This document shows, piece after piece, positions 1 to 64,000 of a stretch of DNA of 64,000 nucleotides. Source of the stretch: an uncultured Prevotellaceae bacterium. Its GTDB lineage: Bacteria > Bacteroidota > Bacteroidia > Bacteroidales > Bacteroidaceae. Position 1 is the first letter of the stretch. The number at the start of each line of letters is the position of its first letter. The position numbers were made by a program, and so were the translations under genes. The DNA is taken from assembly GCA_900316985.1 (NCBI GenBank), contig ONFE01000040.1, positions 1,039 to 65,038 on the forward strand, in the 5' to 3' direction. The notes below the pieces were generated by a model. The model ran no database searches. It was given only the letters and a program-made list of their open reading frames with translations, and was not told the DNA's origin.

Positions 1-225
1 CAGGAACTGACAGAGCACGCAGTTGTAGGTATGGCTGTCAGCCGCTGAAAGGTGACCGGCATGGGAGACATGGTGGGCGCATTGTTCACACTCGGGGGAC
101 AAGGCTTCTTCGTGAACGTGCACCGCCGACAGCATCATCATCGGCACGAATACCGACAAAAGGATGCGGGCAAACAGTTGTCTGCGCCGTTTCAGTTCTA
201 CTATGATGCTGTCCTGTCTTTTCAT
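1..225 (-). CDS. Small His/Cys-rich membrane or secreted protein (DUF2946-like), 3' end cut by window edge
   Basis: Manual translation from ATG at 225: MKRQDSIIVELKRRRQLFARILLSVFVPMMMLSAVHVHEEALSPECEQCAHHVSHAGHLSAADSHTYNCVLCQFL, open to the edge. Two CxxC motifs, His-rich. -7 box on the minus strand at 234-241. Not in the ORF track. Confidence 0.65.
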   Translation of the reverse strand, partial: MKRQDSIIVELKRRRQLFARILLSVFVPMMMLSAVHVHEEALSPECEQCAHHVSHAGHLSAADSHTYNCVLCQFL

Positions 226-324
226 TTCGCGTGCAAAGATAGCAAATAATTCATAATTAATAGTTTATAGTTCATGGTTTTTCTTTTTTTTGCCTTTTTA
301 CTTTCTTACTTTTTTACTTTTTAC

Positions 325-332
325 TATCTTTG
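325..332 (+). promoter_or_regulatory. Bacteroidetes sigma-A -7 box (TATCTTTG)
   Basis: Matches the TAnnTTTG consensus just upstream of ATG 338. Equivalent boxes precede many genes (e.g. 48694-48701 +, 57679-57686 -). Confidence 0.7.
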
Positions 333-337
333 CCGCC

Positions 338-1438
338 ATGAAAATGGGATTTCTGTTGTTTATGCTACTGCCGCTGGCGTCCATAGTGTACGTGCTGTGG
401 CATGTGTATCAGTTGCTGCCGCTGCCAACTTGGGGCAAATGGCTGGTGGTCGTCTTGATGGCAATGGGCTTTGGCAAGTTGTTCGTCGGTATAAGCCGAC
501 GGTTGGATGAGATGCCGATGGCGTTGGCTACCATTGTCTATGAGATAGGCACTTCGTCGCTCATCATCCTGCTTTATCTCTTTATGCTCTTTGTGGTGCT
601 CGACCTGGGAAAACTCTTTCATCTGGTGCCTGCCACCTTCCTGAAGAACAGCCTCTGGGGTTCGGTGGCTGTATTCAGCATCATTCTTGTGACGTTCATA
701 TACGGCGGCTTGCATTATCATCATAAGGTACGCGAGACGATCACGCTGACGAATGGTAACAGTCAAAAGTCCGAAGAAAAGACCATCGTGATGATGACCG
801 ACTTGCATCTGGGCTATCACAACCAGCGGCCGGAACTCCATCGATGGGTGGAATTGGTGAATGCGGAAAACCCCGACCTGATTCTCATTGCCGGCGATAT
901 CATCGACCGCAGCATCCGTCCGTTGGAGGAACAGAAGATGTGGGAGGAATTCCGGCAATTGAAGGCACCCGTGGTGGCTTGCCTTGGAAACCACGAATAC
1001 TATGCAGGACAGCCCAATTCGCTGGGTTTCTATGAGAAGGCAGGCATCCGTCTGCTGAGGGATGAGGTGCTCCAGATGGGCGACCTTGCCATCGTAGGAC
1101 GTGATGACCGGACGAATTTCAAGCGCAAGGCCGTGAAAGCCCTGACTGCCGGTATTGATTCCTCGAAATATGTCATCCTATTGGATCATCAGCCCTACCA
1201 TCTGGAGGATGCGGAGCAGAATGGGGTGGACTTCCAATTAAGCGGCCACACCCATCATGGACAGGTATGGCCTATTTCATGGATTACGGAATCTATATAT
1301 GAATGTGCTTTCGGTTCCCATCAGCGCGGCAACACCCGTTACTACGTTTCTTCAGGTATCGGCATCTGGGGCGGTAAGTTCCGTATCGGCACCCGTTCGG
1401 AATATGTCGTAGCCAAATTATCGGGAGCCGACTTCTGA
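338..1438 (+). CDS. Membrane-anchored metallophosphoesterase (calcineurin-like, YkuE/YaeI type)
   Basis: N-terminal TM helices; motifs DLHLG, GDIID, GNHE, LLDHQP, GHTHHGQ. Start moved from 290 to 338, downstream of the -7 box. Confidence 0.9.
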   Translation: MKMGFLLFMLLPLASIVYVLWHVYQLLPLPTWGKWLVVVLMAMGFGKLFVGISRRLDEMPMALATIVYEIGTSSLIILLYLFMLFVVLDLGKLFHLVPATFLKNSLWGSVAVFSIILVTFIYGGLHYHHKVRETITLTNGNSQKSEEKTIVMMTDLHLGYHNQRPELHRWVELVNAENPDLILIAGDIIDRSIRPLEEQKMWEEFRQLKAPVVACLGNHEYYAGQPNSLGFYEKAGIRLLRDEVLQMGDLAIVGRDDRTNFKRKAVKALTAGIDSSKYVILLDHQPYHLEDAEQNGVDFQLSGHTHHGQVWPISWITESIYECAFGSHQRGNTRYYVSSGIGIWGGKFRIGTRSEYVVAKLSGADF

Positions 1439-1442
1439 CCTC

Positions 1443-2207
1443 TTATTCAAACTCATCGAGCATATAGATGGGGAGCATCATGCCGTTGAGCTCATAAACG
1501 ATAGGGCGCAACTGGGCGGCCCATATCTTATAGCCTATCTTCGTGATGTGAAGGCCGTCAGCGCTGAGGGCGGGCATCAGTTGGTTGCCGTTGCCGCGGG
1601 TGAAATGGGAGAAGAGGTCTATGTAAGGGATATCGGTGAGTTGGCAGTATTGCTTCAGTTTCTCATTGATGCGTGGAATGTCATCGGTCTTTCCCGTCAG
1701 CGTTTTCCAACGGCCGTTGCTCTCGTTGATGGGGAGCAGGCTCTCTACGTAGAGCTTGGTCTCGGGAGCCTCCTTGCGGATGCGGTCGATGAGTCGCTGC
1801 ACGCGGTTGAACACTTGTTCAGGCGTGAGATTGTGACTGAGGTCGTTGATGCCGCACATCAGGAAGATGGCACGGGGCTTTCCTGGCAGTATTTGGCAGA
1901 GGCGTTCCGACATTCCCTCCGCAGTATCGCCGATGATGCCGCGATTGACCACGTTGTCCACCTGCAGACGTTCATTCCAGTTGCCGCCGTTCTCGGTAAG
2001 ACTGTTGCCGAGCATCACGATCTGCGTGGAGTCGATGGGTTCCATACGCTCGAACTCCGCCACCCGTTGGTTGTAATGGCGTGAAGAGGTGTAACTGACG
2101 TGAGTCACCTGAGCGTTTAAGTGAAGCGTAAAGAGTGAAGCGTGAAGAATTGCCATTGCAATCATCACTACCATTCTCTTAGACAACTTCTTTTTATAAT
2201 TGCACAT
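1443..2207 (-). CDS. SGNH/GDSL-family esterase, secreted
   Basis: Blocks MLGNSLT, NRGIIGD, GINDL, DGLHI; N-terminal signal peptide. Confidence 0.85.
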   Translation of the reverse strand: MCNYKKKLSKRMVVMIAMAILHASLFTLHLNAQVTHVSYTSSRHYNQRVAEFERMEPIDSTQIVMLGNSLTENGGNWNERLQVDNVVNRGIIGDTAEGMSERLCQILPGKPRAIFLMCGINDLSHNLTPEQVFNRVQRLIDRIRKEAPETKLYVESLLPINESNGRWKTLTGKTDDIPRINEKLKQYCQLTDIPYIDLFSHFTRGNGNQLMPALSADGLHITKIGYKIWAAQLRPIVYELNGMMLPIYMLDEFE

Positions 2208-2275
2208 GCTTGTAAGTTTTTGAGTCTTTGAGTCTTTCTCATTTTCTCAATATCTCAATTTGTCATTAGAGTACT

Positions 2276-2740
2276 TTACTCCTCGCTTTTTGCTTTTTGC
2301 TTTGCCTGCTGCTTCATCACGCTGCGCACGCGGTTGACGAACTGCTGTGAGCCTTTGATGGTGTAGCGGATACCCATCTTCCAGATGCGACAGGCTTTGT
2401 CGATGTCGTTCTCAGGATTGTATTTCGACATGATGGTGACGAACATTTCCTTTGATTTCTGGCGACTGAGACGGTCGTTGAGCGTAAAACGGCGGCTGTC
2501 ACCACGGCTTCTCATGATGTCGTTGCATTCACGTACAAGCACGGGGGCAATCTGGAGCACGCCTAAGTATTGGCCGTTGCGGGCTGTCTCAATACCACGG
2601 CTCTCAATCTGGATGATGGCATCCATCACGGGGTTCCAGTCGAAAGTATCTTTCTGCTTGTCGTCCTGTGCAAAAAGGGGCAGGAACAGTGCCAGCATCG
2701 AAAGCAGCATCAGACTGCGTAGTTTACTTGAATGTTTCAT
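2276..2740 (-). CDS. Secreted lysozyme-like / lytic transglycosylase-domain protein
   Basis: Signal peptide; AIIQIES (catalytic Glu-Ser) followed by GVLQI, the SLT/lysozyme-like signature. Confidence 0.65.
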   Translation of the reverse strand: MKHSSKLRSLMLLSMLALFLPLFAQDDKQKDTFDWNPVMDAIIQIESRGIETARNGQYLGVLQIAPVLVRECNDIMRSRGDSRRFTLNDRLSRQKSKEMFVTIMSKYNPENDIDKACRIWKMGIRYTIKGSQQFVNRVRSVMKQQAKQKAKSEE

Positions 2741-2770
2741 TTTCTTCGTTTTTCGGTTAGGGTTTCTCTT

Positions 2771-4300
2771 TTAGAATTGGAAATAGATGAAGGGCTGGAT
2801 GTCGGAGGAGCGCACCTGAATGATAATATAGATGACAGCGGTCAGCAGCAGGGCGTGGACCACGACACCAGAACGAGAGAGAATGGCTGTCATGCGTCGC
2901 TGCCAGGTGTATGGTAGCCAATGCGAGATTAGCGCAAAGGCAATGAGTGCAAACACGAGGCGGAATGAGTCAATGACAGGCCAGAAGTATTCGGGATGTA
3001 GTTCAAGGAAAATATTGTGAAGGATGATGCTCCACTGGCTGATGTCGGTAGCACGGAACATAATCCATCCTAATACGCAGAAATGGAAGGTGATAATCAC
3101 GGCAAAGAAGCGCTTGACGCCATGGCTGCGGTAGCGGCGGTCATGATGGAGCACCTCCTGACTGAAGAGCTTATGGGCAACCACACCCAGACCATGCCAG
3201 GCACCCCAGATGATGAAGTTGAAGGCAGCGCCATGCCAAAGTCCGCAAATCAGGAAAGTGAGGAAGTTGTTCAGATAGGTACGGAACTTCCCCTTGCGGT
3301 TGCCGCCCAAAGAGATATAGAGATAGTCGCGCAGCCAGGAGGAGAGCGAGATATGCCACCGGCGCCAGAATTCCGTGATGGAGGCGCTGGTATAGGGGGC
3401 GTTGAAGTTCTGCGGGAACCGGAAGCCCAGCAGCAGGGCTATTCCGATGGCCATGTCGCTATAGCCGGAGAAGTCGCAATAGATCTGCACGGTATAGCCA
3501 TAGACGCCCAGAAGCGTCTCGATGCCGGTATAGAGGGCGGGATTGTCGAAGATACGGTCCACATAGTTGAGCGAGATATAGTCGCTGATGACGGCTTTCT
3601 TGAAAAGACCGATGAGGATGAGGAACACCCCTTCGCCCATCATACGGGAGGTAATGGTGAGAGGACGGTGGATCTGCGGTACGAATTCGCGGGCCTTGAC
3701 GATAGGGCCTGCCACCAGTTGTGGAAAGAAACTCACGAAGAAGGCATAGTCGAGCAGTCTCCGGAGCGGTTTGACATGGCCTCGGTAGATGTCGATGGTA
3801 TAGCTCATCGACTGGAATGTGAAGAAGCTGACACCCACGGGCAGGAAGATGTCCCACGGCTGGAAGTTGTTGCCTATGATCTGGCTAATGGAGCCGAAGA
3901 AGAAGTTGGTGTATTTGAAATAGCAGAGTAGGGCGAGATCGATGACCATACTGAGGGCCACCATCCATTGAGCAGCCCGTTTGTGCCCCTCGTTGCGCAG
4001 CCGTCCCACCTGTGCGCCGATAAGCCAGTCGCTGATGGTGACCACAGCCAGCAGGAAGAAATAGAAACCGCTGCTCTTGTAATAGAAATAGTAGGAGAAA
4101 AGCGTCACGAACAACAGGCGTGCCGTGGTGTGGTGACGCAGGAGCATATAGACAAACGTGAAGGCAAGGAACATGAACAGGAAGAGTCCGCTTGAGAAAA
4201 TAAGCGGATGAGCAGCATCGTAGGTGAGTTGCTGGATTAGCAACTCAGGCTGCAGATACTGCGTCATAAACTGCCATTTTTCCTGTAATTCTTCGAACAT
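2771..4300 (-). CDS. MBOAT-family O-acyltransferase (AlgI/PatA/DltB-like)
   Basis: Polytopic membrane protein with LPVGVSFFTFQ, FFPQLVAGPI, FSGYSDMAIG, EFWRRWHISLS, GLWHGA. Confidence 0.92.
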   Translation of the reverse strand: MFEELQEKWQFMTQYLQPELLIQQLTYDAAHPLIFSSGLFLFMFLAFTFVYMLLRHHTTARLLFVTLFSYYFYYKSSGFYFFLLAVVTISDWLIGAQVGRLRNEGHKRAAQWMVALSMVIDLALLCYFKYTNFFFGSISQIIGNNFQPWDIFLPVGVSFFTFQSMSYTIDIYRGHVKPLRRLLDYAFFVSFFPQLVAGPIVKAREFVPQIHRPLTITSRMMGEGVFLILIGLFKKAVISDYISLNYVDRIFDNPALYTGIETLLGVYGYTVQIYCDFSGYSDMAIGIALLLGFRFPQNFNAPYTSASITEFWRRWHISLSSWLRDYLYISLGGNRKGKFRTYLNNFLTFLICGLWHGAAFNFIIWGAWHGLGVVAHKLFSQEVLHHDRRYRSHGVKRFFAVIITFHFCVLGWIMFRATDISQWSIILHNIFLELHPEYFWPVIDSFRLVFALIAFALISHWLPYTWQRRMTAILSRSGVVVHALLLTAVIYIIIQVRSSDIQPFIYFQF

Positions 4301-4337
4301 TTAATTTTTAATCTTTAATCTTTTATCCTTCATCCCT

Positions 4338-5717
4338 CTATTCATATCCCGCCATTAGGGAGGCCATCATCTTGGTTGCCAGCAATCTGCCGCCGCCGTA
4401 GGAAGGATGCGTGTAGTCGTGGCCTACCATTCGGCGATTCACAAGTTCCGCTATACTGTTGCGCCCGCCCATCATCTGGAAGAAATTGAGAAAGGCCACC
4501 TTGTTCTCCATCGCAATGCGCTGTTGGCAGGCCACCATTCCCTCCACGCCCCTCATGGTGACGATCTGGCCGTTCTGACGACTGCCACGGTCGGGCATGC
4601 TCACAACGAGGATGGAAGCATTAGGATAGGCCCGCTTGAAACGGCTGATGACGGAACCCATTTGCTGCTGGTAGTGGCTGAACCACTTGCTGCCAGAATG
4701 CTCATTGACGGCATTGAGGCCAAACTGCAGGATGATGAGGTCGTAAGGGTAGAGGCTGTTCATCTGACTGAGCGTTTGTTCTGGAATCTTGGAGAGCGTC
4801 ATTCCTGCACAGCCGCGCATCGAGAAGTTATCCACCGAAACTCCCTGATGAGGTTCGAGTGAGGCACCATAGAAGATGGTGGAGGCGTTGGAGCCGTTGA
4901 TGTTCCATTTTACCCTCGACATAGGGCCGTCTACATGCACCTCCTGGATATTGGGAGCGGCTTCGGCATAGAAGGTCTGCGGCTCGCCGTTGATGGTAGC
5001 CGTGATGGTAATAGGTTCTTCGGTACGGAAGAAGAGAGAGGCGCGGTCCCAATGGTCGAGATTCTTGCGGTATTTGGTGCCGCTGTAGGTGAGCGAGGCA
5101 TTGCTTTCTGCCTTGAAATAACGCTGGGAAGGACCGAGCAGGGCGCTGTTGTACTGTTTCTGGACAACGGCATAGGAACCGAAGCCGGAAGGTTTCTGCA
5201 CAACCGTGGGGCGCAGACTGTTGGACGTCTTGCCGCAGTCTACCCATCCCACGCCGCTGCCGCCGAACTTCTGTTGTAGTTGTTCACGGAGGTCGCAGAC
5301 CAGGATATCACCCTCGATATAGGAGTCGCCCCAGTAGCCCACTCGCACTGGACGGTCCATGTTGTTCACGTTGTCAAGGGCAGCATAGAAAGACTCCATT
5401 CCGTGGACACTGCCTTCGGAGTAGTCTTCTACAGGCGTCACTCCTTCAGGAATGGGAGCGTGATGGCGAAGGGTATCAGTCTCGGCGTTCTGCAGGGAGT
5501 CATTGCGGGCAAAGAGTTGCTTCATGGGCATGACCACGGCCGTGTCCTCCTTCTCCAGATTGTCATTGCCATAGACCTCTGGAATCACGTCGCTCAGGAT
5601 GTTGACGGCACGCAGGTGACGGTCCCAGACGGTAATCTGGGGCAAAAAATGCATGGCAAGAAGCAAGATGGTTACCAAAGCAACGAGTATAAACGTCTGC
5701 GCAGGCCTGTTACTCAT
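4338..5717 (-). CDS. Periplasmic SGNH-family O-acetyltransferase/esterase (PatB/AlgJ-like partner of the MBOAT)
   Basis: N-terminal TM; motifs GDSYIEGD, GLNA, DYTHP. Start trimmed to MSNRPAQ (5717). Confidence 0.75.
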   Translation of the reverse strand: MSNRPAQTFILVALVTILLLAMHFLPQITVWDRHLRAVNILSDVIPEVYGNDNLEKEDTAVVMPMKQLFARNDSLQNAETDTLRHHAPIPEGVTPVEDYSEGSVHGMESFYAALDNVNNMDRPVRVGYWGDSYIEGDILVCDLREQLQQKFGGSGVGWVDCGKTSNSLRPTVVQKPSGFGSYAVVQKQYNSALLGPSQRYFKAESNASLTYSGTKYRKNLDHWDRASLFFRTEEPITITATINGEPQTFYAEAAPNIQEVHVDGPMSRVKWNINGSNASTIFYGASLEPHQGVSVDNFSMRGCAGMTLSKIPEQTLSQMNSLYPYDLIILQFGLNAVNEHSGSKWFSHYQQQMGSVISRFKRAYPNASILVVSMPDRGSRQNGQIVTMRGVEGMVACQQRIAMENKVAFLNFFQMMGGRNSIAELVNRRMVGHDYTHPSYGGGRLLATKMMASLMAGYE

Positions 5718-5896
5718 TTCTGAAATTCGAAAATCGGCTGCAAAGATACCTATTTTTATATTATTATCCAAATAATCAGTGTCTATTTGACCTTTTTTGG
5801 AAAAAGACAAAAAAGATTATACCGATTTCTTGGTTTTATCGGTAATAATATCTATTTTTGCAACAAATAAGTTGTTAATCATTAAAATCAAAAGAA

Positions 5897-6457
5897 ATGG
5901 CAATTTTAATTATTCTTATCGTATTGGCCGTGTTGGTGGGACTTTATTTCCTGAACACACAGCGCGAGTTGGTAAACCTTGACGAGATGGCCAACAATGC
6001 CCTCAGTCAGATTGGCGTACAGCTTACTTCCCGTTGGGATGCCGTGACAGCTTTGGTGAAACTCACGAAGGACTATGCACGTCATGAGCACGACACCCTG
6101 GTGGAAGCCATCGAGAAGCGCCGCATGACAAATCCTACTACCGCTCAGCAGATTAATGACCAGTTCAGCGCCACTTCCGAGATCCTCGGCCGTCTGATTG
6201 CCGTGAGTGAGCGTTATCCCGAGCTGAAGGCTTCGGAAGTCTATAGGGACACCATGGCATCCCTGCAGAAGTATGAGGAGAACGTGCGCATGAGCCGTAT
6301 GGTGTATAATGATTCTGCCACGAAGATGAACCGTATCGTCCGCCAGTGGCCCTCCAGTATCGTAGCCAGCATTCTTCATTTCGGTAAGCGCGAATACCTG
6401 CAGACCGAGGAGAAGAAGCAGGAATATCCCGATATCGATGCTGCCCTGAAGAGTTGA
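5897..6457 (+). CDS. lemA: LemA family protein
   Basis: N-terminal TM; ERYPELKA and RMVYNDSATKMN...WPSSIVA pattern typical of LemA. Confidence 0.9.
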   Translation: MAILIILIVLAVLVGLYFLNTQRELVNLDEMANNALSQIGVQLTSRWDAVTALVKLTKDYARHEHDTLVEAIEKRRMTNPTTAQQINDQFSATSEILGRLIAVSERYPELKASEVYRDTMASLQKYEENVRMSRMVYNDSATKMNRIVRQWPSSIVASILHFGKREYLQTEEKKQEYPDIDAALKS

Positions 6458-8133
6458 CCTGCATGAGGAATCCTACTAAGTTGTTCGCCTGTACAGCCGC
6501 CTTGCTCTTCAGCATGGGTGTCTGTGCCGACAATCATATGCACAACCTCAATATCACAGTGACGTTGTCCGACAATGGTTCGGCCCACGTGGAGGAAGTA
6601 CGCCAATATACCATTGACGACCATAAGCACACGGAGTTCTATATGCCCATGAACCTGCCCACCGATATGTCACTTTCGGCTTTCAGTGTGGAGGAAGACG
6701 GGGAGATGATGACGGACAGCACCCCCTGGGACATCGACCTCTCCCGCGAAATGAAGAAAGGACGCTACGGCATTGTGGACAAGGGTGACAACCGCTATGA
6801 ACTCTGTTTCGGTATGGGCGACAACGGCGACCATACATTCAGGCTCCGCTATAATATAGGCAACATGCTGCGAGGCTATTACGAGAGTGATGGCTTCATC
6901 TTCATGTTCTATTCTCGCGATACCAATGAACCCCCAGAGCAGTTCACGCTGACCATCCGCCGCGATGATGGACAGCCTATGGATGGTACCAATGTTTGGG
7001 CCTTTGGCTTCGGCGGTGAAATCCAGGTGATGGATAGTGTAGTGAAAGCATGGAGCACACAGCCCCTGGAGCGCCAGAACCATATCACGGTGATGATTGA
7101 GACCCCCAAGGGAATGTTCCACCCCGCCGTGGAGACGGGAGGAGACTTCGAGAGCGTGAAGCAGCGAGCCATCGAGGGCAGCGACTACACGCCAGAGAAT
7201 GATGGTGGTAGTGGAAGTGGTGATGGAATCATGGGTATCCTTTGGCAAGTAGGTTCCTACGTGCTCCTGTTCCTTGCCTGCTGTCTGCCTTCCATCTATA
7301 GTTATTTCAAGCGTCGCAAATGGCGCAAGAAACTCATCGGCAATGGCAAGGACGTCCCCTGGCAGCGCGAGATTCCCTGCAAGAAGAGCCTCCACCGTTC
7401 GAACATGATCTATACGACCCTCGAGGGAACCGACAATTCCAAGAACTTGATGGGTGCCTATATCATGCGCATGATCTATCAGGGAGTGCTCGGCGTGGAG
7501 ACCGTGCTTATCAAGAATAAGCAGCAGCCCTGTCTGAAGATTGCCAATCCCGAACAGGCTGGTGCTGAAGAACAGGAAGATCAGGACAAAGCCAATATGA
7601 GAGGCATCGTCCAGATTCTCCAGGAAGCTGCAGGCGAGAATGCCCTGTTGGAGCCTGGTGAGATGAAGCGATACGCCAAGAACAAGCCCACCCGTATGGA
7701 AAAACTCTACAATGCCCTGACGCTGAAGAAAAAAATCCCTTATAAAACCATTGACCAGAAGGATGCCCTTGACGTCTACGGACTGAAGAAGTTCCTGGAA
7801 GACTTTACCTTGGTGAAAGAGCGCCATGCGGTGGAGGTGAGCCTTTGGAACGAATACCTGGTGTATGCCACCCTTTACGGCAATGCTAAGCAAGTGATGA
7901 AGGATTTCCGCGAGATCTGTCCCGAGTTCTACGAGCAGTCAGAATTGGGTAAGACCATGAACCAGGTGACCGACTTCGATGTATTCGTGTCCTCGTATAG
8001 TGCCAGTGTGGCAAATGCATTTACGTCGGCTTACAGCCACAATCATCCCCGTTCGAGCGGAGGTGGCGGTTCGTCAAGTTTCGGTGGTGGCGGCGGATTC
8101 TCCGGCGGTGGTTTCGGCGGTGGCTCCCGTTAA
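6454..8133 (+). CDS. DUF2207-domain membrane protein (usual LemA partner)
   Basis: Signal peptide, central TM, WNEYLVYATLYG motif, Gly/Ser-rich C-terminus; overlaps the lemA stop. Likely start is ATG 6463. Confidence 0.8.
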   Translation: MTCMRNPTKLFACTAALLFSMGVCADNHMHNLNITVTLSDNGSAHVEEVRQYTIDDHKHTEFYMPMNLPTDMSLSAFSVEEDGEMMTDSTPWDIDLSREMKKGRYGIVDKGDNRYELCFGMGDNGDHTFRLRYNIGNMLRGYYESDGFIFMFYSRDTNEPPEQFTLTIRRDDGQPMDGTNVWAFGFGGEIQVMDSVVKAWSTQPLERQNHITVMIETPKGMFHPAVETGGDFESVKQRAIEGSDYTPENDGGSGSGDGIMGILWQVGSYVLLFLACCLPSIYSYFKRRKWRKKLIGNGKDVPWQREIPCKKSLHRSNMIYTTLEGTDNSKNLMGAYIMRMIYQGVLGVETVLIKNKQQPCLKIANPEQAGAEEQEDQDKANMRGIVQILQEAAGENALLEPGEMKRYAKNKPTRMEKLYNALTLKKKIPYKTIDQKDALDVYGLKKFLEDFTLVKERHAVEVSLWNEYLVYATLYGNAKQVMKDFREICPEFYEQSELGKTMNQVTDFDVFVSSYSASVANAFTSAYSHNHPRSSGGGGSSSFGGGGGFSGGGFGGGSR

Positions 8134-8155
8134 GGAATCATCCCATTGGAATAAA

Positions 8156-8191
8156 AAGAAAGACAGACACCCGTAAGTGTCTGTCTTTCTT
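8156..8191. terminator. Bidirectional intrinsic terminator between the DUF2207 gene and tRNA-Arg
   Basis: Perfect 15-bp stem AAGAAAGACAGACAC / GTGTCTGTCTTTCTT with a 6-nt loop, between convergent genes. Confidence 0.8.
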
Positions 8192-8192
8192 G

Positions 8193-8264
8193 TGGTCCCA
8201 CCGAGAATCGAACTCGGATCTAATCTTTAGGAGAGACTTGTTCTATCCATTGAACTATAGGACC
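8193..8264 (-). tRNA. tRNA-Arg (anticodon CCT)
   Basis: Reverse complement GGTCCTATAGTTCAATGGATAGAACAAGTCTCTCCTAAAGATTAGATCCGAGTTCGATTCTCGGTGGGACCA; cloverleaf with anticodon loop CT-CCT-AA and a TTCGA T-loop. Confidence 0.95.
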
Positions 8265-8316
8265 AGATAGCGCCTTTGGCGCGTTTCAAGTTTCAGGTTT
8301 CAGATTCCAACGTAGC

Positions 8317-10386
8317 CTATCCTACCTGACTGCCGGGCTTCACATCCTTGGTAGTGGTGACCACGCTGAGACTTTCATCGCTGTCAACGGCCGAGAGAAT
8401 CATTCCCTGACTCTCAATGCCCATCATCTTGCGGGGCTCGAAGTTGGCCACGAAGAGTACACGCTTGCCGATGAGTTGCTCGGGATTCTCGTAGAAGGCG
8501 GCAATGCCGGAGCAGATAGTGCGGTCCTGACCGCTACCGTCGTCGAGGGTGAACTGCAGGAGTTTCTTCGATTTCTTCACTTTCTGGCAGTCTTTGACGA
8601 GTCCCACGCGGATATCGAGTTTCTCAAAGGTCTCAAACGGGATGTTTTCCTTTACGGGAGCTGCCTTGTAGTTGGCGGCCTCGTTGGCTTTCTTGGTGGC
8701 TTCCAGCTTGTCAATCTGCTTCTGGATGACGTCGTCCTCGAGTTTCTCGAAGAGTAGCGATGGCTCACCTAACTGATGGCCTGCCGGCAGGATATCGGTG
8801 TTGCCGAGTTCCTCCCAGTTGCATTCCTTCAGGTTGAGCATGTTGCGGAGCTTCTTCGATGAGAAGGGCAGGAACGGCTCGAAGGCGATACTGAGGTTGG
8901 CAGACAGTTGCAGACAGATATTGAGGATGGTCTTCACGCGCTCCATATCGGTCTTGGCCACCTTCCAGGGCTCACAGTCGGTGATGTATTTGTTGCCGAT
9001 ACGGGCCAGGTTCATGGCCTCCTTCTGGGCATCGCGGAACTTGAACTGGTCGAGCAACTGCTCCACCTTTTGTTTCACGTCCTTGAATTCCTCGATAGCC
9101 TGACGGTCGATATCCTGCAGTTCGCCGCACTCGGGAACAATGCTGTTGAAGTATTTCTTTGTTAGCTGGAGGGCACGGTTCACGAAGTTTCCGTAGATGG
9201 CCACCAATTCAGAGTTGTTGCGCTCCTGGAAATCCTTCCACATGAAGTTGTTGTCCTTGGTCTCGGGGGCATTAGCGGTCAGCACGTATCTTAATACGTC
9301 CTGCTTGCCGGGCATATCCTCCAGGTACTCATGCAGCCAAACAGCCCAGTTGCGCGAGGTGGAAATCTTGTCATTCTCCAAATTCAGGAACTCGTTGGCG
9401 GGAACATTGTCGGGCATGATGTAGCCGCCGTGGGCCTTCATCATCACAGGGAAGATGAGGCAATGGAACACGATGTTGTCCTTACCGATGAAATGCACCA
9501 GACGGGTGTCCTCGTCCTGCCACCATTTCTGCCACGTTCCCCAGCGCTCGGGATTGCTCTCGCAGAGTTCCTTTGTATTCGAAATATAGCCGATGGGCGC
9601 ATCGAACCACACATAGAGCACCTTCCCCTCTGCTCCCTCCACGGGAACGGGGATGCCCCAGTCTAGGTCGCGCGTCATGGCGCGTGGCTGCAAGTCCATG
9701 TCGAGCCAGCTCTTGCACTGGCCGTATACATTCGGGCGCCATTCCTTATGACCTTCCAGAATCCACTGCTTCAGCCATTCCTGATAGTCGTTCAGCGGCA
9801 GATACCAGTTCTTGGTCTCCTTCAGCACAGGCTGCGAACCGCTGATGGTACTCTTCGGATTGATGAGCTCGGTGGGCGAAAGGTCGCGTCCGCATTTCTC
9901 GCACTGGTCGCCGTAGGCACCTTCGTTGTGGCAATGGGGACATTCGCCGGTGATATAGCGGTCGGCCAGGAACTGCTTGGCCTCCTCGTCGTAATACTGC
10001 TTGGAAGTCTCTTCTACCAACTTTCCCTCATCGTAGAGTTTGCGGAAGAAGTCGCTGGCAAATTGATGGTGCGTCTTAGAAGTGGTACGCGAATACACGT
10101 CGAAAGAGATGCCGAACTGTTCGAACGAATCTTTGATCATCTTGTGATAGCGGTCCACCACATCCTGCGGGGTGATGCCTTCCTTGCGGGCACGCATAGT
10201 CACGGGCACGCCGTGCTCGTCAGAGCCGCCGATAAACATCACTTCCTCACCTTTCAGACGGAGGTAGCGCACGTAAATGTCGGCCGGGACATACACGCCG
10301 GCCAGGTGTCCGATATGCACACCGCCGTTAGCGTAGGGCAGTGCCGAAGTCACGGTAGTGCGCTTGAATTTCTTGTTCTCTTCCAT
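8317..10386 (-). CDS. metG: Methionine--tRNA ligase
   Basis: LPYANG.HIGH, zinc knuckle, KISTS, C-terminal tRNA-binding (Trbp111-like) domain. Confidence 0.98.
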
Positions 10387-10404
10387 TGCTTATTTCAATT
10401 TGGG

Positions 10405-10551
10405 TGCAAAGTTACGAAAATTTCGAGAGCAGAACAAAATAAATCTCGTTTATTTTTTATGCCGAGATGGAGTAACTTATCAAAAGGTAGGCTGCATTCG
10501 GGAAAAATCCAAATAAATTTGGTTTTTCCACTCATTTGCACTATCTTTGCA
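10405..10551. repeat. Two oppositely oriented copies of a promoter-linked intergenic palindromic element (10405-10480 and 10484-10551)
   Basis: Each copy starts at a TGCAAAG (reverse of the -7 box) and has an AT-rich palindromic core. Similar copies at 40844, 45214, 45346 and 48630. Confidence 0.6.
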
Positions 10552-10583
10552 ACGAATTTTTAAAAACCTAAAACCTAACAATT

Positions 10584-12108
10584 ATGTACGATAAGGAACG
10601 CGGGCTCTATATCGCCCATTGCGCTAACGGCGCGCTGAGTATCAACGGTAAAATGGCTAATCGCCACGGACTTATTGCCGGTGCTACGGGTACGGGTAAG
10701 ACGGTCACGCTGCAGGTGATGGCCGAATCGTTCTGCCAGGCAGGCGTGCCCTGCTTCATGGCCGACATGAAGGGCGACCTCTCGGGTATCTCGCAGGTGG
10801 GCCGCCTGAGTGGCTTCATCGAGAAGCGTATGCCGGAGTTCGGTATTGAGAATCCTGAGTTCCAGGCTTGCCCCGTAAGGTTCTATGATGTGTTTGGCGA
10901 GCAGGGTCATCCCATGCGTGCTACGATCTCGCAGATGGGTCCGCTGCTGCTTTCGCGCCTGCTGGACCTCAACGAGACGCAGGACGGCGTGCTCAACATC
11001 GTGTTCCGCATTGCCGACGACCGCGGACTACTCATCCTCGACCTGAAAGACCTGCGTTCGATGCTCGACTATGTGTCGCAGCACGCCAAGGAATACACCA
11101 CGAAGTACGGATTCATCTCCACGGCCTCGGTGGGTGCCATCCAGCGTGCGCTCTTGCAGCTGGAGAGCCAGGGAGCCAACAATTTCTTCGGCGAGCCTTC
11201 GTTTGATATCAAGGACCTGATGCAGACCGAGCGCGGCAAGGGCATTATGAGCGTGCTGGCAGCCGATAAGCTGATGATGCAGCCCAAACTCTATTCTACG
11301 TTCCTGCTCTGGTTGCTCTCCGAGCTCTACTCGACGCTGCCCGAAGTGGGCGACTTGGAGTATCCCAAGCTGGTGTTCTTCTTCGACGAGGCTCACATGC
11401 TGTTCGACGGCACCAGCAAGGCTTTGCTCGACAAGATTGAGCAGGTAATCCGTCTGATCCGTTCGAAGGGCGTGGGTATCTATTTCATCACCCAGAGTCC
11501 TACGGATATTCCTGAAGTGATTCTTGGACAGCTTGGTAACCGCGTACAGCATGCCCTGCGTGCCTATACGCCGAAAGATCAGAAAGCCGTGAAGACTGCC
11601 GCCGACACGTTCCGTCCCAATCCCGACTTTAAGACCGATGAGGCTATCATGAATCTTGAAACGGGTGAGGCGTTGGTGAGCTTCCTCGACGAGAAGGGTG
11701 CGCCGAGCATCGTGGAGCGTGCCAAGATATTGTTCCCGCTCTCTCAGATTGGTGCTATCAGCGAAGGTCAGCGTTCAGACATCATCAAGCGGAGCGACAT
11801 CCGCCCAGAAGGCTATCGAGCAGGAAACTGCCCAGAAGGAAGCTGAGAAAGCTGCCGCCGAAGAGGAGAAGGCAAAAGGTAAGGAGAAGCCCGGCATGCT
11901 GTCGAAGGTGATGAAGGCCATTATGACCGCCATCACGGGCACGCTGGCCACTATTTTGGGCACATGGGTTTCAAATAAGGTGACGGGCAAGAAGACCAAG
12001 AGCAGCACTTCGGCCACTGGTCGTGTGGTGAAGAATGCCACATCGGCTGCCACCCGTTCCATCACCAAGGAGCTCACCCGCGACATTCTGGGTAATCTGG
12101 TGAAATAG
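10584..12108 (+). pseudogene. DUF853 / HerA-like ATPase (YjgR family), frameshifted near 11810
   Basis: Walker [15 protein letters not shown] and [12 protein letters not shown] in ORF 10584-11846. The C-terminal part (AQKAIEQ...RDILGNLVK) continues in another frame to 12108. Confidence 0.8.
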
Positions 12109-12167
12109 ACCGGCCGCTCTTGAGACGATGAAGAAAGAAGAAAAGGGTATTAAAGCATTATATAGAA

Positions 12168-14620
12168 ATGAGTATTATTAAGAATGTCTTAGCAGTAGTA
12201 TTATTAGCCGTGGCAATGCCCGGCCATGCACAATTGGTAATCAACGAGATAACGAGATTATGCAGTCGAACATCGAGTGCATGATGGATGATATCCACGA
12301 GTTTCCCGATTCGTGGGTGGAACTCTACAACCCTACGGATGAAGCCATCAGCCTGAAGGATTATCAGATCAGCAACAAAAACAAGGTGAAGAAAGCCTGG
12401 CAGCTGCCCGACAAGACCGTTGCTGCCAAGGGCTATGTGTTAGTGTATTGCGATAAGGAGGGCCTGGAGAATAACCGTCTGCATGCTGACTTCCGTCTGG
12501 AGTCGGCCAAGGGCTGTACGGTATATCTCTTCAAGGACAAGAACGCGGAGCCTGTCGATAGTCTCCCTTACGTTGACAATAAGCCCATGGTAAAGATGCC
12601 TGCTCCCGACGTGGCATTCGGCCGTAAGACCGATGGTGCCGACGAGTGGGGCTACCAACTGACGCCGACGCCAGGCAAAGCCAACACTGGACAGACCTGT
12701 AACGCCAAGCAAATACTGGGTGCTCCCGTATTTAGCGAATCCGGTCGTGTCGTCAATTATGGCCAGAAGTCTATCAGTGTTGAGCTGAGTCTGCCTGAAG
12801 GTGCGCCTAAAGAAGCTTACATCATCTATACCACCGACGGAAGTGAGCCTACTGCCACCGGTAAGAAGTACACGGAGGCTTTCCATATCACTGAGTCGAC
12901 AGCAATTCGCGCCAAGGTATTCTGTGAAGGCTGGCTCTCACCGTTGAGTACGGCTCAGTCGTATATCTTCCACGCAAGGAAAATGACTGTTCCTGTTTTC
13001 TCTATCCAGACTGATGACAGGTATCTGAACGACAAGGAGATCGGCCTCTTCGCTAACAATAATAGCAAGGAAGACAAGAAAACACACGACTGGCGCCGTC
13101 CCGTCAACGTTGAGTTCTTCCCCGTTGAAGGTGAACCAAGTGCTATCAATCAGCCTGGTGAGACACGTATCCAGGGTGGACAGTCGCGAAGCAATGCGCT
13201 GAAGTCGATGGTGTTCTATGCCAACAAACGTTTCGACCCCGACCACAAGCGTTACTCCTATGAGTTCTTCCCCGATCAGAAACCTGACATCACAGAGTTC
13301 AAGTCGTTCTCCCTCCGCGATGGTGGTAACGACTTCACCGACCTCTATTTCCGTGACCTTATCGTGCAGCGCACGATGGCCTCCCATGTGGATCTCGACT
13401 GGCAGGCAGGCCATACGGCCGTGCTCTACATCAATGGCGAATACATGGGCATGCTCAACATTCGCGAGCGTTCGAACGATGACAACATCTACAGCAACTA
13501 CAATGGGCTGGAAGACATCGACATGGTGGAAATTGGCCACGAGACGGAAAATGGGCAGAATCTGTTCATCGAGGAACTCAAGGCCGGCGACGACAAATTC
13601 TACAATGACTTCAAAACCTTCTACAGCGAGAAGGGCCACACACTGGCCGAATATGAGCAATGGATGGACGTCAACGAATACTTGAACGTGATGGTGATGA
13701 ACCTCTTCTACGGCAATATCGACTTCCCCGGCAATAACATCGTCTTTTGGCGTCCCAACGACGATGACAAGGACTCAGGACTGCCCAAGCGCTGGCGCTT
13801 CATCGTGAAGGATACCGACTTCGGACTCGGACTCTACGGTCGTCAGAACAATTACAACACCATCGACCTGCTCTATAACCCTAACAAATATCCCAGCGAC
13901 AACTGGGCCTTCACCGAGCCCGCCACACGCCTCATTAAAAACATGCTCGAAGATCCCGACATACTGAAGCTATTCATCGACAAATGCTGCGTCTATATGG
14001 GCGACTTCATGAACGGCAAGGGCACCGGCGAGATCATCGACCTCATCAAAGCCGAGGCTATGGAGGAATTCGTGGCCCATCGCGACAAGTACAATCCAGG
14101 ATGGGGCTGGTGGCCTACCGACAATCGCGCCGACATCACGAATAAGTTCAACGATGCCAAGAATTGGGCCAACGGCCGTCCTAACAATTTCTACAAGTTC
14201 ATCGGCGACCAGTGGAAACTGGGCTCACCCGTGGCATTGGCCATCAATAAGACCAAGCAGGACGTTACGATCACCGTCAACGGCATCGAACTTTCTGGCA
14301 AGACCTTCGACGGCAAGTTCTTCCCCAACCGCGAACTCGTCATCAAGGGTACAGCTACGGAAGGAAAGACCGTGACGGGATGGAAGCTCAGCGGTGGAAA
14401 GACGGAAGAAGTATCGGGTAGCGAACTGACGCTCGATATGACTTCTAGTGCCCTGACTATTGAACCCATCCTCGGCGATGCTTCCGGTATTCAGACCATT
14501 GAGAGTCCTGCATCGGCTATCGAAGATTCTGCCATCTACGACCTGTTGGGCAACAAGGTGAAGACCCCGCAGAGGGGCCGCATCTATATCCAGAATGGAA
14601 AAAAGATTATCTGGCAATAA
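12168..14620 (+). pseudogene. CotH kinase-family protein 1 (lamin-tail-like N-domain, T9SS-type tail), frameshifted by an 8-bp duplication at 12243-12258
   Basis: Signal peptide MSIIKNVLAVVLLAVAMPGHAQLVINE from 12168. Removing one AACGAGAT copy joins it to ORF 12260-14620 (IRERSND, DFPGNN, KDTDFG). Confidence 0.8.
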
Positions 14621-14627
14621 ATAAAAC

Positions 14628-17072
14628 ATGAAAAAACTCCTGTTTCTCCTGACAGCCGTTTTCGGCGCTGTCTCACCAAGTCATGCACAGTTGATTATCA
14701 ATGAACTGATGCAGTCGAACATTGACTGCGTGATGGATGATATCAACGAGTTTCCCGATTCGTGGGTGGAATTGTATAATGCAGGTACCGCGGCCGTGAA
14801 TCTCAATCAGTACAAACTGGGCGTCAGCGACAAGGCCGGCGAGGCCTGGCAGTTGCCCAACCGTACGGTGCAACCCAAGCAGTACATCCTTATTTATTGT
14901 GATAAAGAGGGTACTGGGCTTCATACCTCGTATCGCATCGACTCCGGTAAGAGCGACGGTATATGGCTGTTTCAGAACGAAGAAATAGCCGATTGTGTTT
15001 TAAAACTCAAGAAACAGCCTGCTCCTAATATCGCCTATGGCCGCGAGAACGACGGTGGTGAGAAATGGGGTTATCAGGCCACGCCCACACCGGGAAAGGC
15101 TAACTGTGGCAAACTCTGTTCCGAGGTGTTGGGTGACCCTGTTTTCAGCAAGGCAGGACAGGTGTTTGCTAATGTCGGGAGTTTCAACCTGACCATCTCT
15201 TTACCGGCAGGTTCCCCTGAAGGCACGGTCATCCGCTACACCACCAACGGTTCTGAACCTACGGCCTCGAGTACCGTCTTTAGCAGTGCCATTAATATCG
15301 GGAGCACCACGGTGGTGCGTGCCAAACTCTTCTGCGATGGCTATCTCTCACCCCGTTCCACCACTCAGAGTTATATATTCTTCCCCTCAAACCGCGCGCT
15401 GACGCTTCCTGTGGTCAGTATCGTCACCGACGACAGGTATCTGAACGATCCCAAGATAGGAATCTATGTGGATGGCACTTACCAGAGCGGTACGGAAAAC
15501 TACAGGTTCGATTGGCGCCGCCCCATTAATTTCGAATATTTCGAAACCAAAGGGAAAGCGAGCGAACTCAACCAGCTTTGCGAAACGCGCATCCAAGGTG
15601 GTGCCACGCGTACAAACCCTTTGAAGTCACTAGCCGTCTACGCCAACAAGCGTTTCGGCGAGAAGAGATTCAGTTACGAATTCTTCCCTGATCAGAAGCC
15701 CGGCCTCACGGAATTCAAGAGTATTGTGCTCCGCAATGCCGGCAACGACTTCGACTATCTCTATATGCGCGACATCATTGCCCAGCGCACGATGGCTTCG
15801 CATGCAGATCTTGACTGGCAAGCCTGGCGTCCAGTCATCATCTATATCAATGGCGTCTATAAAGGTATTGAGAACATCCGAGAACGTAGCAACGAAGATA
15901 ACATCTATACCAACTACGACGGACTGGAAGATGTGGATTTGGTTGAAAACTGGAATGACCTCAAGGAAGGTGACATGGAACACCTGAATGCCTTCAAAGC
16001 CTTCTACAATGAGCACAACCATACCATGGCTGAATATGAGAAATGGGTGGATTGTCAGGAGTTTATCAACCTCATGGCTATGAACGCCTATTATAACAAC
16101 ATCGACTTCCCTGGTAACAACATCGTCCTTTGGCGTCCCCGTACTGCTGAAGGTCGCTGGCGTTTCATTGCCAAGGATGTTGATTACACCATGTGGCTCT
16201 ACGGGCAGGACAACTATAATTATAAATACTTCGATTGGCTTTATTGGAAAGAATACGACGGCAACCATAACTGGGGAGCCAACGACTATGAGGCCACTCG
16301 CCTGTTCCGTCGCCTGATGGAAGACGCCGATTTCAACCGGGAGTTTATTGATCACATGGCCGTCTATATGGGCGATTTCCTCAATTACGAAGGAACGTGG
16401 AAGGTATGGGAACCCATGTACAACCAGATCAAGACCGAATATCCCTATCATCGAAAACTATATAATGAGTGGTGGCCTAACTATAACGATGAGATGAATA
16501 AGGTAAAGGAATGGTTGCAGAAACGCACAGCCTTCATGTACCAGCATCTGGCCGATTACTACAAACTGGAGTCGCCAAGGACGCTCATCGTGAATCCTTC
16601 GCTCAGTGAAGAAGACCTTCAGGCGGTGCAGTTTACCTTCAACGGTATACCCCTTTCCGAAGGAAAGTTCAATGGCGAGTACTACCCTAACCGTTCAGTC
16701 ATCCTCGAAGGAACAACCGTTGGCAACAAGAAAGTAACAGGATGGGAAGTGACGAAAGACGGTGTGGTTACACGTGTGGACGGCTCTCGGTATAGATTCA
16801 CCATGACATCAAGTAACGCTTTGGTCATCAATGCCATTTTGGAAACTGATACGGGCATCGACGAAGTGGCAAAGCCTGCTTGGTCGTGGCAGCATGCCGA
16901 CGGACAGCTTACGCTCAGCGGCCTTTCTGAAGGAACTCCCGTTAGTCTCTATGATGCTGGTGGTATACTCATCAGCCGGCAAACCGCCGACGGTGCACAA
17001 TTGCAGTTCAAGGCTCCCGCCCGTCGCGTCTATATTCTGAAAGTAGGTAATGAATCAATTATAATCAGATAA
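14628..17072 (+). CDS. CotH kinase-family protein 2, secreted, T9SS-type C-terminal domain
   Basis: Paralog of the upstream gene (QLIINELMQSN, DFPGNN, WRFIAKDVD); signal peptide; C-terminus YILKVGNESIIIR. Confidence 0.85.
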   Translation: MKKLLFLLTAVFGAVSPSHAQLIINELMQSNIDCVMDDINEFPDSWVELYNAGTAAVNLNQYKLGVSDKAGEAWQLPNRTVQPKQYILIYCDKEGTGLHTSYRIDSGKSDGIWLFQNEEIADCVLKLKKQPAPNIAYGRENDGGEKWGYQATPTPGKANCGKLCSEVLGDPVFSKAGQVFANVGSFNLTISLPAGSPEGTVIRYTTNGSEPTASSTVFSSAINIGSTTVVRAKLFCDGYLSPRSTTQSYIFFPSNRALTLPVVSIVTDDRYLNDPKIGIYVDGTYQSGTENYRFDWRRPINFEYFETKGKASELNQLCETRIQGGATRTNPLKSLAVYANKRFGEKRFSYEFFPDQKPGLTEFKSIVLRNAGNDFDYLYMRDIIAQRTMASHADLDWQAWRPVIIYINGVYKGIENIRERSNEDNIYTNYDGLEDVDLVENWNDLKEGDMEHLNAFKAFYNEHNHTMAEYEKWVDCQEFINLMAMNAYYNNIDFPGNNIVLWRPRTAEGRWRFIAKDVDYTMWLYGQDNYNYKYFDWLYWKEYDGNHNWGANDYEATRLFRRLMEDADFNREFIDHMAVYMGDFLNYEGTWKVWEPMYNQIKTEYPYHRKLYNEWWPNYNDEMNKVKEWLQKRTAFMYQHLADYYKLESPRTLIVNPSLSEEDLQAVQFTFNGIPLSEGKFNGEYYPNRSVILEGTTVGNKKVTGWEVTKDGVVTRVDGSRYRFTMTSSNALVINAILETDTGIDEVAKPAWSWQHADGQLTLSGLSEGTPVSLYDAGGILISRQTADGAQLQFKAPARRVYILKVGNESIIIR

Positions 17073-17075
17073 CTA

Positions 17076-17732
17076 ATGAACTATTCTAAAAAGATTGTGA
17101 TGATGGTCGCCATGAGTGGCCTTGTCGTAGCCTGTGTACCTAAATTCCCACAAGACAGAGAAGCCATCCTTAGGCAGGCAGAACAACTCAATGATTCCAT
17201 TAATCGCCTGATGATGACGGGTGACAGCGCCAAAATAGTTGACGCCATGTTCCTGCAAGAACAGTTGGTGCAACTCGACACCATCCGTGAGCATCAATTC
17301 CGATATTATATGCAGCGCGTCACCAAACTATACGAACTTGGGCGAGATACAGAGGCCTTTACCCTACAGGAGAAAGCCATGGAATTGTTGCCCGAAGACA
17401 ATTTCGATCGTCTGAACTATTTCGGTATCAAGAACGAGAAACTGGGTCTTCAAGATAAAGCCAACTACTTCTTCACCATGGCCCTCGAGTGCTGCAATGA
17501 AGCCTTTGAACATGGTGGTGACGTTGATGCCCTAATTAATAAAGCTACTATCCTATACTACCAGGGTCGTAAAGACGATGCCCATAAGGTGATAGAAGAA
17601 GCCTATCTGAAACACCAGAACAGCAAGACCTTGAAGTCGTTGGCTACCGACCCTAATCTCTGGAAGGAGATAGAAGCGTCCGTCAACAAGATGAAATCCA
17701 TCAAGATTGAGCAGCCCGATAGTATCCAATAG
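17076..17732 (+). CDS. TPR-like lipoprotein
   Basis: Lipobox LVVAC; helical repeats (ALINKATILYYQGRKDDAHKVIEEA). Confidence 0.6.
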   Translation: MNYSKKIVMMVAMSGLVVACVPKFPQDREAILRQAEQLNDSINRLMMTGDSAKIVDAMFLQEQLVQLDTIREHQFRYYMQRVTKLYELGRDTEAFTLQEKAMELLPEDNFDRLNYFGIKNEKLGLQDKANYFFTMALECCNEAFEHGGDVDALINKATILYYQGRKDDAHKVIEEAYLKHQNSKTLKSLATDPNLWKEIEASVNKMKSIKIEQPDSIQ

Positions 17733-17781
17733 TATAGGATTAATCACTTGTTAATGGGAAAATGGCAAAGTATGGAGCATG

Positions 17782-19332
17782 TTAGTATGTTCCTCTCTCT
17801 GCCCAATCGCCACGGTCGAGTTGGCGGTAGGAGATGGCTTCGGCAAGATGGTTGGAGAGCACTTTTTCGCTGCCCTCAAGGTCTGCAATCGTACGGGCAA
17901 CCTTGAGAATGCGGTTGTAGGCGCGAGCCGAAAGATGGAGCTTCTCCATAGCCGTGCGTAGTAGATTGATGCCGGCTTCGTCGGGTTCTGCGTATAGATG
18001 GATCATCCGTTCAGACATTTGGGCGTTGCAATGCACTTCTTTCACATTCTTGAAACGCTCTTCCTGGATATCACGGGCACGGATGACACGCTCGCGGATG
18101 GCGGCGGATGACTCTCCGGGTGCTGTCTGGGAAATGTGCTTGAAAGGAACTGGCGTGATTTCACATTGGATATCGATACGGTCCATCAAAGGCCCGGAGA
18201 TTTTGTTCATATACCGCTGAATCATACCTGGTGTACAGACGCAGTGGTGTGTGGGATCTCCGTAGTAGCCGCAAGGACAGGGGTTGCTACTGGCCACGAA
18301 CATAAACGAGCAGGGATATTCGATGGTGTATTTGGCACGGCTTATCGTGATATGACGGTCTTCCAAGGGTTGACGCAATACCTCCAGGGTGGATTTGTTA
18401 AATTCAGGAAGTTCGTCAAGGAAGAGCACGCCGTTATGGGCGAGGCTGATTTCCCCCGGTTGTGGATTACTACCGCCGCCTACGAGGGCTACTTGTGAGA
18501 TGGTATGATGCGGACTGCGGAATGGCCTTTGTGATATGAGGCTGCAGTCGCGTCCCAGTTTTCCTGCCACTGAATGAATCTGTGTGGTTTCCAGACTTTC
18601 TGAGAGCGAAAGGGGTGGTAGGATGCTAGGCAAACGCTTGGCCATCATGGACTTACCACTTCCTGGAGGGCCTATCATAATCATATTATGGCCGCCAGCT
18701 GCGGCTACCTCGAGGGCGCGTTTGACGTTTTCCTGTCCACGTACATCCGAGAAATCCAACTCATATCGGCTTTGATGCTCGTAGAATTCCTTTCGGGTGT
18801 CAATGATTGTCGGCTCGAAGTGTTTTGAGCCGTTGAAGAAACTAATGACATCCGTCAGGGTTTCCATTCCGTAAACCTTAATGTTGTTCACGACAGCGGC
18901 TTCACGGATATTCTGTTTGGGAACTATGAGTCCCGTGAATTGCTCTTTCCGGGCTTGGATGGCAATGGGCAGCGCACCGCGGATGGGTTGCAGGCGTCCG
19001 TCAAGTCCCAGTTCACCCACCAGCATGTAATGGGGCAAAAGGTCGGGGATAACCTTTCCGTTGGCAGCAAGAATACTGACGGCCAGCGGGAGGTCGTAGC
19101 CGGAACCTTCTTTGCGGATATCTGCGGGTGATAGTCCTACGGTGATGTCGGCAACGGGAAACTTGTAGCCTATATTGGTCATGGCTGCCGCAATGCGGTC
19201 ACGGCTTTCCTTGACGGCATTGTCGGGAAGGCCAGTAAGACGATAGAGTACGCCTCTTGACATACTCACTTCAACGGTGACTGTAGTTACTTCAAGACCG
19301 TTGACTGCTGCACAGAATGTCTTGACTAACAT
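17782..19332 (-). CDS. comM: YifB/ComM family Mg-chelatase-like AAA+ ATPase
   Basis: KEGSGYDLP, GPPGSGKS, PFRSPHH, GEISLAHNGVLFLDE, NPCPCG. Confidence 0.9.
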   Translation of the reverse strand: MLVKTFCAAVNGLEVTTVTVEVSMSRGVLYRLTGLPDNAVKESRDRIAAAMTNIGYKFPVADITVGLSPADIRKEGSGYDLPLAVSILAANGKVIPDLLPHYMLVGELGLDGRLQPIRGALPIAIQARKEQFTGLIVPKQNIREAAVVNNIKVYGMETLTDVISFFNGSKHFEPTIIDTRKEFYEHQSRYELDFSDVRGQENVKRALEVAAAGGHNMIMIGPPGSGKSMMAKRLPSILPPLSLSESLETTQIHSVAGKLGRDCSLISQRPFRSPHHTISQVALVGGGSNPQPGEISLAHNGVLFLDELPEFNKSTLEVLRQPLEDRHITISRAKYTIEYPCSFMFVASSNPCPCGYYGDPTHHCVCTPGMIQRYMNKISGPLMDRIDIQCEITPVPFKHISQTAPGESSAAIRERVIRARDIQEERFKNVKEVHCNAQMSERMIHLYAEPDEAGINLLRTAMEKLHLSARAYNRILKVARTIADLEGSEKVLSNHLAEAISYRQLDRGDWAERGTY

Positions 19333-19354
19333 GGAGTTAAAGGTTAATGTCTCT

Positions 19355-20398
19355 TTATTTCAGCAGTTTCTCCAATCGTTCCATGAGTTCTCGGGTGTTG
19401 AGTCCGTGCTCAAGGATGCGGCCTTCTTTGCTTACGATGATATTATCGGGGATTTGGGTGAAGCCCAGTTGATTCATCACAGGGGATTCGAACATCTTTT
19501 CATCACAGACGACGGGAGTGGTGACGGTGTCACGCTGCAACGCGCGCTTGCATTCCTGCTTACTGGCATCGGCACAGATGCCGATAAGGTTGAGCTGACT
19601 GCCGTGCTTACGTGCGATGCGGCGCAACTGGCGCTGTTGTTCGAGGCTCTCATAACTCCAACTGGCCCATGTGTAGATGACGGAGAGGGAACCGCCGAGA
19701 TTGGCATTGGTAACAGGGCGCCCATTGATGTCGAAGCCGGAAAAACGGGGAATTTTCTGGTCTTTCCCCGTGGCTTTGTTCTTGGCAAGATCAGTTTCAA
19801 GCCGCGTGAGGGCTGTGCTATTTTTCTGTTTGCTCTTGATGAGCGAGAGCAGTTGTTCGGCCTGTTTGTAGTCGGGCTTGTCGGTGAGGATGAAATATCG
19901 GCGCAGGAGGTAGAGGCTGACGGGTGAGGCGGGGTTTTCCTGAATGAAAGTGGCTGCATGTTTCTGCTCCTCAACGGGGGAGACTTTGGAAACCTGCAAA
20001 CGGAATTTGGTCAGGAGTTCATTGGCCTTCGTGCCTTTTACCTTAAGTTCTTTCAGATGGGAGGCATCGCCGTCCAAGCTGACGGACTGTCCTTCTTCGG
20101 CAAAGATGGGCTGTTCGGAGAAATTAGGGAAGACGAGCATGAGTATTCCGCTGGTGGCACAGGGTATCTCGTGGCTGAAGCGTCCGCCATTGAGCTTGAG
20201 GGTGTCGATACCGGTGATGATTCCGTCGGGACTATATAGGTAGAACTCTCCCTGATTCATCTTCAGAAAGTGGCCTTCCAACTTAAAATAGCCATCTCGG
20301 GAACCGCAGGAGGTAAGAATTAAAACAAAGAAGATCCACCCCCAACCCTCCTTATAAGGAGGCAGAAAAAACTTTAAGCGTGAAAGGATTTTACTCAT
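19355..20398 (-). CDS. DUF4369 / thioredoxin-like (TlpA-type) lipoprotein lacking the CxxC motif
   Basis: Lipobox LTSC; C-terminal thioredoxin-like WASWSYES and IPDNIIVSKEG. The signal peptide contains a palindromic element. Confidence 0.75.
   Translation of the reverse strand: MSKILSRLKFFLPPYKEGWGWIFFVLILTSCGSRDGYFKLEGHFLKMNQGEFYLYSPDGIITGIDTLKLNGGRFSHEIPCATSGILMLVFPNFSEQPIFAEEGQSVSLDGDASHLKELKVKGTKANELLTKFRLQVSKVSPVEEQKHAATFIQENPASPVSLYLLRRYFILTDKPDYKQAEQLLSLIKSKQKNSTALTRLETDLAKNKATGKDQKIPRFSGFDINGRPVTNANLGGSLSVIYTWASWSYESLEQQRQLRRIARKHGSQLNLIGICADASKQECKRALQRDTVTTPVVCDEKMFESPVMNQLGFTQIPDNIIVSKEGRILEHGLNTRELMERLEKLLK
20333..20365. repeat. GC-rich hairpin element, in-frame in a lipoprotein signal peptide
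   Basis: GATCCACCCCCAACCCTCCTTATAAGGAGGCAG, encoding LPPYKEGWGWI on the minus strand. Confidence 0.8.
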
Positions 20399-20414
20399 CA
20401 GTTATCACTTATCA

Positions 20415-20449
20415 CTCCCTCCCTCACAGGGAGGGCTGGGTTGGGTCTT
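20415..20449. repeat. GC-rich hairpin element, intergenic copy
   Basis: CTCCCTCCCTCACAGGGAGGGCTGGGTTGGGTCTT, a few bases after the stop at 20454. Confidence 0.85.
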
Positions 20450-20453
20450 CTTT

Positions 20454-22178
20454 TTATTTGTTTACGCGCATCAGCTCCATGTCCTTCTGTGCATAATCCT
20501 TCAGGGATGGGTCTTTCTGGAAGGCGCTACGCAGGAAGGATTCAGCCACGTCGAAATTACCCTGACGGGCGTTGACGATGGCGGAGAGATAATCGGTCAT
20601 ACCGTCTTTCTTCTCCACGTTGCGAAGGATGACGCTGGCGGTGGTGTAGTTCTTGTTGAGAAGTTCGGCCAAAGCACTACTGTTGTTGAAGGAATCTTTC
20701 AGATTCTCGGCAGCTTCAGCATAGTTGCCCTTAGCGATGTTGAGGTTACCGAGTGCTTCACCAATCTGCTTGGCTCCTGTGGCCTTGGCAATGAGGTATT
20801 CGGCATCTTCGATGTTACCATCCTTCAGGGCCATCAGTCCTAAGTTTGCGTACGCCTCGGGGATGGCTGTCTTGGAACCGGCGATATCCTGGAAGTACTT
20901 GGCAGCGGCCGAGTAGTTGCCTTTGTTGAATTCAATGACACCTACGTTGTTGGAAGCACGCTTGTCGTCGGGATAGATTTCAGCGGCTTTCTTGTAGATG
21001 TTTTCCTTGGCGTCGGCATCGCTTTCCAGCCCTGCAGCATAAAGGAGCTCTTCGATATTGAGCTGGGTGGGGTCGCTCTTGTACTGGTCCTTGATCTGCT
21101 GGTCGCTGCGGCCTACCACCTCGTAGTTGATAATCATACGGGAGCGGCGCAGTTCGGGCAGGATGCCGTCGGCCAGTTCACGGAAGCCTTCGCTCATATT
21201 ACGGATCTGCTGCTCACGCTCATAAGGATCTTCATACATGGAGAGCACGCGCAGGATGACATCCTTGTCCTGAATGTTGCTGGCCTGAACGAGTTTCTCG
21301 AATCCTTCCCAGTCTTCAGCGGTATAACCGCCAATGATGTTGGCGTTCATGCCTTCGCTGAAGAGTTGCTGGTTGACATAGTCTTCTGCAGAGAACTGAC
21401 GGCGGTTAGCGAGGTCATCGTTGAGAAGCAGTCCACCCTCAGGTGAGGCGTAGGCCTGAATCTCGACATCTTTCAGATTGAGCTTCTCGTGTTCACGGTT
21501 GATTTTCTTCAGCATGGCCACGAACTCCTTCACGGAATTGGTCTGGAGTTCGCTCTTGCGCAGATTAGCCTGATTGATGAGGAACTTCACCTGTGCTTCC
21601 TGCTTTTGGGCGGTAACGCGCTGGAAAGAATCGGGAGCCAGGCAGGCACCACCGTTGAGCATGGTCTTCTTATAAAGTTCTGAGGTGGCAATCACACCGT
21701 TGGCAATCTTCACGGCAGGAATCTTCACTTTCTTCTTGCCTATCTTGGCATCGAAGGCCATGAACATTTCGCTCTGGAGCATTTCGGGCACATATTTGAA
21801 CTGGCTCTTGATGGTATAGATGCCGCCAAACTTATAGCTGATGCGCTGATCGTTGCCCATCACTTTCTCACCTTGGAAACTGGTAGCAGTGCTGCGTGCC
21901 ACCTGTCCATTGCCATAGTGGAGTTCGGGAATGACGCTGACCACGGCCTTCTTATTCATATATTTAGCCGGGAATTTGCCATACACAGTGGCAGTTACGA
22001 GTCCGCCTTGTGTCTCCAGGGGACTAGGGGTTACGTCAAAATTATTGGCAGCCAATGGCCCCATACCGGAAGAGCAGGAAGAAAGAGCCAAAAAAGATGC
22101 TGCTGAAACAAAAGCGATTAGTAACCGATTCCTACAGGAATCGCTTTCAGAATACATGAATGAAAGAATTCTGCGCAT
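20454..22178 (-). CDS. OmpA-like/TPR outer-membrane lipoprotein
   Basis: Lipobox LSSC; OmpA-like segment (AYASPEGGLLLNDDLANRR); C-terminal TPRs. Start trimmed to MRRIL because the ORF-track start overlaps tRNA-Leu. Confidence 0.7.
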   Translation of the reverse strand: MRRILSFMYSESDSCRNRLLIAFVSAASFLALSSCSSGMGPLAANNFDVTPSPLETQGGLVTATVYGKFPAKYMNKKAVVSVIPELHYGNGQVARSTATSFQGEKVMGNDQRISYKFGGIYTIKSQFKYVPEMLQSEMFMAFDAKIGKKKVKIPAVKIANGVIATSELYKKTMLNGGACLAPDSFQRVTAQKQEAQVKFLINQANLRKSELQTNSVKEFVAMLKKINREHEKLNLKDVEIQAYASPEGGLLLNDDLANRRQFSAEDYVNQQLFSEGMNANIIGGYTAEDWEGFEKLVQASNIQDKDVILRVLSMYEDPYEREQQIRNMSEGFRELADGILPELRRSRMIINYEVVGRSDQQIKDQYKSDPTQLNIEELLYAAGLESDADAKENIYKKAAEIYPDDKRASNNVGVIEFNKGNYSAAAKYFQDIAGSKTAIPEAYANLGLMALKDGNIEDAEYLIAKATGAKQIGEALGNLNIAKGNYAEAAENLKDSFNNSSALAELLNKNYTTASVILRNVEKKDGMTDYLSAIVNARQGNFDVAESFLRSAFQKDPSLKDYAQKDMELMRVNK

Positions 22179-22199
22179 AATTAATAAAAGATTTAAAGG

Positions 22200-22285
22200 T
22201 GCCGCGAGCGGGACTCGAACCCGCACAGCCATCACTGGCCAAGGGATTTTAAGTCCCTCGTGTCTACCAATTCCACCATCACGGC
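22200..22285 (-). tRNA. tRNA-Leu (anticodon TAA)
   Basis: Reverse complement GCCGTGATGGTGGAATTGGTAGACACGAGGGACTTAAAATCCCTTGGCCAGTGATGGCTGTGCGGGTTCGAGTCCCGCTCGCGGCA; long variable arm; anticodon loop CT-TAA-AA. Confidence 0.95.
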
Positions 22286-22424
22286 GCGGTTTTGTGAATG
22301 CAAAGGTACGAAAAAGTTAGGATTAGGCGTGAGGAGTAAGGAGTTATCCGCTGCCGATTAAGTTTTTTTAACTCATGGTTAACGTGAGTATACTCCTGCG
22401 CTCTTAAACTCCCAAAGTTCTAAA

Positions 22425-23012
22425 TCAATAATAATGGTTGTTTACAAGGAGAACGACGGGTTGTCCGCTAGCGGTGGCAAAATAGCGTTCCAACCGACCG
22501 CCTTGGGGTGAGAGCCCGTTGTTGGTTAGGTCGTATTGCCGGTTGCATTGGATGCAGGTGGCAATACCAGAAGTGTTTACGGAAAGCAGGTTAAACATCT
22601 TACCGTTATTGTAGCAGTTAGCACAGCAGGCATCGTAGCAATAGAGGGTTCCACCGAAACCGTAGCCAACAATGATACCTGTCTCGTTGTTAAGGCCTAA
22701 AGCCAACGGGGATTGAGTCTCACGGGCTGCAAGTTTAACGGTGCTGCTGATTCCTTGATTGTTCTGAAAGTTCAGTTGGGAAGGCTTGGTAACGTAGATG
22801 CGGCAGAAAATATTGGTGGTCAGTCCTGTAAGGGCAGCGCCTATGGTCTGGTCCAAATGGCTTGAATTGTCATAGCGCAAATAAGCTGCATGATTGCTAT
22901 ATTCGTTCTCTATGTCACCGCAGGAGGTGAGATATAAAATAATGACGATGACCCACCCCCATCCCCTCCATATAGGGAGGGGAGTAGTATGCTTCTGATT
23001 AGGGTTTACCAT
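22425..23012 (-). CDS. Cys-rich lipoprotein with a Rieske-like C-terminal region
   Basis: Lipobox LTSC; CYDACCANC and CIQC..YDL motifs. Confidence 0.6.
   Translation of the reverse strand: MVNPNQKHTTPLPIWRGWGWVIVIILYLTSCGDIENEYSNHAAYLRYDNSSHLDQTIGAALTGLTTNIFCRIYVTKPSQLNFQNNQGISSTVKLAARETQSPLALGLNNETGIIVGYGFGGTLYCYDACCANCYNNGKMFNLLSVNTSGIATCIQCNRQYDLTNNGLSPQGGRLERYFATASGQPVVLLVNNHYY
22950..22985. repeat. GC-rich hairpin element, in-frame in a lipoprotein signal peptide
   Basis: GACCCACCCCCATCCCCTCCATATAGGGAGGGGAGT, encoding TPLPIWRGWGWV. Confidence 0.8.
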
Positions 23013-23015
23013 TAT

Positions 23016-24353
23016 TTATTCTTCTAAAAGTTTCTTTTCAGCCTCCGTCACGCGGTCGAAGTGGAACTCCGAAAGGGTGTGGTTCATCAGCGCCTCAATC
23101 TTGTCGTTGCAAAGGTTGCCGATACTGCCTTCGTGGGTGTGATGGATATGGTGGTCGGCCTTGAAGGTGCCGGCTTCAATATCGAGGCCCACTTTTTTAT
23201 AGGCGTCGCGGAACGGCATGCCGTTGGCAGCCAGACGGTTCACTTCCTCTACGGAGAATATCGGGTCGTACATTGGATTGTCCAGGATATGCTCGTTGAC
23301 TTCCATCTTGTTAATGATATAGGCAGTCATTTGCAGACAATCCTTCAGTTCGTCGAAGGCTGGCAGGAACACTTCCTTGATAATCTGCATGTCGCGGAAA
23401 TAGCCCATGGGCAGATTGTTCATGATGAGCATGACCTGTTGCGGCAGACTCTGAATCTTATTCGATTTTGCACGTATCAGTTCGAAGACGTCAGGGTTCT
23501 TCTTGTGCGGCATAATGCTGGAGCCTGTAGTGCACTCCTTCGGTAACTTCACAAATGAGAAGTTTTGGGAATTGAACAAGCAGGCATCGAAAGCCATCTT
23601 TGCCAATGTTCCGGCAATGGTAGCCATCGCAAAAGCCACGTTACGCTCCATTTTGCCGCGGCCCATCTGGGCATAAACCACATTGTAGTCCATCGAATCA
23701 AAGCCCAAAAGGTCGGTGGTCATCTGTCGATTTAGTGGGAAGGAACTTCCATAACCCGCAGCAGAGCCCAAGGGGTTGCGGTTGGTCATGCGGTAGGCTG
23801 CTTGCAGGAAAAGCATATCATCTGTCAACGACTCGGCATAAGCGCCGAACCACAGTCCGAAACTGGAAGGCATTGCCACCTGCAGATGGGTATAGCCAGG
23901 CATCAGGATGTCCTTGTATTGGTTGCTCTTCTGAATCAGTTCGTCGAAGAGCACTTTCACGCCTTCCGCAATCTCCATCAGTTCGTGGCGGGTGAAGAGT
24001 TTCAAGTCGATGAGCACCTGATCGTTGCGCGAACGCCCGGAATGGATTTTCTTACCCATGTCGCCGAGTTTCTGCGTCAGCATCACTTCCACCTGCGAAT
24101 GTACATCCTCGATGCCATCCTCAATGACGAACTCTCCGCGTTCGCATATTGCATAGATGTTCTTCAGTTCGGTCAGCAGTTGGGTGAGTTCATTCTTCTC
24201 CAACAGTCCGATACTCTCCAGCATGGTGATATGAGCCATGGAGCCCAGCACGTCGTACTTGGCCAGATAGAGGTCCATCTCGCGGTCTCTTCCCACGGTG
24301 AACCTGTCTATCTCCTTGTTCACCTCATAGTTCTTTTCCCAGAGTTTGTTCAT
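23016..24353 (-). CDS. argH: Argininosuccinate lyase
   Basis: HSGRSRNDQ, PGYTHLQ and GSSIMPHKKNPD signatures. Confidence 0.97.
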   Translation of the reverse strand: MNKLWEKNYEVNKEIDRFTVGRDREMDLYLAKYDVLGSMAHITMLESIGLLEKNELTQLLTELKNIYAICERGEFVIEDGIEDVHSQVEVMLTQKLGDMGKKIHSGRSRNDQVLIDLKLFTRHELMEIAEGVKVLFDELIQKSNQYKDILMPGYTHLQVAMPSSFGLWFGAYAESLTDDMLFLQAAYRMTNRNPLGSAAGYGSSFPLNRQMTTDLLGFDSMDYNVVYAQMGRGKMERNVAFAMATIAGTLAKMAFDACLFNSQNFSFVKLPKECTTGSSIMPHKKNPDVFELIRAKSNKIQSLPQQVMLIMNNLPMGYFRDMQIIKEVFLPAFDELKDCLQMTAYIINKMEVNEHILDNPMYDPIFSVEEVNRLAANGMPFRDAYKKVGLDIEAGTFKADHHIHHTHEGSIGNLCNDKIEALMNHTLSEFHFDRVTEAEKKLLEE

Positions 24354-24355
24354 TG

Positions 24356-24769
24356 CTAATCATAGTTAATCATCGCCAGCATGTCGGCAATCTTTTCCAG
24401 CCCTTCCTGAAGGGGTTTGCTTATCATGCCTTTGATGAAGGGATTGATGTCGGCCTTGATGGTCAGCTTCATCTTGCTGCTGGTCTCCGATGTGGGGAGC
24501 AGCTGTATCCACAGGTTAAAGGGCATCGGCGACTGTACGGTTTCGAACTTGATGGTCTTCGGTTCCTCGCGCTCGATGATCTGCAACTGAATCCTGCCCA
24601 CAGGAGCCACGGAGATGCTGATGCTGTCGGAAGTGAATTCCAAATCCTTGGCTTTGTCTTCTGGCAGACGGTCCTTTACCTTTTCTATATTACTCAGGTC
24701 ACTCAGCTTCTCATACACGCTTTGCTGCGAATAAGGAATCTGCTTGACGTTACTTTCAAATTTTGACAT
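24356..24769 (-). CDS. SRPBCC/START-like family protein
   Basis: Small protein between pyrE and argH (VYEKLSDLSN...GLEKIADML); start trimmed to MSKFESN. Confidence 0.7.
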   Translation of the reverse strand: MSKFESNVKQIPYSQQSVYEKLSDLSNIEKVKDRLPEDKAKDLEFTSDSISISVAPVGRIQLQIIEREEPKTIKFETVQSPMPFNLWIQLLPTSETSSKMKLTIKADINPFIKGMISKPLQEGLEKIADMLAMINYD

Positions 24770-24789
24770 GGTCGTTTGGTCTCTATATT

Positions 24790-25422
24790 TTATCCGTTCC
24801 AATGAGCCGGATCCTTACGCCATTCGTGGAGCAGTTCCACATCTGACTCGGCGATATAGCCCGTCTCCAAAGCCTCTTCCACTACGTGCTCATAGTCGGT
24901 TAGCGTGACGAGTTCCACATTGGCATCCTTGAAAGCCTTCTTAGCCACGGGGAAACCATAGGTGTAACTGGCCACCATGCCGATTACATCACAGCCGTTG
25001 TTGCGGATGGCTTCCACAGCCTTCAGCGAGGAACCGCCCGTGGAGATGAGGTCTTCAATTACCACCACCTTCATGCCAGGCTTCAGTTCGCCTTCAATGA
25101 GGTTCTCCAGGCCGTGATCCTTTGGCTTCGAACGCACATAGACGAAAGGCAGGTTCAGGGCATCGGCCACCAAAGCACCTTGTGGAATGGCACCTGTTGC
25201 CACACCGGCAATGGCCTCCACCTCAGGAAACTTATCCAGGATGACATGCACAATCTCCAGTTTCACGTAGTTGCGAAGTTCGGGGTAGGAGAGTGTCTTG
25301 CGGTTGTCGCAGTAGAAAGGTGACTTCCAGCCGCTGGCCCATGTGAAGGGATTGGCTGGCTGTAACTTGATAGCTTTGATTTTCAATAGTTTTGATGCGA
25401 AAGCTTTCTTTGTTGTATCCAT
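24790..25422 (-). CDS. pyrE: Orotate phosphoribosyltransferase
   Basis: WASGWKSPFYCD and PRPP-binding VVVIEDLISTGGS; start trimmed to MDTTKK. Confidence 0.96.
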   Translation of the reverse strand: MDTTKKAFASKLLKIKAIKLQPANPFTWASGWKSPFYCDNRKTLSYPELRNYVKLEIVHVILDKFPEVEAIAGVATGAIPQGALVADALNLPFVYVRSKPKDHGLENLIEGELKPGMKVVVIEDLISTGGSSLKAVEAIRNNGCDVIGMVASYTYGFPVAKKAFKDANVELVTLTDYEHVVEEALETGYIAESDVELLHEWRKDPAHWNG

Positions 25423-25569
25423 AATCTTATTGAATTCAGTAATTGGATGCAAAGGTATGAAATATTTGGGAATAAATAGGTATCGATAAGATTTTTTAAT
25501 CGAAACATGGTGGTATTTGATTTATTTTTGTAACTTTGTAGCCAGATTAACCCTTAAAATATTAATAAT

Positions 25570-25863
25570 ATGGCAAGTTTTTTATCAGAAATCCTTAAGC
25601 AGGGAGTGGCCGGACAGGTACTCCAGCAGATGACTGGTGGCCAGCAACCGGCTGCCCAGCAAACTACAACACCCAATGGAGCGCAGGCTGCCGGAACAAC
25701 AGAGGCTGCCGTCGCTCAAAACGATCCGAACGCCGCTCTTAAGCAGGCTGCTGCCGGTGCAGGCATGGGCGCTTTGGGACAGATGTTGCAGAATGGGAAG
25801 CTCTCCAGCATGGCCACCAGTGCCATGGGCCTGGTGAACAGTGTGAAGAATCTCCGTCGTTAA
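25570..25863 (+). CDS. Hypothetical Q/A-rich small protein
   Basis: ORF after an AT-rich promoter region, co-oriented with the TerB-like gene; no family recognised. Confidence 0.65.
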   Translation: MASFLSEILKQGVAGQVLQQMTGGQQPAAQQTTTPNGAQAAGTTEAAVAQNDPNAALKQAAAGAGMGALGQMLQNGKLSSMATSAMGLVNSVKNLRR

Positions 25864-25883
25864 CCTTTAAAGCAGAATCAATC

Positions 25884-26252
25884 ATGAATAAAATCGTAAA
25901 TGTAATCAAACTGATGGCTCAGACCGGCTTGTTCTTTGCCAACGTGGACGGACAATATGACAGTAAAGAGAAGGAGTTCATCGAGAATTTCGTTGCCAGC
26001 ATCGAGCAGGTCGGAGATCTGGAACCTGAACTGAAAGCAGATGTGACCGACAGCTTGAATCATACCTATGAGTTGCCCGCTATCATCGAGGCCACAAAAG
26101 ACTTGGTGGACGGTTTCTCCGATGAGGAACGCGCTGCCATTCTGGGCAGCATCCAGTCATTTATCGAACGGGTCATTGCCATTGATGGTGAGGTGCATCC
26201 CGCTGAAGAAGAAAGCTTCAAGCAGTGGAAGGCAGCCTTAGGTGTCGCCTGA
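25884..26252 (+). CDS. TerB-like protein
   Basis: Two TerB-like motifs, ANVDGQYDSKEKEFI and AIDGEVHPAEEE. Confidence 0.65.
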   Translation: MNKIVNVIKLMAQTGLFFANVDGQYDSKEKEFIENFVASIEQVGDLEPELKADVTDSLNHTYELPAIIEATKDLVDGFSDEERAAILGSIQSFIERVIAIDGEVHPAEEESFKQWKAALGVA

Positions 26253-26276
26253 TTTTTGCCACAAATACCTGTTGTC

Positions 26277-26912
26277 ATGAAGAAAAGCCTAATCCTCCTA
26301 TTATGTCTGCTTATGATGGGAGTTGTCGATGCTGACGCTCAGAAAAGAAGGACAAAGAGGGTTGTGAAGACGCAACAGACCGTCAGGAAAAAACAGAAAC
26401 AGCCTATGGATTCTGCCGTGATATTCGCCTATTGGGATGAGCACGGAGTGGTAACTACAGGCGTACAACTGCGCCGTAAGGGCAACGAATATCTACTTAC
26501 GGCAATAACGGTTGATGTCATCCGAATCAGTCTGCAGGAAGGTCTTGACTTCTCTAAAAGGAAAACAACGGAACGGATAGCCAACGGGTGGCTTGAAGAG
26601 GAAGTACGGTTTGCCGATTCTATCAGAATCTGTCAAATGCCAGGCATAGAAGTGAAAGTGCCGAAAGTAGTGGCAGACAAGGTTACGGAGATGGCAGCTG
26701 TGGGATACTCCAATCCACTGAAGGGTTACTATACTACCGAGAATGAGGAGAGGATGACCGGCGGCTCATGGTGGAACATGGAAATGCAGTTGCCTGGCAA
26801 GGAAAAGGTCAGTTCTGGCGGCAGGAACTCGAATGGTCCAAGGTGGGTGTTCGATGTGTATGATTACCTTTACAACCTGAAGGTAAAGAACAAGTGGAAA
26901 ACGAAACGGTAG
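26277..26912 (+). CDS. Hypothetical secreted protein
   Basis: Signal peptide MKKSLILLLCLLMMGVVDADAQ; no family recognised. Confidence 0.65.
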   Translation: MKKSLILLLCLLMMGVVDADAQKRRTKRVVKTQQTVRKKQKQPMDSAVIFAYWDEHGVVTTGVQLRRKGNEYLLTAITVDVIRISLQEGLDFSKRKTTERIANGWLEEEVRFADSIRICQMPGIEVKVPKVVADKVTEMAAVGYSNPLKGYYTTENEERMTGGSWWNMEMQLPGKEKVSSGGRNSNGPRWVFDVYDYLYNLKVKNKWKTKR

Positions 26913-26958
26913 CAAATGAAGTCTGAAGATAAAGAGAGATTTGTATGATTCAAATGGT

Positions 26959-27657
26959 TTAGCCTTTGGCAAAGGCGAGGCTGAGGACGCTGATACGTAT
27001 GTCTTTGGCTTTCAATAGTTCCTGGCCACAGGCTGTAGCGGTTGCTCCGGTGGTGACCACATCGTCGATGAGCAGGAGGTGCTTGCAGCTGATATTAGCT
27101 TCAGACATGAGTTCAAAGACATCGCTTACATTTTCATTTCGCTCCAAACGTGTCTTGTGGGTCTGACTTTCCGTGAATGTTTTTCGTCTGACGGCATCGG
27201 TGATGATGGGCAGATGGGTGATGGCCTGCACACCTCGCGCTATTTCCAGACTCTGATTGTATCCGCGTTGGCGGAGACGCTTGGGGGCCAGGGGAATGGG
27301 AATGAGTGCATCTATGCCGTCAAAGAATTGTTGGGACTGAAACTCACGGGCAACCATCCTGCCTAGAATCTCTCCAAATTCAGGATGATTGTTGTATTTC
27401 ATTTGAAGAATCACGCGGGTGACTTCTGATTTCGATTCATATAAGAACAAGGCGGCAGCCCGCTCTATGGGCAATACCCCCCAGAAACGGCGGGCCATTT
27501 CGTTGTCGTAGGCAGTAGCCGCATAATGGGTGCGGGGTAGGTGCAGGTTACATGGAGTGCAAATGACTTCTTCGCTGATGGCCAGCCGGTTGCCGCAAAT
27601 AGCACAGGAGCGGGGCGCTATCAAGTCGAGAAGGCGTGACCAGATGCTGTAAGTCAT
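26959..27657 (-). CDS. comF: ComF family protein
   Basis: N-terminal C-x2-C...C-x2-C, RGYNQS, PRTase motif LLIDDVVTTGAT. Confidence 0.9.
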   Translation of the reverse strand: MTYSIWSRLLDLIAPRSCAICGNRLAISEEVICTPCNLHLPRTHYAATAYDNEMARRFWGVLPIERAAALFLYESKSEVTRVILQMKYNNHPEFGEILGRMVAREFQSQQFFDGIDALIPIPLAPKRLRQRGYNQSLEIARGVQAITHLPIITDAVRRKTFTESQTHKTRLERNENVSDVFELMSEANISCKHLLLIDDVVTTGATATACGQELLKAKDIRISVLSLAFAKG

Positions 27658-27661
27658 ACTT

Positions 27662-28141
27662 TTAATCTTCAGGGTTCATTTCATCGGCTCCGTCTATGCA
27701 TTGGCGGATGAGTTCAAACGTGAAGCCGCGGCTGAGGGCGAACCTGATGAGTTTCATATTCAGTTCGTAATCGTTCTTCGCCTGGATGCAGCGGCGTTTG
27801 CTTTTCAATAAGGGGCGAAGCACGTTGAGGTATTCATTTTCGTCGATTTCATCGAGGATTTTTGTTTGAATGTCTTTGGTAATGCGCTTTTGCCAGAGTG
27901 CCTGTTCTATCTTCCGGCGTCCCCATTTGTTGTAGCGTATCTTGTCCATCACAAAAGCATGTGTGAAGCGTTCTTCGTCAATGTAACTGTTCTTGACAAG
28001 ATATTCCATCACGCGAGCTTGTTCCTCTTCGGACAGTTGCCAGCGTGTCATTTTGTCGAGCATTTCCTGTGAACAGTGTTCGCCGCTCGCGCAGAGGGCC
28101 GTGAGCGTGATGAGTGCTTCTTGTTCCGTCTTCTGTTTCAT
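27662..28141 (-). CDS. recX: Regulatory protein RecX
   Basis: YIDEERFTHAFV, KWGRRKI, RFALSRGF. Confidence 0.9.
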   Translation of the reverse strand: MKQKTEQEALITLTALCASGEHCSQEMLDKMTRWQLSEEEQARVMEYLVKNSYIDEERFTHAFVMDKIRYNKWGRRKIEQALWQKRITKDIQTKILDEIDENEYLNVLRPLLKSKRRCIQAKNDYELNMKLIRFALSRGFTFELIRQCIDGADEMNPED

Positions 28142-29004
28142 GTTCGTTTGGCTTTTATCATACGGTTTTTGCCGAATTGGTCTTTACGGGTTTCTACTTC
28201 GGAATAGCCCATTTCATCGAGCATTTTTATCAATTCCTGATGATAGGCGGGATTGATTTCAAAGAATAGCTGTCCGTTCTTTTGCAAGGCTTTATTTCCA
28301 TAATTAGCGATGGCACGATAGAAGAGCAACGGATCGCCATCGGGAACAAAGAGGGCTTGATGGGGTTCGTGGTCGAGTACATGCTGTTCCATTTCTGCAG
28401 CTTCTTTCTGGCAGATGTAGGGGGGATTGGAGATGATGGAGACCCACCCTAACCCTCCATGAGCAGGGAGGGAACTTAGCACATCAACTTGTTCGAATTT
28501 GACTTTGGCCTGAAGTTCTTGGGCATTCTCACGGGCAACCGTGAGTGCATCGGCAGAGATGTCCCAGGCCTCTACTTTTGCTTGGGGCATATCCAAAGCG
28601 AGGGTGATAGCTATGCAGCCGCTGCCAGTCCCTATATCCAAAATAGAGTAATCTCTTTCCTCTCTTCTCTCTCCTCTTTCCTCTTTCCTCTCTTCTCTCT
28701 CCTTTTCTTTCACCCATTGGCACAGCTCGTATGTCTCAGGTCTAGGAATAAGAACATCGGGAGTGACTCTGAATATGCGTCCGCCAAACTCTGCTTTGCC
28801 AACCACATACTGCACGGGTTCGCCATTCAGTAACCTTCGTAATTTTTTGCCCATTTCATCGGAAGGGATGCTTTCAGCAGCCCCACTGATGATATCGGCC
28901 ATGGAAAGACCGTAACCCACTTCCAACAGATAGCGTATAACAGCTTTGGCCTCACGTTCTGGATAGCGTGAGGCCAAAGATTTACAGAGTTCTTGATAGG
29001 TCAT
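28138..29004 (-). CDS. prmC: Release-factor glutamine methyltransferase (HemK)
   Basis: GEPVQYVVG, VLIPRPETYEL, LDIGTGSGCIA, NPPY. Contains a heptamer tract and a hairpin element. Confidence 0.95.
   Translation of the reverse strand: MTYQELCKSLASRYPEREAKAVIRYLLEVGYGLSMADIISGAAESIPSDEMGKKLRRLLNGEPVQYVVGKAEFGGRIFRVTPDVLIPRPETYELCQWVKEKEREERKEERGERREERDYSILDIGTGSGCIAITLALDMPQAKVEAWDISADALTVARENAQELQAKVKFEQVDVLSSLPAHGGLGWVSIISNPPYICQKEAAEMEQHVLDHEPHQALFVPDGDPLLFYRAIANYGNKALQKNGQLFFEINPAYHQELIKMLDEMGYSEVETRKDQFGKNRMIKAKRT
28441..28473. repeat. GC-rich hairpin element, in-frame in prmC
   Basis: GACCCACCCTAACCCTCCATGAGCAGGGAGGGA; encodes the LPAHGGLGWV segment just before IISNPPY. Confidence 0.8.
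28655..28703. repeat. Seven tandem heptamers (AG[G/A]A[A/G]AG on the coding strand) in prmC
   Basis: Units AGGAGAG AGAAGAG AGGAAAG AGGAAAG AGGAGAG AGAAGAG AGGAAAG, within the EKEREERKEERGERREERD tract. Confidence 0.9.
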
Positions 29005-29417
29005 CGGAAGTTGAAGAAGAAAAAGGCTCCGGCTCGTCTGCGGTCAACGCCCTGTGCCTTACCGATGGTGTTCCCGCTGGAGTTGCGGATGTCACCACTG
29101 CTGGTTACTTCTCCCATACGATTTCCACTCTTGTCGCGCACGGTGCCGTCGCTCTCAATTTTACCCATCTTGTTTCCGCTGCGGTCACGAACTGTGCCGT
29201 CGCTATCAATCTTACCAATGGTATTGCCGCTTGAGGAGCGTATTTCGCCGCTACTGGTTATTTGTCCTGCGCGGTTGCCGCTCTTGTCACGGACTGTACC
29301 ATCGCTTTCAATCTTACCGATAGCGTTTCCGCTACTATTGCGAAGTGTTTGGGCATCAACGGTAGTGGTGCAGGTGAAAAGGGCTGCAGCCATCAAAAAC
29401 AGTCTGAAGTGTTTCAT
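29001..29417 (-). CDS. Secreted repeat protein (5-fold beta-flower-like)
   Basis: Signal peptide then about 5.5 repeats of GKI[E/D]SDGTVRDxSGN; stop overlaps the prmC start. Confidence 0.7.
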   Translation of the reverse strand: MKHFRLFLMAAALFTCTTTVDAQTLRNSSGNAIGKIESDGTVRDKSGNRAGQITSSGEIRSSSGNTIGKIDSDGTVRDRSGNKMGKIESDGTVRDKSGNRMGEVTSSGDIRNSSGNTIGKAQGVDRRRAGAFFFFNFR

Positions 29418-29492
29418 TGTCAGTGGTTTTTTATGATTAATGCGTGGCAAAGATAAATAAAAACTTTCAATTGGCAAAGAGAATGAACAATT

Positions 29493-29912
29493 TTATTTCC
29501 CCGCCTTTTCCATTTTCCAAACGTAAAAGCCTATGATGGCCATTACGATAATCGTAAAGCCTATGCCAATAACGGTGCCCGATGAGCCGTTCATCCATTC
29601 GGGATTTGCAAAGCAGGCAGGAAATAAGGCTATGACAATAGCAATGATGCGTGCGCTTTGAGCTTTTAGTTCCACCTGCCTATAGTTCTTGATGGTGACG
29701 GGCATATTGATCCACTTGGGCCAATAGGCGGTAGCCATTATGCCGGCTGCAACCAAGAGAAGAATGGCTGCAATGGTCATGGTGCCAGAATCACCACCGC
29801 TTTTAATATAAAGGAACACACAGTTAATGATGATGATGACGCCCAATACCATTTCAAAAATCGTGCTTTCCTTGGTTCGTGGAAGTCGGATGCTGTTCAG
29901 ATCTTCATTCAT
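29493..29912 (-). CDS. Small membrane protein (DUF1648-like)
   Basis: Four hydrophobic segments; PKWINMPVTI; downstream of the SPFH and RHH genes. Confidence 0.55.
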   Translation of the reverse strand: MNEDLNSIRLPRTKESTIFEMVLGVIIIINCVFLYIKSGGDSGTMTIAAILLLVAAGIMATAYWPKWINMPVTIKNYRQVELKAQSARIIAIVIALFPACFANPEWMNGSSGTVIGIGFTIIVMAIIGFYVWKMEKAGK

Positions 29913-30084
29913 TGTCAGCCTTCTTTTTTGTTCGTTTATGCTTCTTCAATGCCTCGTTGATAATCCATTGTAGCTGACCGTTGGTGCTACGGAACTCATC
30001 CGCAGCCCAACGCTCAATGGCATCCATCGTATCTGAATCGATACGAAGTACGAAGCTCTTGGTTTTCTTATCTTCTTTTGGCAT
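29905..30084 (-). CDS. Arc/ribbon-helix-helix DNA-binding protein (59 aa)
   Basis: Manual translation MPKEDKKTKSFVLRIDSDTMDAIERWAADEFRSTNGQLQWIINEALKKHKRTKKKADNE; below the ORF-track cutoff. Confidence 0.85.
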   Translation of the reverse strand: MPKEDKKTKSFVLRIDSDTMDAIERWAADEFRSTNGQLQWIINEALKKHKRTKKKADNE

Positions 30085-30107
30085 TGAAAACCGATTTTAT
30101 CTTTTCA

Positions 30108-30996
30108 TTAATAGAGTGAACTGGTGTTGACCACCGGTTGGGCATTGTCTTCGCCGCAGAGCACTACGAGCAGGTTGCTCACCATGGCGGCCTTGCGCTC
30201 CTCGTCGAGATCAACCACGCCCTCACTCTTCAGCTTGTCGAGTGCCATCTTCACCATCGAAACGGCTCCCTCTACAATCTTCTCGCGGGCTGAGATGGGC
30301 CTCGATGACCTCGATACCTGCCAGGGCCAGACGTTCGTCGATACGCTCCTCCAGTTCCTTGTTCACGTCGTCAGAACCGTCGCGAAGCGTGATTTCGCTC
30401 TCGTTCTCCTCGTTGTCGTAGGCATATTGACCGGCCACTTGGCGCAGGGCAGCATCACTCTGTACGCGCACGAACTGCTCCAGTGCCTTCATCAGTCCCT
30501 TGGTGTCGGAACCAACGGAACTGGGGTTGGCGGCCATCGTCTGGGAGTCCACTTCGAAGAGAGCCTTGTAGGTGTCCTTCAGTTTCCACACGAGCACGAG
30601 TCCTATCATCACGGGATTGCCCGTCTTGTCGTTCACCTTTATCGGTTCAGCGTCGAGGTTACGAGCACGGAGCGACACCTTTTTGGTGCTGTAGAACGGG
30701 TTGATCCAGAAATAACCGGTGCGCGAGAAGGTGCCGCTGTACTTTCCGAACCAAGTGGTCACCTTGGCCTCGTTGGGTTCTAGCATGATCAAGCCGCACC
30801 ACATGATGATGCTGACAAGAAGCAGCAAGATGCAGCCGCCAAGCAACCAACCGCCGCAAGCGCCGTTACTCTCGTCAAGTTGGATGATACTGTACACAAT
30901 GCCCACGATAGATAATACCGAAAGTGCAATGTTGACAAACAGCATCAAGAAGCCGTTCATTACTATTCCCTTAAACTGAAATTCTTTTGTTTCCAT
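30108..30996 (-). pseudogene. SPFH/band-7 domain protein, frameshifted near 30297
   Basis: ORF 30223-30996 has the SPFH core (IKVNDKTGNPVMIGLVLVW). The C-terminus [19 protein letters not shown]...[10 protein letters not shown] is in another frame ending at 30108. Confidence 0.85.
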
Positions 30997-31145
30997 AATT
31001 TTAATTTTAAAGCGATATCATTTTGATATTGCAAAGATATATCATTCTATAATTATTTTCCAAATTTTTCCGCTTGATTTAAAGATAATTAACGGATTTT
31101 TTGTACCTTCGCAGCAGAATTACTCAAAAACAATAGAAATCTACA

Positions 31146-34100
31146 ATGAAACAAACGAAAATCGTGCTGCTTGTGATGCTGTTGGCAATGGTTTGCCTGA
31201 CGGCCGAGGCCATCCAGAGAAAGAAATACAATTTCAACAGCGAGTGGCGTCTCTGTGTGGGCGATTTCCCCGAGGCCTCCAACCCCGGCTGCGACGACAG
31301 TCAGTGGCTGCGGGTGACGCTGCCCTATGCCTTCAACGGCGACGAGGCTTTCCGCAAGGATATCGTCGACCTGACCGACACCATCAGTTGGTACCGGAAG
31401 AAGTTCATTGCCACAAACGATATGCTGGAGGAAAAGGTGTTTGTGGAGTTCGAGGGTGTCCGTCAGGGTGCCGATTTCTATATCAACGGCCACCATCTGG
31501 GCTATAGCGAGAACGGCGTGATGGCCTGCGGCTTCGATCTTACACCTTATATTTTAAAAGGAGAGAACACGATAGCTGTTCGCTGCGACAATTCGTGGAC
31601 CTACCGTTCGCGCCAGTACGAGAGCCGCTACCAGTGGAATGACCGCAATTTCAATGCCAACTACGGCGGCATTCCCAAGAATGTCTGGCTGCATGTCACC
31701 GGAAAACTCTACCAGACGCTGCCGCTCTATAGTAATCTCGGAACCATTGGTACCTACGTCTATGCTACCGATTTCGATATTGCGGCGCGGTCAGCTGTGG
31801 TGCATGTAGAGAGTCAGGTGCGCAATGAGGACAGTCGCGAGCGTTCGTTCCGCCTTTTTGCCAAGGTGCTAAACACCGACAACTACGTGTCGGCTATCAT
31901 TCCCGGCGAGCGCGTGACGCTACAGCCCGGCGAGACCAGAAACGTCACCATGCAGAGGAAACTCGAGGGACTGCACTTCTGGTCGTGGGGCTATGGTTAT
32001 CTGTACACCGTCAAGACCTATCTGGCTGAGGACGGTGCCGATGCCCGTCCTATGGACCTTAACGCAGAGAACGATCAGGTGGTCACTCGCACCGGCTTCC
32101 GCAAGACACGATTCGCCGAGGGAAAGATATGGCTGAACGACCGTGTGCTGATGATGCATGGATATGCGCAGCGCACTTCGAACGAGTGGCCTGGTGTGGG
32201 ACTTTCCGTTCCGGCCTGGCTGAGCGACTACTCCAACGGACTAATGGTGAAGTCGAACGGCAATCTTGTCAGATGGATGCACGTCACGCCCTGGAAGCAG
32301 GACATCGAGTCGTGCGACCGTGTCGGACTGATTCAGGCCATGCCTGCCGGTGATGCCGAGAAGGACGTTGAAGGACCGCGATGGCAGCAGCGCAAGGACC
32401 TGATGCGCGATGCCATCATCTACAACCGTAACAATCCCAGCATCTTATTCTACGAGAGCGGCAACGAGAGCATCAGCCAGGAGCACATGCTCGAGATGAA
32501 GGCGTTGCGCGACCAATACGATCCCCATGGCGGCCGGGCCATCGGTTCGCGTGAGATGCTCGACATCAACGAGGCAGAATATGGCGGCGAGATGCTATAT
32601 ATCAACAAGTCGAAGAAGCATCCCATGTGGGCTATGGAATATTGTCGCGACGAGGGACTGCGCAAATACTGGGACGATTATTCTTATCCCTACCATAAGG
32701 AAGGCGACGGACCGCTCTATCGCGGTAAGCCTGCCACCGACTACAACCACAACATGGACGCTTTTGCCGTGGAAATGGTGCGCCGCTGGTACGACTATTG
32801 GATGGAGCGTCCCGGCACGGGAACCCGCGTCAGCAGCGGCGGCGTGAAGATTGTGTTCTCTGATACCAATACGCATCATCGGGGCGAGTCCAACTTCCGC
32901 ATGAGTGGCGTTACCGATGCGATGCGCATACCCAAGGATGCCTTCTTCGTCCATCAGGTGATGTGGAACGGATGGGTGGATAATGAGTCGCAGCAAACCT
33001 ATATCATCGGACACTGGAACTACGAAGCCGGCACCCGGAAGCCTGTCTATGTGGTTTCCACGGCCGACGAGGTGGAACTCTTCCTGAACGGGAAATCGCT
33101 GGGCAAAGGCAAGCGCAGCTATCACTATCTGCACACGTTCGAACAGGTAGCCTATGAGCCCGGTACGCTGTTGGCCGTAGGGTCTGACGGCAGCCGGTAT
33201 CAGCTGGAAACCGCAGGGGCTCCCACTCAGCTGAAACTGACCGCTATCGAGAATCCTGAGGGAACGAAGGCCGACGGTGCCGACATGGTGCTTTTCCAGG
33301 TGGAGGTACTCGACGAGCAGGGCCGCCGCTGTCCGCTCGACGACCGCATGATTCATTTCAGCATGTGGGGGCGGATTGGCCTCGCGCAATAATATGGAGA
33401 TGCAACAGCCCGACGATAACCGTCCCGACGGACTGCTGGATGCTGCCGCCACTAAGAATGTTTCCGACAATTACGTGGGGGCTTACAGTCTTCCGGTGGA
33501 ATGCGGAGTGAACAGGGTGCTAGTGCGCTCTACGGTGAATGCCGGTGAAATCAAACTGTCGGCTTATGCCGAAGGCGTAAAGCCGGACTATCTCACCGTG
33601 AAGACCAACCCGGTGGAAGTGGAGAACGGCATGTCGGAATATCTGCCACAGCTCACGCTCAAACCATGTCTCGACCGTGGCGCCACGCCCACCACACCTT
33701 CTTATACCGAGCATTTTGCGGGTGTTGACATTGCCAGTGCCACGGCCGGATATGATGAAGAGCATGCTTCCAACAGTTTCGACGATAACGAACTCTCGGA
33801 GTGGAAGAACGACGGACGGCTGTCAACGGCATGGATAACCTACAGGCTGTCGCGCAAGGCCGTGGTTTCCGACATCTGCCTGAAACTGACGGGTTGGCGG
33901 TTGCGCAGCTATCCGCTTGAAATCTATGCAGGAAAGAAACTCATCTGGAACGGCGAGACGGAAAGAAGTCTGGGTTATGTACACTTGAAACCCACTAAAC
34001 CTGTGGCTACCAACGAGATAACCATCCGATTAAAAGGTGCCGGCAAGGACAAGGATGCTTTTGGCGGTATCGTGGAAGTGGCCGAGCCTGCTGCAGGTGA

Positions 34101-34188
34101 ACTCGACCTCTTTAAGGCCAAGAACGGTGGCGACACCAAGAGTGAACTGCGCATTGTGGAGATAGAATTCTTGGAGGTTGTGAAATAG
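31146..34188 (+). pseudogene. Glycoside hydrolase family 2 (beta-galactosidase-like, DUF4982), split near 33370
   Basis: VFVEFEGVRQG, RNNPSILFYESGNE, YIIGHWNY in 31146-33392. Continuation GGLASRNN...IVEIEFLEVVK in 33376-34188 with a discoidin-like domain. Confidence 0.8.
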
Positions 34189-34239
34189 CTTTTCCTCCTT
34201 TTCCTTTGTTTTTAGGCGGATAATCGTTATTTTTGCACC

Positions 34240-35205
34240 ATGAATCAGCAAGAGATTGACGAGAAGTACATGTGGCGCTGCCTGCAACTGGCACGGAACG
34301 GCATGCAGAACGCAAAGCCCAACCCCATGGTGGGGGCTGTTATTGTAGTCGCTGACCGTATCATCGGTGAAGGCTATCATGTGCGCTGCGGTGAGGGACA
34401 TGCCGAGGTGAACGCCTTTGCCTCGGTACGTTCCGAAGATGAGCCCTTGCTGAGAGATGCCACCATCTATGTGTCATTGGAGCCTTGCGCCCATTACGGT
34501 AAGACTCCTCCTTGCTGCGATCTTATAATAAAGAAAGGTGTGAAGCGGTGTGTGGTGGGCTGCGTGGATCCTTTTGCCAAGGTTCAGGGACGTGGGATTC
34601 TGAAAATCCGTGAGGCTGGTATAGAGGTAACCGTTGGCATTTTGGAAGAAGAATGTAAGGCACTGAACAAACGTTTCTTCACTTTCCATGAAAAACAACG
34701 CCCCTATATCTTATTGAAATGGGCTCAAACGGATAATGGCTTTATTGATGATCACGGTAAGGCATTGGCCATCTCCACTCCTTATACAAAAATGTTGGTT
34801 CATAAACTCCGTTCAGAATATGATGCCATTCTTGTTGGACGTGTCACCGATGAGCGTGAGCACCCCCAACTGAATGTGCGGGAATGGTATGGAAAAAATC
34901 CTAGGCGAATAGTGCTGAAAGGGGGAAAGACTGTGGATGAACTGATGGCTCAATGCTACAAGGAAAATATTCAGAGTCTAATCGTGGAGGGAGGCTGTAA
35001 GACTTTACAATCCTTTATCGATGCTAGCTTATGGGATGAAATCCGTGTAGAGACAGCTCCTTTGACGGTCACAGACGGAACGCCTGCACCTCATTTGCCT
35101 ACAGATGCGCTTCTCTGCAAACAGGAAGAATGGGAAGGCAACAAAATCTCTATTTACGCCCGAAGTCAGCAGGGATTTCCCCCCACAAAGATGTCTCCCA
35201 TTTAA
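34240..35205 (+). CDS. ribD: Riboflavin biosynthesis deaminase/reductase
   Basis: PNPMVGAV, HAEVNA, LEPCAHYGKTPPC, LIVEGG. Confidence 0.95.
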   Translation: MNQQEIDEKYMWRCLQLARNGMQNAKPNPMVGAVIVVADRIIGEGYHVRCGEGHAEVNAFASVRSEDEPLLRDATIYVSLEPCAHYGKTPPCCDLIIKKGVKRCVVGCVDPFAKVQGRGILKIREAGIEVTVGILEEECKALNKRFFTFHEKQRPYILLKWAQTDNGFIDDHGKALAISTPYTKMLVHKLRSEYDAILVGRVTDEREHPQLNVREWYGKNPRRIVLKGGKTVDELMAQCYKENIQSLIVEGGCKTLQSFIDASLWDEIRVETAPLTVTDGTPAPHLPTDALLCKQEEWEGNKISIYARSQQGFPPTKMSPI

Positions 35206-35608
35206 TGATGGGATTACGGAAGTTATGGGTAGCTAGCCAATGTTCTGCTCTTGCAATAATCTGGTATAAGGGTTCCGTCTCAGGTGTACGTTCCAGTTTT
35301 GTCTTGCATTTGCGGTTGTTAACCCAAAGGATGGCATTGTAGGAATCACTGTAGATGGTCTTGTCGAAAAGTCCTTGATTCCAGCAGAGGGCCAAAGCGT
35401 GGACGATGGCCAGGAACTCTCCTATATTGTTAGTGCCTTTTATGGGGCCGAAGTGGAATACACGGTAACCTGTCTGCAGGTCTATACCCTGGTATTCCAT
35501 AGGGCCGGGATTTCCGGAACAGCCTGCATCCACAGCCCAAGCATCTGCCTTTACCTCAAGGGGTAAGGGCAGAACAGTATCGTGGCGGTTATCGGGAGGA
35601 TTCTGCAT
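35150..35608 (-). CDS. rnhA: Ribonuclease HI (no N-terminal viroplasmin-like domain seen)
   Basis: VDAGCSGNPG, TNNIGEFLAIVHAL, IYSDS, WGEIPADFGRK. Overlaps the ribD 3' end convergently. Confidence 0.85.
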   Translation of the reverse strand: MQNPPDNRHDTVLPLPLEVKADAWAVDAGCSGNPGPMEYQGIDLQTGYRVFHFGPIKGTNNIGEFLAIVHALALCWNQGLFDKTIYSDSYNAILWVNNRKCKTKLERTPETEPLYQIIARAEHWLATHNFRNPIIKWETSLWGEIPADFGRK

Positions 35609-35651
35609 GTGCTGAGGGACTATGGGCTGCAACTGAGTCGCAACATACTTA

Positions 35652-37448
35652 TTACATACGTTCCGGGACTTCTATGCCTAGCAGGGCCATGCCGTTGCGG
35701 ATAATCTTGGCAACGTTCTTGGCCAGAATAAGGCGGGTGAGTTTGGTCTGTTCGTCTTCGGCATTCAGCACACTATAGTCGTGATACCAGGAATTGAACT
35801 CCTTGGTCAGTTCATAGCAATAGTTGGCGATGCCGCTGGGGGAATAGTCCTTGCCAGCCTGTTCCACGGTAGCTCCATAGGCCTGCATCTTTTGGATGAG
35901 GTCAATTTCCTTTTGGTTGATGGGAGACTCTTTCGTTTCAAGAGAAGCGGGAATGTTGATGCCTTGCTCCTCTGCCTTGCGCAGGATGCTGCGGATGCGG
36001 GCGTAGGTGTATTGGATGAAGGGGCCTGTGTTTCCGTTGAAGTCGATACTCTCCTCTGGATTGAACAGCATGTTTTTGCGGGCATCCACTTTCAGAATGA
36101 AGTATTTCAGGGCACCCATACCGCAGATACGTGCAATTTCATTGCGCTCTTCCTCGGAAAGATCCTTGCTCTTGCCTGCTTCTTCACTCACTTTGCGGGC
36201 TCCTTCAATCATGGCCTGAATCAGGTCGTCGGCATCCACAACGGTACCTTCACGGCTTTTCATCTTACCGTTGGGAAGTTCCACCATACCGTAGGAGAAG
36301 TGAACGAGCTCCTTACCCCACTTGAAACCAAGACGGTCGAGCAGGATCGAGAGCACTTGGAAGTGATAGTTCTGTTCGTTGCCCACGACATAGATCATTT
36401 TGTCGATGGGGTAGTCCTGGAAACGCATCTCGGCGGTACCGATGTCTTGTGTCATATAGACGGAGGTGCCGTCACTACGAAGCAACAGTTTCTTGTCAAG
36501 GCCTTCATCGGTAAGGTCAGCCCATACAGAGTTGTCCTCGTGGCGCTCAAAGAGTCCTTTCTCGAGTCCTTCCTCAACCTTAGCCTTGCCTTTCAGATAG
36601 GTCTGCGATTCATAGTAAATCTTATCGAAACTTACACCCAATGCCTTGTAGGTCTCGTCAAAACCGGCATATACCCAAGAGTTCATCTTCTCCCAAAGAG
36701 CGCGAACCTCAGGGTCGTTCTGTTCCCATTTCACCAACATCTCGTGGGCTTCCTTGATGAGCGGAGCCTCTTGCTTGGCTTTCTCCTCATCCATGCCTTG
36801 TGCCACGAGTTCCTTGATTTCTTCACGATAGTGCTTATCAAAAGCAACATAGTAGTCACCGATAAGGTGGTCGCCCTTCTTTCCTGCAGTTTCGGGTGTC
36901 TCGCCATTGCCCCATTTCAGCCAGGCCAGCATCGATTTACAGATGTGGATACCACGGTCGTTCACAATGTTAGTCTTCACCACACGGTTGCCGTTGGCAG
37001 CCTGAATCTGGGCCAGTGACCATCCAAGCAGATTGTTGCGGACGTGTCCGAGGTGGAGCGGTTTGTTGGTATTGGGGGATGAATATTCAATCATCACGAG
37101 CGGCGATTCGTCTGTAGCCTTCTTTTCACCAAAATGCTCATCGGAGTTGATGTCGTTGAGCAGAGATATCCAGGCAGCAGGAGCAATGACGAGGTTCAGG
37201 AATCCCTTTACCACATTGAAGTCGCTGATAGCCTCGCAGTTCTCTTTCAGCCACTGGCCAATCTCCTGAGCGGTATCTTCCGGCTTTTTGCGTGAAGTCT
37301 TCAGGAACGGGAATACCACGATTGTAAGGTTTCCTTCGAATCCTTCCTTCGTGTTTTGTAGTTGTACCATCTTCTCGGGCACATCGGCTCCGTAAAGTTC
37401 CTTTACAGCTTTCAGCACAGCGCTGGTGATTACTTTCTGAATATCCAT
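35652..37448 (-). CDS. argS: Arginine--tRNA ligase
   Basis: SSPNTNKPLHLGH, KMKSREG, GNTGPFIQYTYAR; start trimmed to MDIQK. Confidence 0.98.
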   Translation of the reverse strand: MDIQKVITSAVLKAVKELYGADVPEKMVQLQNTKEGFEGNLTIVVFPFLKTSRKKPEDTAQEIGQWLKENCEAISDFNVVKGFLNLVIAPAAWISLLNDINSDEHFGEKKATDESPLVMIEYSSPNTNKPLHLGHVRNNLLGWSLAQIQAANGNRVVKTNIVNDRGIHICKSMLAWLKWGNGETPETAGKKGDHLIGDYYVAFDKHYREEIKELVAQGMDEEKAKQEAPLIKEAHEMLVKWEQNDPEVRALWEKMNSWVYAGFDETYKALGVSFDKIYYESQTYLKGKAKVEEGLEKGLFERHEDNSVWADLTDEGLDKKLLLRSDGTSVYMTQDIGTAEMRFQDYPIDKMIYVVGNEQNYHFQVLSILLDRLGFKWGKELVHFSYGMVELPNGKMKSREGTVVDADDLIQAMIEGARKVSEEAGKSKDLSEEERNEIARICGMGALKYFILKVDARKNMLFNPEESIDFNGNTGPFIQYTYARIRSILRKAEEQGINIPASLETKESPINQKEIDLIQKMQAYGATVEQAGKDYSPSGIANYCYELTKEFNSWYHDYSVLNAEDEQTKLTRLILAKNVAKIIRNGMALLGIEVPERM

Positions 37449-37574
37449 TTTCTTTTTTATTGTTAAATTTGGCTGCAAAGGTACTAAATAATTAAGAATA
37501 AATAATTAAGAATTAAAAATTATTCGTATTTTTGCCCCAAATAACAGTTATATTAATCTTTAAAATAATCGATT

Positions 37575-38138
37575 ATGAAGAAAATGATGCACATGATGAT
37601 GGTAGTGGCTATGCTTTTCTGCACCACTGCTGCACAGGCCGGAACTAATGACACACAGGTGGCCAGCAAGGTTCAGCGCCAGGTTAGTTTTCCATACGTA
37701 GGTCAGAAAGATGCTCCGGGTTGCTACATAGTAAGCGTTACCGTGACCAATCTTGCCACAATGGTGAAGATTGCCCTTCACGAGAGTAAAGGTAGTATCA
37801 GTGAGACCAAGAACGTATTGGTTACCGATGCCCAGACAGGTAAGAAGTTCAAGTATAAGTTTTCTGCCGGTATCAATGGCACCAAGACGAGCTATAAAGG
37901 CTGGCAGTTCTATACGCTCTGTTTCAAGAAGTTGAAGGATAAGACCACCAACATCAATGTAGAGTGGGCTGACGCTCCGATGTTCAAGTTCTACAATGTG
38001 GATCTGACACAAAACGGTGAGCGCCCGAAGATGACTCAGCAGATGCTCGTGGAAGGTCTGAATAACACACAGGCAGGAGACTTCTTCTTCTTCATCGACG
38101 ACACGAACATGCTCAACAGTTACGCTGAAAACTTCTAA
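37575..38138 (+). CDS. Hypothetical secreted protein
   Basis: Signal peptide; no family recognised; own promoter and terminator. Confidence 0.7.
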   Translation: MKKMMHMMMVVAMLFCTTAAQAGTNDTQVASKVQRQVSFPYVGQKDAPGCYIVSVTVTNLATMVKIALHESKGSISETKNVLVTDAQTGKKFKYKFSAGINGTKTSYKGWQFYTLCFKKLKDKTTNINVEWADAPMFKFYNVDLTQNGERPKMTQQMLVEGLNNTQAGDFFFFIDDTNMLNSYAENF

Positions 38139-38153
38139 GAACAGTTTTATAAG

Positions 38154-38200
38154 AAATAAAGAGACGCAGTGGGAATTATTTTCGCTGCGTCTCTTTATTT
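38154..38200. terminator. Bidirectional terminator overlapping the ATPase stop codon
   Basis: AAATAAAGAGACGCAG...CTGCGTCTCTTTATTT inverted repeat between convergent genes. Confidence 0.8.
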
Positions 38201-40821
38201 TGAATGATCAGGCGGACTGCTTCGCCAATCCAAAGAACGACACTTGTGCCGCAGATAATCATCAGCCAGTGGCGGAGGGAAAGGGGCGTGACGTTGAACA
38301 TCTGACCGCCGAAGGTGACGATGAGTATCTGGCCGATGAAGATACAGCCTGCAATGAAGTTGAATCCCTTGCAGCCTTTTAGGCGGAGAGCACTCTGTCC
38401 TGTCTGGAAGGCACGGGCGTTGAACATGTTCCAGAACTGCAGCATCACAAATGTGGTGAAAAAGAGACTGAGGTCATAAAGGGGCATGCCGCCTTTCTCC
38501 AGTTGCCAGAGTACTACCAACAACAAAGCCGTGAATATGCCGCCCGTAACGAGAATGCTCCACCACATCGGATTAGAGATAATGAAAGTCTGACGAGAGC
38601 GTGGTTTGTCTTGCATGACACGCTCAGTGGGGGGTAGCGAAGCCAGAGCCATGGCGGCGAAGGTATCCATGATAAGATTAACCCAAAGCATCTGCGTGAC
38701 GGTGAGAGGCGACTGTGTGCCGAGGAAGGCACCTGCCAATACCACCAGACAGGCGCAAACGTTGACTGTCATCTGGAAAAGGATGAAACGCTGGATGTTC
38801 TGATAGAGTGAACGGCCCCACATGACGGCTCGTCCGATGGAGGCAAAGGAGTTGTCGATAATTGTAATGTCTGATGCTTCTTTGGCTACTGCGGTTCCAT
38901 CGCCCATGGATAGTCCTACGTGGGCGGCCTTCAGGGCAGGTGCGTCATTGGTCCCGTCGCCCGTGACTGCCACCACTTCCCCTTTCTGCTGAAGGGCTTC
39001 CACTAGCCGTTTTTTGTCCATCGGACGGGCACGGGCAATAATCTTCAACGTCTGTACGCGTTCAAGCAAAGCTTCATCGGAAAGTGCAGCAAACTCGGTG
39101 CCAGTAATCATCGCGTTATCCATATCCTCGTCTGTCCAAAGACCTATCTGGCGGCCTATCTCACGGGCTGTTCCAGGTGTGTCACCAGTTACGATTTTCA
39201 CTTTGATACCTGCGTTCAGGCATTCTTGAACAGCGGCAGGAACGTCAGGGCGTACAGGGTCGCTAATGGCACAGAGGGCCATTAGCGAGGCCCCCTCCAA
39301 ACCTCCCCCTAAGGGTGAGGCTTCTTGTTCTCCCCTCCCTTTCGGGGAGGGGGAGAGGCATGCAAACGCCAGTGTGCGCATCGCTTTCTGCTGATATGAG
39401 GCCAACAGTTCTTGGAATTGGTTCTTTTCTGTTTCTGTCATTGTGCAGAAACGGGCCACGATTTCCGGTGCTCCTTTTATAAATAGGATGCGTTTGCCGG
39501 GAATCGCCTGCGACTCTACTAATGTGGCCATATATTTTGTCTCTGTGGAGAATGGCTGTTGGTCGAGGACGGTAACCTGATTGCGGAGTTCTTGATAGTC
39601 AATGCCTTTGTCCCGAAGCCAGAGCAATAGTGCTCCCTCGGTAGGATTGCCTACGACGGATCCCTGTGGATCGAGAGCGGCCGTACTGTTCAGGGCTATA
39701 GCCTCAGCGAGAATAGGAAGTTCATTTTGTTGCTCAGATTCATTGAAATACTTAAATTCAGCCACGCGCATCTGGTTCTGGGTAAGTGTTCCCGTCTTGT
39801 CAGTACATATTACAGTGGCGGCGCCCATTGTTTCACAGGCGTGCATCTTTCGCACGAGATTGTTGGTCTTCAGCATCCTGCGCATACTATAGGCCAATGA
39901 GAGCGTGACGGCCATAGGCAGTCCCTCGGGAACGGCCACCACTATCAATGTGACGGCAATCATGATGGACTGTAAGATATATGCCATGAAAGGTGTCAGG
40001 TGTTGTGTGATGGGTGTCAGCGTGTCCGCATTCTGAGTCAGATATACGATGATACGTCCTACCACAATCAAGGCTGCAATGGCATAACTGGCCTTGGAGA
40101 TGAGTCCGCCGAGACGTTCCAACTGTTCGTTGAGCGGGGTTTTCACGCTGTCATCTATTTGTGCGGCTACGAAAACCTTACCGTTTTCCGTATGATCGCC
40201 TACGGCAAATACGCGCATCACGCCATTTCCTTCCATCACCTTCGTTCCGCGCATTGCGTGGTTGGTTGGGAAAGTTGCATCGTTGTCCTGTTCCTCCGGT
40301 CTTGTGCTCTTTCGGCAGATTGGTTCTCCCGTCAGTGTGGATTCATCTATTTGCAGTTGGGTGGCTTCAAGCAGTTCGCCGTCGGCAGGAATCTCACTAC
40401 CTGTAGTGAGTATCACAATATCCCCCACCACGATGTCGCGCTTGGGAATCATCCGTGTATGTCCATCACGTATCACTTGAACGGGTTCCTCATCGTTCAC
40501 CTGATTGAGGATGGCAAATTCGCGATCGGCCTTCACCTCAAAGATGAATGCCAGCCCTGTAGCCAGCAAGATGGCAATAAAGATCCCCACGGGTTCAAAG
40601 AAAACGGAGGCCTCTTGGTGAAGTCCGTAGTATTCGTAGAACGAAATGCCGATGGAAAGAACACCGGCTACGAGGAGAATGATGATTAGGGGGTCGGAGA
40701 ATTTCCCGAGGAATTTTTTCCAAAGCGGTTCCCGTTCAGGCGGAGTCAGTACATTGACACCATATTGCTGCCTGTTATGTAGAACCTGTTCCTCGGTAAG
40801 ACCTTTGTATTGCTGTTTCAT
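38176..40821 (-). CDS. P-type ATPase, Ca2+-translocating (type II)
   Basis: DESTLTGE, PEGLP, CTDKTGTLT, TGDGTNDAPAL. Start trimmed to MKQQYKG at 40821. Confidence 0.93.
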   Translation of the reverse strand: MKQQYKGLTEEQVLHNRQQYGVNVLTPPEREPLWKKFLGKFSDPLIIILLVAGVLSIGISFYEYYGLHQEASVFFEPVGIFIAILLATGLAFIFEVKADREFAILNQVNDEEPVQVIRDGHTRMIPKRDIVVGDIVILTTGSEIPADGELLEATQLQIDESTLTGEPICRKSTRPEEQDNDATFPTNHAMRGTKVMEGNGVMRVFAVGDHTENGKVFVAAQIDDSVKTPLNEQLERLGGLISKASYAIAALIVVGRIIVYLTQNADTLTPITQHLTPFMAYILQSIMIAVTLIVVAVPEGLPMAVTLSLAYSMRRMLKTNNLVRKMHACETMGAATVICTDKTGTLTQNQMRVAEFKYFNESEQQNELPILAEAIALNSTAALDPQGSVVGNPTEGALLLWLRDKGIDYQELRNQVTVLDQQPFSTETKYMATLVESQAIPGKRILFIKGAPEIVARFCTMTETEKNQFQELLASYQQKAMRTLAFACLSPSPKGRGEQEASPLGGGLEGASLMALCAISDPVRPDVPAAVQECLNAGIKVKIVTGDTPGTAREIGRQIGLWTDEDMDNAMITGTEFAALSDEALLERVQTLKIIARARPMDKKRLVEALQQKGEVVAVTGDGTNDAPALKAAHVGLSMGDGTAVAKEASDITIIDNSFASIGRAVMWGRSLYQNIQRFILFQMTVNVCACLVVLAGAFLGTQSPLTVTQMLWVNLIMDTFAAMALASLPPTERVMQDKPRSRQTFIISNPMWWSILVTGGIFTALLLVVLWQLEKGGMPLYDLSLFFTTFVMLQFWNMFNARAFQTGQSALRLKGCKGFNFIAGCIFIGQILIVTFGGQMFNVTPLSLRHWLMIICGTSVVLWIGEAVRLIIQNKETQRK
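39289..39358. repeat. Pair of GC-rich hairpin elements, in-frame in the P-type ATPase
   Basis: 39289-39321 and 39330-39358, encoding LSPSPKGRGEQEASPLGGGLEGAS. Confidence 0.8.
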
Positions 40822-40843
40822 TCTTGTTCTTCTATTTGACGTG

Positions 40844-40932
40844 TGCAAAGGTACGATTAAGTAAGAACAAACGCAAATAAAACTTGTTTTAATTTGCTTT
40901 GTCGAACGCAAGTAACTTATGCAAAGGTACGA
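40844..40932. repeat. Promoter-linked palindromic element flanked by a 13-bp direct repeat of the -7 region
   Basis: TGCAAAGGTACGA at 40844-40856 and 40920-40932; core similar to 10405-10480 and 48630-48703. Confidence 0.7.
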
Positions 40933-41025
40933 AATAATCCATAATTCATAAATGATAAATCGTAAATTTGTTTTGGATACAGTTAAAATGTAATCGTTTT
41001 GTAATAAGGTAGGGTATAAAAAACT

Positions 41026-41060
41026 TGAGAAAGGAGCGACATCACGTCGGCCCTTTCTCA
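41026..41060. terminator. Probable stem-loop terminator downstream of the helicase
   Basis: TGAGAAAGG-agcgac...gtcggc-CCTTTCTCA inverted repeat. Confidence 0.5.
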
Positions 41061-41201
41061 TAATAACTTATTTATGAAACGATGAATAATTATGTATCTG
41101 TGCCTATGAATCTATTCGTAGGATTTCAGGTGCAAAGGTAAATAAAATTATCGAAACCGCCAAACTTTTTCAACGAATTGATACTATTTTCCTGTAAAAA
41201 C

Positions 41202-43130
41202 TTACAAATTCGAATAAGCATACAGTTTTTTGTAGAAATCATTGTAACTCAATGTCATTTTGTCACCTAAAATGATGAGTTTCATCCTGGCGCGTGTGAT
41301 GGCTACATTCATACGGCGTAAGTCGCGCAAGAAGCCGATATCGCCCTTGGGGTTGTTGCGGACGAGGGAAATCAAGATAATATCGCGTTCCTGTCCTTGG
41401 AATCCATCGACGGTATTGATGGAAATCAGACTCCGGTATGGTTTGAAGAATGGTTCTTTTTTCACCATTTGGCGCAGATACTGCACCTGGGCACGGTAGG
41501 GTGAGATGACGCCAACGTCAATGCGCTCTTCCAGTATGCGCTGCTTTCCGATTTTTTCAAAGTAGAGTTCCAATACCGCTAGTGTGAGTAAAGCCTCCTG
41601 TTTGTTGATGCGTCCAAAGGATTCTCCGATGAATTCCTCTTTGGCATCAATGTCGGCAGTGTCTATCCATTCGATGGGGTCGTCAAAATCAAGTATTCCC
41701 CGGTGCTTGACACTTTCGTCGCTGATGACTTTCCCTCCGTAAAACCAATCTGATGAGAACCGCATAATCTGTTCATTCATACGGTACTGTACCCTCAGTA
41801 ACGAGACAGCTTCTGGATGATTCTCCACGATACGTTCCATGAGTGTCTTGCCCAGTCCGCCTTTTAGGGCAGCTATGCTCTTTACCGTTGGGGGCAACTG
41901 GCAATGGTCGCCTGCGAAAACCACACGAGAAGCCTTGCGGATGGGAATCCAGCAAGCGGCCTCCAAGGCCTGAGCAGCCTCATCGATGAACAGCGTACCG
42001 AACTTCATGCCTTGTAGCAGACGGTTGGCGGACCCTACCAATGTACAGGCAATGACTCGAGCCTCTCCGAAGAGTTCGCTGTTGATGCGTATCTCCAGTT
42101 CGGTGGCCCGTGCCTTCAGCCGTTCCACTTTCTGGTGATATTTGTCATCGCCCCGTTTCCGTTTGGCGCGCAGTTCGCGAAGGGCTTTGCGGATGGCCCA
42201 TAGTTGCGGGTAGTCAGGATGTGCTTCGAATCGTCTTTCGTAAGAGAGGGCAAGCATTTTGTCAGTGATTCGGGTCGGATTACCAATGCGCAGAACGGGA
42301 ATGCCTCGGTCCACAAGTTTCTCTGAAATCCAGTCGACGGCCATATTCGACTGTGCGCATACCAGAACCTGACTTTCGCGCATCAATGTTTCGTTGATGG
42401 CTTCCACGAGCGTCGTAGTCTTGCCCGTTCCGGGAGGTCCGTGGACAATCATCACATCCTTGGCCCGGAGAACGCGGTTGACGGCTTCCTCCTGTGTCTT
42501 GTTAAGATAGGGGAAAGTAATAGACTGGAAGGAAAACGTCTGAGGCGTTATCTGTGTGTTGTAGAAAAGGTCGCGGAGGTAGGCAAGACGATTGTTGCTG
42601 GCTTTCATTACACGGTCGAGCGCATCGAACATCATCTTGTAACTCGTCTCGTCGAAAGAAAGTTGCACGCCCAGTCCTTCCGTATTCTGCAAGTCTATAA
42701 TGGGCGTGTTGTCTGGGACTACGACGACCATACGGTCTCCATCCACATAGGAGACGGTCCCCGTGAAAGGGAAGTAATGGAGAGCGTTACCGGAATTGTT
42801 GGCATTACTGGAATTTCCGGAAGTACTGGATATTCCCCTGAAGAAGACCACAGGTCTCCCGAACTCGAAGTTATGCTCAATATCTTGGTCCTGCGTGCGA
42901 AGGATTTCAATGGAGAGTTGGTTCAGGGAATTGTAATAACTCTTGCCTGTCTTTACAGGCCACCAGGCGTCACCCCGCTTCAGCCTCCGCTGCATACCGA
43001 TGGTTTCGGTCAGCTTGCGGAAAGCCTCTTTTTCAGCAGCATATTCCATCTGCAACAGAATTTTCTGCTGCATCAAGGCTTGTATGGGGTTGAGGTTATT
43101 CAATTTAGAATTACGAATAAAATCTACCAA
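41202..43130 (-). CDS. Superfamily 1 (Upf1/IGHMBP2-like) helicase
   Basis: HGPPGTGKTT, SNMAVD, DEAAQ, GDHCQLPP, QYRM, DGFQGQERD, RMNVAITRAR. Exact start uncertain. Confidence 0.92.
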   Translation of the reverse strand: MVDFIRNSKLNNLNPIQALMQQKILLQMEYAAEKEAFRKLTETIGMQRRLKRGDAWWPVKTGKSYYNSLNQLSIEILRTQDQDIEHNFEFGRPVVFFRGISSTSGNSSNANNSGNALHYFPFTGTVSYVDGDRMVVVVPDNTPIIDLQNTEGLGVQLSFDETSYKMMFDALDRVMKASNNRLAYLRDLFYNTQITPQTFSFQSITFPYLNKTQEEAVNRVLRAKDVMIVHGPPGTGKTTTLVEAINETLMRESQVLVCAQSNMAVDWISEKLVDRGIPVLRIGNPTRITDKMLALSYERRFEAHPDYPQLWAIRKALRELRAKRKRGDDKYHQKVERLKARATELEIRINSELFGEARVIACTLVGSANRLLQGMKFGTLFIDEAAQALEAACWIPIRKASRVVFAGDHCQLPPTVKSIAALKGGLGKTLMERIVENHPEAVSLLRVQYRMNEQIMRFSSDWFYGGKVISDESVKHRGILDFDDPIEWIDTADIDAKEEFIGESFGRINKQEALLTLAVLELYFEKIGKQRILEERIDVGVISPYRAQVQYLRQMVKKEPFFKPYRSLISINTVDGFQGQERDIILISLVRNNPKGDIGFLRDLRRMNVAITRARMKLIILGDKMTLSYNDFYKKLYAYSNL

Positions 43131-43142
43131 TATAACTTGTTG

Positions 43143-43178
43143 CTCCCTCCCTAGACAGGGAGGGCTGGGGTGGGTCTT
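43143..43178. repeat. GC-rich hairpin element, intergenic copy
   Basis: CTCCCTCCCTAGACAGGGAGGGCTGGGGTGGGTCTT, abutting the stop codon at 43179. Confidence 0.85.
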
Positions 43179-45218
43179 CTACGGCATCGCCTTCAGCCCT
43201 TCCCATTCAACATCCCATCCGGCTGGGAATCCAGGGTTCTTTTCCTTGCATCCGTCCCATCCGGCACACATCAGGGCAACTGCCGTGAGCAGTCCGCCGT
43301 TACCTGGCAGATAGAGGCGAAGACGCTGATCCTGGTAGTTATGACCGCTCACCAAGTAGGTGTTGGTGCGCTTGTTCATGAGCAGGGCATCAACGGCTTT
43401 CTGCCTGTCACCCAGACGGGCGGCACACATGGCTACCATCGGATAGTCCCATCCCCATGTCTTGTCCCAGTTCCAGCCGTTCCATATCCAGTTGAGGGTA
43501 TTCTGCATGATGTTTTTATCGAAGAGTCCGGTATCGGGAATAATACCAAAGGCACCGAGTACGGCGGGATGGTCGCTGATGTATTTGATGTTCGTATAGG
43601 TGTCGGTGGCATTGGCAGCAGCCAGATAAAGTCCGTCCTTATGTGCCAGCGTGTCCATTTGCATAGGGTGACCAGCCACTTTCAGGGCCCATTGCCAATA
43701 AGCCAGTTCGAAGGGCGGATTGATGGTGGTTTCTGCAGAAAGCATTTCCTGTGCGGGAATGCAGCCGCGGAGGGCATAAGTGGTGGCTCCTTGGCGGGTA
43801 GATTGGCGGGCATAGTCAAGCATAAACTCGGCAGTCTCATCAATCAGCGGATGGAAACGTTCGATATCCGTTCCTGCACGCCTGAGCAATTCCGTGAGAT
43901 AGATGAGATGAGGCTGTTGCCAGATGAGGTAACTGCCTGTTTTAGAAGGGGCCTCTTCGGAACTGGGGTCGGTCATCTTCATCCATCGGATACCCTGATA
44001 GCCTTGGCGTTGTGCAATCTTGCGGGCCATGGGTTCAGCCCGGAAATACCAGTTTAGAGATCGTTCCAGCAGTTCGGGGTGTCCCCAAAGGGCGAACTGT
44101 GCCTGATGCCACCAAATCATTTCCAGATGGTACTTGCCAAACCATGAATTATAGGTCAGGCCTGTTTCCTGCGGAGGCGTATTTCCTGCACAATTTACGG
44201 CCAGCAGATATTGCGAGAGTACAACTCGCCGTTCCAGTTCCTTGGCCCTCGGGTCGGTGCAGCGGCTGAAGTCCACGATACCACCTGACTGCCAGAAGTT
44301 GTGCCAATGTTGCTTGGTCTGTTCTATGGCCTCAGTACTGACGGGTGCCTCTATCTGTGGTATCTGCTCACTGTATTCGCACGAAAATGTCATTCCTGGC
44401 TGTTGGGGCATCAGCTTAAACTCGTTTTCGGCCGTACAGGCGAAAGTGGCAGAATTTTCCCATCGTATGGTGACGTAGTAGGTCGTGGCGTCTAGCGTAC
44501 GTCTCAATACGACTGACGTGCTATCCTGCCTCACGATGTCTGTCTTGTTTTGTGCGTTTGGTGTCCAGTCGCAACCCGAATCGGTATGCTGCCCAGTAGG
44601 GTAGGGGAAGCGGAACTTCACGGCCAACGGCTTTTCGCTGTCGGTCATGTATCCGGAATAGACGATATCGCGCTCGGGATGCACCCAAGTGAATGTCGCA
44701 TAGCCGTTGTTTCCATAACTGAAAGTACTTACCATGTGGCCTTCCCACAGGTCGAGTTCTTGTCCTTTCGGCTCAATGCGCACCGTATCGGTCAACGGAA
44801 TGTCAAAGCCGATGGTGCCTAAATGCAGTCGGTGGGGATTGGCGCGCAGAAAGGCGGCAGCAGCCTTGCGGCGCTCGTCCTGGAATTTCTCGATGGAATA
44901 CATCTTCTGGTCGAAGGCTTCCTCCGCACGGAAGTTCTGGGTGTTCGGGAATGAGTGCCATCCCCAGTCGCTCATCGTGCCCAATGGAACACCGCTTTCG
45001 TAGTATTCGGGGAAAGTCTGCAGACCTGTGGCATCTACGGTAAAGGCAAATCCGCCGTTGCCTACAGTGAGCGAAGACAGCTTGTCGAGTTTATTTACGA
45101 TTGGATTGTTGCGACGTACGACCGTTTGGCGGTCTATTTTTGCACTTGTCGAAAGGCAAAGTGCGAGCAGCAGAAAAGTTGTGATAGTCTGTTTCATGAT
45201 GTGATCATTTGTCTGCAA
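43179..45218 (-). CDS. Secreted six-hairpin glycosidase-like protein (GH65/GH95-like fold), unassigned family
   Basis: Signal peptide; SLTVGNGGFAFTVDATGLQ, PQETGLT..SWFGKYHLEM, LPGNGGLL.AVALM. Confidence 0.6.
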   Translation of the reverse strand: MQTNDHIMKQTITTFLLLALCLSTSAKIDRQTVVRRNNPIVNKLDKLSSLTVGNGGFAFTVDATGLQTFPEYYESGVPLGTMSDWGWHSFPNTQNFRAEEAFDQKMYSIEKFQDERRKAAAAFLRANPHRLHLGTIGFDIPLTDTVRIEPKGQELDLWEGHMVSTFSYGNNGYATFTWVHPERDIVYSGYMTDSEKPLAVKFRFPYPTGQHTDSGCDWTPNAQNKTDIVRQDSTSVVLRRTLDATTYYVTIRWENSATFACTAENEFKLMPQQPGMTFSCEYSEQIPQIEAPVSTEAIEQTKQHWHNFWQSGGIVDFSRCTDPRAKELERRVVLSQYLLAVNCAGNTPPQETGLTYNSWFGKYHLEMIWWHQAQFALWGHPELLERSLNWYFRAEPMARKIAQRQGYQGIRWMKMTDPSSEEAPSKTGSYLIWQQPHLIYLTELLRRAGTDIERFHPLIDETAEFMLDYARQSTRQGATTYALRGCIPAQEMLSAETTINPPFELAYWQWALKVAGHPMQMDTLAHKDGLYLAAANATDTYTNIKYISDHPAVLGAFGIIPDTGLFDKNIMQNTLNWIWNGWNWDKTWGWDYPMVAMCAARLGDRQKAVDALLMNKRTNTYLVSGHNYQDQRLRLYLPGNGGLLTAVALMCAGWDGCKEKNPGFPAGWDVEWEGLKAMP

Positions 45219-45395
45219 AGGTAGTGCAAAATTTCGATTGAGCGAAGAGAAAGCAAATTTATTTGCTCTCTTGAGCGTGAGAACGTACCTTTTTCTCTAA
45301 AAAAATGATGTGTCACTGACCAACGAGAAGTAAATTTATCAAAATGAATGGAAAAACAAAATTTTATTTTGTTTTTCCTGAATGCAGCCAACCTT
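45214..45395. repeat. Two further promoter-linked palindromic elements (45214-45290, 45346-45395)
   Basis: 45346-45395 (GAATGGAAAAACAAAATTTTATTTTGTTTTTCCTGAATGCAGCCAACCTT) closely matches the reverse complement of the distal part of the 10484-10551 copy. Confidence 0.65.
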
Positions 45396-45507
45396 CATGG
45401 CTCGAAGAGACATAAAGTTACGAAAATTTCGAGTAAACGAGCAAAAGAATGGACAATCTTTTGCACTTCTCTTGTTTTTTAGTATATTTGTCCACAAAAC
45501 AAGAAGT

Positions 45508-48500
45508 ATGATAAAAATCCTTTTCATTTCTCTATTTACTCTTCTGGGTCTGTTGCCTATACAGGCACAGAAACGTGTGGGTGATTTTATCGAATCTACT
45601 TCCTATAATGATGATAAGCGCGGAACGGTACGAGAACTGCAATATGTGCCTGAATATGATGTGGTGGTTTGCAAGAATGGCAACAACCGTTATACCCGTG
45701 CACTCTATGGCGGAACGTCCGCTTACCGTCTGGAAACCAGTGACCGTCCCGTCTTTGCTTTGTTCCAAGACTCGCGCAACTGCCGAAATGTGAGTTTCCG
45801 TATCACCTATAAGGGGCATACCTTGGCACTTGACAGCACAACCCGTTGCGAAGCACGCTATGCCCGCGGACAACGGTGGTATCGTCTGGAGGATAAGAGT
45901 TGGGGAGGAGCCAGTCTTTTGCTGGATGTCTGCTGTCTGGTGGATGCCGACCGTGCTGCCTGGCATTTCTATACCGTGGGATTCCATGAGATGCCTGAAC
46001 TGGAGGCTGTGGTGACGGGTGTGCGCGAAAAGCGGCTGCACCGTAATGGTGACATCGGTGCCGATAAACCAGGAAGCCTGGAAAGTGACGGTGAAGTGCT
46101 GCAGCGCCTGAAGGTAACGTGGGAGAAACCGGGATTTGCCCAGGTGATGTCGGATAGCCTGCGATTGGAAAATGTGGACTGGCCTACATTCTGCCGACGT
46201 ATGAAAGCTACGGAAGACCGTATAGAAAACTACAATCAGCAGGTATGGTTCCATACGCCCGATCCATTCTTCAACCCCCTTGGTGCTTCCATCGTGGCTG
46301 CAGCCGATGGGGCTTGGGACGGAGAGACTTGGCTTCATGGTGCCGTTGGCTGGCGGATGCCGTTAGCCGGATGGCGTGCCGGCTATCTGGCCGATGTGCT
46401 GGGATGGAACGATCGTGCCCGAAGTCATTTTGATGCCTATGCTGCCAGTCAGGTTGTCAATGTGCCGCCAACGATACCGCATCCTTCACAAGATTCTGTC
46501 CTGAACTTGGCAAGGGCAGAGAAGAAATGGGGTACGCAGATGTACAGCAATGGTTATATCTGCCGCAATCCCAACCGCAACGACCAGATGCACCACTACG
46601 ACATGAATCTGAACTACATCGACGAACTGATGTGGCACTTCGAGTATGATGCCGATACTGCCTATATGCGGAAGATGTGGCCTGTCATTACGCGCCATCT
46701 GGAATGGGAAAAGCGTAATTACGACCCGGACGACGACGGCCTTTACGATGCCTATTGCTGCATCTGGGCCAGTGATGCGCTGTATTATAACGGTGGCGCC
46801 GTGACCCACTCGTCTGCCTATAACTATCGTGCCAATCTGATGGCTTCCAAGATAGCCCGTCTCATCGGGGAGGATGGAAGCCGATATCAAGCCGAAGCTG
46901 ACAAGATATTAAAGGCGATGAACAGCCGTCTGTGGTTGAAAGGAAAGAACCATTGGGCGGAATATCAGGATATGATGGGACTGAAACGGGTACATGAAGA
47001 TGCCGCCCTATGGAGCATCTATACGCCTATTGACTGTGGAGCCTGTACCGATCAGCAGGCCTATCAGGCTACGCAATATGTGGATTCGTTCATCCCGCGT
47101 TTGCCGTTGCGCTTTATCATTCCCCCAAAGTATGGTGCGCAGGATGGTGTTCAGACCATATCCCCCTCAGAACAGCAATTCTCCTTGGTGAGCACCAGCG
47201 ACTGGATGCCCTATTCCTGGAGCATCAACAACGTGGCAACAGCCGAAGTAATGAATATGTCGCTGGCCTACTTCAAGGCAGGCAGACCCCGTGAGGGTTT
47301 CCAATTGCTCAAGGCCAATATTCTCGACCAGATGTATTTAGGTAGCAGTCCGGGCAATTTCGGACAAATCAGTTTCCTCGATGCCGCCCGTGGAGAGTGT
47401 TACCGCGACTTCTCTGACTGTACGGGAACAGCCGCCCGCACCATTATTCAGGGATTGTATGGCATTGTTCCCCATGCCCTCGATTCCGTCTGTATCATAC
47501 GTCCTGGCTTCCCCTTGGAGTGGGAACATGCTTTCATTCGTACGCCTTATCTGTCCTATACCTATCGGCGCGAGGCAGGAGAGGACGTCTATGAGGTGGA
47601 GCAGCATTTCCGTCAGCCTTTGAAAATCATCCTTCGCCTGAACTTAGGCAACGGAAAATACATCGACCACGAGGGCACCATGCAGCAGCATCAAGTATTC
47701 CGGATGCCTGCGGCCATCCTCGAGGAATACGGCTATGAGTCTGCCTATGCAGCGCAGGGACTCAAGCATGATATTGATAAGCTGGTGAGCAGGGATTACA
47801 AATACGAGCCCACCCCGTTGCATTGTCCTTATACGGCTTCACAACTGGGCCTCGATGAACCCTCGGATTTGAAGACGTCCCAGCGTTATCCCGTTGCCAT
47901 ACAGAAGCGTTTCAATGCCCGGATTACGGATATCTTCAAACAGCAATATCTCTCGCCGCGCCCCAATGTCACTACTTTGCAGATCCCCACGCAAGGAGTG
48001 GGGGAATGGTGTCATCCCCAACTGTGTCCGGAAATCAATGACAGCGTCTTGCGCACCAAAATCAACAATGGCCGCTATTATATGGCTGGCGTGTCGTTCC
48101 TCATGCCTTCCAAGGGAGAAAATATTGCATATACCTCCCTTTGGGATAACTATCCCGGCGAGATTACTTTCAAAATGAAAGGACAATACCGCTATGCCTA
48201 CCTGCTCTTAGCCGGAAGTACCAACCACATGCAGACGCGTATTGACAATGCTGTGGTGATAGTCACCTATAAGGATCATACCACCGATACGCTCCATCTT
48301 ATTCCGCCCTTCAACTGGTGTCCCATAGAACAGGACTACTACGTGGATCAGGAGGCATTCAAGACCATGGAACCACGCCCCTACCGCCTCTGTCTGGGTA
48401 CAGGGCAGGTGAGCCGTGATCTTGGCAAGACCTTAGGCATAAAAGGCGTCTATGGCCGTGAGATTCCCGGTGGTGCCGCGCAGATGCTGAAGATGCCGCT

Positions 48501-48591
48501 CAATCCCAAGAAGAAACTCAAGTCGCTTACGCTCCGTACACTCTCCAATGATGTCGTCGTAGGATTGATGGCAATAACTTTGGAGAAATAA
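45508..48591 (+). CDS. DUF4450-like large glycosidase-like protein
   Basis: Signal peptide from MIKILF; RALYGGTSAYRLETSDRP, HGAVGWRMPLAGWR, CIWASDALYYNGG. Confidence 0.7.
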   Translation: MIKILFISLFTLLGLLPIQAQKRVGDFIESTSYNDDKRGTVRELQYVPEYDVVVCKNGNNRYTRALYGGTSAYRLETSDRPVFALFQDSRNCRNVSFRITYKGHTLALDSTTRCEARYARGQRWYRLEDKSWGGASLLLDVCCLVDADRAAWHFYTVGFHEMPELEAVVTGVREKRLHRNGDIGADKPGSLESDGEVLQRLKVTWEKPGFAQVMSDSLRLENVDWPTFCRRMKATEDRIENYNQQVWFHTPDPFFNPLGASIVAAADGAWDGETWLHGAVGWRMPLAGWRAGYLADVLGWNDRARSHFDAYAASQVVNVPPTIPHPSQDSVLNLARAEKKWGTQMYSNGYICRNPNRNDQMHHYDMNLNYIDELMWHFEYDADTAYMRKMWPVITRHLEWEKRNYDPDDDGLYDAYCCIWASDALYYNGGAVTHSSAYNYRANLMASKIARLIGEDGSRYQAEADKILKAMNSRLWLKGKNHWAEYQDMMGLKRVHEDAALWSIYTPIDCGACTDQQAYQATQYVDSFIPRLPLRFIIPPKYGAQDGVQTISPSEQQFSLVSTSDWMPYSWSINNVATAEVMNMSLAYFKAGRPREGFQLLKANILDQMYLGSSPGNFGQISFLDAARGECYRDFSDCTGTAARTIIQGLYGIVPHALDSVCIIRPGFPLEWEHAFIRTPYLSYTYRREAGEDVYEVEQHFRQPLKIILRLNLGNGKYIDHEGTMQQHQVFRMPAAILEEYGYESAYAAQGLKHDIDKLVSRDYKYEPTPLHCPYTASQLGLDEPSDLKTSQRYPVAIQKRFNARITDIFKQQYLSPRPNVTTLQIPTQGVGEWCHPQLCPEINDSVLRTKINNGRYYMAGVSFLMPSKGENIAYTSLWDNYPGEITFKMKGQYRYAYLLLAGSTNHMQTRIDNAVVIVTYKDHTTDTLHLIPPFNWCPIEQDYYVDQEAFKTMEPRPYRLCLGTGQVSRDLGKTLGIKGVYGREIPGGAAQMLKMPLNPKKKLKSLTLRTLSNDVVVGLMAITLEK

Positions 48592-48629
48592 ATAGATTTA
48601 TTTACCTTTACGCCACTTCGTGTCGTGAA

Positions 48630-48703
48630 GATACTTACGCTCGGCAAAGCAAAAATAAACTCGTTTCTTTTTGCATTTGTGCTCGCTTATATGTATCTTT
48701 GCA
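48630..48703. repeat. Promoter-linked palindromic element upstream of pdxK
   Basis: Reverse complement TGCAAAGATACATATAAGCGAGCACAAATGCAAAAAGAAACGAGTTTATTTTTGCTTTGCCGAGCGTAAGTATC resembles 10405-10480. Confidence 0.65.
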
Positions 48704-48709
48704 GCCGAA

Positions 48710-49528
48710 ATGGCAAAGAAGCAGATATTACTCATCAACGATCTGGCAGGCTACGGCAAGGTGGCAACGGCCGCCATGCTGCCCATATTGAGTTATATGG
48801 GCTACCCAGTCTATAACATGCCCACGGCATTGGTGAGCAACACATTGGACTACGGGAAGTTCAATATTCTGGAGACCACCGACTATATGCAGGGCGTCTT
48901 TCCGGTTTGGAAAGAACTGGGGTTCTCTTTCGATGCCATCGCCACTGGTTTTATCTGTTCTGAAAGACAGGCCAAGATGGTATCCTCCTATTGTCGTGAA
49001 CAGGCAGAACGGGGCACGCTGATATTCGTGGATCCCATCATGGGCGACGAAGGAAAACTCTACAATGGCGTGACGGAAGACCGTGTGGAATGCATGCGCG
49101 AGATGATCAGTGTGGCACATCTCATTTTCCCTAACTACACCGAGGCAACCTATCTTACCAAGACTCCCTATCAGTCTGAAGGTGTCACCTATCGCGAAGC
49201 CCGTGAACTGCTCGATAAACTCCGTCGTTTGGGCACCCGTTCAGCGCTCATCACTAGCATCTTGGTGGATGGTCATCCGTCGGTGGTAGGCTTCAACCAT
49301 TACACCGGCAATTATTTCCTGCTCCCCTACGAGGAGATTCCAGTCCATTTCCCTGGCACAGGTGATATGTTCTCGGCCATTCTCATCGGTCATCTGCTTA
49401 AAGGAAAACCGTTAAAGGCAAGCACGCGCGAAGCCATGGATGCCCTCTATCGCCTCATCGACGTGAACAAAGACAACGAGGACAAGAACCGCGGTATCCC
49501 CGTGGAGCAGTGGCTGAGGCTGCTTTAG
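48710..49528 (+). CDS. pdxK: Pyridoxal/pyridoxamine kinase
   Basis: NDLAGYGKVA, VDPIMGDEGKLY, PNYTEA, FPGTGDMFSA; start trimmed to MAKKQ. Confidence 0.9.
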   Translation: MAKKQILLINDLAGYGKVATAAMLPILSYMGYPVYNMPTALVSNTLDYGKFNILETTDYMQGVFPVWKELGFSFDAIATGFICSERQAKMVSSYCREQAERGTLIFVDPIMGDEGKLYNGVTEDRVECMREMISVAHLIFPNYTEATYLTKTPYQSEGVTYREARELLDKLRRLGTRSALITSILVDGHPSVVGFNHYTGNYFLLPYEEIPVHFPGTGDMFSAILIGHLLKGKPLKASTREAMDALYRLIDVNKDNEDKNRGIPVEQWLRLL

Positions 49529-49542
49529 GAAATCTGAAACAA
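49481..49542 (+). repeat. Direct repeat copy 1 (pdxK 3' end)
   Basis: Matches 50258-50319 with 5 mismatches in 62 bp (2 in the first 50). Confidence 0.92.
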
Positions 49543-49548
49543 GGAATT

Positions 49549-49920
49549 TCAAAACACACCTACCCAACCGAATCTGCGTACTATTTCACGTAGAAGATTG
49601 CGGTCGCTAACCGGAATAGTGATAGCGATAGTCTCTTTCTCCTTACTGTTAGTTACTGCATTAGCAGATTCCAACTCATACTGCGTCTGTGCAGACAACA
49701 GAACCTTTGCAGGCAGTCCGATGGCCGATTCTATCTTTACGGCCAAGTCTGTTGTAAGCGCACGCTTGCCGTTCAGCACCTCACTCAGATGCGAAGCCTG
49801 AACACCAATCATCGTAGCGAAATCCTTCTGACTGATTCCGCGCTCCTTCAGTTCAGGTTTAATCATCATACCTGGGTGCACTGCCATGAAGGGTGCAGGG
49901 TTCTCATTTTTTGTTTCCAT
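49549..49920 (-). CDS. higA: HigA-family antitoxin (XRE HTH)
   Basis: AVHPGMMIKPEL, HLSEVLNGKRALT; overlaps the upstream toxin stop. Confidence 0.88.
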   Translation of the reverse strand: METKNENPAPFMAVHPGMMIKPELKERGISQKDFATMIGVQASHLSEVLNGKRALTTDLAVKIESAIGLPAKVLLSAQTQYELESANAVTNSKEKETIAITIPVSDRNLLREIVRRFGWVGVF

Positions 49921-50170
49921 AATGTGTATCGTCTAAACTTAAAACCGTAATACTTATTCCACCGTCAAATTCTCTAAAAAGGATGCGCTCCACCATTCCG
50001 TTGACCACTCTGATGGGCAGGTCGCTTGCTGCGTCAACTAGTCGCATATAGTTGTATGCCGTGGCGAGCGCCTTCATGAACTTCGCATTACGGGTGTACT
50101 TTTTATATTTGCTGTTACGCCCCGTTGTAATCAGTTCTTCCAAGTCCCTGTCTTCAAAGACTATCTTCAT
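49904..50170 (-). CDS. higB: HigB/RelE-like toxin, apparently with an in-frame internal deletion
   Basis: MKIVFEDRDLEEL...IRVVNG.VERILF..DTHYG. Appears about 20 aa shorter than homologs as I recall them (unverified). Confidence 0.7.
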   Translation of the reverse strand: MKIVFEDRDLEELITTGRNSKYKKYTRNAKFMKALATAYNYMRLVDAASDLPIRVVNGMVERILFREFDGGISITVLSLDDTHYGNKK

Positions 50171-50257
50171 ATTATGCCGTATTTTTGTTTGCAAAAATAA
50201 GATAAAATTCCCAAATATGGGAATAGTTAACTAAATAATTACCACTTTTTAACTTAA

Positions 50258-50319
50258 GACAAGAACCGCGGCATCCCCGTGGAGCAGTGGCTGAGGCTGC
50301 TATAGGATTTTTGAAACAA
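50258..50319 (+). repeat. Direct repeat copy 2 (duplicated pdxK 3' end)
   Basis: GACAAGAACCGCGGCATCCCCGTGGAGCAGTGGCTGAGGCTGCTATAGGA..., 777 bp from copy 1. Confidence 0.92.
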
Positions 50320-50546
50320 ATATCCCGTCAGTTGGCAGGTTTATGCTGTCAGCAATAATGCTGCTATGATGCCAAGACCTTCCGCAGCAATCTTACCCTT
50401 CCATGAGTCATCAGTCAACTTGTGCTCGATGATGTAGTCACGCATTTTCGTTCACCACACTTTGCTTTGCAGTAATATCCATAGCGATTCATCGAAATAG
50501 GCAAACTCATTTTATGATTAAGGTGTCACTTACCTGACCCTTGACA

Positions 50547-51191
50547 CTATTGCAATATTAAGTTAAACTTTCCAACAATGTCAATTGAACCGTATTCTTC
50601 GTCGGGCAGATTCTTCAACCTGTACTCGCCAGTGTATTTCATATCCTTCCCGTCTTTGGAGGGAGTGGAATCAGTAAAAGTCAGGCATCCTTCCAACGCG
50701 GTGAATTCTAGGTCATCAGGCACTTTCACCCCCCCAACGCCGAGGGGTAGTTCGGCGGATTGGTCGGCCTTCATCTGTTCAAGCAGTTTCTGCTCGTAGT
50801 AGTTGCCCCCGCCAGAGTATGTGCGGTCTGTGAGCGAGCTGTACTGGATGGGGTATTCCTTCCCGATGACAGGGAAGTTCTCTCCATCTGTGATGGGGAT
50901 GCCAATGAGCACGAGCCAACTTTCGTGAATCGAGTGGGCCGTATTGTCACGTAGTACGAACTGGAGGTAGGCTACCGAGTCGTTGCTGATGAGGAACTTG
51001 CCAGAGCCGTGCAATGGGGTGCAAAAGAAACTGTTCGAAAGAGCCTCGGCAACCGTGAGATAATCTCGATACGCTTTGCCGTTGATGACAGCTGAGCCAA
51101 AGTTGGTTTCCTGTTCCAGCAGTTCATATTTTTTGCTGCATGCAGACAAGAGCATGCCTACGGTTAAGACAAGCAAATATGTTTTTTTCAT
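50547..51191 (-). CDS. Hypothetical lipoprotein
   Basis: Lipobox LSAC; no family recognised. Confidence 0.7.
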   Translation of the reverse strand: MKKTYLLVLTVGMLLSACSKKYELLEQETNFGSAVINGKAYRDYLTVAEALSNSFFCTPLHGSGKFLISNDSVAYLQFVLRDNTAHSIHESWLVLIGIPITDGENFPVIGKEYPIQYSSLTDRTYSGGGNYYEQKLLEQMKADQSAELPLGVGGVKVPDDLEFTALEGCLTFTDSTPSKDGKDMKYTGEYRLKNLPDEEYGSIDIVGKFNLILQ

Positions 51192-51207
51192 AAAGTAAAT
51201 TTAAGAC

Positions 51208-51576
51208 CTATAAGTTTACGTATCCCCAATAGCAGTGTTGGCCTTGGAATATCTCAATAATATAAGTTCCTGTAAGATATGAAGGTAATGTTATTCTTTG
51301 ACATCCGCCACCTATTATAGTAGCAAATTCCACTTCTCCATCTTCATTATACAACAGGACTTCACCTTCTTGGATTGAAGATAAGAAAATTAAGGAATGT
51401 TCTTCTATCCCAACTGATGGTGCTTTAACTGGAGATTTCCTAATGGGCTTAGCAGCATCTGTCGGATCAAGACTTCTTGTTTGAAGAATGATTTCTTCAC
51501 ATGTTACATGTTGCATATCTGCGAAACTATAGCAGACAAGTAGCAGTAAGCTAAATACTAATGTTAATCTTTTCAT
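51208..51576 (-). CDS. DUF3244-like small secreted Ig-fold protein
   Basis: Signal peptide; C-terminal ITLPSYLTGTYIIEI..YWGYVNL; sits directly downstream of a TPR regulator. Confidence 0.7.
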   Translation of the reverse strand: MKRLTLVFSLLLLVCYSFADMQHVTCEEIILQTRSLDPTDAAKPIRKSPVKAPSVGIEEHSLIFLSSIQEGEVLLYNEDGEVEFATIIGGGCQRITLPSYLTGTYIIEIFQGQHCYWGYVNL

Positions 51577-51738
51577 TTTTATAATGTTTTTTGTTTTGAC
51601 GATGCAAAGGTACAATGGTTATAGAATATAAGAAGTTTTGCCTTCATTTTCAGTAAGTCAAATGAAGACAAAAACAATAATACCCCCCTAAAATCAATTA
51701 TATATCAGGGAGTTGCAAAATTTTTAAGTCAGATTAAA

Positions 51739-53484
51739 TCAATCGGTCTTTATGAGCTGCAAGAGTCCGGCTTTTAGGGTCTGCGCCCCTTTCTCATTGA
51801 AGATTTTCTTATTGGCACGAGACTTTGCTGTTGTGACAGTTTGTGGGATTGAATCTGTTAGGTTGACTATGGCGCTATCTTCAAAGTCTAAGATTAGAAG
51901 CACACAGGCATGGAGTTCCAAAGGCGAAAGTTTCTTTTCTTTAGCAAGTACTTTATATGCATTCGGCATATCTTTACTAAACTGCATCTCCAATGCCCTC
52001 CATTCTGCTTTGTTTGGCACAGGGTTGTCTGATCTGAAATCCTTCTTCTTGCGAAACACCTCAACTATTTTGCTATTTTCGAAACTATTTAGATCATCAA
52101 TCGCGGATGGAAGTCCCGTGGCATCTGCAAGTTCTTCAATTGTCTGTTTCAGTTCTCTTCCCTTCTGTTCCTTTTCTGCAATAAGTTTCTTATATTCCCT
52201 GTCTTTTAGCCTTTGTAGTTCTTCTTGTGTATTTTGGTATTCCTTCTTTGCGTAGGCAAGAGATTCTGCCAACTTGCTTATTTTCTGCTGCTGCTTCCTC
52301 TTGTAGCCTCTGTAAACATAGAAAAGCAATATCCCACCCAAAGCCACAGATATGAGTATACCGATAATCCACAGACGCGCATTTCTGGCTTTCTGCGCTT
52401 CAGTCTCTGCTTCTTTCTGGCTGCGACTATAATTATAAAGTGCTGACATTTGGTGAATTGCATCAGTCTGCATTTTTTTGTGCAAAGAGTCAATTGAATT
52501 TTCGTATAGAATGGAATAGTGCATGACAGAATCTACATTCCTTTTTTCTCTGTAGATAGACAGCATGCCTTTGTACGCATCATTTAAATGCCCATATTCA
52601 ATTGCTTTTCTAAAATATCTCTCTGCTGATGCAGTATTGCTTATTGCCAGTTCGTAATATCCTTTTATGTTGTAATACGCTTCTCTTCCTCTTGCTATAT
52701 TTCCATCTTCGTTAAAAAGCCCAGACTCTTGTTCGAATATTTCCATTGCATGACGAGCCCTGACTAACTCGCCACGTTCAATATAAAGGTAAATTGATGC
52801 TACCAAGGCATCTGCAGCCTCCTTGTCTTCTCCTAATTGTTTCAGTGACAAATAGGTCTCGTTGATAATTTTTAAGATACTGTCTTTCTCATTCAAGAGA
52901 TAGTAAGGCCTCATCATTTGTTGCCTTGCAATTATATACTCCTTCGCTGTATCTGTTCTTCGTATATAATCAATATAATGCCTCAGAGCCCATATTTCAT
53001 CTTCTGGAAGATTTTGCTTATGGAATATCTGAGACATTTGGCCATATACAGCAATCAGCGTGTTATAATCGAAATCGGCTCTTGCCGTGTCAGCCGATTC
53101 TATAGCATCATAATAAGCCTGCAACGCCTCAGGGGCTTCACCCATATCGCTATGTACTCTTCCTAAAAGATAATAGGCAAGCATTCGTTCATTTGCGTCT
53201 TCACCCTTGTAGTACTTGACGACATCCTTTATAATCGAATCAGATGTAAATTGTACGTCAGCCTTGTTTTCTGCTTTCATTTTTACAAGTTCATAGTACA
53301 TTCTTTCACTCCTGCCCCAATCTTCCTTATTTTGTTCTAACCTCGTCAATACAACAAGTGCAGAATCTGGGTCGGTATCAGCAATCTTACTGACGACTTC
53401 TAACTGAGTTGTCACATTTTTGCCGTTGCATCCTAATAGGGCGACGACAATCATACTTATATATATGTAAGCAAGTCTCTTCAT
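51739..53484 (-). CDS. Membrane-spanning TPR sensor with a C-terminal LuxR-like HTH
   Basis: Lipobox LLGC, TPRs (AYYLLGRVHSD), TM helix, coiled coil, LSPLELHACVLI..TAKSRANKK. Start trimmed to MKRLAY. Confidence 0.75.
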   Translation of the reverse strand: MKRLAYIYISMIVVALLGCNGKNVTTQLEVVSKIADTDPDSALVVLTRLEQNKEDWGRSERMYYELVKMKAENKADVQFTSDSIIKDVVKYYKGEDANERMLAYYLLGRVHSDMGEAPEALQAYYDAIESADTARADFDYNTLIAVYGQMSQIFHKQNLPEDEIWALRHYIDYIRRTDTAKEYIIARQQMMRPYYLLNEKDSILKIINETYLSLKQLGEDKEAADALVASIYLYIERGELVRARHAMEIFEQESGLFNEDGNIARGREAYYNIKGYYELAISNTASAERYFRKAIEYGHLNDAYKGMLSIYREKRNVDSVMHYSILYENSIDSLHKKMQTDAIHQMSALYNYSRSQKEAETEAQKARNARLWIIGILISVALGGILLFYVYRGYKRKQQQKISKLAESLAYAKKEYQNTQEELQRLKDREYKKLIAEKEQKGRELKQTIEELADATGLPSAIDDLNSFENSKIVEVFRKKKDFRSDNPVPNKAEWRALEMQFSKDMPNAYKVLAKEKKLSPLELHACVLLILDFEDSAIVNLTDSIPQTVTTAKSRANKKIFNEKGAQTLKAGLLQLIKTD

Positions 53485-54031
53485 ATTCCGTTCATCCTTT
53501 GTTGATGGAGGCAAATATATGCCCAGTATTATTGGGGGTGCAAAGGTACTAAAACAATCCGAATCGGGCAACGATTTTAAGTTTATTAAGCGGTTCAAAG
53601 CCTATTTTGTGATAGTAAAGTTTGGTAGTTTCAAAAATTCTTCGTACCCTTCACCCGATGAAGGGTTATAGATTTAGGCTGGTAACTCTGAGTCGGAGTT
53701 CTTTGAAAGCAATCCAAAGCAGAACGTGGAATTGAGAACGGTTTCCAAATCGTAACCCACCACATTTCCCAATCCCCCGAACTGCCTTTATTTATTAGAA
53801 AGATTGCTTTTTCTTCCAAAATTACTGAATAAATCGGTTTTTCGCATATGCAGAGGTGTAATTTATAATTATTTAAATCGTCGGGGGATGTTGTAACTAT
53901 TCTGCACCCTCTCACTTTCTTAAACAAAAATCTTCAAAAACTAACACGACCCGGTTAGCGTTATGGTTATCGTTATCGTTAAAATAATGGGTTGTGTTAC
54001 TTTGAAAAATACTCTAACGAGAAATATGTTG

Positions 54032-54456
54032 AAAAATAGGTTAAGCCTACACTAATCAATGTATTGTGTTGGTCTATAGTGTGTTAAGGTATGTAGGCTG
54101 CCTACATAAGCCTACACTGAGCCTACACTATTGGCAGATTGACTTTCAAGATATAAGGGTTTTTCAGCGAAATAATGGTGTTATCCATTGGTTATCAAGT
54201 AGTTTTGAAATAGTTTTGATAATGAAAACTGGTAGTTTTAATGGAGAAAACTGTGAGTTTTGATGAGGAAAACTGACAGTTTTATTTGTTAGAACTGATG
54301 CAAACTATTACCAGAAAAGAGTTGAATGATGTGATATTGACCGCTAAAATGTAGAGTTAGTGTAGGCTCTATGTAGGCTTGTGTAGGCAGCCTACATTAG
54401 TTAACGCGTTTATTATGAATAGGTTAAGCGGGTTAGTGTAGGCTTAACCTATTTTT
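54032..54456. mobile_element. Non-coding element with composite 99-bp inverted arms (MITE-like)
   Basis: Perfect 24-bp IR (54032-54055 / 54433-54456), 35-bp spacers on both sides, and a 40-bp IR at 37/40 identity (54091-54130 / 54358-54397). No transposase or TSD seen. Confidence 0.6.
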
Positions 54457-54541
54457 GAAGAAAATCCTCAGAAAATTTTCTCATTGACAACAGCTCTGTT
54501 CGTCACCTCATTTTTGTCCACGGGATGGAATGGAGGAAAGG

Positions 54542-56179
54542 CTAGAAATCGGGAGCTTTCTGGAACTCCATTATTTCATCGGTCAGCGGATGGGTGAAAG
54601 AGAGGTATTCGGCATGAAGGTAAAGACGGTCAGAATGGAAACCGTAGAGGTCATCGCCAACAATCGGCATTCCCAATCCGTCTTGGTGGGCACAATGCAC
54701 ACGCAACTGGTGGGTGCGGCCGGTATGGGGTGTGAGCAAAACACGGTAATACGGTCCTTCCTGGCCGATAAATTCATAATCGGTCACCGCTGGTTTTCCC
54801 TCTTCGTAATCTACTACTTGTCGCGGACGGTCTAAGTAATCTGGGGCGAGAGGGAGAGAGATAACCCCCCTCTGACTCCCCCGAGGGGGAGGAAGAGAAC
54901 CACCCCTGCCCTCCCTGTTTAGGGAGTTTTTATCCGCTTCAGAAGTATTTTCTCCCTCCCTTTGGGAGGGATTAAGGGTGGGTTGTACCATTGCCACATA
55001 GCGTTTCTTCACTTCGCGCTGCTCGAACTGTCGCTGCAGTTGTTTATAGGCAAACTCGGTTTTGGCCACCACGATGATGCCGCTGGTGGCCTGGTCGAGC
55101 CGGTGAACCATCATAGGACCCGTTGCATTCGGGAAACGTTGGCGCATGATGTCGTAAAGCGAAATCTCTCCCGTGTTGCCTGGGACCGATAGCAGTCCTT
55201 CGGGTTTGACTACTACGGCTATTTGGTCATCAACGAAAAGAGTTTGGACGTAAACACCTGCTCCCTCCCTTCGGGAGGGCTGGGGTGGGCTTCCTCCCTC
55301 CCTTCGGGAGGGTAAGGGGTGGGCCAATTGCCAACTCAGTATAGGCTTGCACTTGCCGTTGCAGGCGGGATAGAACTGGAAATGATGGCGGATTTCGCGC
55401 TTCGGACTCTCTCCCCACCAGAATTCGGCAATGGCCAGCGGCTTCAGGCCATGCTGGAAGGCATACTGGAACAATTTAGGCGCACAGCATTCGCCTGTAC
55501 CGCCTGGCGGTAACGGGAACTTGCGCAACAGCTTCGGCGAATTATGGTAATCGCGCCAAATGTCCACCACATTGCGCACCTCTCCCTTATAATTAATAAG
55601 GTTGTATTGTTCGAAGAGCCAAAGCAGCAGGTCGTTTGACATCTGCTTGCGCTGGTGTTTGAGGGAAAGAAGCCCCCCTCTGTCCCCCCGAAGGGGGGAG
55701 GATTCGGATTCTGAAGAAAGATTCGATGGAACCTTCCCCCCTTCGGGGGGATTGAGGGGGGCTTGTAACGCTTCAATCTCCTTGTTTAGGGCGGAAATTT
55801 TTGCTTCGGTCTGTTTGAAATGGCCGTCGGGCTGTTGCGCATCGAATATGGGCGGAACGAACCAATCCCAATCGTTGCGGCCCGCCAACAGGCCGGCATA
55901 GGCGGCGAGGAAACTAACCCCCCTCTGACTCCCCCGAGGGGGAGCATCTTGAACGGGCTCTTGCTCTCCCCCTCGGGGGAGTTGGAGGGGGGTTACTATT
56001 AATACCCCGAACATTTCTCCTTTCTCGGCATCGGCCAAAAGCTCCTCGTGTGCGCGTACATATTTCTTTACCTCCTCGGCAGCTAACAGGCACAGGGGAT
56101 GCGGCTCATAGTTGAACGGGTTGTTCAGCTGTGAGGGCGGCTCGATGTCGGTTTGAAGCGGATGTACTCGCAGATTCAT
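54542..56179 (-). CDS. rluA: RluA-family pseudouridine synthase with Bacteroidetes N-terminal extension
   Basis: VVVKPEGLLSVPG, catalytic HRLDQATSG, TGRTHQLRVH, IVGDDLYG, LHA. Nine palindromic inserts. Confidence 0.92.
   Translation of the reverse strand: MNLRVHPLQTDIEPPSQLNNPFNYEPHPLCLLAAEEVKKYVRAHEELLADAEKGEMFGVLIVTPLQLPRGGEQEPVQDAPPRGSQRGVSFLAAYAGLLAGRNDWDWFVPPIFDAQQPDGHFKQTEAKISALNKEIEALQAPLNPPEGGKVPSNLSSESESSPLRGDRGGLLSLKHQRKQMSNDLLLWLFEQYNLINYKGEVRNVVDIWRDYHNSPKLLRKFPLPPGGTGECCAPKLFQYAFQHGLKPLAIAEFWWGESPKREIRHHFQFYPACNGKCKPILSWQLAHPLPSRREGGSPPQPSRREGAGVYVQTLFVDDQIAVVVKPEGLLSVPGNTGEISLYDIMRQRFPNATGPMMVHRLDQATSGIIVVAKTEFAYKQLQRQFEQREVKKRYVAMVQPTLNPSQREGENTSEADKNSLNREGRGGSLPPPRGSQRGVISLPLAPDYLDRPRQVVDYEEGKPAVTDYEFIGQEGPYYRVLLTPHTGRTHQLRVHCAHQDGLGMPIVGDDLYGFHSDRLYLHAEYLSFTHPLTDEIMEFQKAPDF
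54862..55995. repeat. Nine GC-rich hairpin elements at four in-frame sites in rluA
   Basis: 54862-54891, 54898-54926, 54952-54982, 55261-55290, 55294-55324, 55672-55700, 55732-55762, 55915-55944, 55964-55995. Confidence 0.9.
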
Positions 56180-56216
56180 AGATGCCAGGCAAGCGGATTT
56201 TGTTCAGACTAAAGAA

Positions 56217-56247
56217 AGAAGCCGCATCTTGAACAGGTGCGGCTTCT
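56217..56247 (-). terminator. Intrinsic terminator of eno
   Basis: AGAAGCCGCATCT-tgaac-AGGTGCGGCTTCT stem with a T-rich tail on the minus strand. Confidence 0.8.
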
Positions 56248-56265
56248 TCTATGGGAAGTGATGGA

Positions 56266-57656
<1,391 letters not shown>

Positions 57657-57776
57657 GGACTTGCAATCTTTTATCGTGCAAAGATAAAAATAAAAAGGCA
57701 ATAACGTGAGTGTTGCCTTTTTCTCTTAATCTTTTTTAATATTATAAGGTGACGATTGAAATGCAGGGGTTGCAAA

Positions 57777-58898
57777 TCATGCCAGATTCAAGACTGCCAT
57801 GCACTCCATTTCGATGAGCCAGCCGGGCCGGCAGACGGGAGCGAGGAGGAAGACGACGGGCTTTTGGGGGAAGCATTCCTCGTAGATGTCGCGTACGACG
57901 GCATAGTCGGCCGTGTCGCGCAGATAGACGATCATGGGTGCCACGTCGGCATAAGTGGCTCCGGCTTCTGAGAGCAGGGCCTGCACGTTCTCCAGCATGC
58001 GGTCGGTCTGGCGGCGGATGTCGTGTTCGTGCATCACCTGTCCTTGATTGTTGATACTGGCAGTACCAGAGATAAAGATGTGGCGGCGGTCGGAATGGTC
58101 GATATAGGTGCCGCGTTCAAAACTAACGCCGTATTCGCTGGTGCGGTTCAGATGGTCGGCAGCATGGAGGTAATGTATCTGGCTGGGCATGATGCCACGG
58201 ATGGCATAGGCGTCCATCTGGACGAAAATACGAGGATCAGCCTGTCTTCCGGCAATACCGGTGGAGGCAATAAAGTGGTCGGTAAGTCCCTGTTGGGCAA
58301 ACACTTCGTTGCGGGCGCGAACCATTCCTTTGTAGCGGTTGTCCACATCGTTGATAAAAAGCCAGGTGCGGATACAGTTGTCGGCCAATGTGCATCGCTG
58401 TTCTTTCAGTTCATTTACATATTGGTCGAATATGGCGAGAGCCTGTTCGTGAGAGTCTTCGCCTTGGGCATGCATATTGGAAATCCAGAGATGATGTAAT
58501 CCGTCCCAGTCGTATTCAGTATGGTTTTCGCTGACGGTAATCTGAATATCGGAAAGGAAATGTATCCAGAGGGCAACCTTCGTGCCGTCGAGGGGTGGCT
58601 GCTGAATGATGGATACGGCACCTTTCTCCTTGATAAAGAGTGCCTGATTGGTAGCGTCGCTGACGAAATAGCGCTTCATCACAGGCTGTGCATCAGCGAG
58701 ATGCTCTTTCTGTACAAGCATGGCTGCCGTTCTCACAGCGAGATACTGTTCCTGAAAGGTGTCCAAGGGACTAGTGGCATGTACGATGACATGATATTCC
58801 CTATGGCCGGCCTTAGAACAGAATTCGAAGATTTCTGCGGTGGCTCCGTTGTAATTGATAATCGGCATGCTTGTTGTCGTTTTCTTTTCGGGGTGCAA
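57777..58898 (-). CDS. Tandem-domain Rid/YjgF family hydrolase
   Basis: CIRTWLFINDVD, FIASTGIAG, SFERG, IFISGTASI, APVCRPGWLIEME. Confidence 0.8.
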   Translation of the reverse strand: MHPEKKTTTSMPIINYNGATAEIFEFCSKAGHREYHVIVHATSPLDTFQEQYLAVRTAAMLVQKEHLADAQPVMKRYFVSDATNQALFIKEKGAVSIIQQPPLDGTKVALWIHFLSDIQITVSENHTEYDWDGLHHLWISNMHAQGEDSHEQALAIFDQYVNELKEQRCTLADNCIRTWLFINDVDNRYKGMVRARNEVFAQQGLTDHFIASTGIAGRQADPRIFVQMDAYAIRGIMPSQIHYLHAADHLNRTSEYGVSFERGTYIDHSDRRHIFISGTASINNQGQVMHEHDIRRQTDRMLENVQALLSEAGATYADVAPMIVYLRDTADYAVVRDIYEECFPQKPVVFLLAPVCRPGWLIEMECMAVLNLA

Positions 58899-58929
58899 AG
58901 TTACGAATTAAATTTGATTTAAGCAAATC

Positions 58930-61263
58930 TTATGCGTAGGAATGCATACCACCAAGGAAATAGTTCACGCCGAAATAGGTCATCAGAATGGTAAGGAAAG
59001 CCAGTACCATATAGAGGTGGTAGTGGCGGGGACTGCGCAGCCAGGGGATGCTTTGCTGGTGAACGGGTACGGCATAGACCATGAAAGTGATGAGCGCCCA
59101 GGTCTCCTTTGGATCCCAACTCCAGTAAGTGCCCCACGACACGTTGGCCCAGATGGCACCGATAAAAATGCCGAGACCCATGCAGGTGAGGGCGGGATAG
59201 AGGAAGAGCTGACTCATCAGAAGTGAAGAGTGAAGAACCCCCTCTGAACCTCCCCGAGGGGAGGCATCCTTTTCTTTCGGACAAGTTAGAGAATGGCCTG
59301 TAATCAATCCCCAGATGCCTGTGAGGAAGGTGATGCTCAGCAGGGCGTAGGCCATCATGATGACGCTGACGTGGATGGTGAGCAGCGGAGAGGAGAGCAC
59401 GGGCATGAGATGACCGATTTGAGGATCCATTTGTGAGATGTGGCTTACTAAAAGGAAGAAGCCGGAAAGCAGCAGCCCGAAAGTCAGAATAACGGGGAAA
59501 CGGCGATACATGAGCAATGAGATAAGCATCACAAACCAAGCCATGGTGAGCATGGTCTCATAGCCGTTCGACATAGGAATGGTGCCGGAGATAATCCATC
59601 GGAGAGCCATCGCGAAGGTGAGCGCCAAGAATGAGAGCCCCAGCACGGTCAGTCCGATGCGTTGCATCCATTTCTTGCGGATCAGCGTCAGGAAAGCCAT
59701 CGTCAGACATACCATGAAGAGAATGGTGGCAAAGGGAATTTTATTATAGATATGCTCTGCCCATGTCTGGGTTTGGGAAGGTAACGAAGCTGCACCATAG
59801 CGTAGCTGATACTGCTGCATCTTGGTGAGCATCTGGTCCATTTGGCCCCATTGCCCGTTGAGGGCATACTTGTAGAGCAGAGAGAAAGCATCCTGGATAT
59901 ACTTCTTGCGCTCAGCATCCATTTCGTCGGGCAATTCATCAGTAGGGGCATACCAGATGATGGTTGAAGGTTGATGGTTGAAGGTTAAGGGGGCGGGGAA
60001 GATCTTGAGGGGCATACCCTGACGCAGTTCAACGAGCATCATCAGTTTGTCGTCAACTTTCGTCACATCCTGATGAAACTTGTCACGGTTACCCTGAGCG
60101 GCCTCCTGCACGTATGGTCCCAGGATATAGCCACCCATTTCCTCCTTGAAGAAAGAGGTGAAAGAGCAGCGGTCGGGTAACTGAAGCGTGGATTTCAGCG
60201 GGCCGCTTTTCATCTTGATGATGGGTTGCTTCTCCCATTCATCACCGTAGAAGATGAAGTTGGCCAGCAGTTGCTCGGCCGTGTAGCGGTTGCCTTCCGC
60301 ATCCTTGTAGTAGCGCTTGCCTGTGAGTTTCTTGGTGAAGTCGAGGGCGTAGGTCTGTAAGGGACAGATGCGGTCGTTGTAGTTGATGTACAGCTGTCCT
60401 AGACGGGCGGCCGTCTCTTTCGGGATGGTATTGGCTGCTTTTAGAGGAGAGAGGAGAGAGGAGAGAGGAAAGAGAAATGCTATGAGCATGAGGCTCTTTT
60501 GCAGTTTCTGGTCGTCTTTCGTATCTTGACCCTTGTTGTTTGTCATTTGATTGATTTCTCTCAGGATTCTGCGATACTGTCCTTTCGGATCGAAAAGCAT
60601 CCAGATTAGCGCGATGAAGAGCAGGGCATAGCCCGTATAGGTGACGGGAATTCCCCACGGGTCACAGTTTACGGCCAGGATGCTTCCCTGCATGTCGGGG
60701 TCGTAACTGCTTTGGTAGAAACGGTAACCCTGATAGGAGAGAATTTTGTTCATGGAGATGGTAGCATTGCTCTCAGGTCCTTGGGTGGAAGAGGATTTGG
60801 CATGTTTTGAAAGGGGCAGGATGGTGACCTTGGTGACGTAGTCGGCATGGGCCATCGTCCCTTCATGGTAATTCACCTCGAAATCCTTGAGCGCAATGCG
60901 GAAGGGCAAAGCGCGTGTCTTGATGTTGTTGCCTTCCTGTGCCAGATAGTAGTTGATGGTTTCACCCTTACGGAGATGAATCATGCCCCGGCGGGCGGTG
61001 AGATGCGTAAGCAAGGCACCGGCCAGAATGACGATAAATGAAAGATGGAGCACCACGGCGAAGACCTTCCTCACGCGCCTTTTCACGAACCAGGCAATAG
61101 CAGCGGCTGCCAGCAGAGCCCATAATACGGAAAACCACCATGAGCCGTACCAGTACTCACCCACATGGGCCGTACCTTTGTATTTTTCCACGATAGTAGC
61201 GGCGGCCATCACCACGATGACCGTCACATAAAGGAATATGAGAACAGGTTTCAGATGCTTCAT
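58930..61263 (-). CDS. ccsA: Cytochrome c biogenesis protein, System II CcsBA-type fusion
   Basis: ResB-like N-terminus (YGSWWF, LHLSFIVIL, FYQSSYDPD); tryptophan-rich motif WANVSWGTYWSWDPKETW; YFLGGMHSYA. Confidence 0.9.
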   Translation of the reverse strand: MKHLKPVLIFLYVTVIVVMAAATIVEKYKGTAHVGEYWYGSWWFSVLWALLAAAAIAWFVKRRVRKVFAVVLHLSFIVILAGALLTHLTARRGMIHLRKGETINYYLAQEGNNIKTRALPFRIALKDFEVNYHEGTMAHADYVTKVTILPLSKHAKSSSTQGPESNATISMNKILSYQGYRFYQSSYDPDMQGSILAVNCDPWGIPVTYTGYALLFIALIWMLFDPKGQYRRILREINQMTNNKGQDTKDDQKLQKSLMLIAFLFPLSSLLSPLKAANTIPKETAARLGQLYINYNDRICPLQTYALDFTKKLTGKRYYKDAEGNRYTAEQLLANFIFYGDEWEKQPIIKMKSGPLKSTLQLPDRCSFTSFFKEEMGGYILGPYVQEAAQGNRDKFHQDVTKVDDKLMMLVELRQGMPLKIFPAPLTFNHQPSTIIWYAPTDELPDEMDAERKKYIQDAFSLLYKYALNGQWGQMDQMLTKMQQYQLRYGAASLPSQTQTWAEHIYNKIPFATILFMVCLTMAFLTLIRKKWMQRIGLTVLGLSFLALTFAMALRWIISGTIPMSNGYETMLTMAWFVMLISLLMYRRFPVILTFGLLLSGFFLLVSHISQMDPQIGHLMPVLSSPLLTIHVSVIMMAYALLSITFLTGIWGLITGHSLTCPKEKDASPRGGSEGVLHSSLLMSQLFLYPALTCMGLGIFIGAIWANVSWGTYWSWDPKETWALITFMVYAVPVHQQSIPWLRSPRHYHLYMVLAFLTILMTYFGVNYFLGGMHSYA
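59236..59264. repeat. GC-rich hairpin element, in-frame in ccsA
   Basis: AACCCCCTCTGAACCTCCCCGAGGGGAGG, encoding ASPRGGSEGV; near-identical to the rluA copies at 54862 and 55915. Confidence 0.8.
60443..60477. repeat. Five tandem AGAGGAG-type heptamers in ccsA
   Basis: AGAGGAG x3, AGAGGAA, AGAGAAA; read on the pyrimidine strand as FLFPLSSLLSPL. Confidence 0.85.
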
Positions 61264-61379
61264 CTTGATTCAGTGAGAAAACGCCCCCGTGGGGAGAGAC
61301 CCCGTGGGGACGTTGTTTTTATTGACTGGTTGTAATGGGGAATGTCTCCCTTTTTGTCAATTAAACGGAGATTTCCTGA

Positions 61380-63218
61380 TTATATTGCCCGGAGGAACTT
61401 CACCACGGCATCGCGGTCGCTCTTTCCGAGTTTATAGAACTTCATGGCCGAATTGTAGGCATGGCTCTGCTTGGAGTAGGCGTGCCACATGATGGCTTCC
61501 ACCTCGTTGCGGGCGCGATAGTCGTGCAGACGGTCTTCAGCACCTGTCAGTTGCAGACTCAGGCCGCGTCCCCAAAGCGGAGTGGTGCGGCACCAGCCCG
61601 TGCGGATGTCGTTCTTCATAAAGAGTTTGTGCTGCACCATATCGGTGTAAGGCCAGATGGTCTGGTGGGCAAATTTCGGCAGACATTCGCTCACGGGGAT
61701 TCCTGCACTTTGTGCATAGGCCTTGGAGGCGGCATCTACCCAGTAGTCGTCGGAGCCGGTCTTCCATGAAGGACGATGGCAGTACTGACAGCCTATCTGC
61801 ATGAAGAGTTGCTTACCCTTCTTTACCTCGGCATCATCGAGATTACGGGCAGCGGGAACGGCCAGACCGCGATGCCATACCATGAACTGGTAGAACTGCT
61901 TGTCCGACATCTCTTCCTCCCCATTGTAGGGTGCACCCTTTACAAAGGCGTTTTCAAACTTTTCCTTTCCTGCAATGGAGGAAATGCTCAGCAGGTCGTT
62001 CACCTTTTCGGCAATGCCCTCCTTCGAACTGGCATAGTAGGGATGCAGCAGGCTGCTTTCATCCGCACCGTGTTTGGAGATATAGTCAATCACCTCGTTG
62101 TCCTCACTCATGGCCTTTGCCCAATGAGGGGTGGTGTAGAACCAATGACGGTCCGAGCGGGTCACGTTGGTGATGTTCCAAATGGCGTTGGCACCAGCAC
62201 CGTCTTGCAGTGTGCCACGGGTCATGGCGTAGGTGAAGCGCTTCACTGGACCGTGAGAACCACGATGCTTACCCGTGTCGTTATAGCCTGCGCTATAGTA
62301 GGCAGTAGGAGCAAAAGCATTGCTGGAAGCATCCCACATGGCGGGATTCAGGTCAACACCGGCTTTGGCTTCGCTGCGCCACTGCTCTTCCATATCTTCA
62401 TCGGTGATGGCATCGAGCAATCCCGTGCCGTAGATACCGATGGTACCTTCAAGTCGGACTTCATAGTTGTCGGGTCTGGGGCTTACGTTGAAGGCTGCCT
62501 GCGGAATGGTCACTTCGGGGTAAATCAGTTCGAAAGTTTCACCGTCGGCAAACTTCCATTTACCATTACCAGCAGAGGCAATCTCGTCGGTCTCCATCTC
62601 AGTGACCGTTTTCCAGTCAATCTTGATCTGGTTCTCGTCGATAGGAGCCTTGAAGGGTGACATGGCAGCCGTCTGTGGCATTCCCGTGACGTGTGAGATG
62701 TACGAGTTGGCATTGTATTTGACGGTTTCGCCCTTCACATTGAGTTCCGTGCCTGATGTCGGGTGATAGATGACGAGCAGATAACCGTTGCCAATGGTGT
62801 TGGTGCGGTAGTCCGTCTGGCGTTTGCCGTGACCGTAGGAGGGATGGCAGGCAATACAGCTGTTGCGCAGCCATGCCGGTCCGAGACCCTTACGGGGAGC
62901 CTGCTCAAACGTGTAGAGGTGTTCAAAGAGGTCTTCACCAGTGATGAAGTCGGACGCACCATTTCCCCCAGGAATAAGGTCCACGGCAGGTGCATCGGCT
63001 GAATAACTGGCCTTTTCGGTCGTTCCCAATTGTCCGCCAGGATACCATTCTTCTGCAGAGAATACATCGTTGGCTTTTCCGAAGACTTCTTCGGCAGGTG
63101 TCAACTCTCCCAATCCTTGGTTTTCGTCGCTGTCGGAACAGGCTGTCAGCAACGGGAATGCCATTGCTGAGGCAACAGACAGAATCAGTAGTCTTCTAAA
63201 ATTCATCATATTTGTCAT
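61380..63218 (-). CDS. Di-heme oxidoredictase-family (DHOR) lipoprotein, c-type cytochrome
   Basis: Lipobox LTAC; two CxxCH motifs (CIACH, CQYCH); GLGP, WCRTTPLWGRG, LHDYRARN. Confidence 0.88.
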   Translation of the reverse strand: MTNMMNFRRLLILSVASAMAFPLLTACSDSDENQGLGELTPAEEVFGKANDVFSAEEWYPGGQLGTTEKASYSADAPAVDLIPGGNGASDFITGEDLFEHLYTFEQAPRKGLGPAWLRNSCIACHPSYGHGKRQTDYRTNTIGNGYLLVIYHPTSGTELNVKGETVKYNANSYISHVTGMPQTAAMSPFKAPIDENQIKIDWKTVTEMETDEIASAGNGKWKFADGETFELIYPEVTIPQAAFNVSPRPDNYEVRLEGTIGIYGTGLLDAITDEDMEEQWRSEAKAGVDLNPAMWDASSNAFAPTAYYSAGYNDTGKHRGSHGPVKRFTYAMTRGTLQDGAGANAIWNITNVTRSDRHWFYTTPHWAKAMSEDNEVIDYISKHGADESSLLHPYYASSKEGIAEKVNDLLSISSIAGKEKFENAFVKGAPYNGEEEMSDKQFYQFMVWHRGLAVPAARNLDDAEVKKGKQLFMQIGCQYCHRPSWKTGSDDYWVDAASKAYAQSAGIPVSECLPKFAHQTIWPYTDMVQHKLFMKNDIRTGWCRTTPLWGRGLSLQLTGAEDRLHDYRARNEVEAIMWHAYSKQSHAYNSAMKFYKLGKSDRDAVVKFLRAI

Positions 63219-63323
63219 GTTTTTGTTATTGTTTTTCCAAATTCTTTATGAAGCGGCCAAAGCGTCTCACCCTTTTTCATGGTGAGGCGCTTGGTTTATT
63301 CATGCCTTGCGAAAGGGGGAGGA

Positions 63324-64000
63324 TTATTCCTCTACTTCCCAGTCTTCATCGTCTTCGAAGGCGATGTTCCATATCGTGCAGCAATATTTCACGAAAGGTG
63401 AGGGCATATTGCTGATGGCTTCGATGGCTTTCACATAACCGTTCTCTATCGAAGAGTTGACACTTGCCTTATTCACGCTTGCAAAGAAGGTGTGGAAACT
63501 GTATGTGTTTGCCGTCTTGTCGGTAGAACCGAGCCAGATATTACGGATGGAACGGATGTTGTCGCGGAAGTCAGCGATAGAGTTGTAACTATAGGGAGAC
63601 TCCACATACGACACGTCACCATTGGCGAATGGGTTGGCAATCTTTGCCGTACCTACTTCGTTGCAGATACCTACGCAAGACCCCTCATCGTCGGAAAGAA
63701 CCTGGGCGATGGCGGACTTCAGCGTAGCGAAGGTACTCTTGCCTCCACTCACACCGGCCTTCTTCAGGTTGTCACCGAAGGAGAGACCGTTGGAAGTGGT
63801 GTATTTGAGACCGGCAGCCTTCACCGCAGCCAGACGGCTGGCGTTGGCACCGCCATCCCAAGCCACCTGCAACTGGAAAGTGCGGTTCTTCAGGAGTGTA
63901 CAAATGGTCTGTGCGTAGGCCAGTTCCTGTGCACCTGTGATGTTTTCGAAATTCTTGTAGGTGTCTTTGCCTTGGAACTCAGCAACCTTGCGGGGCTGTC
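63324..64000 (-). CDS. Imelysin/IrpA-like protein, 5' end beyond the window
   Basis: Frame is open from the window edge (..QPRKVAEFQGKDTY..) through ICNEVGTAKIANPF and VESPYSYNSIADFRDNIRSI. Confidence 0.85.
   Translation of the reverse strand, partial: QPRKVAEFQGKDTYKNFENITGAQELAYAQTICTLLKNRTFQLQVAWDGGANASRLAAVKAAGLKYTTSNGLSFGDNLKKAGVSGGKSTFATLKSAIAQVLSDDEGSCVGICNEVGTAKIANPFANGDVSYVESPYSYNSIADFRDNIRSIRNIWLGSTDKTANTYSFHTFFASVNKASVNSSIENGYVKAIEAISNMPSPFVKYCCTIWNIAFEDDEDWEVEE

Follow-up and report, generated by a model that had tools for sequence, protein, structure and literature searches.

Two unrelated predicted lipoprotein genes in a 64,000-nucleotide stretch of DNA from an uncultured Prevotellaceae bacterium (contig ONFE01000040.1; hereafter the window) each carry one copy of a dispersed palindromic repeat, in frame and located between the ATG and the hydrophobic core, such that the repeat is read as part of the signal peptide. 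These copies are probably selfish repeats of the Rickettsia palindromic element kind that are tolerated in frame and have survived purifying selection, rather than a purpose-built export device. The two genes, their surroundings and a further copy within prmC are laid out in the window as follows:

19355..20398, minus strand: gene 1, a predicted lipoprotein with DUF4369 and thioredoxin-like (AhpC/TSA) domains
20306-20308, minus strand: codon of the gene 1 lipobox cysteine
20333..20365, minus strand: right-hand repeat copy of gene 1, 33 nt, CTGCCTCCTTATAAGGAGGGTTGGGGGTGGATC
20366..20414, minus strand: spacer of the gene 1 doublet, with an A-rich leader, the ATG (20396-20398) and codons 1-11 (MSKILSRLKFF)
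20415..20447, plus strand: left-hand partner copy of gene 1, G-rich on the plus strand and C-rich in the mRNA
20454..22235, minus strand: upstream TPR-repeat gene, whose stop codon abuts the left-hand copy
22425..23012, minus strand: gene 2, a 195-aa predicted lipoprotein with no family assigned
22920-22922, minus strand: codon of the gene 2 lipobox cysteine, followed by GDIENEY
22950..22985, minus strand: repeat copy of gene 2, 36 nt, ACTCCCCTCCCTATATGGAGGGGATGGGGGTGGGTC
28440..28473, minus strand: copy internal to prmC, reading SLPAHGGLGWV, immediately N-terminal to the SIISNPPY motif

The right-hand copy of gene 1 consists of a 7-bp stem (CCTCCTT/AAGGAGG), a 2-nt loop and the tail GTTGGGGGTGGATC, and corresponds to codons 12-22 (LPPYKEGWGWI). 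Its left-hand partner begins 6 nt past the stop codon of the TPR gene, and together they form a tails-outward inverted doublet around the gene 1 ATG. The gene 2 copy, with stem CCCCTCC/GGAGGGG and tail ATGGGGGTGGGTC, accounts for codons 10-21 (TPLPIWRGWGWV); it lacks a left partner, the gene 2 ATG following the argH stop codon at a distance of 3 nt. Each copy is followed by 8-9 hydrophobic residues and then an L-T-S-C lipobox, the cysteine being residue 31 in both proteins. The BLASTP alignment of the two proteins is limited to the N-terminal 54 residues, the mature parts being unrelated, and searches of Pfam and NCBIfam with the gene 2 protein returned no match. Coordinates, frames and BLASTP thus confirm the sequence-only reading that an in-frame element lies just upstream of the lipobox in two unrelated lipoprotein genes. 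The order gene 2, TPR gene, gene 1 and comM-like gene is kept in relatives, and a tRNA gene adjoins gene 2 in the window.

Signal peptides were assessed by rule-based checks, using a lipoprotein rule of the PROSITE PS51257 type (basic n-region, uncharged h-region, [LVI][ASTVI][GAS]C, cysteine at residues 15-35). With its insert, gene 1 passes the full rule, having an n-region charge of +3, an h-region of 13 residues and the cysteine at position 31. Gene 2 with its insert, which adds one Arg and five uncharged residues to the signal peptide, has the LTSC lipobox, the cysteine at 31, K7 and R16, and fails only at the strict -4 position (Tyr); a cluster representative 98% identical to gene 2 reads ILILTSC at the lipobox. 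We infer that the copies are translated and that export of both lipoproteins still works with the insert in place. Neither gene contains an in-frame ATG, GTG or TTG between copy and lipobox, which places the copies within coding sequence and makes it very improbable that they form an untranslated leader ahead of a downstream or non-canonical start. Rare in-frame starts (ATC/ATT) do follow the copies in both genes, and other loci, such as that on C60, offer a downstream Met, but a start after the copy would leave no charged n-region and merely 8-9 residues ahead of the cysteine. In addition, when element-bearing orthologous loci are read as DNA, an ATG-initiated frame is open through the copy in all of them, despite indels of 18-27 nt, which are multiples of 3.

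The repeat belongs to a family that is abundant in this rumen Prevotella. Its unit of about 33-45 nt comprises (A)ACT, CCCTCCC, a loop, GGGAGGG, yTGGGGTGGG and TCTTCTTT; the window has 5 occurrences of the motif versus 0.05 expected, and a scan for the hairpin plus G-tail recovers at least 224 perfect-stem copies in the genome, whereas the reversed sequence yields 13 and a shuffled control 4. Adjacent copies are mostly paired in inverted orientation with tails outward (42 of 48 pairs; the spacer is at most 20 nt in 21 of them and 21-150 nt in the other 21). ORFs contain more than half of the copies (128-131 of about 220), a genic count that is approximate, the gene calls coming from a home-made ORF scorer. 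In LeuRS and LigA a single NCBIfam match runs across the insertion, and in IspD and QueG the equivalog models still match, in two stretches, around in-frame doublets. The cytoplasmic enzymes GpsA, ArgC and PurE carry an element-encoded N-terminal extension, with the family models starting right after it at residues 22-30, and the C-terminal end of SufC is formed by a left copy. At the C60 locus, where a downstream Met is available (MILMLLLCFVS...), the copy probably lies in the leader. A search of Rfam at gathering thresholds returned two tRNAs only and nothing at the repeat sites.

The repeat is probably tolerated because its units contain no stop in the frame that the host ORF uses, whichever of the three that is. 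In translation, a unit would give a Pro/Leu-rich stretch, a basic residue (from AGG/AAG codons in the 3′ arm) and G-W-G-W-V/I from the tail, with the T/C-rich flank downstream contributing Phe. The right-hand unit falls between start codon and hydrophobic core in both lipoprotein genes, and in gene 1 and many orthologues of both genes the predicted ATG and n-region sit in the doublet spacer. The distal n-region and the start of the h-region would come from the repeat, and the remaining 8-9 hydrophobic residues and the lipobox from the host. Presumably, the boundary between n- and h-regions is one of the few sites near a start codon where a charged-then-uncharged insert is harmless.

The G-rich tail had been proposed to suit the start of a hydrophobic region, and this holds: tail and T/C-rich flank give uncharged GWGWV-FF and GVGL-LL at the beginning of the h-region. 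The prmC copy also ends, as had been stated, in the same GWV tail frame as the two lipoproteins. All three tail frames yield uncharged peptides, however, and signal-peptide copies use at least two of them. Apart from prmC, where it reads GLGWV, the GWGW frame is confined to the two lipoproteins; the remaining signal-peptide copies are in the GVGL frame or belong to the other subfamily. No reading-frame bias can be demonstrated in the genome, the numbers being too small to claim anything.

The suggested genome-wide enrichment within signal peptides is not specific. Of 128 genic copies, 13 precede an N-terminal hydrophobic stretch by no more than 25 aa, whereas 1.9% of codons fall in that zone (p = 1.5e-6); the definition of such a stretch is loose, however, and applies to half of all genes. 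By reading of the listings, about 7 of the roughly 25 copies within the first 50 codons fall in true signal peptides, which is near the share of exported proteins expected from general knowledge. At the junctions, 7 of 69 G-sense copies abut a hydrophobic 8-mer against a 5.5% baseline (p = 0.08, suggestive only), as does 1 of 59 C-sense copies. The bias is toward gene 5′ ends generally and is not peculiar to signal peptides; cytoplasmic enzymes (GpsA, ArgC and PurE) carry the same N-terminal extension. Thus, the proposal of a portable module that remodels export signals stands in part: the element is portable in a descriptive sense, with cassette types shared by two gene families, but the remodelling of export finds neither signal-peptide-specific enrichment nor any sign of selection for export.

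Comparison of orthologue N-termini, which the sequence-only reading had called for, reveals short MKR-type signal peptides lacking the repeat among the more distant orthologues. The copy is absent from gene 1 orthologues at 45-50% identity and from gene 2 orthologues at 35-44% identity, where short MKR/MKK signal peptides are present instead. Of the 28 closest gene 1 homologue clusters, 18 have an element-bearing N-terminus, and these fall into two clades on the tree; about 8 of 16 gene 2 clusters have one as well. In both cases the N-termini are gene-caller predictions, which favour long open frames. The doublet around the gene 1 start codon is kept in all five species examined, and loci L033-L036 share the gene 1 layout, with ATG and n-region in the doublet spacer. 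Lineages with as little as 52% protein identity retain copies at this position, a long persistence for neutral selfish DNA, and the copy or doublet could have a function. Among 400 genomes of the genus, no close relative above about 50% identity was found, and the insertion boundaries are inferred because no empty site was found in a near-identical strain.

In several related metagenomic genomes, members of both gene families begin with cassettes of one family, each about 150 nt long. The cassettes shared between the gene 1 and gene 2 families are 88% identical over 33 aa and 80-83% identical over about 173-188 nt, and within the genome the 5′ regions of the two genes match over 64 nt at 80% identity. 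The lipobox 12-mer ACCTCCTGCGGT has exactly two occurrences in the genome, one in each of these genes; codon bias was considered as its source and rejected, other S-C-G lipoboxes and element-free orthologues using different codons. From this sequence pattern, the similarity of the two 5′ regions therefore probably reflects common descent or gene conversion. Concerted evolution of the two cassettes was also rejected, since within-genome identity (70-76%) is not above between-genome identity (up to 83%). Searching species-representative genomes with a strict type II spacer pattern gave one further true match, again at gene 2, and so provides no evidence that this cassette has dispersed to further loci.

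Possible parents of the repeat are also present. Three small DUF559 nuclease ORFs, at C52:12791-13102, C105:73591-73908 and C60:6425-6742, each lie between a pair of copies, and the copies most similar to the gene 2 copy are the gene 1 copy and, next, the C52 copies. The DUF559 genes may be the parent elements of the repeats, which they would mobilise. Two full-length DUF559 elements are fused to genes, as sufC-element-sufD and as element-argC, the ATG in the latter directly following the DUF559 stop codon.

Such fusions raise the question of a more active role. It is unlikely, if conceivable, that the repeat ends act as gene-junction adaptors and that the 150-nt cassettes move or are copied between unrelated lipoprotein genes. 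Quite unlikely, too, is the fuller version of this idea, in which evolved element ends would close the upstream ORF on the left and bring, on the right, an outward ATG and an open frame that rebuild the N-terminus upon insertion at a start codon; in exported proteins selection may then favour the resulting hybrid signal peptide, for instance through altered export efficiency or regulation. Beyond the DUF559 fusions, it is consistent with 4 of the 21 long-spacer doublets (gene 1, a 1295-aa glycoside-hydrolase-like protein, GpsA and PurE), in which a spacer ATG reads through the right copy, with the GpsA, ArgC and PurE family models that begin exactly past the extension, with the same cassette heading two unrelated lipoprotein genes in several genomes, and with the deep-divergence persistence at the lipoprotein site. 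However, the family-wide flank profile contains no ATG conserved at a fixed distance, conservation fading beyond about 12 nt upstream of the hairpin, the strict spacer search led only back to gene 2, and survivorship by itself could produce an identical picture.

The doublet geometry invites two further explanations. The doublet might act mainly as an RNA or DNA structure, a helix of about 30 bp with the start codon in its loop controlling translation, mRNA processing (for example RNase III cutting between genes transcribed together) or stability, the coding of a signal peptide being incidental. The minimum-free-energy fold in the window does pair the left and right copies over about 30 bp around the AUG (-56.9 kcal/mol, z = -5.3), that at L034 reaches -73 kcal/mol (z = -8.2), and the start-codon doublet of gene 1 is conserved in every species examined. 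Nevertheless, any inverted doublet gives rise to such a fold by construction, the left partner is absent at gene 2 in the window and at L037, stems are decaying in some orthologues (L035 and the gene 1 locus of L051), and no Rfam family is present at the site, so that a regulatory structure is highly unlikely. Scarcely credible is an invertible switch, in which the inverted copies would serve as recombination sites and flipping of the spacer would remove the ATG (phase variation). A segment of about 50 nt with the start codon is indeed bounded by inverted repeats, and its reverse complement contains no ATG, but the family exceeds 200 copies that lie mostly inside genes or after them, and gene 2 has no partner copy.

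If tolerated in-frame repeats survive in this way, a dispersed selfish repeat can encode a portion of a bacterial export signal; in these genes the cassette appears to give the start codon, the n-region and the residues that open the h-region. A common cassette family on unrelated lipoprotein genes could be a concrete route by which signal peptides and N-termini turn over quickly in Prevotella, a dominant genus of the rumen and gut. The repeats affect start-codon calls, signal-peptide predictions and orthologue alignments in such genomes. Were the adaptor idea true, the element would land on the start codon of a gene in an operon and rebuild the N-terminus, making it a real source of signal-peptide turnover in Prevotella.

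The closest parallel is with the Rickettsia palindromic elements (RPE), reportedly described by Ogata and colleagues in 2000 as dispersed palindromes that lie in frame in genes, housekeeping ones among them, and lengthen the protein by a peptide segment without destroying it. The Prevotella repeats are likewise in frame in coding genes that stay intact, as judged here from sequence. RPE families are about 100-150 bp long and belong to the Rickettsiales, whereas the Prevotella units are shorter (33-45 nt, with doublets of about 70-150 nt), GC-rich with a G-tract tail, unrelated in sequence and from a different phylum (Bacteroidota); their copies are usually tails-outward pairs, linked to DUF559 genes and found in signal peptides and at start codons. 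A literature search found no paper on DUF559-linked in-frame repeats or on repeats inside signal peptides.

REP/REPIN-RAYT systems also consist of hundreds of short palindromes per genome, arranged as inverted doublets with a spacer, extragenic and flanking RAYT genes (Bertels and Rainey 2011, PMC3116915). The Prevotella repeats resemble them in copy number (224) and in their inverted doublets with a spacer, and the intergenic copies adjoin gene 3′ ends. Unlike REPs, most Prevotella copies lie within ORFs, and a search for RAYT (Y1 transposase, PF01797) in the window's own genome, which is 99.8% complete, gave no match while controls matched, the candidate parents instead being DUF559 nucleases. 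Like MITEs that remodel gene 5′ ends, such as Correia elements, the Prevotella repeats are small, non-autonomous inverted-repeat elements at gene boundaries that alter expression signals. The Correia elements of Neisseria mainly provide promoters, IHF sites and RNase III sites in untranslated regions, whereas the Prevotella element is predicted to be translated, apparently contributing the start codon and n-region.

The two copies lie where the sequence-only reading had placed them, and their minus-strand codons are in frame with the ORFs of two predicted lipoproteins, here called gene 1 and gene 2.

20333-20365, minus strand: gene 1 copy, CTG CCT CCT TAT AAG GAG GGT TGG GGG TGG ATC, codons 12-22 of ORF 19355-20398
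22950-22985, minus strand: gene 2 copy, ACT CCC CTC CCT ATA TGG AGG GGA TGG GGG TGG GTC, codons 10-21 of ORF 22425-23012

The respective N-termini are MSKILSRLKFF-LPPYKEGWGWI-FFVLILTSC/GS and MVNPNQKHT-TPLPIWRGWGWV-IVIILYLTSC/GD. That the two lipoproteins are unrelated also holds, as in BLASTP their N-termini alone align and their mature parts do not; the gene 1 product is of the DUF4369 plus thioredoxin-like type, and no Pfam or NCBIfam family was matched by gene 2. The tail frame of both is shared, as had been proposed, by the prmC copy (28440-28473), which reads SLPAHGGLGWV just ahead of SIISNPPY. With 0.05 occurrences expected, the five in the window put the motif far above chance.

The repeat unit consists of (A)ACT, CCCTCCC, a loop of 2-9 nt, GGGAGGG, yTGGGGTGGG and then TCTTCTTT; there is also a second subfamily, patterned CTCCCCC...GGGGGG. 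The 3.73-Mb genome gave 224 copies in a scan for the hairpin plus G-tail; when the sequence was reversed the count fell to 13, and a shuffled control gave 4. Among adjacent copy pairs, 42 of 48 are inverted with tails outward (21 with spacers of at most 20 nt and 21 with spacers of 21-150 nt), and the inner flanks (AG-TAATTACT), compared by eye, are inverted repeats as well. A copy pair flanks each of three DUF559 genes found in the genome; the gene 2 copy most resembles that of gene 1, followed by copies at the DUF559 locus of contig C52. By home-made gene calls (2930 genes, 88% coding), 128-131 copies fall in ORFs and 89 are intergenic, the latter avoiding divergent promoter regions (7/89) and adjoining gene 3′ ends. 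The genic copies are true insertions within bona fide genes: in LeuRS and LigA, in-frame doublets (two inverted copies) are spanned by single NCBIfam matches, and in IspD and QueG the equivalog models still match, in two stretches, around in-frame doublets. No near-identical strain with an empty site was found. Elsewhere in the window, repeat copies are densely clustered at 54862-55995 within a single open frame of 546 aa (same caller), and outside the window, at C94:78769-78974, a long-spacer doublet surrounds an opposite-strand hydrophobic ORF of 30 codons (MKKETIKAIIQMVIAALTALLTSLGVVSCL), possibly a small membrane peptide. Beside a tRNA gene (22200-22285), positions 22292-22350 combine a TGCAAAGGTA box with a short simple repeat of the GAGTAAGGAG/TTAGGATTAGG type; TGCAAAG-type boxes are found repeatedly along the window, as its repeat families D2 and D5.

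If translation began downstream of the copies, these would belong to untranslated leaders. No in-frame ATG, GTG or TTG occurs between copy and lipobox in either gene, and a hypothetical start 3′ of the copy would forfeit the charged n-region and leave just 8-9 residues ahead of the cysteine. Judged from sequence, the copies are coding rather than leader. At every element-bearing locus read as DNA, the ATG-initiated frame is open through the copy even with additional stretches of 18 and 27 nt, which speaks for selection acting on the frame, although some of these loci had come in via gene-caller products. In other species of the genus, orthologues (45-50% identity for gene 1, 35-44% for gene 2) have short classical signal peptides devoid of the copy, for example MKRLAFIITLALVLVSCGSRNGYF and MKRLPYYIIALLALLTSCGDSEYEF. 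Rule-based scoring with a PROSITE-type lipoprotein rule gave the following values for each gene with and without its insert.

Rule-based signal-peptide scores (n-region charge; h-region; position of Cys; PROSITE-type rule)
Gene 1, natural: +3; 13; 31; passed
Gene 1, minus 33 nt: +3; 10; 20; passed
Gene 2, natural: +2; 14; 31; sole failure at -4 (Tyr)
Gene 2, minus 36 nt: +1; 11; 19; sole failure at -4 (Tyr)

The gene 2 copy contributes Arg16 and five uncharged residues, and the predicted signal is weaker when it is removed.

A portable module that remodels export signals, as the element had been proposed to be, should be enriched in signal peptides genome-wide, and this expectation is not borne out. 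Although 13 of 128 genic copies lie in the zone that reaches 25 aa upstream from an N-terminal hydrophobic stretch and covers 1.9% of codons (p = 1.5e-6), the excess mostly reflects a general bias to gene 5′ ends. By our own reading, the first 50 codons of genes hold roughly 25 copies, about 7 of them in true signal peptides, a share close to what would generally be expected for exported proteins.

Copies in signal peptides
Gene 1 and gene 2: lipoproteins
Contig C70: lipoprotein
Contigs C89 and C160: two Sec-type proteins
Contig C105: paralogous lipoprotein pair, copy in C-sense

At the junction itself, 7 of 69 G-sense copies abut a hydrophobic 8-mer versus a baseline of 5.5% (p = 0.08), as does 1 of 59 C-sense copies. 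Nor is any reading-frame bias demonstrable: the GWGW frame is confined to the two lipoproteins, with GVGL and GSWRGL in other signal-peptide cases, and since all three tail frames are uncharged, a preference is neither needed nor demonstrable. In all G-sense signal-peptide cases the tail ends 7-12 residues ahead of the cleavage site, and the 3′ arm provides a basic residue at the n/h boundary, which is consistent with survival of harmless positions only.

The arrangement at gene starts is not special to exported proteins. Upstream of gene 1, the left copy (20415-20447) begins 6 nt past the stop codon of a TPR gene, and a 49-nt spacer holding the ATG and codons 1-11 leads into the right copy, which is read in frame. 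This layout recurs at four orthologous gene 1 loci of other genomes (L033-L036; 52-87% protein identity) and at gene 2 orthologues L038, L044, L050, L051 and L053, and the ATG likewise sits in a doublet spacer in GpsA, in PurE and in a secreted, glycoside-hydrolase-like protein of 1295 aa. Full-length DUF559 elements occupy the sufC-sufD gap and a position upstream of argC (C52:12700-13200 and C105:73500-74000); ArgC and SufD start at an ATG inside the right end of such elements and read through the terminal repeat, and the C-terminal end of SufC lies inside the left copy. Family models start at residues 22-30, immediately past the element-derived extension. These layouts suggest replacement of the original start codon, and we infer that translation now uses a new ATG lying about 10-18 codons 5′ of the hairpin. 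The predicted RNA fold joins the left copy to the right one: in the window they form a helix of about 30 bp whose loop contains the AUG (-56.9 kcal/mol, z = -5.3), and the fold at L034 has -73 kcal/mol (z = -8.2). Conceivably the helix could play a regulatory role, but such folding is expected of any inverted doublet and the partner copy is absent at gene 2, leaving this a minor alternative.

Read as coding sequence, the cassette that contains the copy appears to supply the ATG, the n-region and the first residues of the h-region. Of the 28 homologue clusters closest to gene 1, 18 have element-derived N-termini; on a tree from the mature parts, their bearers fall in two clades, requiring at least two state changes, and none of 500 shuffles of the labels reached so low a score. 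The N-termini differ greatly even among sister lineages, and homologues of gene 2 begin with these types too.

N-terminus types
Type I: MRIVSLSRLIKYS-LPKQGGLGWI
Type II: M..KHTTPLPIGRGWGWV
Type III: a different repeat, GTGAAGAGT/ACTCTTCAC, read MKSEEF...FTLHSSLFTL...FTSCG
Further types: double and triple copies

P0023 and P0133 are 88% identical over 33 aa, and P0013 and P0131 agree in their first 16 residues and in 24 of the first 25. One gene 1 cassette shares 80-83% DNA identity over about 173-188 nt with gene 2 cassettes of other genomes, and gene 2 of the rumen MAG RUG030 reads ...YSRLKKYL-LPPYREGWGWV, the cassette type of gene 1 in the window. In the window's genome, an alignment of the two 5′ regions extends for 64 nt (80% identity), past the repeat end to the lipobox, where a DNA 12-mer, ACCTCCTGCGGT (20306-20317 and 22920-22931), occurs genome-wide only in these two genes; similarity within the genome is not above the between-genome level. 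Gene conversion, cassette duplication or independent insertion may account for the sharing. In related genomes, both lipoprotein genes can carry an alternative cassette of inverted GTGAAGAGT/ACTCTTCAC arrays (L039:1350-1650, L040:950-1250, L044:4300-4520 and L045:2500-2720), read MKSEEF...FTLHSSLFTLLLLFTLHSSLFIFTSCG, so that a second, unrelated repeat family is predicted to supply the whole lipoprotein signal peptide.

In the papers searched, neither repeats of this kind in Prevotella nor repeats linked to DUF559 or lying within signal peptides were found described. The doublet is built like a REPIN, but the element fails the test that defines REPIN-RAYT systems, there being no RAYT in the window's own genome. 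Although it stands outside the sequence families of the Rickettsia palindromic elements, its behavior is like theirs, with in-frame insertions within genes such as those for LeuRS, LigA, IspD and QueG.

Follow-up and report, generated by a model that had tools for sequence, protein, structure and literature searches.

An iteron-origin-like intergenic module, linked to two uncharacterised protein families of the Bacteroidales, at the border of a swappable defence island in Prevotella

Results

A symmetric non-coding element beside a strain-variable island

The window, as we call the whole stretch of 64,000 nucleotides analysed here, lies on contig C54 of a 3.7-Mb Prevotella genome in 166 contigs (G000). 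Towards its right end, between a pdxK-like gene (48671-49528) and an rluA-like gene (54542-56179), it carries a cargo island whose content varies between strains and, near to it, a non-coding element in which two mirrored arms enclose a phased array. The features are as follows:

50509-53813, minus strand: strain-variable cargo island, with three genes of unknown function in the window; 59.6% A+T
53817-53824, minus strand: Bacteroidota-type -7 box TAATTTTG, from a consensus scan; points left to the cargo, about 167 bp from the conserved unit
53991-54493, no strand: whole conserved unit, 503 bp; very probably an orphan copy of the DUF6078/primase-helicase intergenic iteron module
54019-54055, plus strand: left outer arm, with a perfect core at 54032-54055 and the outermost GCCTACA at 54045
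54083-54130, plus strand: left inner arm, a TGTAGGC-T-GCCTACA palindromic pair followed by two GCCTACA at +10 and +11 bp
54190-54204, plus strand: GGTTATCAAGTAGTT motif on the left flank of the array, read from the window sequence
54201-54283, no strand: A+T-rich central array of eight AAAACT/AGTTTT half-sites (three palindromes and two extra AGTTTT)
54358-54405, minus strand: right inner arm, mirroring the left inner arm (37/40)
54433-54469, minus strand: right outer arm, with a perfect core at 54433-54456 and the outermost site at 54437

The cargo genes of the window encode proteins of 581 aa (in the ENA call; 619 aa from the first TTG), 135 aa and 214 aa, and a PADLOC search matched none of them. 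This operon of unknown function flanks the element on one side, and the 3' end of rluA flanks it on the other. At orthologous loci the cargo is a C5 cytosine methyltransferase (L047 and L055) or one of two different Type III restriction-modification systems (L050 and L053); L057 carries the window's own three unknown genes. Homology between strains restarts at 53814-53854 in L050, L053 and L055, and the variable block ends at about that point, some 140-175 bp to the left of the conserved unit. The earlier note had seen in the element the right edge of an AT-rich accessory block; the block is indeed nearby, but it stops short of the element. The promoter box at 53817-53824 sits at this homology breakpoint, and an equivalent box, TATTTTTGCA, occupies the matching relative position in L047, L050 and L055. 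The sequence TAnnTTTG is reportedly the -7 promoter consensus of the Bacteroidota. A 98-aa open reading frame at 53631-53927, which overlaps the cargo promoter and is uncalled in all of the ENA assemblies, was rejected as a gene.

The limits of the element itself come from metagenome locus L047, where the BLAST match to the window spans precisely 53991-54493 (90% identity) and the DNA on both sides is unrelated. Homology bounded in this way delimits the unit to 503 bp. Its arms are as the earlier note had described them, but the unit is larger than the 425 bp given there. In L047 a SusC/SusD pair is inserted on the other side of the unit, away from the cargo.

The outer inverted repeat (54032-54055 with 54433-54456) is perfect at 24 of 24 positions in a repeat search of the window, and the inner one (54091-54130 with 54358-54397) agrees at 37 of 40; the repeat finder lengthens them to 37 nt (86%) and 48 nt (88%), respectively. 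The heptamer GCCTACA occurs 15 times in the window, ten of them within the element, and the five in the remaining 63.6 kb correspond to an expectation of about 0.03 per 400 bp. In the left arm it stands on the plus strand at 54045, 54100, 54110 and 54121 and on the minus strand at 54092; the right arm mirrors this arrangement, and the site spacing of the window copy reads 47-8-10-11-[240]-11-10-8-47. The palindrome AAAACT-N3-AGTTTT is present at 54225, 54247 and 54269, at an exact period of 22 bp, and nowhere else in the window (0.01 expected); AGTTTT is also found by itself at 54201 and 54212. A+T makes up 71% of the central array, compared with 50% of the window. These repeats, heptamers and palindromes had all been reported in the earlier note, and our repeat finder and motif scans recovered every one of them at the same positions.

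Matches of a promoter scan inside the unit differ between paralogous copies and are near chance expectation. A 65-aa open reading frame at 54066-54263 was rejected as a gene, as the indels between paralogues are not multiples of three.

Paralogous copies and selection on the predicted binding sites

Whole-genome BLAST revealed three copies of the module in G000: that of the window and one each on contigs C78 and C81. The window copy is 72% identical to the C78 copy over 479 bp (E = 4e-57) and 70% identical to the C81 copy. The earlier note had allowed that the element might prove to be single, without relatives and an assembly artefact; instead there are three copies, and the window element is 100% identical across eight independent ENA assemblies. 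The search with the arms that it had proposed thus yielded two further copies in the genome, as well as relatives elsewhere, but no full-length parent: beyond the three gene-less copies the genome holds no match to the arms, and none with open reading frames between them.

When the three copies are aligned, the heptamers and hexamers form islands of identity amid diverged spacers. With motifs defined on the window copy alone, 94% of heptamer columns and 85% of hexamer columns are invariant among the paralogues, against 36% in the rest of the unit (Fisher p = 3e-27). Because motif columns are so much more invariant than the rest, we conclude that the predicted binding sites are under selection, and this signature of selection extends to all three copies, including those without cassette genes at their side. 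The window element is, then, a real, multi-copy non-coding module under selection.

The block TTGAAAAATnGnTTAAGCCTACA of the left outer arm is kept in 20 of 20 aligned copies. The motif on the left flank of the array is absent from the C78 and C81 copies in the three-way alignment, and motifs of its type reappear in modules with unrelated iteron words, namely in L094 (where it is again GGTTATCAAGTAGTT) and in L092 (the near-identical GGTAATCAAGTAGTT). Arrays of AACT-N3-AGTT phased at 22 bp occur in the genome only in the three module copies and once on C105, where the array appears to fall in coding sequence.

The left arms of the copies are closer to one another than each is to its own right arm; to judge from the alignments, the divergence of left from right predates the split of the copies. 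Related rumen strains keep orthologues of all three copies at matching loci, and the copies, at 70% identity, are old and fixed at these loci. A metagenome scan added ten further copies: five orthologues of the window copy, three of the C78 copy, one of the C81 copy and one of a new type, L058, with the central word GGAACT-N3-AGTTCC. Each of the three copies in the genome, that of C81 included, lies at a synteny breakpoint beside swappable cargo (restriction-modification systems, polysaccharide genes, a nuclease gene).

A home cassette for the module

The C78 copy is situated between two divergent genes, one for a 170-aa DUF6078 protein and the other for a 713-aa primase-helicase ("VirEN": a BT4734-type primase fused to a VapE/VirE helicase) with BT4734-like_N, VapE-like and DUF3874 domains, whose start codon is about 30 bp from the module. 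One of the seven copies in G096, an uncultured Prevotella MAG, has the same neighbours (on C7: a DUF6078 gene and a BT4734_N + VapE + DUF3874 gene). The window copy does not lie between such genes, and tblastn finds no relic of them within several kb. It is thus, with little doubt in our minds, an orphan copy of the module, some 500-570 bp long, of the DUF6078/primase-helicase cassette. Relics of the two genes were likewise missing beside the other orphan copies in tblastn searches, L058 excepted; there, the module and a DUF6078 gene are separated by an MmeI-type restriction-modification gene. Given that orphan sites are evidently under selection and have no cassette-gene relics beside them, any protein that uses them would have to act in trans.

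Between the C78 copy of G000 and the C7 copy of G096, the whole module is flipped relative to the flanking genes. Such opposite orientation is what an inverton would give, in which a recombinase flips the segment between the arms and so switches defence or polysaccharide genes on and off. The nested inverted repeats, which enclose an A+T-rich segment and precede restriction-modification and polysaccharide genes (the customary clients of invertons in the Bacteroidales), would suit this reading, as would TAnnTTTG boxes at 54200 and 54211 that point into the centre. These internal boxes, however, are not conserved in the paralogues, and about 0.7 would be expected by chance on a base-composition estimate; the cargo promoter lies outside the repeats; and there is no recombinase gene within 5 kb, with no recombinase domain in ten open reading frames across 48.7-58.9 kb. 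Further, the eight ENA assemblies that cover the window locus and the nine orthologues (five of the window copy, three of C78, one of C81) all showed a single orientation, and there was no inversion among fourteen independent assemblies, although assemblies report the majority state only. We consider an inverton highly unlikely.

A common spacing skeleton with lineage-specific words

Cassettes of other species were reached through homologues of DUF6078. In other Prevotella species the gap between the DUF6078 and primase-helicase genes is 500-620 bp long and has the same architecture with other words. At least four other Prevotella lineages that we studied closely keep the spacing of the GCCTACA family (47-8-10-11-[240/250]-11-10-8-47) as a skeleton and use a different repeat word. 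The modules with other words read as follows:

G150: word AGCCATCAT (also given as GCCATCAT); spacing 65-11-11-[249]-65; central half-sites GGAAACTGnCAGTTTCC
G211: word AACGTCAC; spacing 65-11-[239]-11-11-65; centre GAAACT-N3-AGTTCC
G250: word AACGTCAC; spacing 46-19-11-[269]-46, a looser fit; centre TAAACT-N3-AGTTTA
G164: word AAGTGAAG; partial spacing match; centre a 22-bp array
L094: word GCCTTCA; spacing 65-11-[238]-11-18-47; centre GGGAACT-N3-AGTTCCC

In the window copy, the intervals 47 + 8 + 10 add up to 65, as in the modules with other words. Central arrays of 22-bp period are common to the GCCTACA, G150, G211 and L094 modules. Together, the conservation of motifs among paralogues and of the skeleton across words bear out the earlier suggestion of multiple protein-binding sites with helical phasing, as far as the sequences can tell.

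The central half-site word co-varies between lineages (AAAACT/AGTTTT, GGAACT/AGTTCC, GTAACC/GGTTAC), and the changes preserve pairing, as would be expected if the arms and central palindromes were the stems of a structured non-coding RNA. Dyad sites for a dimeric protein, on the other hand, explain the same co-variation. Within one copy, the 35-bp spacers of the left and right arms lack complementarity, differences between arms are uncompensated, and conservation within the genome is of the sequence itself, not merely of pairing; on these grounds a structured RNA is disfavoured. No conserved promoter or terminator brackets the unit, and a search of 54000-54500 against Rfam gave no match at E <= 1. 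An RNA gene thus seems to us extremely unlikely.

Distribution and copy number

In a pattern scan with one genome per species, the arm motif was found in one other record, G096, and among 301 genomes from the genus only two, that of the window and G096, have the GCCTACA word. The seven copies of G096 keep the arms, and their central word is GTAACC-N5-GGTTAC, still at a 22-bp period; the centre of this family is less A+T-rich than that of the window. Genus-wide DNA BLAST matched only the window's own genome, apart from one short central match in G013 that adjoins no cassette. Even coding sequences share only 65-67% identity with those of relatives, and comparison of intergenic empty sites at the DNA level is therefore impossible. 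The element had no match in IMG/VR, among PLSDB plasmids or among INPHARED phages.

Copies number three in G000, seven in G096, six in G211 and at least three in G150. Gene-less extra copies are present in all four of the genomes tested, and in each their iteron word is that of a home cassette of the same genome. G150 has at least two such extras and G211 five; four of the latter five are half-modules with varying numbers of 22-bp units, which indicates that some orphans decay. A family that is both multi-copy and dispersed must have undergone some form of spread.

These observations bear on whether the module is a non-autonomous mobile element, MITE-like or made of fused transposon ends, whose place beside the primase gene is one insertion among several. 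The earlier note had listed a MITE and the fused ends of a deleted element among its options. Multiple copies dispersed in unrelated intergenic contexts, the patchy spread of the GCCTACA word, the flip of the module relative to its flanking genes and the terminal inverted repeats, with ends that may read TGT(G/T)...(A/C)ACA, would all accord with such an element. But no target-site duplication was found in any of about 20 copies (alignments of 20 and of seven copies), in agreement with the earlier note, and there is no autonomous partner or parent bearing open reading frames. The absence from the plasmid and viral collections, the age and fixation of the copies and the resemblance of left arms to one another also tell against it. 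Moreover, every word family has a copy in the gap between the DUF6078 and primase-helicase genes, with identical geometry, a regularity for which chance insertion is no explanation. We thus regard mobility of this kind as quite improbable.

The proteins encoded beside the home copy

The BT4734-like_N domain belongs to the archaeo-eukaryotic primase (AEP) family (PMC5862659, PMC11724360), and our literature search on DUF6078 or BT4734 found nothing beyond this primase-family classification. The Walker A/B and AEP motifs of the primase-helicase are intact; between species the protein is 64-70% identical overall and 80-89% identical in the helicase domain, and from its sequence the enzyme looks active. 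Residues 407-647 match PDB entry 7PDS, the SaPI1 Rep1-DNA complex, by sequence (E = 1e-8). Two chains of the same entry are the only significant fold matches of its AlphaFold model, which is of low confidence (pLDDT 54; E = 6e-6 over 405-424 aligned columns). The last 60 or so residues are modelled as a strand-helix-helix-hairpin (pLDDT 71-87), a topology that gives a hint of a winged helix, with which it would be compatible. SaPI Reps are self-loading helicase-initiators whose C-terminal winged helix reads 5-6-bp iterons, and the SaPI origin has 6-12 iterons adjoining rep, half of them on each side of an AT-rich centre and in opposite directions (PMC9371898). Of the three options in the earlier note, a replication site is the best supported, in that the home copy abuts a gene for a primase-helicase with homology to SaPI1 Rep.

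In DUF6078 a cluster of Cys and His residues, C-x4-C-x2-H-x2-C, is invariant and may be a zinc site. Compared with the PDB by sequence, DUF6078 finds no match, and it has no recognised DNA-binding fold; its AlphaFold model is of low confidence (pLDDT 51).

The primase-helicase most similar to that of G000 is that of G096, with which G000 shares arms, and the AEP domains of this pair are 75% identical, as compared with 62-68% for other pairs. The DUF6078 proteins of the two, whose modules have different centres, are the least similar pair (about 44-45%). Over six cassettes, the co-variation of proteins with iterons is weak and inconsistent, and other pairs fit neither pattern. DUF6078 was rejected as a marker of the GCCTACA family: closer homologues (52-54%) are found in genomes with other words than in G096 (44%).

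Iterons of other cassettes and the case for an operator

The other primase-helicase cassettes of G000 have their own 7-8-bp iterons at a spacing of about 11 bp. Those with the words GTTAGGG and GTGAGGTT start directly 3' of the helicase stop codon (on C37 and C3, respectively), and those with GTGATAG (C85) and CTGCCAC (C66) lie upstream of DUF6078. Whatever the gene order, iterons are invariably found just upstream of DUF6078. A centre-type array also lies upstream of one DUF6078 gene that has no primase within 5.5 kb. These two placements fit an operator as well as an origin.

The strongest rival to an origin-like site is thus a transcriptional control cassette, in which arms and palindromes are operators through which a regulator (DUF6078 or another) governs outward promoters; the three copies in the genome would then make up a small regulon of a polysaccharide locus, a nuclease gene and a defence island. 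Besides the placement upstream of DUF6078, it can draw on outward promoters beside most copies, with canonical -7 boxes at a distance of 30-200 bp from the ends of the module (home copies, C81, L058 and the cargo side of the window copy), on the Cys/His cluster of DUF6078, and on the pair G000 and G096, whose arms are common but whose centres and DUF6078 proteins (45% identity) both differ. Yet ten iterons and three dyads in strict two-fold symmetry over 500 bp go far beyond known operators in complexity and match origin layouts. The lack of a recognised DNA-binding fold in DUF6078 speaks against it as well. Further, the window copy faces the 3' end of rluA on one side, so that half of a symmetric structure would have nothing to regulate. 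On balance, we hold an operator to be rather unlikely.

Discussion

The window element is an iteron-origin-like module with ties to two Bacteroidales protein families that are as yet uncharacterised, and it borders on a swappable defence island. We propose that it serves as an origin-like docking site for the proteins of the cassette, a reading drawn from sequence comparison, to which we would give a probability of roughly 55%. The module would be a multi-site protein-docking platform laid out as an iteron-type replication origin. Each arm offers five iterons of 7 bp, of which three share one face of the helix at intervals of 10-11 bp, and the A+T-rich centre presents three dyad-symmetric sites 22 bp, or two helical turns, apart. 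The primase-helicase encoded on C78 would read the arm iterons, probably by way of its Rep-like C-terminal domain, and the central palindromes would be read by a second specificity, for which DUF6078 is the best candidate. Acting in trans, both proteins would assemble on the window copy, and the resulting nucleoprotein complex would adjoin a promoter that serves a swappable defence cassette.

The pairing of proteins with sites is something that we infer, since the correlation on which the assignment rests is weak and comes from six cassettes. The outcome of binding may be DNA unwinding and priming, transcriptional control, or both; at the window locus, the complex may unwind and prime DNA, control the promoter 170 bp away, or be an anchor for the exchange of cargo. 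Against an origin it must be said that an active extra origin in the chromosome would be unusual.

The assignment of readers has to accommodate a further occurrence of the word. On C63 and C90, both of them short contigs, five direct repeats of GCCTACA with 10-11-bp spacing stand directly 3' of a gene for a DnaG-type primase-helicase, a protein that resembles the BT4734-type enzyme at the P-loop only and is otherwise unrelated to it. Either two initiators share one word or a third factor is involved. These iterons lower our confidence in a specific reader, but not in the reading of the module as an iteron platform.

A close known counterpart of this arrangement is found in the pri-rep-ori segment of SaPIs and other PICIs. 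The home copy neighbours a primase fused to a Rep-type helicase of the VapE family, with a match to SaPI1 Rep1 by both sequence and fold; the module has short iterons in two opposed sets around an A+T-rich centre; and each of the paralogous Prevotella cassettes has its own iteron word. The differences are nonetheless considerable. The Prevotella module is about three times longer, with one iteron set apart from each inner cluster by 47 bp and with central dyads phased at 22 bp, and it lies upstream of the primase-helicase gene, next to DUF6078, whereas the SaPI origin is downstream of rep. The cassettes occupy ordinary chromosomal settings without integrase, att sites or packaging genes, and the flanks of the copies and cassettes that we examined contain neither an integrase nor an att repeat. 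Finally, the window copy has no adjacent gene for a VapE-family helicase, and complete gene-less copies of the module are kept elsewhere in the Prevotella chromosome; to our knowledge, such copies have not been described for SaPIs.

Phage P4 offers a partial precedent for sites away from the initiator gene. Its alpha protein, a primase-helicase, reportedly binds iteron clusters at both ori and crr. Like the Prevotella cassette, P4 thus combines a fusion of primase, helicase and initiator with short words and a second iteron cluster removed from origin and gene. The crr of P4, however, shares a replicon with ori, a few kb away, and has to be present in cis, whereas the extra Prevotella copies are full duplicates of the module on other contigs, beside unrelated genes.

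Bacterial MITEs and mosaic intergenic repeats such as Correia/NEMIS and BIME/REP resemble the module in being gene-less, intergenic and multi-copy, with inverted ends, often near promoters and patchy across species. The module differs from them in its lack of a target-site duplication or transposase partner, in its low copy number (3-7) and age, and in an internal architecture, like that of binding sites, which is conserved and common to one gene pair.

The parC site of plasmid R1 has two sets of five 11-bp iterons that flank a promoter and are bound by ParR. There, too, two sets of five short repeats, about one helical turn apart, surround a central region and support a large cooperative complex. 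The parC repeats, by contrast, are direct and contiguous, the whole site is about 160 bp, and no partition genes lie near any copy of the module.

The positions of the copies at synteny breakpoints raise the question of whether an origin-like site contributes to the turnover of such islands, or to their control, in Prevotella of the gut and rumen. In a more speculative version of our proposal, which we think improbable in its entirety, the primase-helicase cassette maintains landing pads that act in trans where hypervariable loci begin or end, that is, at defence islands and surface-polysaccharide loci, and the loading of a pad triggers local unwinding, priming or replication. If this were true, landing pads could promote the exchange of cassettes between strains, or transiently amplify or silence a cassette; they would amount to a chromosomal, integrase-less way of diversifying or dosing defence genes that has no described counterpart.

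Both BT4734-type primase-helicases and DUF6078, as yet uncharacterised, are abundant in the Bacteroidales. The element family described here supplies concrete candidate binding sites for both protein families, with a fixed geometry and lineage-specific words, and these two properties make specificity directly testable. Material for such work is plentiful: G000 alone has ten Pfam matches to the BT4734-type primase family and six to DUF6078, and more than 3,000 homologues of the BT4734-type primase-helicase are present in metagenomes.

Iteron words in the window's genome

Besides the home cassette on C78, each of the other BT4734-type primase-helicase/DUF6078 cassettes of the window's genome, G000, is accompanied by a separate iteron word, as listed here by contig (C):

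C37:~1520-1660, GTTAGGG, five copies
C3:~1620-1760, GTGAGGTT, five to six copies
C85:~50440-50640, GTGATAG, five copies, in inverted arms
C66:~14540-14700, CTGCCAC, four copies, in inverted arms

Because the word differs cassette by cassette, these observations suggest that about ten putative non-cross-reacting initiator/site pairs reside in this single genome.

The word of the window's element is also found elsewhere in G000, yet the neighboring replicase there is unrelated. Five GCCTACA direct repeats and three copies of TGCTACA, spaced by 10-11 bp, occur at C63:3130-3300 and C90:1890-2010 (loci L095 and L096), on two short contigs that are probably repeated. The repeats start directly 3' of a gene for a DnaG-type primase (zinc ribbon and Toprim) with a P-loop helicase extension, and beyond them lie an A+T-rich stretch and then small unknown ORFs.

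Variation of the module

We found that, with respect to the DUF6078 and primase-helicase genes on either side of it, the module points in opposite directions in L009, the home copy on C78 of G000, and L062, on C7 of genome G096, a call that rests on right-arm spacer homology. The module was either inverted as a whole or gained separately by each of the two lineages. The length of the central array also varies. In two orphan half-modules of genome G211 (L087 on C11 and L086 on C4) the 22-bp unit is present four to six times or more, as opposed to three times, and given these expanded arrays the module's center acts like an unstable tandem repeat.

The metagenome locus L058 (contig OCTX011910060.1) has a third central type, GGAACT-N3-AGTTCC. 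In this locus (L058:1-3943), the module and its DUF6078 gene are separated by an inserted MmeI-type restriction-modification gene of 976 aa; thus, defense cargo can enter this junction.

The variable slot and its borders

The variable defense slot of the window and the stretch to its left hold the following:

49532-50255, HTH_3 gene and 96-aa gene, a pair adjoining the pdxK-like gene
50547-53598, - strand, three-gene cargo with products of 581 aa (619 aa when read from the first TTG), 135 aa and 214 aa

None of the three cargo genes was assigned to a family, a sub-threshold match to TPR_MalT being the only one, and PADLOC returned nothing for them. Since other strains carry restriction-modification systems, of Type II or Type III, in the same slot, the cargo may be an undescribed defense system. 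The HTH_3/96-aa pair is missing from the orthologous metagenome locus L050, where homology to the window skips from 49531 to 50256.

Three independent ENA assemblies have contig ends at window ~53690-53706, within the cargo 5' region, and one stops at 54120, within the element's left inner arm. These ends are consistent with strain heterogeneity at the locus or with assembly breaks caused by repeats there.

Other repeats were also encountered. A ~100-bp stretch within an Exo_endo_phos ORF near the third G000 copy (L010:9332-9432, on C81) has many copies, 86-100% identical, on contigs of G000 and genome G005. A pattern scan found an unrelated tandem array with a ~60-bp period and TGTAGGC in every unit (L052:4782-5382, metagenome contig LKMJ01022251.1); it may represent a satellite or be CRISPR-like.

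Follow-up and report, generated by a model that had tools for sequence, protein, structure and literature searches.

Three-part GC-rich repeats inserted in frame at four loops of a Prevotella RluA-family pseudouridine synthase gene

Introduction

Here we focus on a gene for an RluA-family pseudouridine synthase that carries nine ~30-nt GC hairpin units, grouped in four clusters. The gene lies in a window of 64,000 nucleotides, the whole stretch of DNA that was analysed, from an uncultured Prevotellaceae bacterium (GCA_900316985.1, contig ONFE01000040.1). Most probably, four loops tolerant of insertion have been colonised by short, GC-rich, non-coding repeats that occur genome-wide and that we infer to be selfish. 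The elements behave like the Rickettsia palindromic elements (RPE), reportedly described by Ogata and co-workers in 2000, and are built like BoxC, which together with PIT is said to have been presented as a class II intrastrand triplex motif by Hoyne and Maher in 2000.

Nine Units at Four Sites of an RluA-Family Gene

The host protein consists of an uncharacterised N-terminal region of ~300 aa followed by a C-terminal catalytic domain. PseudoU_synth_2 (PF00849) spans aa 320-498 (E 9e-30 in Pfam), and Foldseek aligns the protein with E. coli RluA (2i82) at an E of 9e-24, 40% identity and a TM of 0.84 on the target. It is this domain, the catalytic Asp of the HRLD motif and the RluA fold that place the gene in the RluA family. 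H359, R360, L361 and D362 are all invariant in an alignment of 46 homologues. A preliminary description of this DNA had reported that the 545-aa frame and the HRLD motif are preserved, and both are indeed intact despite the nine units (Table 1).

Table 1. Positions of the host gene, its repeat units and a neighbouring unit in the window
Feature	Position	Strand	Description	Encoded peptide
Host gene	54542..56179	-	RluA-family pseudouridine synthase, 545 aa; ORF, Pfam and Foldseek	
HRLD motif	55094..55105	-	catalytic, aa 359-362; direct sequence reading; outside all inserts	
Site 1	55915..55995		aa ~63-88; 81-nt inverted doublet, 21-nt spacer	PLQLPRGGEQEPVQDAPPRGSQRG
Unit	55915-55944		site 1	
Unit	55963-55995		site 1	
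Site 2	55670..55764		aa ~140-170; 95-nt inverted doublet, TCCCCCC/GGGGGGA class	PLNPPEGGKVPSNLSSESESSPLRGDRGG
Unit	55670-55699		site 2	
Unit	55733-55764		site 2	
Site 3	55261..55325		aa ~286-307; two tandem direct units, 33-nt spacing	HPLPSRREGGSPPQPSRREG
Unit	55261-55292		site 3	
Unit	55294-55325		site 3	
Site 4	54862..54983		aa ~399-437; three-unit cluster within the catalytic domain	PTLNPSQREGENTSEADKNSLNREGRGGSLPPPRGSQRG
Unit	54862-54891		site 4	
Unit, degenerate	about 54896-54928		site 4	
Unit	54952-54983		site 4	
Single unit	59235..59264		CCTCCCC-GA-GGGGAGG + tail; in frame in the neighbouring 777-aa membrane-protein ORF (58930-61263, minus)	..DASPRGGSEGV..

All nine copies that had been listed, paired or clustered at four sites, were located, and every insert peptide that had been quoted is found in the ORF translation. 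The first unit of site 4 and the first of site 1 as listed in Table 1 are identical over 30 nt (100%), as had been noted, and the 19 nt said to be common to two adjacent copies correspond to CTCCCTCCCTTCGGGAGGG, shared by the tandem units of site 3. Within the window, a 16-mer core of the element has 7 matches against 0.49 expected, and the 1638 bp of the gene hold eight perfect units, where the density in the whole genome would predict 0.105 (Poisson P about 3e-13).

The two doublets are predicted to be highly structured as mRNA. The arms of the site 1 doublet are 93% complementary, with a predicted fold of -63 kcal/mol (z -8.8), and those of site 2, 36 nt long and 89% complementary, give -72.3 kcal/mol (z -8.2). 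The site 2 peptide caps a helical hairpin, and site 3 lies in the linker joining the N-terminal region to the catalytic domain.

Insertion Polymorphism and Predicted Loops

The units are inserted in frame in intact ORFs and are absent from orthologues, as is the case for Rickettsia-type elements. At about 50% identity, orthologues of 473-481 aa do not carry the inserts, and neither do most species; eight other species bear units at equivalent RluA loops. That these are true in-frame insertions, as the preliminary description had proposed, is evident from close strains, which differ at exactly the four sites: in strains 80-98% identical, different, partial or no units are found there in both protein and DNA. 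Site 1 is absent, truncated or swapped for another subfamily in strains L111, L113, L114 and L151, and site 2 is represented in other strains by one CCCTCCCT unit or by nothing. Site 3 has three units in strain L113 and different units in L111/L112. At site 4, the whole cluster is missing from P0079, and the first unit listed for it is missing from the 95%-identical strain L150/P0003. The same behaviour is seen outside the RluA gene, with a doublet in ligA that has a 42-nt internal deletion, is expanded or is absent across three strains.

One could argue that these segments are not repeat insertions but fast-evolving low-complexity linkers, or else assembly or homopolymer artefacts, given that the four sites are linkers of variable length even in unit-free orthologues and that C/G homopolymers abound in the tracts. 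We consider this extremely improbable, with an identical 30-nt DNA occurring twice in the gene, about 240 related units genome-wide with a conserved three-part structure, and a reading frame that is intact across all inserts. Moreover, independent public assemblies from different samples encode the same inserts, e.g., P0001 at 98% identity.

In the AlphaFold model of the protein, only four segments have a pLDDT below 50 (aa 68-84, 148-163, 288-307 and 404-429). All four are coil, and they coincide with sites 1-4. The expectation that the inserts would map to surface loops thus agrees with the model, in which they occupy surface loops predicted to be disordered and stay clear of the catalytic core.

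A Genome-Wide Family

In the 3.73-Mb genome, 239 perfect hairpin units were found at 191 sites; as only perfect stems of 6 bp or more were detected, decayed copies are under-counted. The C/T arms of these hairpins are 6-9 nt long, and their loops 2-6 nt. A dispersed repeat family, as had been surmised, is therefore present in this genome, and there are bursts in other Prevotella species as well: of 151 genomes in the genus, strict patterns match 38 and 50, bursts reach as many as 146 copies, and reversed-pattern controls give 0 matches in about 300 genomes. Among the element-rich genomes are G275, G271 and G201. As regards a possible phage vector, the strict motif occurs in only 56 stretches of 2.9 million viral contigs.

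Single units are the commonest arrangement (146/191 sites). There are also 27 clean inverted doublets, nine of which share a recurrent ~69-nt form equal to 23 codons. The 190 units that could be oriented represent 164 distinct cores, so that the family must be regarded as old and diverse; the recent spread suggested in the preliminary description applies to a few recent duplicates.

Nearly half of the units (116/239, 49%) lie deep inside long ORFs, that is, 50 codons or more from the start and 30 or more from the end of the ORF, and 83 of the 191 sites (43%) are fully intragenic. Hosts verified with Pfam include GcpE/IspG, IspD, LigA, DapF, QueG, an AMP-ligase, an MFS protein and a peptidase M16. 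The RluA gene had been called a hotspot, and it is the strongest in the genome; however, with so many intragenic sites and housekeeping hosts, it is not special in kind. Since all three frames and both orientations occur among the units, the insert peptides are unrelated to one another.

Transcription direction does not bias the units (54 vs 45 on the two strands, p = 0.42), in keeping with an element that acts at the level of DNA and not as an RNA signal. A possible replication-strand bias shows as no more than a weak signal when the orientation of single units is set against local GC skew in the draft assembly (Fisher p = 0.044, uncorrected). In Rfam, nothing reaches the gathering score, with sub-threshold miRNA-like long-hairpin matches over doublets only.

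Three-Part Architecture of the Units

Each unit consists, in order, of a C-arm, a 2-6-nt loop, a G-arm, a 3-nt linker and a G(T/A)-rich tail that mirrors the G-arm. This three-part anatomy of the units is new here. The architecture itself has already been described, since the units carry a motif of the BoxC/PIT/TMECO type; it is known from Holder et al., 2015 (PMC4666352), though neither in Bacteroidota nor inside genes. Literature searches found no earlier description of the elements in Prevotella or Bacteroidota.

The tail is a perfect mirror of the G-arm in 159/190 units, a covariation that stems from about 16 arm classes (subfamilies) and not from 190 independent events. When tails were permuted among units, the match fell to 0.869+-0.006 from the observed 0.977. 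The rule is kept in 11/11 arm classes, and the linker mode is 3 nt in 9/11. Arm classes of the family include GGGAGGG/GGGTGGG, GGGGAGG/GGAGGGG and AAGGAGGGG/GGGGTGGTT. Asymmetric arms obey the rule as well: CCTCCCC goes with GGAGGGG, CCCCTCCTT with GGGGTGGTT and CCCCTCTCC with GGGGTGAGG, and for such arms the mirror model is preferred over the direct-repeat model by 143:1, with 26 ties. The mirror rule is repeated in six other genomes with new arm classes, and across the genus (151 genomes) about 467 mirror matches stand against about 29 direct-repeat matches of identical composition. A direct-repeat tail was therefore rejected, the mirror model fitting better.

The units have the Watson-Crick hairpin of the class II triplex motif, which takes a 1-6-nt loop, together with its 3' reverse-Hoogsteen mirror domain and its 3-nt second loop. 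As read from the sequence, which by itself cannot settle triplex versus G-quadruplex, the G-rich strand has exactly the class II purine-motif intrastrand-triplex design (G.G:C, A.A:T, T.A:T), and the units may well fold as triplexes in vivo.

The competing proposal is that the conserved constraint is a G-quadruplex (G4), formed by the four G-tracts of G-arm and tail in competition with the hairpin. Units of the CCCTCCC class do read GGGAGGGnnGGGGTGGG, a canonical G4 motif, and G-rich triplex sequences are able to form G4 (PMC4666352). However, a G4 does not predict the position of the A/T interruption in the tail, whereas the mirror rule does, even with asymmetric arms, and classes such as GGGGGAG-TTG-GAGGGGGG are without four clean G3 tracts. 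TMECO, which is of homologous design, is moreover a triplex and not a G4 by NMR (PMC4666352), and we think that a G4 constraint is unlikely.

Relation to Known Elements

The preliminary description had pointed to the Rickettsia palindromic elements as a precedent, and the behaviour is parallel, with in-frame inserts in unrelated, intact genes. Intragenic REPs carrying GTAG/CGTC are known from Opitutus terrae, Thauera and R. conorii (Di Nocera et al., 2013, PMC3733652). Like RPE and these REPs, the Prevotella units are short palindromes placed in frame in many unrelated genes that seem to be functional. Dimers that encode 20-30 aa are frequent, and one gene may hold several inserts; hosts include DNA replication and repair genes (here LigA), and the inserts are expected on protein surfaces. 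Unlike them, the units are found in Bacteroidota, have no sequence relation to them and no GTAG/CGTC tag, reach a high intragenic fraction, and add a third, mirror-repeat segment that is missing from RPE and REP descriptions.

In construction, the closest relatives are BoxC, PIT and TMECO. The TMECO/BoxC class II architecture was shown to be a triplex by NMR (Holder et al., 2015), and TMECO has been reported in Proteobacteria only and is always intergenic in MG1655 (PMC4666352). In all of them, a 5' C-rich arm, a 3-6-nt loop and a G-rich arm are followed by a second loop, of 3 nt, and by a mirrored G-rich arm. They also share a G/C-rich composition, tens to hundreds of copies, patchiness between close relatives and local hypervariability, and no transposase is linked to either. 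The sequence family is nevertheless different. The TMECO consensus, CCCTCNCCC N3-6 GGGNGAGGG N3 GGGNGAGGG, has 9-nt arms and 0 matches in the whole Prevotella genome, whereas the Prevotella arms measure 6-9 nt and fall into many classes. Furthermore, about half of the Prevotella copies are inside ORFs and not intergenic, and inverted doublets are frequent among them.

Mobilisation

REPINs are reportedly mobilised by RAYTs, as attributed to Bertels and Rainey in 2011 and to Nunvar in 2010. The resemblance is clear, in that both are short high-copy palindromes, often in inverted doublets, with lineage-specific bursts, and Y1_Tnp proteins of 176-201 aa do occur in some element-rich relatives. This would be in line with the units being classical REP/REPIN sequences that a RAYT, a Y1 HUH transposase, mobilises in trans, and the preliminary description had assigned them to a REP/MITE family and suggested a search for a linked RAYT gene. 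A RAYT link is not supported. Y1_Tnp (PF01797) has no match in the element's own 99.8%-complete genome, in which there is neither a RAYT nor a REP-flanked Y1 gene, while the same search matches 6/14 control genomes. The domain is likewise missing from G201, G104, G016 and G205, which do bear elements, and occurs in several genomes that have none, and across 24 relatives its presence does not correlate with element load. At the six Y1 loci inspected, no unit lies within about 1.4 kb. GTAG and CGTC tags stand at chance level (17/190 and 4/190 units with the tetramer near an end), half of the copies are not extragenic, and REPINs are without the mirror-repeat tail. Mobilisation by a RAYT is thus largely refuted for this genome, and we hold a classical REP/REPIN origin to be very improbable.

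MITEs such as the Correia elements of Neisseria are likewise similar, being non-coding doublets of about 65-150 bp with terminal inverted repeats, strong RNA hairpins and an occasional ORF fusion; in Prevotella, however, single units are commonest, no target-site duplication is definable and no IS with matching ends was identified as a parent. Neither a target-site duplication nor a clean empty site could be called in the RluA alleles of six strains or the ligA alleles of three, because the element flanks themselves have diverged or been replaced. No parent IS was identified among the inverted unit pairs 250-3500 bp apart in this genome, listed by the length of their longest internal ORF only. 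With no tag, target-site duplication or parent IS, membership of neither REPs nor MITEs can be claimed, and it is by their distribution and polymorphism that the units earn the word "mobile". Gene conversion or recombination between copies could be the source of part of the variation.

Spread, Tolerance and Meaning

In the explanation that we favour, the colonisation of tolerant loops by selfish repeats, elements come and go as fast as strains diverge, are replaced by members of other subfamilies and lose internal segments, and inverted doublets, which are REPIN-like, can also fold as very stable long hairpins. On average, 4.7 of the 6 frames of an element are open, and in every frame the elements encode flexible peptides rich in Pro, Gly, Arg, Glu and Ser. 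With nearly no stops and with flexible products, in-frame copies in loops would therefore pass purifying selection; copies in surface loops or inter-domain linkers would be translated as loop extensions, and the RluA-family protein, with its four disordered loops, would act as a sink for the elements. Tolerance need not be free of consequence, since mRNA hairpins of -63 and -72 kcal/mol in a coding region should impede ribosomes, making some cost or regulatory effect possible.

A rival proposal is that the inserts are adaptive, whether by tuning translation through ribosome pausing, as hotspots of recombination or variation, or as functional flexible loops. The extreme stability of the mRNA structures would fit, as would the colonisation of the same loops in several species. 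The four sites in the RluA gene are also hypervariable, with synonymous differences between two 95%-identical alleles clustering from exactly the site-4 element onward, and TMECO loci are tied to genomic instability in E. coli (PMC4666352). Against this, presence and absence vary among close strains, with most species lacking inserts altogether, the host genes are functionally unrelated, and no common peptide is encoded. Intragenic copies are, moreover, depleted, long ORFs spanning 67% of unit positions as compared with 87% of random ones. We consider an adaptive role to be distinctly unlikely.

Speculatively, and with a chance that we put no higher than slim, the elements could be self-propagating intrastrand-triplex DNA, in which the three-part fold of single-stranded DNA is the intermediate of spread rather than an end recognised by a transposase. 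Stalled forks and template switching might then bring about the spread, or else an ssDNA-acting enzyme yet to be recognised. If so, by landing in frame the elements would continually, and on a large scale, supply essential proteins with new loops and genes with internal recombination breakpoints, and the arm classes obeying the mirror rule would be natural covariation evidence for selected purine-motif triplexes in living bacteria.

The relevance of intrastrand triplexes in vivo has been a standing question since BoxC and PIT were described. Here, more than 16 arm classes, in hundreds of copies per genome, all keep the triplex register, which is covariation of the sort used for RNA structures. 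It also appears that, in a genus of major importance in gut and rumen, genes such as ligA, ispG, ispD, dapF and that of a pseudouridine synthase tolerate inserts of 10-40 residues, which are presumably translated and which form predicted mRNA hairpins of -60 to -70 kcal/mol. Such tolerance bears on translation through structure, on the evolution of protein loops and on strain typing. The elements inflate protein-length variation and mark hypervariable points in conserved genes. As a side observation, they also split homology searches into pieces.

The rluA gene and its insertions

A repeat finder recovered in rluA every unit listed in the preliminary description: five copies of a direct 32-nt family, three of a 30-nt family and one degenerate copy, with two inverted unit pairs. 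Two of the 30-nt copies had been described as identical, and they are indeed 100% identical. The window contains 7 matches to the core 16-mer, where 0.49 would be expected. The reading frame and catalytic HRLD motif, also reported as intact, are confirmed by the 545-aa ORF and by an alignment of 46 homologues in which HRLD is invariant. E. coli RluA (2i82) superposes on the C-terminal half of the protein (E 9e-24, 40% identity).

Features in and around rluA (window positions; residues of the RluA-family protein)
Feature	Position	Strand	Residues	Remarks
RluA-family ORF	54542-56179	minus	545 aa	
N-terminal region	55300-56179	minus	1-300	No Pfam match, no PDB fold match
PseudoU_synth_2 domain			320-498	Pfam, E 9e-30
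HRLD motif			359-362	
Site 1	55915-55995		68-84 (pLDDT <50)	Inverted unit pair; beta-hairpin loop
Site 2	55670-55764		148-163 (pLDDT <50)	Inverted unit pair; helical-hairpin tip
Site 3	55261-55325		288-307 (pLDDT <50)	Linker, N-terminal region to catalytic domain
Site 4	54862-54983		404-429 (pLDDT <50)	Catalytic-domain loop
Identical 30-nt copies	54862-54891, 55915-55944			
Synonymous differences from L150	54830-54862			Codons for ISLPLAP
Inverted repeat	56216-56248			Between enolase gene and rluA
Single unit	59235-59264			In frame in the 777-aa ORF
Polytopic membrane ORF	58930-61263	minus	777 aa (own protein)	WGTYWSWDPKE motif

The units are polymorphic insertions. Among the 8000 homologues scored, relatives of ~50% identity (473-481 aa) align without the four segments. 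At 80-98% identity to the query every combination is found at these sites: a protein may have the query's own units, units of another subfamily, additional units, a truncated remnant or no insert. At site 1, for example, homologue P0010 has a different subfamily (PTLNPSRREG...SLPSGGLG). DNA alignments to six strain alleles from public metagenome assemblies agree with this variation base by base, and a tblastn search with RluA in 24 species from the genus gave matches interrupted exactly at the insert sites. In eight other species, 45-50%-identical orthologues bear units of the same family in equivalent loops, after query residues 63-85 and 133-150, and in a further loop at 473-476. An assembly artefact is ruled out because the same inserts occur in independent assemblies.

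In an AlphaFold2 model (46 input sequences, mean pLDDT 80.5), pLDDT falls below 50 in exactly four segments, all coil and each an insert site. Compared with a 95%-identical allele (L150), the query has 5 synonymous differences in the 7 codons directly after the site-4 element, and the 60 nt preceding the element are identical. This clustering suggests that a recombination breakpoint lies at the element.

The N-terminal ~300 residues are confidently modelled and conserved in Prevotella, Bacteroides, Parabacteroides and Flavobacterium (Bacteroidota). Within its sequence PLPPGGTGxCCAPKLL...YPACxGKCxPIL, cysteines C231, C232, C273 and C277 are invariant, and the region may be a metal-binding accessory domain, its function unassigned. 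In the gap between enolase and rluA, a 14-bp inverted repeat (AAGAAGCCGCATCT/AGGTGCGGCTTCTT, 5-nt loop) looks like an ordinary terminator-like hairpin with no relation to the element family.

Intragenic copies across the genome

A census restricted to perfect hairpins, with genes approximated by long ORFs, found 239 units at 191 sites in the organism's own assembly (3.73 Mb, 166 contigs, 49% GC). Deep in long ORFs, at least 50 codons from the start and at least 30 from the end, lie 116 units (49%); 83 sites (43%) are fully intragenic. Hosts that a Pfam check confirmed as real genes were GcpE/IspG (5 units), an AMP-dependent ligase (4), QueG (4), IspD (3) and a THUMP-like methyltransferase (3), as well as DapF, an MFS transporter, LigA and an M16 peptidase. 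Intragenic units use all three frames and both orientations, giving unrelated Pro/Gly/Arg/Glu/Ser-rich peptides, and an average of 4.7 of the 6 frames have no stop codon across an element site. Of the elements, 67% are spanned by ORFs of 150 aa or more, as against 87% of random positions, a depletion that a purifying-selection filter would produce. With eight perfect units in 1638 bp against 0.105 expected at genomic density (P ~3e-13), rluA is the top hotspot of this genome-wide habit. The core of the original proposal, a dispersed palindromic family forming Pro/Gly-rich in-frame loops with rluA as a hotspot, holds.

Clean inverted doublets occur at 27 sites, and the commonest form spans ~69 nt (23 codons). 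The predicted RNA folds of the rluA doublets have energies of -63 and -72.3 kcal/mol (z -8.8 and -8.2), a remarkable stability for sequence that presumably has to be translated; no Rfam family matched them.

Elsewhere in the window, a single unit of the family encodes the loop peptide ..KDASPRGGSEGV.. in a 777-aa protein that, from its motif, is probably a CcsA-like cytochrome c biogenesis protein. Contigs C127 (rc 4014-6282) and C152 (rc 7147-9409) encode paralogous ~750-aa proteins with a common N-terminal sequence, each bearing element doublets at equivalent and at different positions. The C127 copy, the one scanned, has no Pfam family; the pair are possible mobile-element cargo that might ferry units between genomes.

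Architecture of the units

Oriented by the flanking G-run, the units follow a constant plan of C-arm, loop, G-arm, 3-nt linker and G-rich tail. The tail repeats the C-arm in the same direction with C changed to G and T to T or A, and is thus the mirror image of the G-arm, perfectly so in 159/190 units. For asymmetric arms, the mirror model fits better than a direct-repeat model in 143 cases, equally in 26 and worse in 1. Mean tail match to the mirror is 0.977, versus 0.869+-0.006 with tails permuted among units. All 11 arm classes of the genome keep the rule (among them CCCTCCCT to GGGTGGGT, CCTCCCC to GGAGGGG, TCCCTCCC to AGGGTGGG and CCCCTCCTT to GGGGTGGTT), as do six other genomes with new classes such as CCCCTCTCC to GGGGTGAGG and TCCCCCTCC to AGGGGGAGG. 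Across 151 genomes of the genus, the mirror pattern gave ~467 matches in 50 genomes, and a direct-repeat control of the same composition ~29 in 17.

In class II purine-motif intrastrand triplexes, the third strand and the purine arm are antiparallel, and the triads are G.G:C, A.A:T and T.A:T. The clean covariation over many arm classes, new here, supports this register in the units. Read as G-quadruplexes, the units would have A/T interruptions at positions that are not predicted, whereas the mirror rule predicts them.

The E. coli BoxC/PIT/TMECO repeats have a class II triplex design, CCCTCNCCC N3-6 GGGNGAGGG N3 GGGNGAGGG; TMECO forms a triplex, not a G-quadruplex, by NMR, has 23 copies in MG1655, all intergenic, and is associated with local instability and with no transposase (PMC4666352). 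The Prevotella units share this architecture but differ in sequence, the TMECO pattern having 0 matches in the genome. By architecture they are a BoxC/TMECO-type motif, presumably capable of triplex formation.

In-frame palindromic insertion, for which Rickettsia had been cited as a parallel, does have precedents in RPE and intragenic REPs (PMC3733652). Architecture and in-frame behaviour are each already known. What is new is that the two are combined, that such elements occur in Bacteroidota, and that housekeeping genes contain intragenic, presumably translated, copies on this scale.

Distribution and mobility

The CCCTCCC-class pattern is patchy, occurring in 13/151 genomes of the family and 38/151 of the genus, with up to 146, 133, 100 and 45 copies in single species; reversed-pattern controls gave 0 matches in the same genome sets. 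The 164 distinct cores among the 190 oriented units show that the element family is old and diverse; a few copies, including the two matching 30-mers of rluA, are recent duplicates. In the own genome the ligA doublet is intact. Of three other strains, one has lost 42 nt from inside the doublet, one has an expanded version and one has an ordinary short loop in its place.

The suggested label of REP/RAYT or MITE elements did not find support. Y1_Tnp (RAYT/IS200) had no match in the genome, its presence did not correlate with element load in 24 relatives, and six Y1 loci examined in relatives had no flanking units. GTAG/CGTC tetramers near the ends of the 190 oriented units were no commoner than chance (17 and 4 units). 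Neither a target-site duplication in the aligned rluA and ligA strain alleles nor a parent IS among inverted unit pairs 250-3500 bp apart (listed by longest internal ORF) was found.

Units show no preferred orientation relative to transcription (p = 0.42). For single units on contigs >30 kb, orientation is weakly tied to local GC skew (37/17 vs 23/25, Fisher p = 0.044, uncorrected and from a draft assembly), the G-rich triplex strand tending to face the G-skewed strand.

A related species has a regular tandem array of four units that repeats every 66 nt (G197:C1:619319-619543, locus L146); two Y1_Tnp genes without flanking units lie 5-8 kb away. Strict-pattern units are rare in viral contigs, most of 2.9 million having none. 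Five occur in a 109-kb predicted viral contig (IMGVR_UViG_3300021387_001585; loci L153, L189-L191) and four in one of 18 kb (IMGVR_UViG_3300037311_000440; L198).
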